Of a stretch of 17,332 bases of DNA, positions 1 to 17,332 are shown in pieces. Made by a program: the position numbers and the translations under genes. Where the stretch lies: NCBI GenBank assembly GCA_030668825.1, contig DAOVET010000050.1:1-17332 (forward strand). The letters are read 5' to 3'. Position 1 is the first letter of the stretch; the number at the start of each line of letters is the position of its first letter. Source of the stretch: Candidatus Heimdallarchaeota archaeon (GTDB lineage Archaea > Asgardarchaeota > Heimdallarchaeia > Heimdallarchaeales > Heimdallarchaeaceae). A model generated the notes under the pieces. It was not told the DNA's origin. It was given only the letters and a program-made list of their open reading frames with translations, and did not search any database.

Positions 1-591
1 AAAGGTTTAGAGAAATTCATTGTAAAATCTGTACTAAAGTTTCCTAAATTAACTAACCTACCCCTTTTTAGAAAAGTTAAGAGTTATTCAGAATGGCCTG
101 TAAGCACCATATCTTCAGATATGTCAAGAGATGGGAAAATCAAAGCTCTAAATGAGACCAACTATGGAAGATGTGTCTATAAGATGGATGAACATAACGT
201 TGTAGATCATCAAGTAGTCAATATAGAATTTAATGATAAAACTACTGCTACTTTCACATTGCATGGATTCTCTAATGAGGAAGGGAGAACTATAAGAGTT
301 GATGGTACAAAAGGGACAATAATTGGTGAATTTCTTGCTTCAGGAGATAATCTTATCCTTTATGATCACTTGACAGATAAGAAGACTATTGTTAGAAAAA
401 CTGGTAGATTGAGTGGCCATGGTGGAGGGGATGTGAGTATAATGGAAACTTTCCTGAAAAATGTAAGATCTGAGACTAAGCAAGATGTTTTGACAAATGC
501 AAGAGCATCATTAGAATCTCATTTAATGGCATTTGCAGTAGATATAGCTAGAATAGAGAAGAGAGTAGTGGAAATGGAAGAATTTAGGTGA
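1..591 (+). CDS. Gfo/Idh/MocA family oxidoreductase, C-terminal part (5'-truncated by window edge)
   Basis: Frame 1 is open from base 1 (KGLEKFIVK...SEWPVSTISSD then MSRDG at 121). Motifs YGRCVY, VVDHQVVNIEF, GRTIRVDGTKG, GHGGGD and SLESHLMAFA are typical of the C-terminal half of this family. Confidence 0.85.
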   Translation, partial: KGLEKFIVKSVLKFPKLTNLPLFRKVKSYSEWPVSTISSDMSRDGKIKALNETNYGRCVYKMDEHNVVDHQVVNIEFNDKTTATFTLHGFSNEEGRTIRVDGTKGTIIGEFLASGDNLILYDHLTDKKTIVRKTGRLSGHGGGDVSIMETFLKNVRSETKQDVLTNARASLESHLMAFAVDIARIEKRVVEMEEFR

Positions 592-646
592 CTTCTCAAC
601 TTGTAGGAATGTTCAAACCCAAGTACATGCTTTTCTAAAATGATTA

Positions 647-1642
647 TTATTTCTTTCTTGAAGCTTTTTTATTCATTCTGTAATATGGAGATCTGATAAT
701 TAAAAATAACTGTGCTAAAGGACTAATCAAACTAATGAAAAATCTACGAAGTTTTATTCTTCTTTCGAATTCTTTAGCAAAATCCTCTAGTGTATAACGC
801 TGATATTGGAGTAACTCCTGTGAATCTTCTGTATATAGCCAATCAGTGTGGAACCACTCACCATCATTCTTAGGTTCCACAAAACATTCTCTAGGAATTG
901 GACCAACCCCAAATGCTTTCAGTTGTCTAGTAATATACTCTCCCGCAGTCATCTGACATCTTTCTCCTCCTGCTAAATGCATGATTTTATGTTTTACAAA
1001 ATTTTCTATTGAGTTAACACAAGCTAAACCAACATCCCAAGAATGAATAAATTCTATTCTTTGATCAAATGGTACGTCAAACATTAAATCTGGAATCTTC
1101 ATAGGCATTCGTAAAGAAGGAACAGCTGTTAATCGTAAAATAAACCAGTCCAATGAACTTGATTGCAGAATCTTTTCCATCTCCCATTTTTGAAAAGCAT
1201 ATAGATCATGTTCTAAAGGTTTAATCTCATCTGTTACATATCTTGGTGGTGGTAAAGCCATTTTAGAACCATAAATAGCCAACGAACTAGTAAAAATAAC
1301 TCTAGGTTTCTCATCCAACTTCTCTAAAGCATCAACTAGATTCTGCATTCCTCCTGCATTTACCTGATTTGCATAATCTGGATCTTCATCTGCTTCAGGA
1401 GGTATAACAGCACATAAATGAATAACATAATCGACACCTTGGACTATTTTCTCAACATCTTCTTTATTTCTAATGTCTCCCCAAATAGTCTCAAAATCTC
1501 CTTGTTTTGACATTATTTTTTGAACTTTCTTTGTCTTTCTGTTTTTTTTGTCAAAGCATCTGACATCATAATCACGACGTAATAATTCTCCAAGAGTGCT
1601 CTCTCCAACGTTTCCAAATGGTCCTGTAAGCAAAATCTTCAT
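647..1642 (-). CDS. NAD(P)-dependent epimerase/dehydratase (extended SDR)
   Basis: N-terminal TGPFGNVG Rossmann motif, GDI, VIHLCA, FTSS and catalytic YAFQK (YxxxK). Hydrophobic then basic C-terminal tail. GAGGA just upstream of the ATG. Confidence 0.9.
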   Translation of the reverse strand: MKILLTGPFGNVGESTLGELLRRDYDVRCFDKKNRKTKKVQKIMSKQGDFETIWGDIRNKEDVEKIVQGVDYVIHLCAVIPPEADEDPDYANQVNAGGMQNLVDALEKLDEKPRVIFTSSLAIYGSKMALPPPRYVTDEIKPLEHDLYAFQKWEMEKILQSSSLDWFILRLTAVPSLRMPMKIPDLMFDVPFDQRIEFIHSWDVGLACVNSIENFVKHKIMHLAGGERCQMTAGEYITRQLKAFGVGPIPRECFVEPKNDGEWFHTDWLYTEDSQELLQYQRYTLEDFAKEFERRIKLRRFFISLISPLAQLFLIIRSPYYRMNKKASRKK

Positions 1643-1751
1643 TCATTGTCCTCTGTAGGTTTCAGAAACATACTTACTGTTATTTAATTTTTACTCTGAA
1701 ATAATTATGAAAAAAACAAAATAAGGATTACATGTTTTAATAAACAGAGAA

Positions 1752-1919
1752 TTAGAAGATATATTTTATCTTCCATTTTGATTTAGGAAACATATAGTTG
1801 AAAGAGAAGAAAACAATTACAAAAACAATTGCTTCAGCTGTAAATATCGCCAAATAACCAACATATGCTGTATATAGAAATATAGCCATTAAACATGCTG
1901 TAAAAACACCCCCCAGCAT
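1752..1919 (-). CDS. Small hydrophobic membrane protein, 55 aa (not in ORF track)
   Basis: ATG at 1919 to TAA at 1752 reads MLGGVFTACLMAIFLYTAYVGYLAIFTAEAIVFVIVFFSFNYMFPKSKWKIKYIF: about 40 hydrophobic residues (probably two TM helices) then a Lys-rich tail. AAGGT lies shortly upstream. It fills an otherwise empty intergenic gap. Confidence 0.5.
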   Translation of the reverse strand: MLGGVFTACLMAIFLYTAYVGYLAIFTAEAIVFVIVFFSFNYMFPKSKWKIKYIF

Positions 1920-1959
1920 ATATTTGTAACCTTTATATATCTATTTTATTGAATTCTGG

Positions 1960-3357
1960 TTAAACTATCTTTGTCAATAATGGATTTCTCTTCAATGCTA
2001 ATTCTGTTGCTTTGTTAACAAAACTTGCTGGAAATCCTGAATGTTGAAACAGATTTCTAAATAGCATTTCAGTTTGTTCTTTATCATATAGTGAAAATGA
2101 GGTTATAATATAAGACATTGAAACTAATTTTCTCAGTTCATTGAAAATAACAACAGAAGCCTTGTCCAAATCTTGATCTTTAAGTTTGTCCAGAAGAGCA
2201 ATAAAATGATTGCTCTCTTTATGTCCTTTAGTCTCTCCTTCAATTAGATTGACTATGGTTGCTTCTTCTGGTATCTTTTCTGAAGAGTTTAGTTTCTCAA
2301 ATTGAGTTAATGACATTCCAAACAGACCAGTATCCAGGTTAACTTCATCTATTTCGTCATCCATCCATCGGATTATTTCTGAAGCAATATGTTGATTAAA
2401 AATTGAAAGGGTGTCAATTACCAACCTAGAAGTTAATTTATCACCGACTATTATTACATTTTCTCCAGTGATAATAGGGTATAGAATTGAATCAAGTTTA
2501 CCCCCTATTGCATTTTTCAGAAAAGCTAGTGACAAATCTTCTATATCAACTGTAGAGAAATGATTTCCTGGATCTTCAATGTTTTGAATAATATCTAGAA
2601 TTTCAAGCATTTCTAATTGATTATCTTGTTCTGAAATTATCTTTAATTTTTCTTGGATTAGAGGAAAAATTCTGAAAGCTATATAGTCTAGTTCTCGTGG
2701 AAATCTTAGAATCCCTAGAATTGTTTGTGGTCCTTGTGCGTTAACGATTACTAAAGCTGAGTATTTCTTTTCAGGTGTTAATAACAGAATCCCTGATAAT
2801 TCTCCTTCGAATTCCACATTAAGATTATATTTTTTTAACATATCTAGTATCTCATTTGCATCTTCCTTCTTACCTACAGTTTCGATAATTTCAATATCAG
2901 TTTCATCAAATTTGACCAAACTAAATAAAAGGGGTTCAGAACTTATTAGAGGATTCTTCGCAAAGAAAAGTGGGAGATTGGACATATCATGTAGTGTATG
3001 TTCCAAAATTAAAGCTGATTCTCCTTCAGAAAGGAGATCAGGATCTCTCTCTGAAAGCAATGGTTCTGCACTAATCCGAATTTGTTCAATAATTTGAGCA
3101 AGTTGCCTATCAGAAAAAAGTGTTTCTTCAACTTTAGTTTCAATAATAATTATAAAATCGTAAATTTGAACAAATGAAATGTTTTTATCGTGATATGAAA
3201 TTGATTGAAGCTCTTGTCTATGAACTTCTTTTGCAAATGTTATGATTGCACTAATAAGGCTAGAAGCTAAGATGTGTTGCATTTCTGTAAGAATCTCTGG
3301 TTTGGAAGCCAACAATATTCCAGAAGATGTAACTAATGATAGTTGAAGGCTTCGCAT
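1960..3357 (-). CDS. Longin-like + DENN-like domain protein, paralog A
   Basis: N-terminus LSLVTSSGILL...LASSLISAIITFAKEV...LQSISYHDKNISFVQIYDFIIIIE fits the longin beta-beta-alpha-beta-beta-beta-alpha pattern. LDSILYPIITGENVIIVGDKLTSRLVIDTLSIF resembles the cDENN core. Start moved from TTG 3363 to ATG 3357 because MRSLQLSLV aligns with MFNLKISLV of the paralog. Domain calls are by eye. Confidence 0.65.
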   Translation of the reverse strand: MRSLQLSLVTSSGILLASKPEILTEMQHILASSLISAIITFAKEVHRQELQSISYHDKNISFVQIYDFIIIIETKVEETLFSDRQLAQIIEQIRISAEPLLSERDPDLLSEGESALILEHTLHDMSNLPLFFAKNPLISSEPLLFSLVKFDETDIEIIETVGKKEDANEILDMLKKYNLNVEFEGELSGILLLTPEKKYSALVIVNAQGPQTILGILRFPRELDYIAFRIFPLIQEKLKIISEQDNQLEMLEILDIIQNIEDPGNHFSTVDIEDLSLAFLKNAIGGKLDSILYPIITGENVIIVGDKLTSRLVIDTLSIFNQHIASEIIRWMDDEIDEVNLDTGLFGMSLTQFEKLNSSEKIPEEATIVNLIEGETKGHKESNHFIALLDKLKDQDLDKASVVIFNELRKLVSMSYIITSFSLYDKEQTEMLFRNLFQHSGFPASFVNKATELALKRNPLLTKIV

Positions 3358-3381
3358 ACTCAAACATGTGTTTATATCCTT

Positions 3382-3394
3382 TAAGTAAATTTCT
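3382..3394 (-). promoter_or_regulatory. Putative BRE/TATA element AGAAATTTACTTA of paralog A
   Basis: An identical 13-mer occurs at 5642-5654. Here it ends 25 nt before the ATG at 3357, archaeal TATA spacing for a leaderless or short-leader mRNA. Confidence 0.6.
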
Positions 3395-3439
3395 TTAGTG
3401 GAAAAGCAATATTAGTCTAAAAGATAAAAAGGTGTCTAG

Positions 3440-4198
3440 ATGAAAAAAGAAGTACTTCATTTTCAAGAACTGACAAATAAAGCATGGAAGGCTAGAGATT
3501 CAGTGCTCTATAAAGGATGGATAGTGAGATTGTCAGAAGGAGTTACTAAGAGAGCAAATAGTGTTTTACCTCTAGCATATTCTGGGACTGATCTTGAACA
3601 TGATATTGCAGCTGTAGAGAAGTTATATAATAATAACAATTTACCTCTTATCTTCCAGATTCCAGACTATTATGAACCTAGTAATCTGACAGAAACACTT
3701 CTAGATAAGGGGTTCAGAATGATAGATGAAACAATTGTTATGGCAATGGCAATAGAACAACTGAATTATGAAGCTTCTATGAACAGTTATGATTATTTAA
3801 TAGAAGAGAACGTAAATGAAAATTGGTTTCAATCATTGTATAATCTTACAAAAATGGATTCTACTAAATTAGAGGGGTTCAGAAGAATAATTTCTAGAAC
3901 ATCTAACCAAAAAATAACTTGCTCAGTGCTCAGAGATGATTTGATTATAGGTATTGTATTAGGTTTAATCGACAATGAATATATTGGCATATATGATTTA
4001 AATGTTCATTCAAATTATCGAAGGAAGCATGTAGGAGAATTTATTATGCGGAAGATGCTATCTTATGCTCAAATAAACAATTTGAAAACTATGTACTTGC
4101 AAGTTGAAGCTAAAAACACACCTGCAATTTTTTTATACAATAAATTAAATTTCAGAGAAAAGTACAGATATAGATATTTTGTTAAAAAAGAAGAATAG
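3440..4198 (+). CDS. GNAT family N-acetyltransferase (two-domain type)
   Basis: N-terminal GWIVRLSEGVTKRANSV signature, acetyl-CoA motif A VHSNYRRKHVG and C-terminal YLQVEAKNTPAIFLYNKLNF. AAGGTG RBS-like sequence upstream. Confidence 0.9.
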   Translation: MKKEVLHFQELTNKAWKARDSVLYKGWIVRLSEGVTKRANSVLPLAYSGTDLEHDIAAVEKLYNNNNLPLIFQIPDYYEPSNLTETLLDKGFRMIDETIVMAMAIEQLNYEASMNSYDYLIEENVNENWFQSLYNLTKMDSTKLEGFRRIISRTSNQKITCSVLRDDLIIGIVLGLIDNEYIGIYDLNVHSNYRRKHVGEFIMRKMLSYAQINNLKTMYLQVEAKNTPAIFLYNKLNFREKYRYRYFVKKEE

Positions 4199-4209
4199 AA
4201 AAAATGTCT

Positions 4210-5616
4210 TTAGGTTAAGTAATCTAGTAGAGGATTCCTTTGTACTGCTAACTTTAACGCTTTTTTGAAGAAGCTTGAAGCATAACCTTTTGCTGAAGAA
4301 ATATCTTTTAATCTAGCTTTAGCTTTTTCTTCATCTAGTAATGCTAGAGCTGTTAAATCCAATGTTAAATCAACTAATTTTTCCAACTCATAAACTATTT
4401 TAGTAACTACTTCAGCAATAGACAGTTTCTTAATTGTATCAAATAATTTTTTGAAATGATTACTTGACTTTTCTCCTGTAACCTTAGTTGTCTCTAAATT
4501 GATATTGGTATCTTTTTCAGAGATTAGCTCCTTCTCAACAAATTTTCTGTAGACTAATGATGACATACCGCAAAATCTTGCCTGAAGGTCGCATTTACCA
4601 ATTTTTGTTATGTCCTCTTCTGTAGTCCAGAGGCTGACAAATGTCTGTAAATGTTGAGTAAATAGAGACATTGAATCAATAACTAGCTTAACAGTAGGTT
4701 TATCTCCAATTACATAAACTGGTTTCCCTATAATAGCTGAGTAAATTGCTTTGTCAAGATTACGACTTACAGTTCTATCTAAGAAAGTTGGTGAAAGATC
4801 TTCCATAATGATTTTTGATAACCTATTTCCAAGATCTTCAGTTGCCATAATTTTATGAAGAATCTCTTCCATACTGAAGTTTTTCTTTTTATCATTCATT
4901 GAAGTAAGATGATTGTTCATAATATCAAATAATCTAAAAAGAACTAGATTCAGACTTTGAGGAAATTTTAGAATTCCAACTCTAGATTTTTTTCCATTGG
5001 TATCAATAATGGTGTAAGTTAAACTTTTTTCACTTTCTAATAAAGTTAGAATTCCTTCCATGTTTCCTTGAAATTTCTCGTTAGCTTCAAGAGAATCTAT
5101 CATCTTTGCTATTAAAGGAATATGTGATCCTGAACCCACTTGATCCTTTATCTTCCAACCTTTGTCGGAATGAACTAGAGTGAAATATGCAATTTCTGCT
5201 GATTTCAAAGGTCGTTCTGAAATTGAGATATCTAACAATTGAATATTTTTCAAACATCTATCTAAGATTATTGATGCTTCTCCTTCTGTAATCGTATCGG
5301 GGTCAGCTACCTCTAGTAATGGACTAGTACATGTTCTTAATTTCTCAAGCAATTGTTTTAAAATTTCTTCAGTTAGAGTGGATTCTTCATCTATTGTTTC
5401 AAGAATTAAAACAAAATCATGAACTCTTATGAAAGAAACAGTTCTATCATGATAAGATATCGATTGCAATTCTCTGTGGTGTACTTCTTTTGAGAATGAG
5501 ATTAAAGCAGTGATTAAACCTGTTGCTAAGATTTGCCTAGTGTCGTCTACATCCTCTGGTTTAGAAGCTAACAGTATTCCAGTCGAAGTTACAAGTGATA
5601 TCTTTAAGTTAAACAT
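4210..5616 (-). CDS. Longin-like + DENN-like domain protein, paralog B
   Basis: Full-length collinear paralog of 1960-3357 (SLVTSTGILLASKPE, KEVHHRELQSISYHD, EGEA, GILKFP, EDLS, IYSAIIGKPVYVIGDKPTVKLVIDSMSLF, SNHF, RNPLL). Confidence 0.65.
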   Translation of the reverse strand: MFNLKISLVTSTGILLASKPEDVDDTRQILATGLITALISFSKEVHHRELQSISYHDRTVSFIRVHDFVLILETIDEESTLTEEILKQLLEKLRTCTSPLLEVADPDTITEGEASIILDRCLKNIQLLDISISERPLKSAEIAYFTLVHSDKGWKIKDQVGSGSHIPLIAKMIDSLEANEKFQGNMEGILTLLESEKSLTYTIIDTNGKKSRVGILKFPQSLNLVLFRLFDIMNNHLTSMNDKKKNFSMEEILHKIMATEDLGNRLSKIIMEDLSPTFLDRTVSRNLDKAIYSAIIGKPVYVIGDKPTVKLVIDSMSLFTQHLQTFVSLWTTEEDITKIGKCDLQARFCGMSSLVYRKFVEKELISEKDTNINLETTKVTGEKSSNHFKKLFDTIKKLSIAEVVTKIVYELEKLVDLTLDLTALALLDEEKAKARLKDISSAKGYASSFFKKALKLAVQRNPLLDYLT

Positions 5617-5641
5617 CTAAATAATTCAAATAAGAGCAATA

Positions 5642-5654
5642 TAAGTAAATTTCT
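5642..5654 (-). promoter_or_regulatory. Putative BRE/TATA element AGAAATTTACTTA of paralog B
   Basis: Same 13-mer as 3382-3394, 26 nt before the ATG at 5616. Confidence 0.6.
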
Positions 5655-5907
5655 CTTGGGCGATTTTGATAAGAACAAAAGAATAGTTATAGAAAAGAGT
5701 GATTAAAAATCAACAATGAAAAGAAACTAACACCGTAAAAATTGTTTGTAAGCTTTTTATCAGCAAGTTTCTTCATTATATTCAACTTATTGATTTACTT
5801 GAGTAAAATGATAAATTTTGTTGCTTCATTATTACTATTAGTAGAATCTGGAATCGATTTATTATTCATGAAGTGGTTAAAGATTGAAACCAATCAGTTT
5901 AGTATAC

Positions 5908-5968
5908 TTTTATAAATTCCTCAATGATTCTTACATCAATTCAAAATAAATTTCAACCAAAAAGGTGA
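5908..5968 (+). promoter_or_regulatory. Putative TATA box (TTTTATAAA, 5908-5916) and Shine-Dalgarno (AGGTGA, 5963-5968) of tldD
   Basis: Canonical archaeal TATA-like run. AGGTGA is 6 nt before the TTG start at 5975. Confidence 0.5.
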
Positions 5969-5974
5969 AAAAAA

Positions 5975-7390
5975 TTGGAGAAAGATTATGTCTTAGATCT
6001 TTTACATAAAGCAGTAGATCATGGTCATAAACTTGGAGCTGATTTTGTTGAAGCAAGGTATGATGATTTGACTCTAACAACTATTAATTATACAAATGAA
6101 CAAGTCAAAGAATCTTCCACAAAGCAACGTAGAGGAATAGGAATTATGACCTACATTAATGGGTCACCTGGTTATTCTTTTACACCAATACTAGAAGCTG
6201 ATGCTTTAAAGGAAACAACAAGAAGAGCTTTAGGAATAGCTAAATCTACTGAATCCCTATTAACATTCAAGCATAAATATACAGATAGACCTACCATTAA
6301 GGATTCTATTGAATATAAAGTAAAAATACATCCAAAGGATGTCGAATTTGAAGAAAAACTAGAAATGTTAAAACGAGGAGTAGCTTGTGCAAAAGAACAA
6401 GTTGATACCCAATCTACTATTGGATTATGGGGAGAACTCTGGGGAAATAAATTGTTTGTTAACTCAGAACAATCCGAAATCTACTGGACACCTCTTTTGT
6501 TTGATTTGAGATTTGTTGCAATAGCAATGACTGAAACAACTCAAGCAAGAGGATTTGATGGAGAAGGACAATCACAAGGGATGGAATTTTTCAAACTAAA
6601 AGGAAAAGATCCTGAAACTATTGGTACTAATGCTGGAAAATACTGCAAAGAACAAACTGAAGCAGTTGCAGCACCGGGTGGAAAACAAAGAGCACTTGTA
6701 GGACCAAAAATGGCTGGTGTTTTAGCTCATGAAAGTTTTGGTCACTTGTCAGAATCAGACTTTGTTATTACAGGAATGTCCCCCATTTCAGACAGAGTTG
6801 GAGAACAGCTAGGAAGCGAACATGCTACCATTATTGATGAGGGTATCTCTGAATATGGAGGATTCTTCTTACCTTATGATGATCAAGGTACTAAAACAGG
6901 AAAGACTGTTTTGATGGACAAAGGAATGCTTGTAGGATATCTTCACGATAGAAGTACGGCAAACAAGATGAACACTGAAACAACAGGTAATAGTAGGGCA
7001 ATTACATTCATGTACCCAAGTATCCCAAGGATGAAAAATACATACTTCAAACCAGGAAATCTTAGTATTGAAGAATCAGTTGAAATGGTTGGTGACGGTA
7101 TCTATGCAATTGGTACATCTGGCGGTCAAGCTGGCTTAGATGGAGCGTTCTTATTCAAATGCAGCAGAGGCTTCCTAATAGAAAAAGGAGAAATTACATC
7201 ACCAATAAAAGATGCAGCACTATCTGGTCAAATTTTGGATTTCATCAGCAAAATTAGTGGTGTAGGAAAAGAAATGGATCTCTTTACATCTTACTTTGGA
7301 GGTTGTGGCAAGGGGGGTCAATACCCATTACCAGTTGGACTCGGTGGACCTAGCATTGTTGTCGATGAAGTACTAGTTGGAGGCGAATAA
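5975..7390 (+). CDS. tldD: TldD metalloprotease (TldD/PmbA family, catalytic subunit)
   Basis: HESFGHLSE (HExxxH) metal motif, YDDQG, IPRMKNTY and GCGKGGQ..PVGLGGP C-terminal motif. TTG start with AGGTGA RBS. Confidence 0.93.
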   Translation: MEKDYVLDLLHKAVDHGHKLGADFVEARYDDLTLTTINYTNEQVKESSTKQRRGIGIMTYINGSPGYSFTPILEADALKETTRRALGIAKSTESLLTFKHKYTDRPTIKDSIEYKVKIHPKDVEFEEKLEMLKRGVACAKEQVDTQSTIGLWGELWGNKLFVNSEQSEIYWTPLLFDLRFVAIAMTETTQARGFDGEGQSQGMEFFKLKGKDPETIGTNAGKYCKEQTEAVAAPGGKQRALVGPKMAGVLAHESFGHLSESDFVITGMSPISDRVGEQLGSEHATIIDEGISEYGGFFLPYDDQGTKTGKTVLMDKGMLVGYLHDRSTANKMNTETTGNSRAITFMYPSIPRMKNTYFKPGNLSIEESVEMVGDGIYAIGTSGGQAGLDGAFLFKCSRGFLIEKGEITSPIKDAALSGQILDFISKISGVGKEMDLFTSYFGGCGKGGQYPLPVGLGGPSIVVDEVLVGGE

Positions 7391-7391
7391 A

Positions 7392-8759
7392 ATGGTACTA
7401 GAAAAATTACGTTCTGAGATACTGGAAGTAGCTGATTTAGCTCTAAAGTATGCAAAAGATATGAGTATTCAAACAGCTGAAGCTTATATCATCAAGAATT
7501 CTCTAACCGAAGTTAAATATTCCAAAGGAAAAACTGAATGCCGAGACGGTATGCTTCAAGGAATTGGCATCCGTGTTGCTGAAGGTAAAAAAGTTGGCTT
7601 TGCCACTTGTGCTGGATTTGCACCTGATTCCATTAAATCGACTTTGGCTAATGCGCATAAGATTGCTAAAAACTGTCCTGAAGATCCTCGATTTTCTGGT
7701 TTTATTTCTGAAAGTAAACCTGGAAAAGAAGGAATTCTAGACACAAATATAACTGAACTTGACTCTGAAACTCTTGTTGGACATTTAGCTGGTTTAGTTA
7801 AAGAAACAGATATTGACGATCAAAGGTTAGTTGGTGCAGATATCGAAGTGGGCACTCAATGGGGTGGTTTCGCTGTAGCAACAACTGAAGGCTGTCTTGT
7901 CTCCTCTCTTAATACTGCACATTATGGTACAGTGTACTCTGTCGCAATGGGTCAAGGAGAACGCTCAACAGCTTTTGACTTCAAAGTTGGTAGAACTATA
8001 CAAGAATTAAGTGGATTAGGAACTAATGCTATCAACAAAGCATTCAAACACTTGGGTTCAAAACCTCTCGGAGAATCTCTTAAAATTCCTACAATCTGGG
8101 AACCCTTAACTGCTTCAATGTTATTAAGTACAACTTTTCAAGTAGGACTTGATGGTGGTACTGTTGTTGAAAAACAAAATCCTTTGATGCATAAAATGAA
8201 TGAACAAATTGCTACCAAAGATTTCCAATTGAATGATGATGGTACTATTCCAACAAAGATTTCTTCAGAGGCTGTTGATGCTGAGGGGACAACTATAGGT
8301 AAGACTGAAATCGTAAAAGATGGTGTTCTAAAGAGCTTTCTATTTGACAATTTCTATGGGCCAATTTTCGGAACCAAAAGTACTGGAAATGCTCAAAGAG
8401 ATGAACCAACACGTTATGAAAATATACCTTCCATAGCACCTAACAAACTTGTTCTACAACCTGGTACTAAAAACAAAGACGAACAAATTGCAGCTTATGA
8501 TAAAGCTATTTTCATTGAAGGTTTTCCAATGGGTATGGGACATTCAAATATGATTACAGGAGATTTCTCTATAACTGCAACTAATGCATATTTAGTTGAG
8601 AAAGGAGAGATTGTTCATCCTCTTAAACCAGTAAGTATTGCAGGTAACTTCTTTGAATCACTAATAAAAATTCAACATATCGGTTCAGATCCTGTTGATT
8701 TGCCCTTTCCATTAGAAAGTTCTACTTTGACAATAGATGATCACACTGTAAGTGGTTAA
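7392..8759 (+). CDS. pmbA: PmbA/TldE protein (non-catalytic partner of TldD)
   Basis: GIGIRV, DAEG, STGNAQR, ITGDFS and PVSIAGN motifs, no HExxH. ATG at 7392 follows the tldD stop with GGAGG upstream, preferred over TTG 7377. Confidence 0.9.
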   Translation: MVLEKLRSEILEVADLALKYAKDMSIQTAEAYIIKNSLTEVKYSKGKTECRDGMLQGIGIRVAEGKKVGFATCAGFAPDSIKSTLANAHKIAKNCPEDPRFSGFISESKPGKEGILDTNITELDSETLVGHLAGLVKETDIDDQRLVGADIEVGTQWGGFAVATTEGCLVSSLNTAHYGTVYSVAMGQGERSTAFDFKVGRTIQELSGLGTNAINKAFKHLGSKPLGESLKIPTIWEPLTASMLLSTTFQVGLDGGTVVEKQNPLMHKMNEQIATKDFQLNDDGTIPTKISSEAVDAEGTTIGKTEIVKDGVLKSFLFDNFYGPIFGTKSTGNAQRDEPTRYENIPSIAPNKLVLQPGTKNKDEQIAAYDKAIFIEGFPMGMGHSNMITGDFSITATNAYLVEKGEIVHPLKPVSIAGNFFESLIKIQHIGSDPVDLPFPLESSTLTIDDHTVSG

Positions 8760-8760
8760 A

Positions 8761-8780
8761 TCTCCACTTCTTCTTTTTTT
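8761..8780 (+). terminator. Pyrimidine/oligo-T tract, putative archaeal terminator
   Basis: TCTCCACTTCTTCTTTTTTT immediately after the pmbA stop. Confidence 0.45.
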
Positions 8781-8949
8781 ACTTAAATCTAAAATTTTAT
8801 GAAAACTCTATTCCAAAAATGAAATAAATTATCATGATTGTGAAACTAAGTGCATCATTACTTTTGAGTAATGTTTTAATAGTGTCACTTTTCAATTTAC
8901 GCACTTAAATCTACAATTAACTAGATCAAGAAAATAGAAGAGGTTACTA

Positions 8950-9675
8950 ATGAAAGTAAAAACTATAGTTTTTGTATTTATTGTATGTTTCTCTTACTCA
9001 ATACTTGCAAATGCTGAAACAACTACAACTGATCTATTTACCGATTCTGATACATTACCTTCTGGATATTTTGTTCTATATACTAGAACAATATCTCAAT
9101 CCTCAACAACTGTTCGAGTTACTGTTACTTCTTCGGATAATGTAGATGTAGCAATATGTGGAGGTGGAGATTTTGAAGAATGGAACGATGGAGGATCTGA
9201 ACCTTATTGGCATGCATATAGTTCAGATGTAACATCTACTACTATTACAGAAATATTAAATTCAGGAAGTTATGATTTTGTAATTATCAATTTCGGTTTA
9301 TCAACTGTTTCCTATACAATTTCTGCTACTCAAAGTTATGAAGTTGGGGGTTCTGGCCTAGAACCTGGAGACTGGATTTATGGTCTAATTGGTCTAGGTG
9401 TTCTTGGAATTGTAATTGGTGCTATTGTTTTCAGAAGAAGACGAAGACAGCAGATGCAAACTGAAACAGGATATTACCCACAGCAACAACCGTATCAACC
9501 ACAAAGAACATACGAACCACAACAAACATATCAAACATATCAAACATATCAATCAGCAGAGCAGCCTCCTTCTGCTTTTAGTCAAACTCCACAAGGGCTA
9601 AAAGTATGCCCAAATTGCGGGTTTAATGAAGATTTAGATGCTAAGTTTTGTACATCTTGCGGTAGTAAGCTATAG
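8950..9675 (+). CDS. Single-pass membrane protein with extracellular beta-rich domain and C-terminal zinc ribbon
   Basis: Signal peptide ending ILANA, Ser/Thr-rich beta-strand domain, TM helix WIYGLIGLGVLGIVIGAIVF, RRRRR stop-transfer, Q/P/Y/T linker and CPNCG-x9-CTSCG zinc ribbon. Confidence 0.85.
   Translation: MKVKTIVFVFIVCFSYSILANAETTTTDLFTDSDTLPSGYFVLYTRTISQSSTTVRVTVTSSDNVDVAICGGGDFEEWNDGGSEPYWHAYSSDVTSTTITEILNSGSYDFVIINFGLSTVSYTISATQSYEVGGSGLEPGDWIYGLIGLGVLGIVIGAIVFRRRRRQQMQTETGYYPQQQPYQPQRTYEPQQTYQTYQTYQSAEQPPSAFSQTPQGLKVCPNCGFNEDLDAKFCTSCGSKL
9523..9552 (+). repeat. Perfect 9-bp coding tandem repeat (CAAACATAT x3 + CAA) encoding QTY-QTY-QTY-Q
   Basis: Read directly from the sequence at 9523-9552. 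Confidence 0.9.
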
Positions 9676-9690
9676 AATTCTCATAACTTA

Positions 9691-9704
9691 CATTCTTTTT
9701 TTCT
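9691..9704 (+). terminator. Oligo-T tract, putative terminator
   Basis: CATTCTTTTTTTCT 15 nt after the stop at 9675. Confidence 0.35.
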
Positions 9705-10034
9705 ATACAAAATTGTCTTTAAAGATTAGGGACTACTTTTGTAAAGAGATAAAGGAAGATTGTTGTTTGTTTTTAATCTTTGTTAATTAATAAAGTAGTT
9801 TTTCGATACTGCCAACACATAGTAAAAGAAAAGATTAAAATTATTTTATTCTTTTTCAACAAGTTTAGCAGGTGTTGCACATGAGTATCCAAGATAATTT
9901 ACAAAAAGATAACTTACTAAAGATAGAAAAAGTAGAATTCTTGACTATAGATTAGTGCCAGTCTAGCACTCTTTCCTGCTTGGTTTGAAATACGAGCAAT
10001 TAAGAAAAAAGTGAAAATCACTCTTTTATTTTAT

Positions 10035-10838
10035 TTATTCAGTGCAGAAATCTTCTAGAAATCCAGCAGTTTGAAGAAGATCAGCAAATCTTCTTGCGAA
10101 TCTAGTAGCAGGTGCTCCATCAGTGATGATGTGATCTATTTTTAAGGTTATATTCAGAAATTCTCTGTTTTCAAGATTACCATCAATTAAACGAGGTTGT
10201 TCTGATATTCCTCCAACAACTACAATTAGAGGATGATGTCCGAGATTAATTGCCCATCCACCAATTCCTTTTGCAAACATACCAAGAGGATTGAGCTGAA
10301 CTGTTCCATTAAGTTTCTTCAAATAAAAAGGATTTTTACGTAATCGTCTCCAAAAAATGAGATCACGAATAAATCGTGGTAAAGAAAAGAGCATGTTTAA
10401 TTGTTTCTTGGATATGCTAGTATGTATATCATCTTTGTCTGGATATTGAGCTGCTCTTATTTCGTTATGTAGTTCTTGAAGACTCTTTTCGTTAGCCTTT
10501 CTAATGACCAATATGGATGGAAAAGGTTCACCATCAATAATTTTCTCTATTGGAATCGAAAGATCCACATCCTCGAAGAAAATAATTTTTTTACCTTTTT
10601 TGGAAGAATGAACTTCTTTATTTTCACTAACAGCTGTAGCTAAACATTTTGCAACCCAGGATGTAAATGAAAGATTAGCACCAGTTTGACGTTTATAACA
10701 CGCAAATATTTTCCTAGCTTCAGTTACATCTAATTCCATTAATCCAGTCATATAGTATCTATTTCGAGAGAATTCTGTAGCTTCAACTTGCAACTTACGT
10801 TTGAAAGGTTTAGTTGTATAGTTGCCTATATTATCCAT
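10035..10838 (-). CDS. Stand-alone 2-oxoacid dehydrogenase E2-like acyltransferase catalytic domain (CAT-like fold)
   Basis: ELDVT, LSFTSWVAK, IRKANEKSLQEL and catalytic DHIITDG (DHxxxDG). No lipoyl or E3-binding domain. Confidence 0.88.
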   Translation of the reverse strand: MDNIGNYTTKPFKRKLQVEATEFSRNRYYMTGLMELDVTEARKIFACYKRQTGANLSFTSWVAKCLATAVSENKEVHSSKKGKKIIFFEDVDLSIPIEKIIDGEPFPSILVIRKANEKSLQELHNEIRAAQYPDKDDIHTSISKKQLNMLFSLPRFIRDLIFWRRLRKNPFYLKKLNGTVQLNPLGMFAKGIGGWAINLGHHPLIVVVGGISEQPRLIDGNLENREFLNITLKIDHIITDGAPATRFARRFADLLQTAGFLEDFCTE

Positions 10839-10939
10839 TTCTATTCAAATGAAATTTTTTTCACTCATTTATTAAGTTTTTTGACTAGCTAAAATGCAAG
10901 AAAGCACTCTTGAATACTTCTGAATGGAAATACAAGCAT

Positions 10940-11275
10940 TTACCACTTTTCTTCAGGTCTTCTTTCAGGGATCATTACAATTTCAGAATCAAAAGCATAA
11001 TTAGGGTCAAAATATAAAGCACAATAACAACGTCCAAATTCATCTATGTCAGGCTGGGCATAATCACAAGGACAAATAATATCTCTGTCAGATTTCATCT
11101 CTTCAAATGAATCTCTGCAAGGACAGTTAAAATACCCTACTCTGTTAAAATAGTCTCTTAATCCTTCAACAAGCATATCTAGTGTTCCATCATCATTTGG
11201 ATGTAGAATCCAATTTCTCTTTTGAGCTACTTGTTTTACGTATTTAGTTACGTCATCTATAGTTTTCTCTCTCAT
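10940..11275 (-). CDS. Ferredoxin:thioredoxin (disulfide) reductase catalytic subunit-like protein
   Basis: CPCR...ICPC...CYC Fe-S/disulfide motif set. ATG at 11275 is preferred over TTG 11284. Lies directly downstream of the glutaredoxin. Confidence 0.9.
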   Translation of the reverse strand: MREKTIDDVTKYVKQVAQKRNWILHPNDDGTLDMLVEGLRDYFNRVGYFNCPCRDSFEEMKSDRDIICPCDYAQPDIDEFGRCYCALYFDPNYAFDSEIVMIPERRPEEKW

Positions 11276-11285
11276 GCATATCAAC

Positions 11286-11600
11286 CTATTCGAGAAACAG
11301 TTCTTTCCAATTTTCTATGTTAAAACCAGCGTAGAATTTATCTCCATCAACGATTAAGAAAGGATATCTAACCATCGCATTGAAATGCTTACTGACAGCT
11401 CTTTTGAATTCTCTTTTGTCTTCAAAAGGAACCTTATCAATGTCTAGATAACTGTAAGTGTAGTTGTTATCTTTCAACCACTTTTTACCCTTTTTACACC
11501 ATTGACAGGTACTTAAAGCAAGCATAATAATTTCATTTGCCTTTTTTTCACCTTCGACAGTTACTACTTCCCCAGGAATTTTGATATCAGCGAAATCCAT
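11286..11600 (-). CDS. Glutaredoxin/NrdH-like redoxin
   Basis: LSTCQWCKK (CxxC), YPFLIVDG cis-Pro motif and GF. Confidence 0.9.
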   Translation of the reverse strand: MDFADIKIPGEVVTVEGEKKANEIIMLALSTCQWCKKGKKWLKDNNYTYSYLDIDKVPFEDKREFKRAVSKHFNAMVRYPFLIVDGDKFYAGFNIENWKELFLE

Positions 11601-11630
11601 TGTGTTATCGAATAAATGTAGTTTAGAGTT

Positions 11631-11646
11631 ATTATAAACCTATTTC
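11631..11646 (-). promoter_or_regulatory. Putative BRE/TATA (GAAATAGG-TTTATAAT) for the grx-ftr pair
   Basis: Purine-rich run followed by TTTATAAT about 30 nt upstream of the ATG at 11600. Confidence 0.45.
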
Positions 11647-11712
11647 TTTTCCAAGTTTTTTCGATTTTTTGAAATTAGTAAAAAGTATAAAATAGATTAA
11701 AAAAAGGGAAGA

Positions 11713-13611
11713 TTATTCAACATATTTTGAATAGAATTCCTCCCATCCGATCATTTTTACTCCCAGAGCCTCAGCTTGTTCTTGTCTTTTTATTCCTGGT
11801 TTCTCTGCAAGTACCAAATAGTCTAAGGTCTTAGTAACGCCTGAACCCCAAACTATTCCTTTTTTCTCTAACAGTTCTTTTAATTCTATTTTTGTATATT
11901 CTTCTACTTTTCCTGTAACATATATTTTCAATGAAATCACCTGTTGTGTTTCTCTTTGATTAGTGATTTGTGTATCTTTTTTCTCAGGATAGATAATTGT
12001 TAAACCATGTTTGAACAATCTGTTGTATCTTTCAGTTTGTCTGATTCCATTATGGATAAAACTAGCAGTGATATCGGATATGCCTTCTAATTTCATCAAT
12101 TCCTCCATAGAAGCTTCTTTGAGTTCATCAAGATTGTTAAAAGAGTTAGCTAGTTTCTTACCCATGGTTCTTCCCAATTTTTCTATACCCAAACCTGCTA
12201 GAAATGTTCTAAAAGGTAGTTCTCTTGTTTCATCTATAGAAGCTAAGATTTTTGTACCATTTCGCCCTAGCAGATTTACTAATTGGTCTTCTGTAAGAGA
12301 ATAAAGATCAGAATAGTGTTTAACCAAACCTGTATTGTAGAGTTTCTCTAAGCTTTTACCACCAATTCCATCTATACCTGTTTTTTTAATCCAAGAACTA
12401 ATTTCTTGTATATTTCTTCCCCTACATGAATCACCGGTACAGAGAAGATTTACACCAGATTTCACAGTTTTAGATCCACAAGATGGACATTTATTCGGTA
12501 GATTCACTTTTCCTGTAGAATTCTTCGCAGTAACACGGATAATTTTTGGAATTACCTCTCCAGATCTTTCAACATAGACAAAATCACCAGGTTGAGCATC
12601 TAGGTTAATCAGGAAATCAGCATTGTGCATTGTAGCTCGACTGATCACAGCACCTGATACTTCCACAGGTTCTAATTCAGCAACAGGAGTTAAGACAGAT
12701 GTTCTTCCAACTTGCCAAGTTATTGCATTTAGTTTTGTAGATTTTCCTTTACTTTCAAATTTCAAGGCTATTTGCCATCGGGGATGATGATCTGTTGCTC
12801 CAACTTCTTCTCTATCTGAAGCTAAGTTGTATTTGAAAACAACTCCATCAATTTCAAAGTCTAGACTATCTCTTTCATTTTCAACACTTTTGAAATGTTT
12901 AGATACTTCCTCGTAATTTGGTGAATCAATAGTAAGGTAATCAGAAGTTTCAAATCCCCAATTTTTCAAGGTTGAAGCTTTTTCTTCTATAGTTGCTTGG
13001 TCATTCCATCCCAGAAGCTCAAACGTCATGAAATTAAGTGTTCTTCCTTCCATCATGCGTGCATCTTTTTGTTTAGCAGTTCCAGCTGCGAGATTTCTAG
13101 GATTACTGTATTTTTCTCCTTCAGGTAAGGAATCATTTATCCTGTTAAATTCAGAGATTCGCATATAGAGCTCACCTCGAATTTCGACTCTTTCTTCAAA
13201 TGGTATAGTTTTAGGAATCGCTTCTATTTTCAGCACATTTAAGGTTACATCGTCACCTAGAGTACCTGAACCTCTGGTAGCAGCTTGAATCAACTTAGAA
13301 TCTTGGTAAATTATCTTCAGAGACAAACCATCTATTTTGTAACCCATCATTACTGGTCGATTTTCAGACCAAGAAATGATTTTATCTACAGTTTTGGCTT
13401 TTTGGCATGAAAGCATAGATGGATCATGAGTAACATTACCTCCAGAAGGAGCACCAATAATGAACAAAACAGGATTCTCAGGATCGATATCTCGTAACCT
13501 ATCTTCAAGGCTATCATATTCGTCATCAGAAATCTCTGGTTCATCATCGTAATATTTTCTTTTATGATACAGAATCAAGTTTTCTAGTTGTTTCCTTTCC
13601 TCATTCACCAT
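11713..13611 (-). CDS. ligA: NAD-dependent DNA ligase
   Basis: Ia subdomain YYDDEPEISDDEYD, adenylation motif KIDG, ATRG, EIRGE, NPRNLAAG, IDGVVFK, OB domain RATMHN/SGEVIP, C4 zinc finger CPSC..C..C, HhH motifs and C-terminal BRCT. Start is ATG 13611 or GTG 13620. Confidence 0.96.
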   Translation of the reverse strand: MVNEERKQLENLILYHKRKYYDDEPEISDDEYDSLEDRLRDIDPENPVLFIIGAPSGGNVTHDPSMLSCQKAKTVDKIISWSENRPVMMGYKIDGLSLKIIYQDSKLIQAATRGSGTLGDDVTLNVLKIEAIPKTIPFEERVEIRGELYMRISEFNRINDSLPEGEKYSNPRNLAAGTAKQKDARMMEGRTLNFMTFELLGWNDQATIEEKASTLKNWGFETSDYLTIDSPNYEEVSKHFKSVENERDSLDFEIDGVVFKYNLASDREEVGATDHHPRWQIALKFESKGKSTKLNAITWQVGRTSVLTPVAELEPVEVSGAVISRATMHNADFLINLDAQPGDFVYVERSGEVIPKIIRVTAKNSTGKVNLPNKCPSCGSKTVKSGVNLLCTGDSCRGRNIQEISSWIKKTGIDGIGGKSLEKLYNTGLVKHYSDLYSLTEDQLVNLLGRNGTKILASIDETRELPFRTFLAGLGIEKLGRTMGKKLANSFNNLDELKEASMEELMKLEGISDITASFIHNGIRQTERYNRLFKHGLTIIYPEKKDTQITNQRETQQVISLKIYVTGKVEEYTKIELKELLEKKGIVWGSGVTKTLDYLVLAEKPGIKRQEQAEALGVKMIGWEEFYSKYVE

Positions 13612-13830
13612 TTGAATCACTAATCTCTCAAATTTTGATTTAACATATTAAATACTTGTTGGGGGGGCTTACATGAAACTAAAAAAAGTAAATCGAAGTA
13701 ATATTGATTGAAAAACTAGAAATCTATCTACAAAGAAAAGTGTTGGGTCTATCAATCAAAATATTAGCCTTAGTTCAGCTTTTAAGTTTTGCATGTTCCC
13801 TCAAAGAAAATAGTTTCGAATTTCAATAAC

Positions 13831-14451
13831 TTAACTACTATTATAATCAGATTTTAGCAGTTTTTTTGATACTTCTTTCAGTTTTTTATCATAATATTTT
13901 GAAGAAATTTCTGTTCTAGTAACCCTAGCATATTTCATTAAAACACCTATATTTAGTAATAAAGAAAAATCACTATCAGCTGTTTGATGTAATAAATCTA
14001 AAGATTTTTTGAAACTGTTATTAACAAACTTGCTTTTCAAATCATCTCTAAGCTCCTTATGGATTGATACAGTTGTTCTTTTTTGAAAATATTCTATAAT
14101 TACACTTAGAGCAACCATCAGATTGAAATTTCTATCTTGTTTTTGAACATCTTCTAAATTGTTCATTTTATTTTCATATCTCTCAAAAATCTCCTTTGCA
14201 CGAATATTGAATTTTGATGCAAGTTGGGCGATGAATTCCTCATCTTCTCCTCTCTCATATGGGTCAATATTTTCTCTGACGATTGTTATTAGCTTACCTA
14301 TAACAATTCCACTATTTTTAATCTTAATTTTCTTAGATGCTCTTCTATCTATAATGAAGTGAGGTTCCTCAAAAAATTGTTGGGACATGATGTAATTAAC
14401 AGTATCATGATATTTCCAATCTTTGTTAGCCCCCCTATTTTGGTTTCCCAT
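13831..14451 (-). CDS. Hypothetical protein (206 aa, charged, probably helical)
   Basis: Intact ATG-initiated ORF with typical soluble-protein composition and a TTTTTAAA TATA-like run upstream. No recognisable motif. Confidence 0.7.
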   Translation of the reverse strand: MGNQNRGANKDWKYHDTVNYIMSQQFFEEPHFIIDRRASKKIKIKNSGIVIGKLITIVRENIDPYERGEDEEFIAQLASKFNIRAKEIFERYENKMNNLEDVQKQDRNFNLMVALSVIIEYFQKRTTVSIHKELRDDLKSKFVNNSFKKSLDLLHQTADSDFSLLLNIGVLMKYARVTRTEISSKYYDKKLKEVSKKLLKSDYNSS

Positions 14452-14515
14452 ACTTGCCCCTTATAATGAGAATCCTCCCCTTTAAAAACTTTAGTTTGAC
14501 TTGAAATAAATGTAG

Positions 14516-16015
14516 CTATTTGAGATTGATTGAGATAATTTCGTCTATTTCCTTTCTTTTTGCAGTATTCTTTCCGTCAAAAATATCTTTTGCTATTTTA
14601 GCTATTTTATTTTCTGTCTCTTGGTCAAAAACAGGAATTTTCACATTACTCATAATTCGCTGAGTGTATGAGATTCTATGGCCCCTCCTTGCACCAGCAG
14701 AGAGATAATATTCCCTAAAGAATTTACTATTAAGATAGCCTAACAGAAAGAAAGGATTCTTATGCTGTGGAACTAGTGTAAGTACATCACCAGATGGTAA
14801 ATACGGTTCTTCAGCTAGACTAAATCTGTTCTCTGTGCTTCTATCTAAACTTGGAACAAAAAGTTTGGGTTGAGCATGAAAAGATTTCAATTTCTCATAA
14901 TTCCTTAATGCTTGCCAATGAAACCATTTGTTACTAGCAGGGAAATACCTAACTGTCATGCTATCCTTATGCGAGATAAGTTTCTTATGAATAGTAGGAT
15001 AGCTCTTCAGTTCTGCTTCAGAATTGATCCTTTTATCAATCAACAAATAATACTCAAAACCATCTGTCCAATATCCTTGACAATGTTTTGATTTGATAGC
15101 CTTTACTAAAAATTCCTTTTCTTCATCATTCAATAGAGATTTTTCTTCCTCATCTAGAATGAAAGCTTGTTCAAATCCTGAAACCAAACCAACTCCAATC
15201 CAACATACTTCTTTTAAAAGATAGAAGTCAGAGAAGGTCTTTTCAGGATAGGTTGTCCATACTTCGTTTTCATGAGTAAACATCTCTCTTTCGTAGTAAG
15301 TAAAAACCTCATTTTCTTTGCTCTTTGATAACGAATCAACTGCCTTTTTATGGATTGTATTTGGTTTGAAATTTCTTTCTTTTATCCTAAGTATTCTAAT
15401 ATTCCGTTGAGATTCTAAAGATTTCTTAACAAATTTAAAAATAAGAGTTTCAGGATTTTCATCTTCAAATAATCTAGTTTCATCCAAATCTATAATTATT
15501 TCCAGATAACCATTATCAATTATTTTCTCTCTAATCACCTTGGCATAAGTATTAAAGAAAAAACCATATGGGACAATGAAAATTAATTCGCCTCCTTCTT
15601 TCAACAATTCAATAGATTTCAATATGAATGCATAGTAAATATCTGACTCTTTATTTCCTACAATTCTTACAACTTTTGATCTACTAGATCTGGGAAGAGA
15701 ATTATAATGAGTATAAGGAGGATTACCTATTATGAGATCATATTCCTTTAGATTTAGCCAATCCAAGTAATCATCATTGTAGAGTTTAACATTCGGGAAC
15801 TTCTTCAAACAGAATTCATACAAGTTTTTACTAAGTTCAATTCCCTCAATATCTGTAAATCCTGCTTCTTGAAGACCTTTAAGGAAGATTCCCTTACCGC
15901 AGCCTGTATCTAGAATAGATATGTTCTTCTGAATTTTTTTATTTTCTGAAACAAGTGAAATCATCAATTTTGCTATATCCTTAGGTGTTTGAACAAAAGC
16001 TATGGAATCATTCAT
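14516..16015 (-). CDS. Type II-like N6-adenine DNA methyltransferase, gamma class (M.TaqI/Eco57I-like)
   Basis: Motif X (VQTP), motif I ILDTGCGKGIF, motif IV IIGNPPY, DIYYAFI, LLKEGGELIFIVP and a TaqI-C-like C-terminal region (LLGYLNS...IP). Confidence 0.9.
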   Translation of the reverse strand: MNDSIAFVQTPKDIAKLMISLVSENKKIQKNISILDTGCGKGIFLKGLQEAGFTDIEGIELSKNLYEFCLKKFPNVKLYNDDYLDWLNLKEYDLIIGNPPYTHYNSLPRSSRSKVVRIVGNKESDIYYAFILKSIELLKEGGELIFIVPYGFFFNTYAKVIREKIIDNGYLEIIIDLDETRLFEDENPETLIFKFVKKSLESQRNIRILRIKERNFKPNTIHKKAVDSLSKSKENEVFTYYEREMFTHENEVWTTYPEKTFSDFYLLKEVCWIGVGLVSGFEQAFILDEEEKSLLNDEEKEFLVKAIKSKHCQGYWTDGFEYYLLIDKRINSEAELKSYPTIHKKLISHKDSMTVRYFPASNKWFHWQALRNYEKLKSFHAQPKLFVPSLDRSTENRFSLAEEPYLPSGDVLTLVPQHKNPFFLLGYLNSKFFREYYLSAGARRGHRISYTQRIMSNVKIPVFDQETENKIAKIAKDIFDGKNTAKRKEIDEIISINLK

Positions 16016-16099
16016 CTGCAGAGTTCACTCACTAGCTTGCTATTGCTTTACATTTAAAAATTCTTGGTAGAATTAAGTGAGATTTTAACCACTTGAAAC

Positions 16100-16270
16100 T
16101 CAAATATCTATTTGTTCTAATAAATCTTCAATTTTGTTTGGCAAAGTAGAAACAAATTTTGTTACAACTGGGGGGATTTCTTTAATTCTGTTTGCTAATG
16201 ACATCGACCACATTCTTATTTCTGAACTGACTTCTGAAGCAATTACAGCAAAAAACACTGGTAAAAGCAA
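16100..16270 (-). pseudogene. Possible 56-aa small ORF or gene remnant
   Basis: TTG 16270 to TGA 16100 reads LLLPVFFAVIASEVSSEIRMWSMSLANRIKEIPPVVTKFVSTLPNKIEDLLEQIDI, which looks protein-like. The frame continues upstream across a TAG at 16289-16291. No clear RBS. Confidence 0.3.
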
Positions 16271-16327
16271 TGAAAATGGCTGGTGCTGCTAATTTCCAGA
16301 GGCATAATCTATCGTTGATTTGTTCTG

Positions 16328-17332
16328 TCACTTTGACAGAATCTCTTTTACTTTTTCAATTGAAATAGCTTCTTTCTTATTATTATCTCTACCAATTATA
16401 GTCGTTGCTTTTAGTAGGGAGTTGATTATAGCTTCTTCAGTTGTTTCTACTACGGCTCTTAGCAAATCTCTGAAAACCTTTATATCTTCATTTACTATTG
16501 TCATGCTCTTAGTCTTTTCTTTATTATCATGGTCGATTTTGTTTTCAGTTGAGAAAACAATTGCAATATCCCCAGAACCATGAGAACCATAACTACCAGT
16601 ATTAGCAAGCCCTAAAGGAACCCTTTTAGCTAATCTTTTCAGTTGTCTAGCACTTAATGGGGCATTAGTAGCAATTACAATTATTATTGAACCATCATCC
16701 TTTTTTGATTCTTCTTCTTTCTCACTTTCCTCAATAAACTTGGTAAAATTATGACCTAAAATTGTCAAATCATTTTTTCTACCAAAATTAGATAATACAA
16801 GAGTTCCTAGAATATATTCTGTTTCTTCATCTTTAATAACTCTAGATGAACTTCCAATGCCTCCCTTAAATCCAAGTGCTGTCATACCTGTTCCTGCGCC
16901 CACAGATCCTTCTTCAAAATCTGAAGAAGCGTTTTTTATCGCATCAAGAACATGTATCTTTTGAACATGTCTTCCTTGAATATCATTCAAATATCCATCA
17001 TGACATTCTCCTACTACAATATTTATTGTAGAAGTTTTTATTCCAATATCAGGATTCTCCTCAAGATGGTAATCTAATAAAGCATCAGTAACTTTGGAAA
17101 TGCTTAGTGTATTAGTCAATCCAATATAGGATTCAATATTTCCAAGCTCCTCAACTTGAACTAAACCAATTGTTTTTCCATACCCATTAAAGACATATGA
17201 ACTCGCTCTAACCTTATCGCGATAGATATTTCCCGAGTGAGGTTTTACTATTGTTACACCTGTTCTAATGGGTCCAAAACCTGGTTTTAATTCACCTTCT
17301 CCAGCAATTATTGTACTATGCCCAACTGTAAC
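16328..17332 (-). CDS. dmpA: P1/S58 family aminopeptidase DmpA-like (5'-truncated by window edge)
   Basis: Frame is open to the window end (VTVGHSTII...RTGVT...NGYGKTIGLVQVEELG). Contains VVGECHDG, EGSVGAGTGM, FKGGIGSSSR, autoproteolytic DG/SII site and HGSGDIAIVFST. Confidence 0.93.
   Translation of the reverse strand, partial: VTVGHSTIIAGEGELKPGFGPIRTGVTIVKPHSGNIYRDKVRASSYVFNGYGKTIGLVQVEELGNIESYIGLTNTLSISKVTDALLDYHLEENPDIGIKTSTINIVVGECHDGYLNDIQGRHVQKIHVLDAIKNASSDFEEGSVGAGTGMTALGFKGGIGSSSRVIKDEETEYILGTLVLSNFGRKNDLTILGHNFTKFIEESEKEEESKKDDGSIIIVIATNAPLSARQLKRLAKRVPLGLANTGSYGSHGSGDIAIVFSTENKIDHDNKEKTKSMTIVNEDIKVFRDLLRAVVETTEEAIINSLLKATTIIGRDNNKKEAISIEKVKEILSK

Follow-up and report, generated by a model that had tools for sequence, protein, structure and literature searches.

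Two genes of a Heimdall-group Asgard archaeon, here called A and B, encode paralogs that are predicted to consist of an N-terminal longin domain (LD1), a second longin-like domain (LD2, assigned with moderate confidence) and a C-terminal DENN domain of the FLCN/SMCR8/DENND1 type. The two proteins are probably the paralogous subunits of a soluble, dimeric longin-DENN regulator of small GTPases, forming an archaeal counterpart of FLCN-FNIP and C9orf72-SMCR8. In eukaryotes, FLCN-FNIP2 and C9orf72-SMCR8 are longin-DENN heterodimers that act as GAPs for Rag and Arf GTPases, and longin-DENN complexes control these GTPases at lysosomes. In eight related genomes we found a new cluster in which an A/B-family gene is accompanied by genes for an Arf-family GTPase, a 164-aa protein and a membrane protein. 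The window, i.e., the whole stretch of DNA that was analyzed, is an entire contig of 17,332 nt, and its relevant features are collected in Table 1.

Table 1. Features of the A/B locus in the window; the domain limits of A were obtained by alignment to B.
Feature	Position	Strand	Remarks
Paralog A	1960-3363	-	467 aa from TTG 3363, 465 aa from ATG 3357; ORF intact
A, DENN domain	~1963-2622	-	
A, LD2	~2623-2961	-	
A, LD1	~2962-3357	-	
GNAT acetyltransferase	3440-4198	+	252 aa; between A and B, convergent with B, divergent from A (76-nt gap)
Paralog B	4210-5616	-	468 aa; ORF intact; predicted longin / longin-like / DENN domains
B, DENN domain	4213-4881	-	residues ~246-468; predicted cDENN alpha/beta core, then helical dDENN
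B, LD2	4882-5220	-	residues ~133-245; putative second longin-like domain
B, LD1	5221-5616	-	residues 1-132; predicted longin fold, beta-beta-alpha-beta-beta-beta-alpha-alpha (AlphaFold2)
Intergenic gap, B to TldD	5617-5974	.	358 nt; site of the Arf block in relatives

Proteins A and B are paralogs. BLASTP aligned them collinearly from end to end, with 175 of 465 positions identical (38%), 5 gaps and an E value of 5e-104. Residues 1-60 are the most conserved part (64% identity), and the alternative start of A at ATG 3357 agrees better with the start of B than TTG 3363 does. The pair had been put forward in a preliminary description as tandem paralogs with conserved blocks from an N-terminal SLVTSxGILLASKPE to a C-terminal RNPLL. 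Both blocks were found in the two ORFs, which also share a GDK...LVID motif, and paralogy, common strand and collinearity were borne out, but the genes are not adjacent, since a GNAT ORF lies between them (Pfam Rv0428c_C, E 3.4e-19; Acetyltransf_1, E 1.9e-12). In 9 of 11 related loci, too, a GNAT gene on the opposite strand is placed between B and A. Because of this opposite-strand gene, in the window as in those nine loci, A and B are not one transcript. The acetyltransferase gene itself may lie outside the A/B system. For expression, no RNA run turned up, and one run of uncertain kind contained 0.19 of the words.

The domain architecture was derived from an AlphaFold2 model of B (pLDDT 84, pTM 0.73). 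With the whole model, the best Foldseek matches were chains of the C9orf72-SMCR8, BLOC-3, MON1A-CCZ1, DENND1A/B and FLCN complexes, the top one being chain 7mge_C of C9orf72:SMCR8:WDR41-ARF1 (E 4.9e-7). LD1 superimposes on zeta-COP, CCZ1, Sec22b, Fuzzy and HPS4-complex chains with Z values of 12.9-11.5 over 120-130 residues at an rmsd of about 3 A (VIA). Pfam models point the same way below their thresholds: of 38 family members, 20 matched Intu_longin_1 and 4 matched Fuz_longin_1 at E <0.01, and B itself scored 21.7 bits with Intu_longin_1 at a cut-off of 23.7. LD2, when modeled separately (pLDDT 86), best matched the first 146 residues of 7o2w_A (Z 8.4, 105 aligned residues, rmsd 2.9), followed by a Lokiarchaeal longin (8yqg, Z 8.2) and the Lst4 longin (Z 7.9; all VIA-wide), and 8yqg was also its best Foldseek match (E 5.5e-4). 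Since these Z values are middling, its assignment as longin-like is moderate.

In the model, the C-terminal domain of B folds into a beta-alpha-beta-alpha-beta-alpha core that is followed by five helices. It was matched (VIA) by DENND1A (6ekk_A, Z 11.8, 176 aligned, rmsd 4.7), the folliculin C-terminal domain (3v42_B, Z 11.7, 173 of 199 aligned, rmsd 3.2), SMCR8 (6lt0_B, Z 11.6, 194 aligned) and DENND1B (Z 11.3). The fold searches (VIA, Foldseek), with FLCN, SMCR8, C9orf72 and DENND structures among their matches, thus recovered both a longin and a DENN fold for the model of B. The proposed N-terminal longin domain agrees with the Z values of 12-13 that LD1 gave with many longin domains. The reading of the GDK...LVID segment as a cDENN core with a helical dDENN behind it fits as well, since the motif opens the alpha/beta domain that matches FLCN, SMCR8 and DENND1A/B. 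The longin-DENN layout first suggested was incomplete, however, in that the second longin-like domain had been missed. As to a uDENN counterpart, the longin of a related family of ~360-aa Heimdall longin-DENN proteins (A4) pairs with LD2 in hhalign and with the LD1 helix in HMMER.

Sequence links to known families run through these shorter relatives. No Pfam model matched A or B above its cut-off, none of the DENN, Folliculin or C9orf72 models matched either protein, and none of these three matched any of the 38 family members at E <0.01. Neither A nor B falls into an NCBIfam family. In the PDB, searches by sequence gave no match for B or for the family profile and 17 chance-level matches for A (E >=0.13). 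On the other hand, precomputed Pfam annotation places PF27109 (SMCR8_C) on 12 of 42 A/B-family proteins, and the A/B profile matched that of the ~360-aa family with an hhalign probability of 99.7 (E 6.4e-26). The profile of the latter matches SMCR8 chains (E 8e-4), and 5 of its 33 members match Folliculin_C in Pfam. The ~360-aa proteins, two of which are encoded in the genome of A and B, are homologous to A/B over the DENN part and carry a GP consensus near the N-terminus.

Among the families searched, full-length A/B proteins occur only in the family of the window's genome and its sister family. Both copies have persisted across the genus of the window, where the two genes share a contig and a strand in 13 of 25 genomes, B being upstream of A, and lie on separate contigs in three more. 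The A clade (17 entries from this genus, support 100/99) mirrors the topology of the B clade. The expected linkage of the two paralogs in related genomes was therefore found. The sister genera g2, g4 and g5 have one copy each, and family f2 has single-copy homologs. Because sister genera hold a single copy, the family does not depend on a heterodimer.

Binding between A and B received weak support from complex prediction. The A+B score was 0.47 (runs of 0.47, 0.47 and 0.40), with 0.00 for the best of three controls. At least 84% of contacts agreed between runs, and the partner pLDDT was at least 75. Of 80 solved complexes, 58 attained the pass mark, as did 2 of 110 mismatched pairs; at 0.60 or lower, however, stood only 7 of the solved complexes and both of the mismatches that passed. 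The pass may also reflect likeness, because similar complexes have already been solved. Of the heterodimer proposed earlier, the linkage of the paralogs stands, and the interface is a weak pass in a family that has one copy in sister genera. Alternatively, A and B could both regulate GTPases without pairing, each as a homodimer or monomer with its own client after the duplication. The single copies in g2, g4, g5 and f2 imply an ancestor that worked without a paralogous partner, and the opposite-strand gene between A and B in most genomes, the divergence of LD2 (28% identity) and DENN (35%) and the weak complex score agree with such a division. We nevertheless regard it as unlikely in view of the constant gene order in 13 genomes and the mirrored trees; an A-type copy stands alone in G009 and G014, but these genomes are incomplete (88% and 89%). 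In the preferred dimer of A and B, by analogy with solved eukaryotic complexes, the longin domains of the two chains would contact each other, as would their DENN domains, and the highly conserved pair of LD1 domains would form a GTPase-binding platform.

The likely client of the dimer is suggested by the conserved cluster with an Arf-type GTPase in relatives. There, the order of the block is 164-aa protein, Arf-family GTPase and multi-pass membrane protein, in some cases followed by a flavin-reductase-like gene, as read in G022, G012, G016, G030, G019, G010, G028 and G004. The genes are co-directional with short intergenic gaps. The GTPase matches Pfam Arf with E 8.2e-41, and its ortholog is present in 9 of 31 family genomes, in eight of which it lies 0.9-1.8 kb upstream of an A/B-family gene on the same strand. 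The linkage extends to genus g4, whose single homolog is 22% identical. The 164-aa protein had no Pfam match and only chance-level matches in a PDB profile search. Its identification as a longin was dropped, as hhalign probabilities were 0.1 with the A/B family and 0.9 with the ~360-aa family. The one lead on its identity is its Atlas cluster, 19% of whose members carry NPR2.

The window's own genome (90.6% complete) did not yield the Arf block. By tblastn it contained no homolog of the 164-aa protein, the membrane protein or the flavin reductase at E <1e-8, and the GTPases nearest to the cluster Arf were paralogs at 35-39% identity only. The gap between B and TldD showed no detectable remnant of the block, and the window held no GTPase or roadblock gene. 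When neighbors were scanned in nine related loci and the window (175 ORFs, 10 of them through Pfam), no conserved GTPase or roadblock gene appeared besides the Arf block. This genome gave 34 matches to the Ras family and 26 to the Arf family, of which six reached E 1.5e-33 or better. We infer that the ancestral client was most likely the Arf-family GTPase encoded upstream in relatives, and the multi-pass membrane protein next to it may have served as an anchor. The lineage of the window would have lost the Arf block and kept both paralogs intact, and the pair probably acts here on one of the six strong paralogs of the Arf family that remain.

Known catalytic signatures were sought in the longin domain. 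The longin-domain arginine-finger positions of longin GAPs are R164 in FLCN and R147 in SMCR8. Among 59 A/B-family sequences, LD1 has no invariant arginine: position 58 is R in 51 and K in 4, including the window's A, and position 64 is R or K in 32 of 33 B sequences and Q in 5 of 8 A sequences. The test for a GP motif before longin strand 2 was also negative, as position 13 is G in 58 of the 59 sequences and position 14 is P in none, the residue after G13 in A/B being L, I, M, K or V. The only GP dipeptides elsewhere follow strand 2 of LD2 and are seen in 4 of the 59. As to activity, we infer slightly less than even chances for an exchange factor or platform and a lower likelihood for a GAP, with scaffold or effector roles making up the rest.

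The failure to find a catalytic signature, either a GP motif or an invariant LD1 arginine, would also suit a role that does not involve GTPases, such as a membrane-associated scaffold or adaptor, with the Arf linkage being incidental or lineage-specific. SNAREs, adaptor small subunits and COPI zeta carry longins too and are all among the best LD1 matches, and the pair persists without a linked Arf ortholog in 22 of 31 family genomes. All DENN-domain matches are GTPase regulators, however, and the Arf linkage is found in two genera at 22% identity, in a cluster with short gaps, which makes such a role quite improbable. That A and B are subunits of a tri-longin RabGEF (Mon1-Ccz1, BLOC-3 or Fuzzy-Inturned type) with a divergent third longin at the C-terminus is very improbable, since the sub-threshold Intu_longin_1 and Fuz_longin_1 matches and the Foldseek E values of 1e-6 to 1e-4 to MON1A, CCZ1, BLOC-3 and Fuzzy-Inturned chains are opposed by a C-terminal core plus five helices that lacks the longin strand order, by 170-194 residues aligned with DENN domains and by sequence links that lead to SMCR8_C and Folliculin_C.

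A regulator composed of A and B would resemble FLCN-FNIP2 and C9orf72-SMCR8 in combining longin and C-terminal DENN domains, in having two related subunits and in the Arf-family GTPase in the cluster of its relatives. In contrast to these complexes, A and B have an additional longin-like domain (three domains, ~467 aa), lack the GP motif and an invariant LD1 arginine, occur as a single copy outside the window's genus (g1), and have no identified WDR41- or Ragulator-like partner. The tri-longin RabGEFs (Mon1-Ccz1, HPS1-HPS4, Fuzzy-Inturned) are also paralog heterodimers and provide the closest Pfam match of LD1, but the third domain of A/B is DENN by topology and matches, not longin.

Asgard DENN proteins have been reported before. 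Liu et al. (bioRxiv 10.1101/2020.10.19.343400) describe an operon, 'conserved in most Asgard archaea', in which a DENN protein is encoded together with a Rab-like GTPase and a LAMTOR1-like roadblock protein. The cluster of the A/B relatives departs from the operon as given there in that its GTPase belongs to the Arf family and is accompanied by a multi-pass membrane protein and by a 164-aa protein without a recognised family; moreover, the full-length A/B family was found in only two of the families searched, and roadblock and Rab-like neighbors are absent from the window. The A/B architecture may be drawn in Fig. 5b or the supplementary tables of that work. According to a further report (Traffic 2025, PMC12290439), Heimdall FLCN/SMCR8-type longin proteins carry a GP motif just before strand 2, and the question is raised there whether the Asgard homologs partner with Arf-related or with Rag GTPases. 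The proteins described in that text are of the same phylum and domain kind as A and B, which differ from them in never having P after G13 and in the additional longin-like domain. Zhu et al. (2025) present two Asgard C9orf72-SMCR8-WDR41 candidates without Arf-interacting regions, which, if they belong to the A/B family, count against the preferred reading. In the main texts covered, a literature search for the A/B architecture or cluster gave general Asgard DENN/longin reports only, and two Asgard Arf papers contained no text on operons or neighborhoods.

We regard it as unlikely that A/B, the 164-aa protein, the Arf GTPase and the membrane protein represent an archaeal forerunner of a membrane-anchored Arf regulator of the C9orf72-SMCR8 type. 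If so, heterodimeric longin-DENN control of Arf GTPases would predate eukaryotes, and the tri-longin-like LD1 in front of a longin-DENN module would preserve a link between tri-longin RabGEFs and DENN/FLCN proteins. The Asgard longin-DENN homologs reported so far have lacked known clients, and the cluster, with its Arf-family GTPase, membrane protein and one or two longin-DENN proteins, names specific proteins to co-express and assay. The genomes that have the pair without the GTPase block, the window's included, offer a natural comparison. Crystal structures of the bacterial T6SS protein TagF (9t0n, 6iz8) gave much weaker fold matches to the whole model (Foldseek E 3.7e-4) and to LD2 (Z 5.3), and no sequence link or shared context with A/B was found for it.

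The paralog pair seen in the preliminary description is confirmed. A and B are intact, collinear ORFs that both contain all the sequence blocks quoted for them, and they align end to end with 38% identity over 465 residues (5 gaps, E 5e-104). The annotated TTG start of A is probably two codons too early, since the ATG at 3357 aligns with the first residue of B. The genes are not in tandem as had been proposed, because a GNAT gene on the opposite strand intervenes; it shows a weak, below-cut-off NCBIfam match to the CG3035 N-acetylglutamate synthase family. A GNAT gene occupies this position and orientation in 9 of 11 related loci (44-92% identity), and B and A lie 65-230 nt apart in the relatives G023, G010 and G019. 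Other ORFs lie between B and A in G013 and G027, and the TldD/PmbA pair is conserved beside the locus within the genus. The window is the entire contig C55 (17,332 nt) of a 2.76-Mb genome, G000, that is 90.6% complete, and close homologs carry source names that assign it to Candidatus Heimdallarchaeaceae.

Genes of the window and of related loci (window positions unless a contig or locus is named)
Feature	Position	Strand	Remarks
Paralog A	1960-3363	-	intact ORF
Paralog B	4210-5616	-	intact ORF
GNAT acetyltransferase, 252 aa	3440-4198	+	between A and B; Pfam Rv0428c_C, E 3.4e-19
TldD/PmbA metallopeptidase pair	5975-8759	+	after B
Ferredoxin-thioredoxin-reductase catalytic-chain-like and glutaredoxin-like genes	10940-11600	-	adjacent to each other; adjoined by a 2-oxoacid dehydrogenase acyltransferase-domain ORF
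NAD-dependent DNA ligase	11713-13620	-	LigA adenylation, OB, zinc finger, HhH, BRCT
Eco57I/N6-type DNA methylase	14516-16015	-	TaqI-like specificity domain
Peptidase S58 (DmpA-like)	16328-17332	-	runs off contig end
480-aa ORF, G013	L021:7700-9142		between B and A, same strand; no Pfam family
480-aa ORF, G027	L022:8599-10041		between B and A, same strand; no Pfam family
IS-type integrase (rve), G027	L022:7582-8514		between B and A
Short longin-DENN ORF, 364 aa (L003/L004 pair)	G000 C119:945-2036	+	HMM E 2.9e-43
Short longin-DENN ORF, 362 aa (L003/L004 pair)	G000 C97:31535-32620	-	HMM E 2.1e-37

The reading of these proteins as longin-DENN folds is supported by the AlphaFold2 prediction for B (38 aligned sequences, pLDDT 84, pTM 0.73) and by its fold matches. 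Residues 1-132 (LD1) have the longin order of strands and helices and match the longins of zeta-COP, CCZ1, Sec22b, Fuzzy and BLOC-3 (Z 12.9-11.5, 120-130 aligned residues, about 3 Å). Residues ~246-468 make up a DENN domain in which helices come after a beta-alpha-beta-alpha-beta-alpha core; it matches DENND1A at Z 11.8 over 176 aligned residues, the C-terminal domain of folliculin at Z 11.7 (rmsd 3.2 over 173 of 199 residues), SMCR8 at Z 11.6 over 194 and DENND1B at Z 11.3. In the model, the motif previously named a cDENN core corresponds to the helix-strand-helix at the start of this alpha/beta domain. Residues 133-245 (LD2), modelled separately (pLDDT 86), best match the 7o2w_A N-terminal domain, a Lokiarchaeal longin and the Lst4 longin, at Z 8.4, 8.2 and 7.9, respectively; since these Z values are middling, we assign a second longin-like domain with moderate confidence. 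For the whole model, the top Foldseek matches were chains of the C9orf72-SMCR8-WDR41-ARF1, BLOC-3, MON1A-CCZ1, DENND1A/B and FLCN complexes (E 5e-7 to 1e-4). By its end-to-end alignment to B, A would have the same three-domain layout.

Residues 21-60 of B (window ~5437-5556) are the stretch best conserved between A and B and have the lowest AlphaFold2 confidence (pLDDT 53-57), which would fit a helix that becomes ordered only upon partner binding. The bacterial T6SS TagF structures 9t0n and 6iz8 are among the weaker fold matches obtained with the whole model and with LD2, a hint that longin-DENN-like layouts may occur in bacteria too.

Links to known families were also found at the sequence level. 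The sole Pfam match on B is a sub-threshold hit to Intu_longin_1 (E 2.4e-4, 21.7 bits vs a cut-off of 23.7), a family matched by 20 of 38 A/B-family members at E < 0.01, and PF27109, named SMCR8_C in Atlas output, is a precomputed label on 12 of 42 database homologs. A profile search of 1.84 billion representatives returned 99 proteins with E-values of 1e-3 or below, 31 of them at 1e-30 or below, and many of the 99 have ~350-370 aa and align to the DENN part only. An alignment of 33 such short-family proteins matched the A/B family with an hhalign probability of 99.7 (E 6.4e-26), and its profile matches SMCR8 chains (E 8e-4). Folliculin_C was found in 5 of the 33 members and C9orf72-like in 4, and the alignment has a GP consensus near the N-terminus. 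Genome G000 encodes two short-family proteins; an ORF for a 321-aa Arf-family GTPase is located 2.7 kb away from the one on C97.

The A/B family has a match in 26 of 31 genomes of the window's family and, in a 201-genome phylum sample, full-length matches only in that family (19/21) and its sister family (3/7). Linkage of A and B across relatives was borne out: in the window's genus, where all 25 genomes counted are incomplete, 13 carry the two paralogs on the same contig and strand, B being upstream, and 3 carry them on different contigs; 1 genome is fragmentary, 4 show one paralog only and 4 show none. The sister genera g2, g4 and g5 have a single copy. In a tree rooted on the sister family, the A clade (17 rows, support 100/99) and the B clade (16 rows, 95/98) have mirrored internal topologies; the tree does not fix the order in which these clades branch with respect to g2 and g5+g4. 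Identity between A and B in 15 same-genome pairs was 64% for LD1 residues 1-60, 28% for LD2 and 35% for DENN.

The most useful lead is an Arf cluster that is present in related genomes and absent from the window, where no GTPase or roadblock gene was found. A BLAST screen of neighbouring ORFs at related loci showed that in G022 and G019 a small-GTPase gene precedes B; the GTPase belongs to the Arf family (Pfam Arf E 8.2e-41 vs Ras E 2.6e-15). Of 31 family genomes, 9 have an ortholog, and in 8 cases it is 0.9-1.8 kb upstream of a longin-DENN gene on the same strand; the ninth lies on a contig of 1,860 nt that ends before any longin-DENN gene. The cluster reads 164-aa protein, Arf GTPase, membrane protein (271-277 aa, about seven hydrophobic segments in a crude scan), flavin-reductase-like gene, B, (GNAT), A. 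This order was found in G012, G016, G030, G022, G019, G010 and G028, except that the flavin-reductase gene is a remnant in G022 and the G028 contig is cut off inside B. In genus g4, the 164-aa protein, Arf and membrane protein are followed by a single homolog at 22% identity.

The block lies between B and TldD in G022, and the 358 nt separating these genes in the window contain no remnant of it. No homolog of the 164-aa protein, the membrane protein or the flavin reductase could be detected in G000, whose only matches to the cluster GTPase are paralogs at 35-39% identity. The window's lineage has thus lost the block while keeping the A/B pair. G000 has 26 Arf-family matches, six at E 1.5e-33 or better.

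In combination, the fold, the presence of two paralogs and the linkage to Arf point towards A and B forming a dimeric regulator of small GTPases, and the proposed heterodimer formation and GTPase regulation are plausible. Complex prediction for A+B gave a score of 0.47 (best of 3 controls 0.00), with contacts agreeing in at least 84% and partner pLDDT of at least 75. This passes a mark that was cleared by 58 of 80 solved complexes and by 2 of 110 mismatched pairs, although only 7 of the 80 and both mismatches cleared it with a score of 0.60 or lower. It lends weak support to pairing. Since like complexes are solved, the pass may reflect likeness to them.

As for the mode of action, G13 followed by P, the longin-GAP GP signature, occurs in 0 of 59 sequences, and LD1 has no invariant arginine in this set; at the R58 position, 55 of 59 have R or K. 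At position 64 of LD1, R or K is present in all but one of 33 B sequences (32) and Q in 5 of 8 A sequences, an asymmetry that is only a lead. We lean slightly toward a role as exchange factor or platform.

Asgard DENN proteins, FLCN-like Heimdall proteins and an operon of roadblock, Rab-like GTPase and DENN genes have already been reported (Liu et al., bioRxiv 10.1101/2020.10.19.343400). GP-motif longins are described in Heimdallarchaeia, with the GTPases they serve posed as a question (Traffic 2025, PMC12290439), and two Asgard C9orf72-SMCR8-WDR41 candidates were judged to be without Arf-interacting regions (Zhu et al. 2025). The three-domain layout, retained pair and Arf cluster were not found in searchable literature text and may be described in figures or supplements. 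Among the remaining window genes, the DNA ligase is of bacterial type in this Asgard genome.
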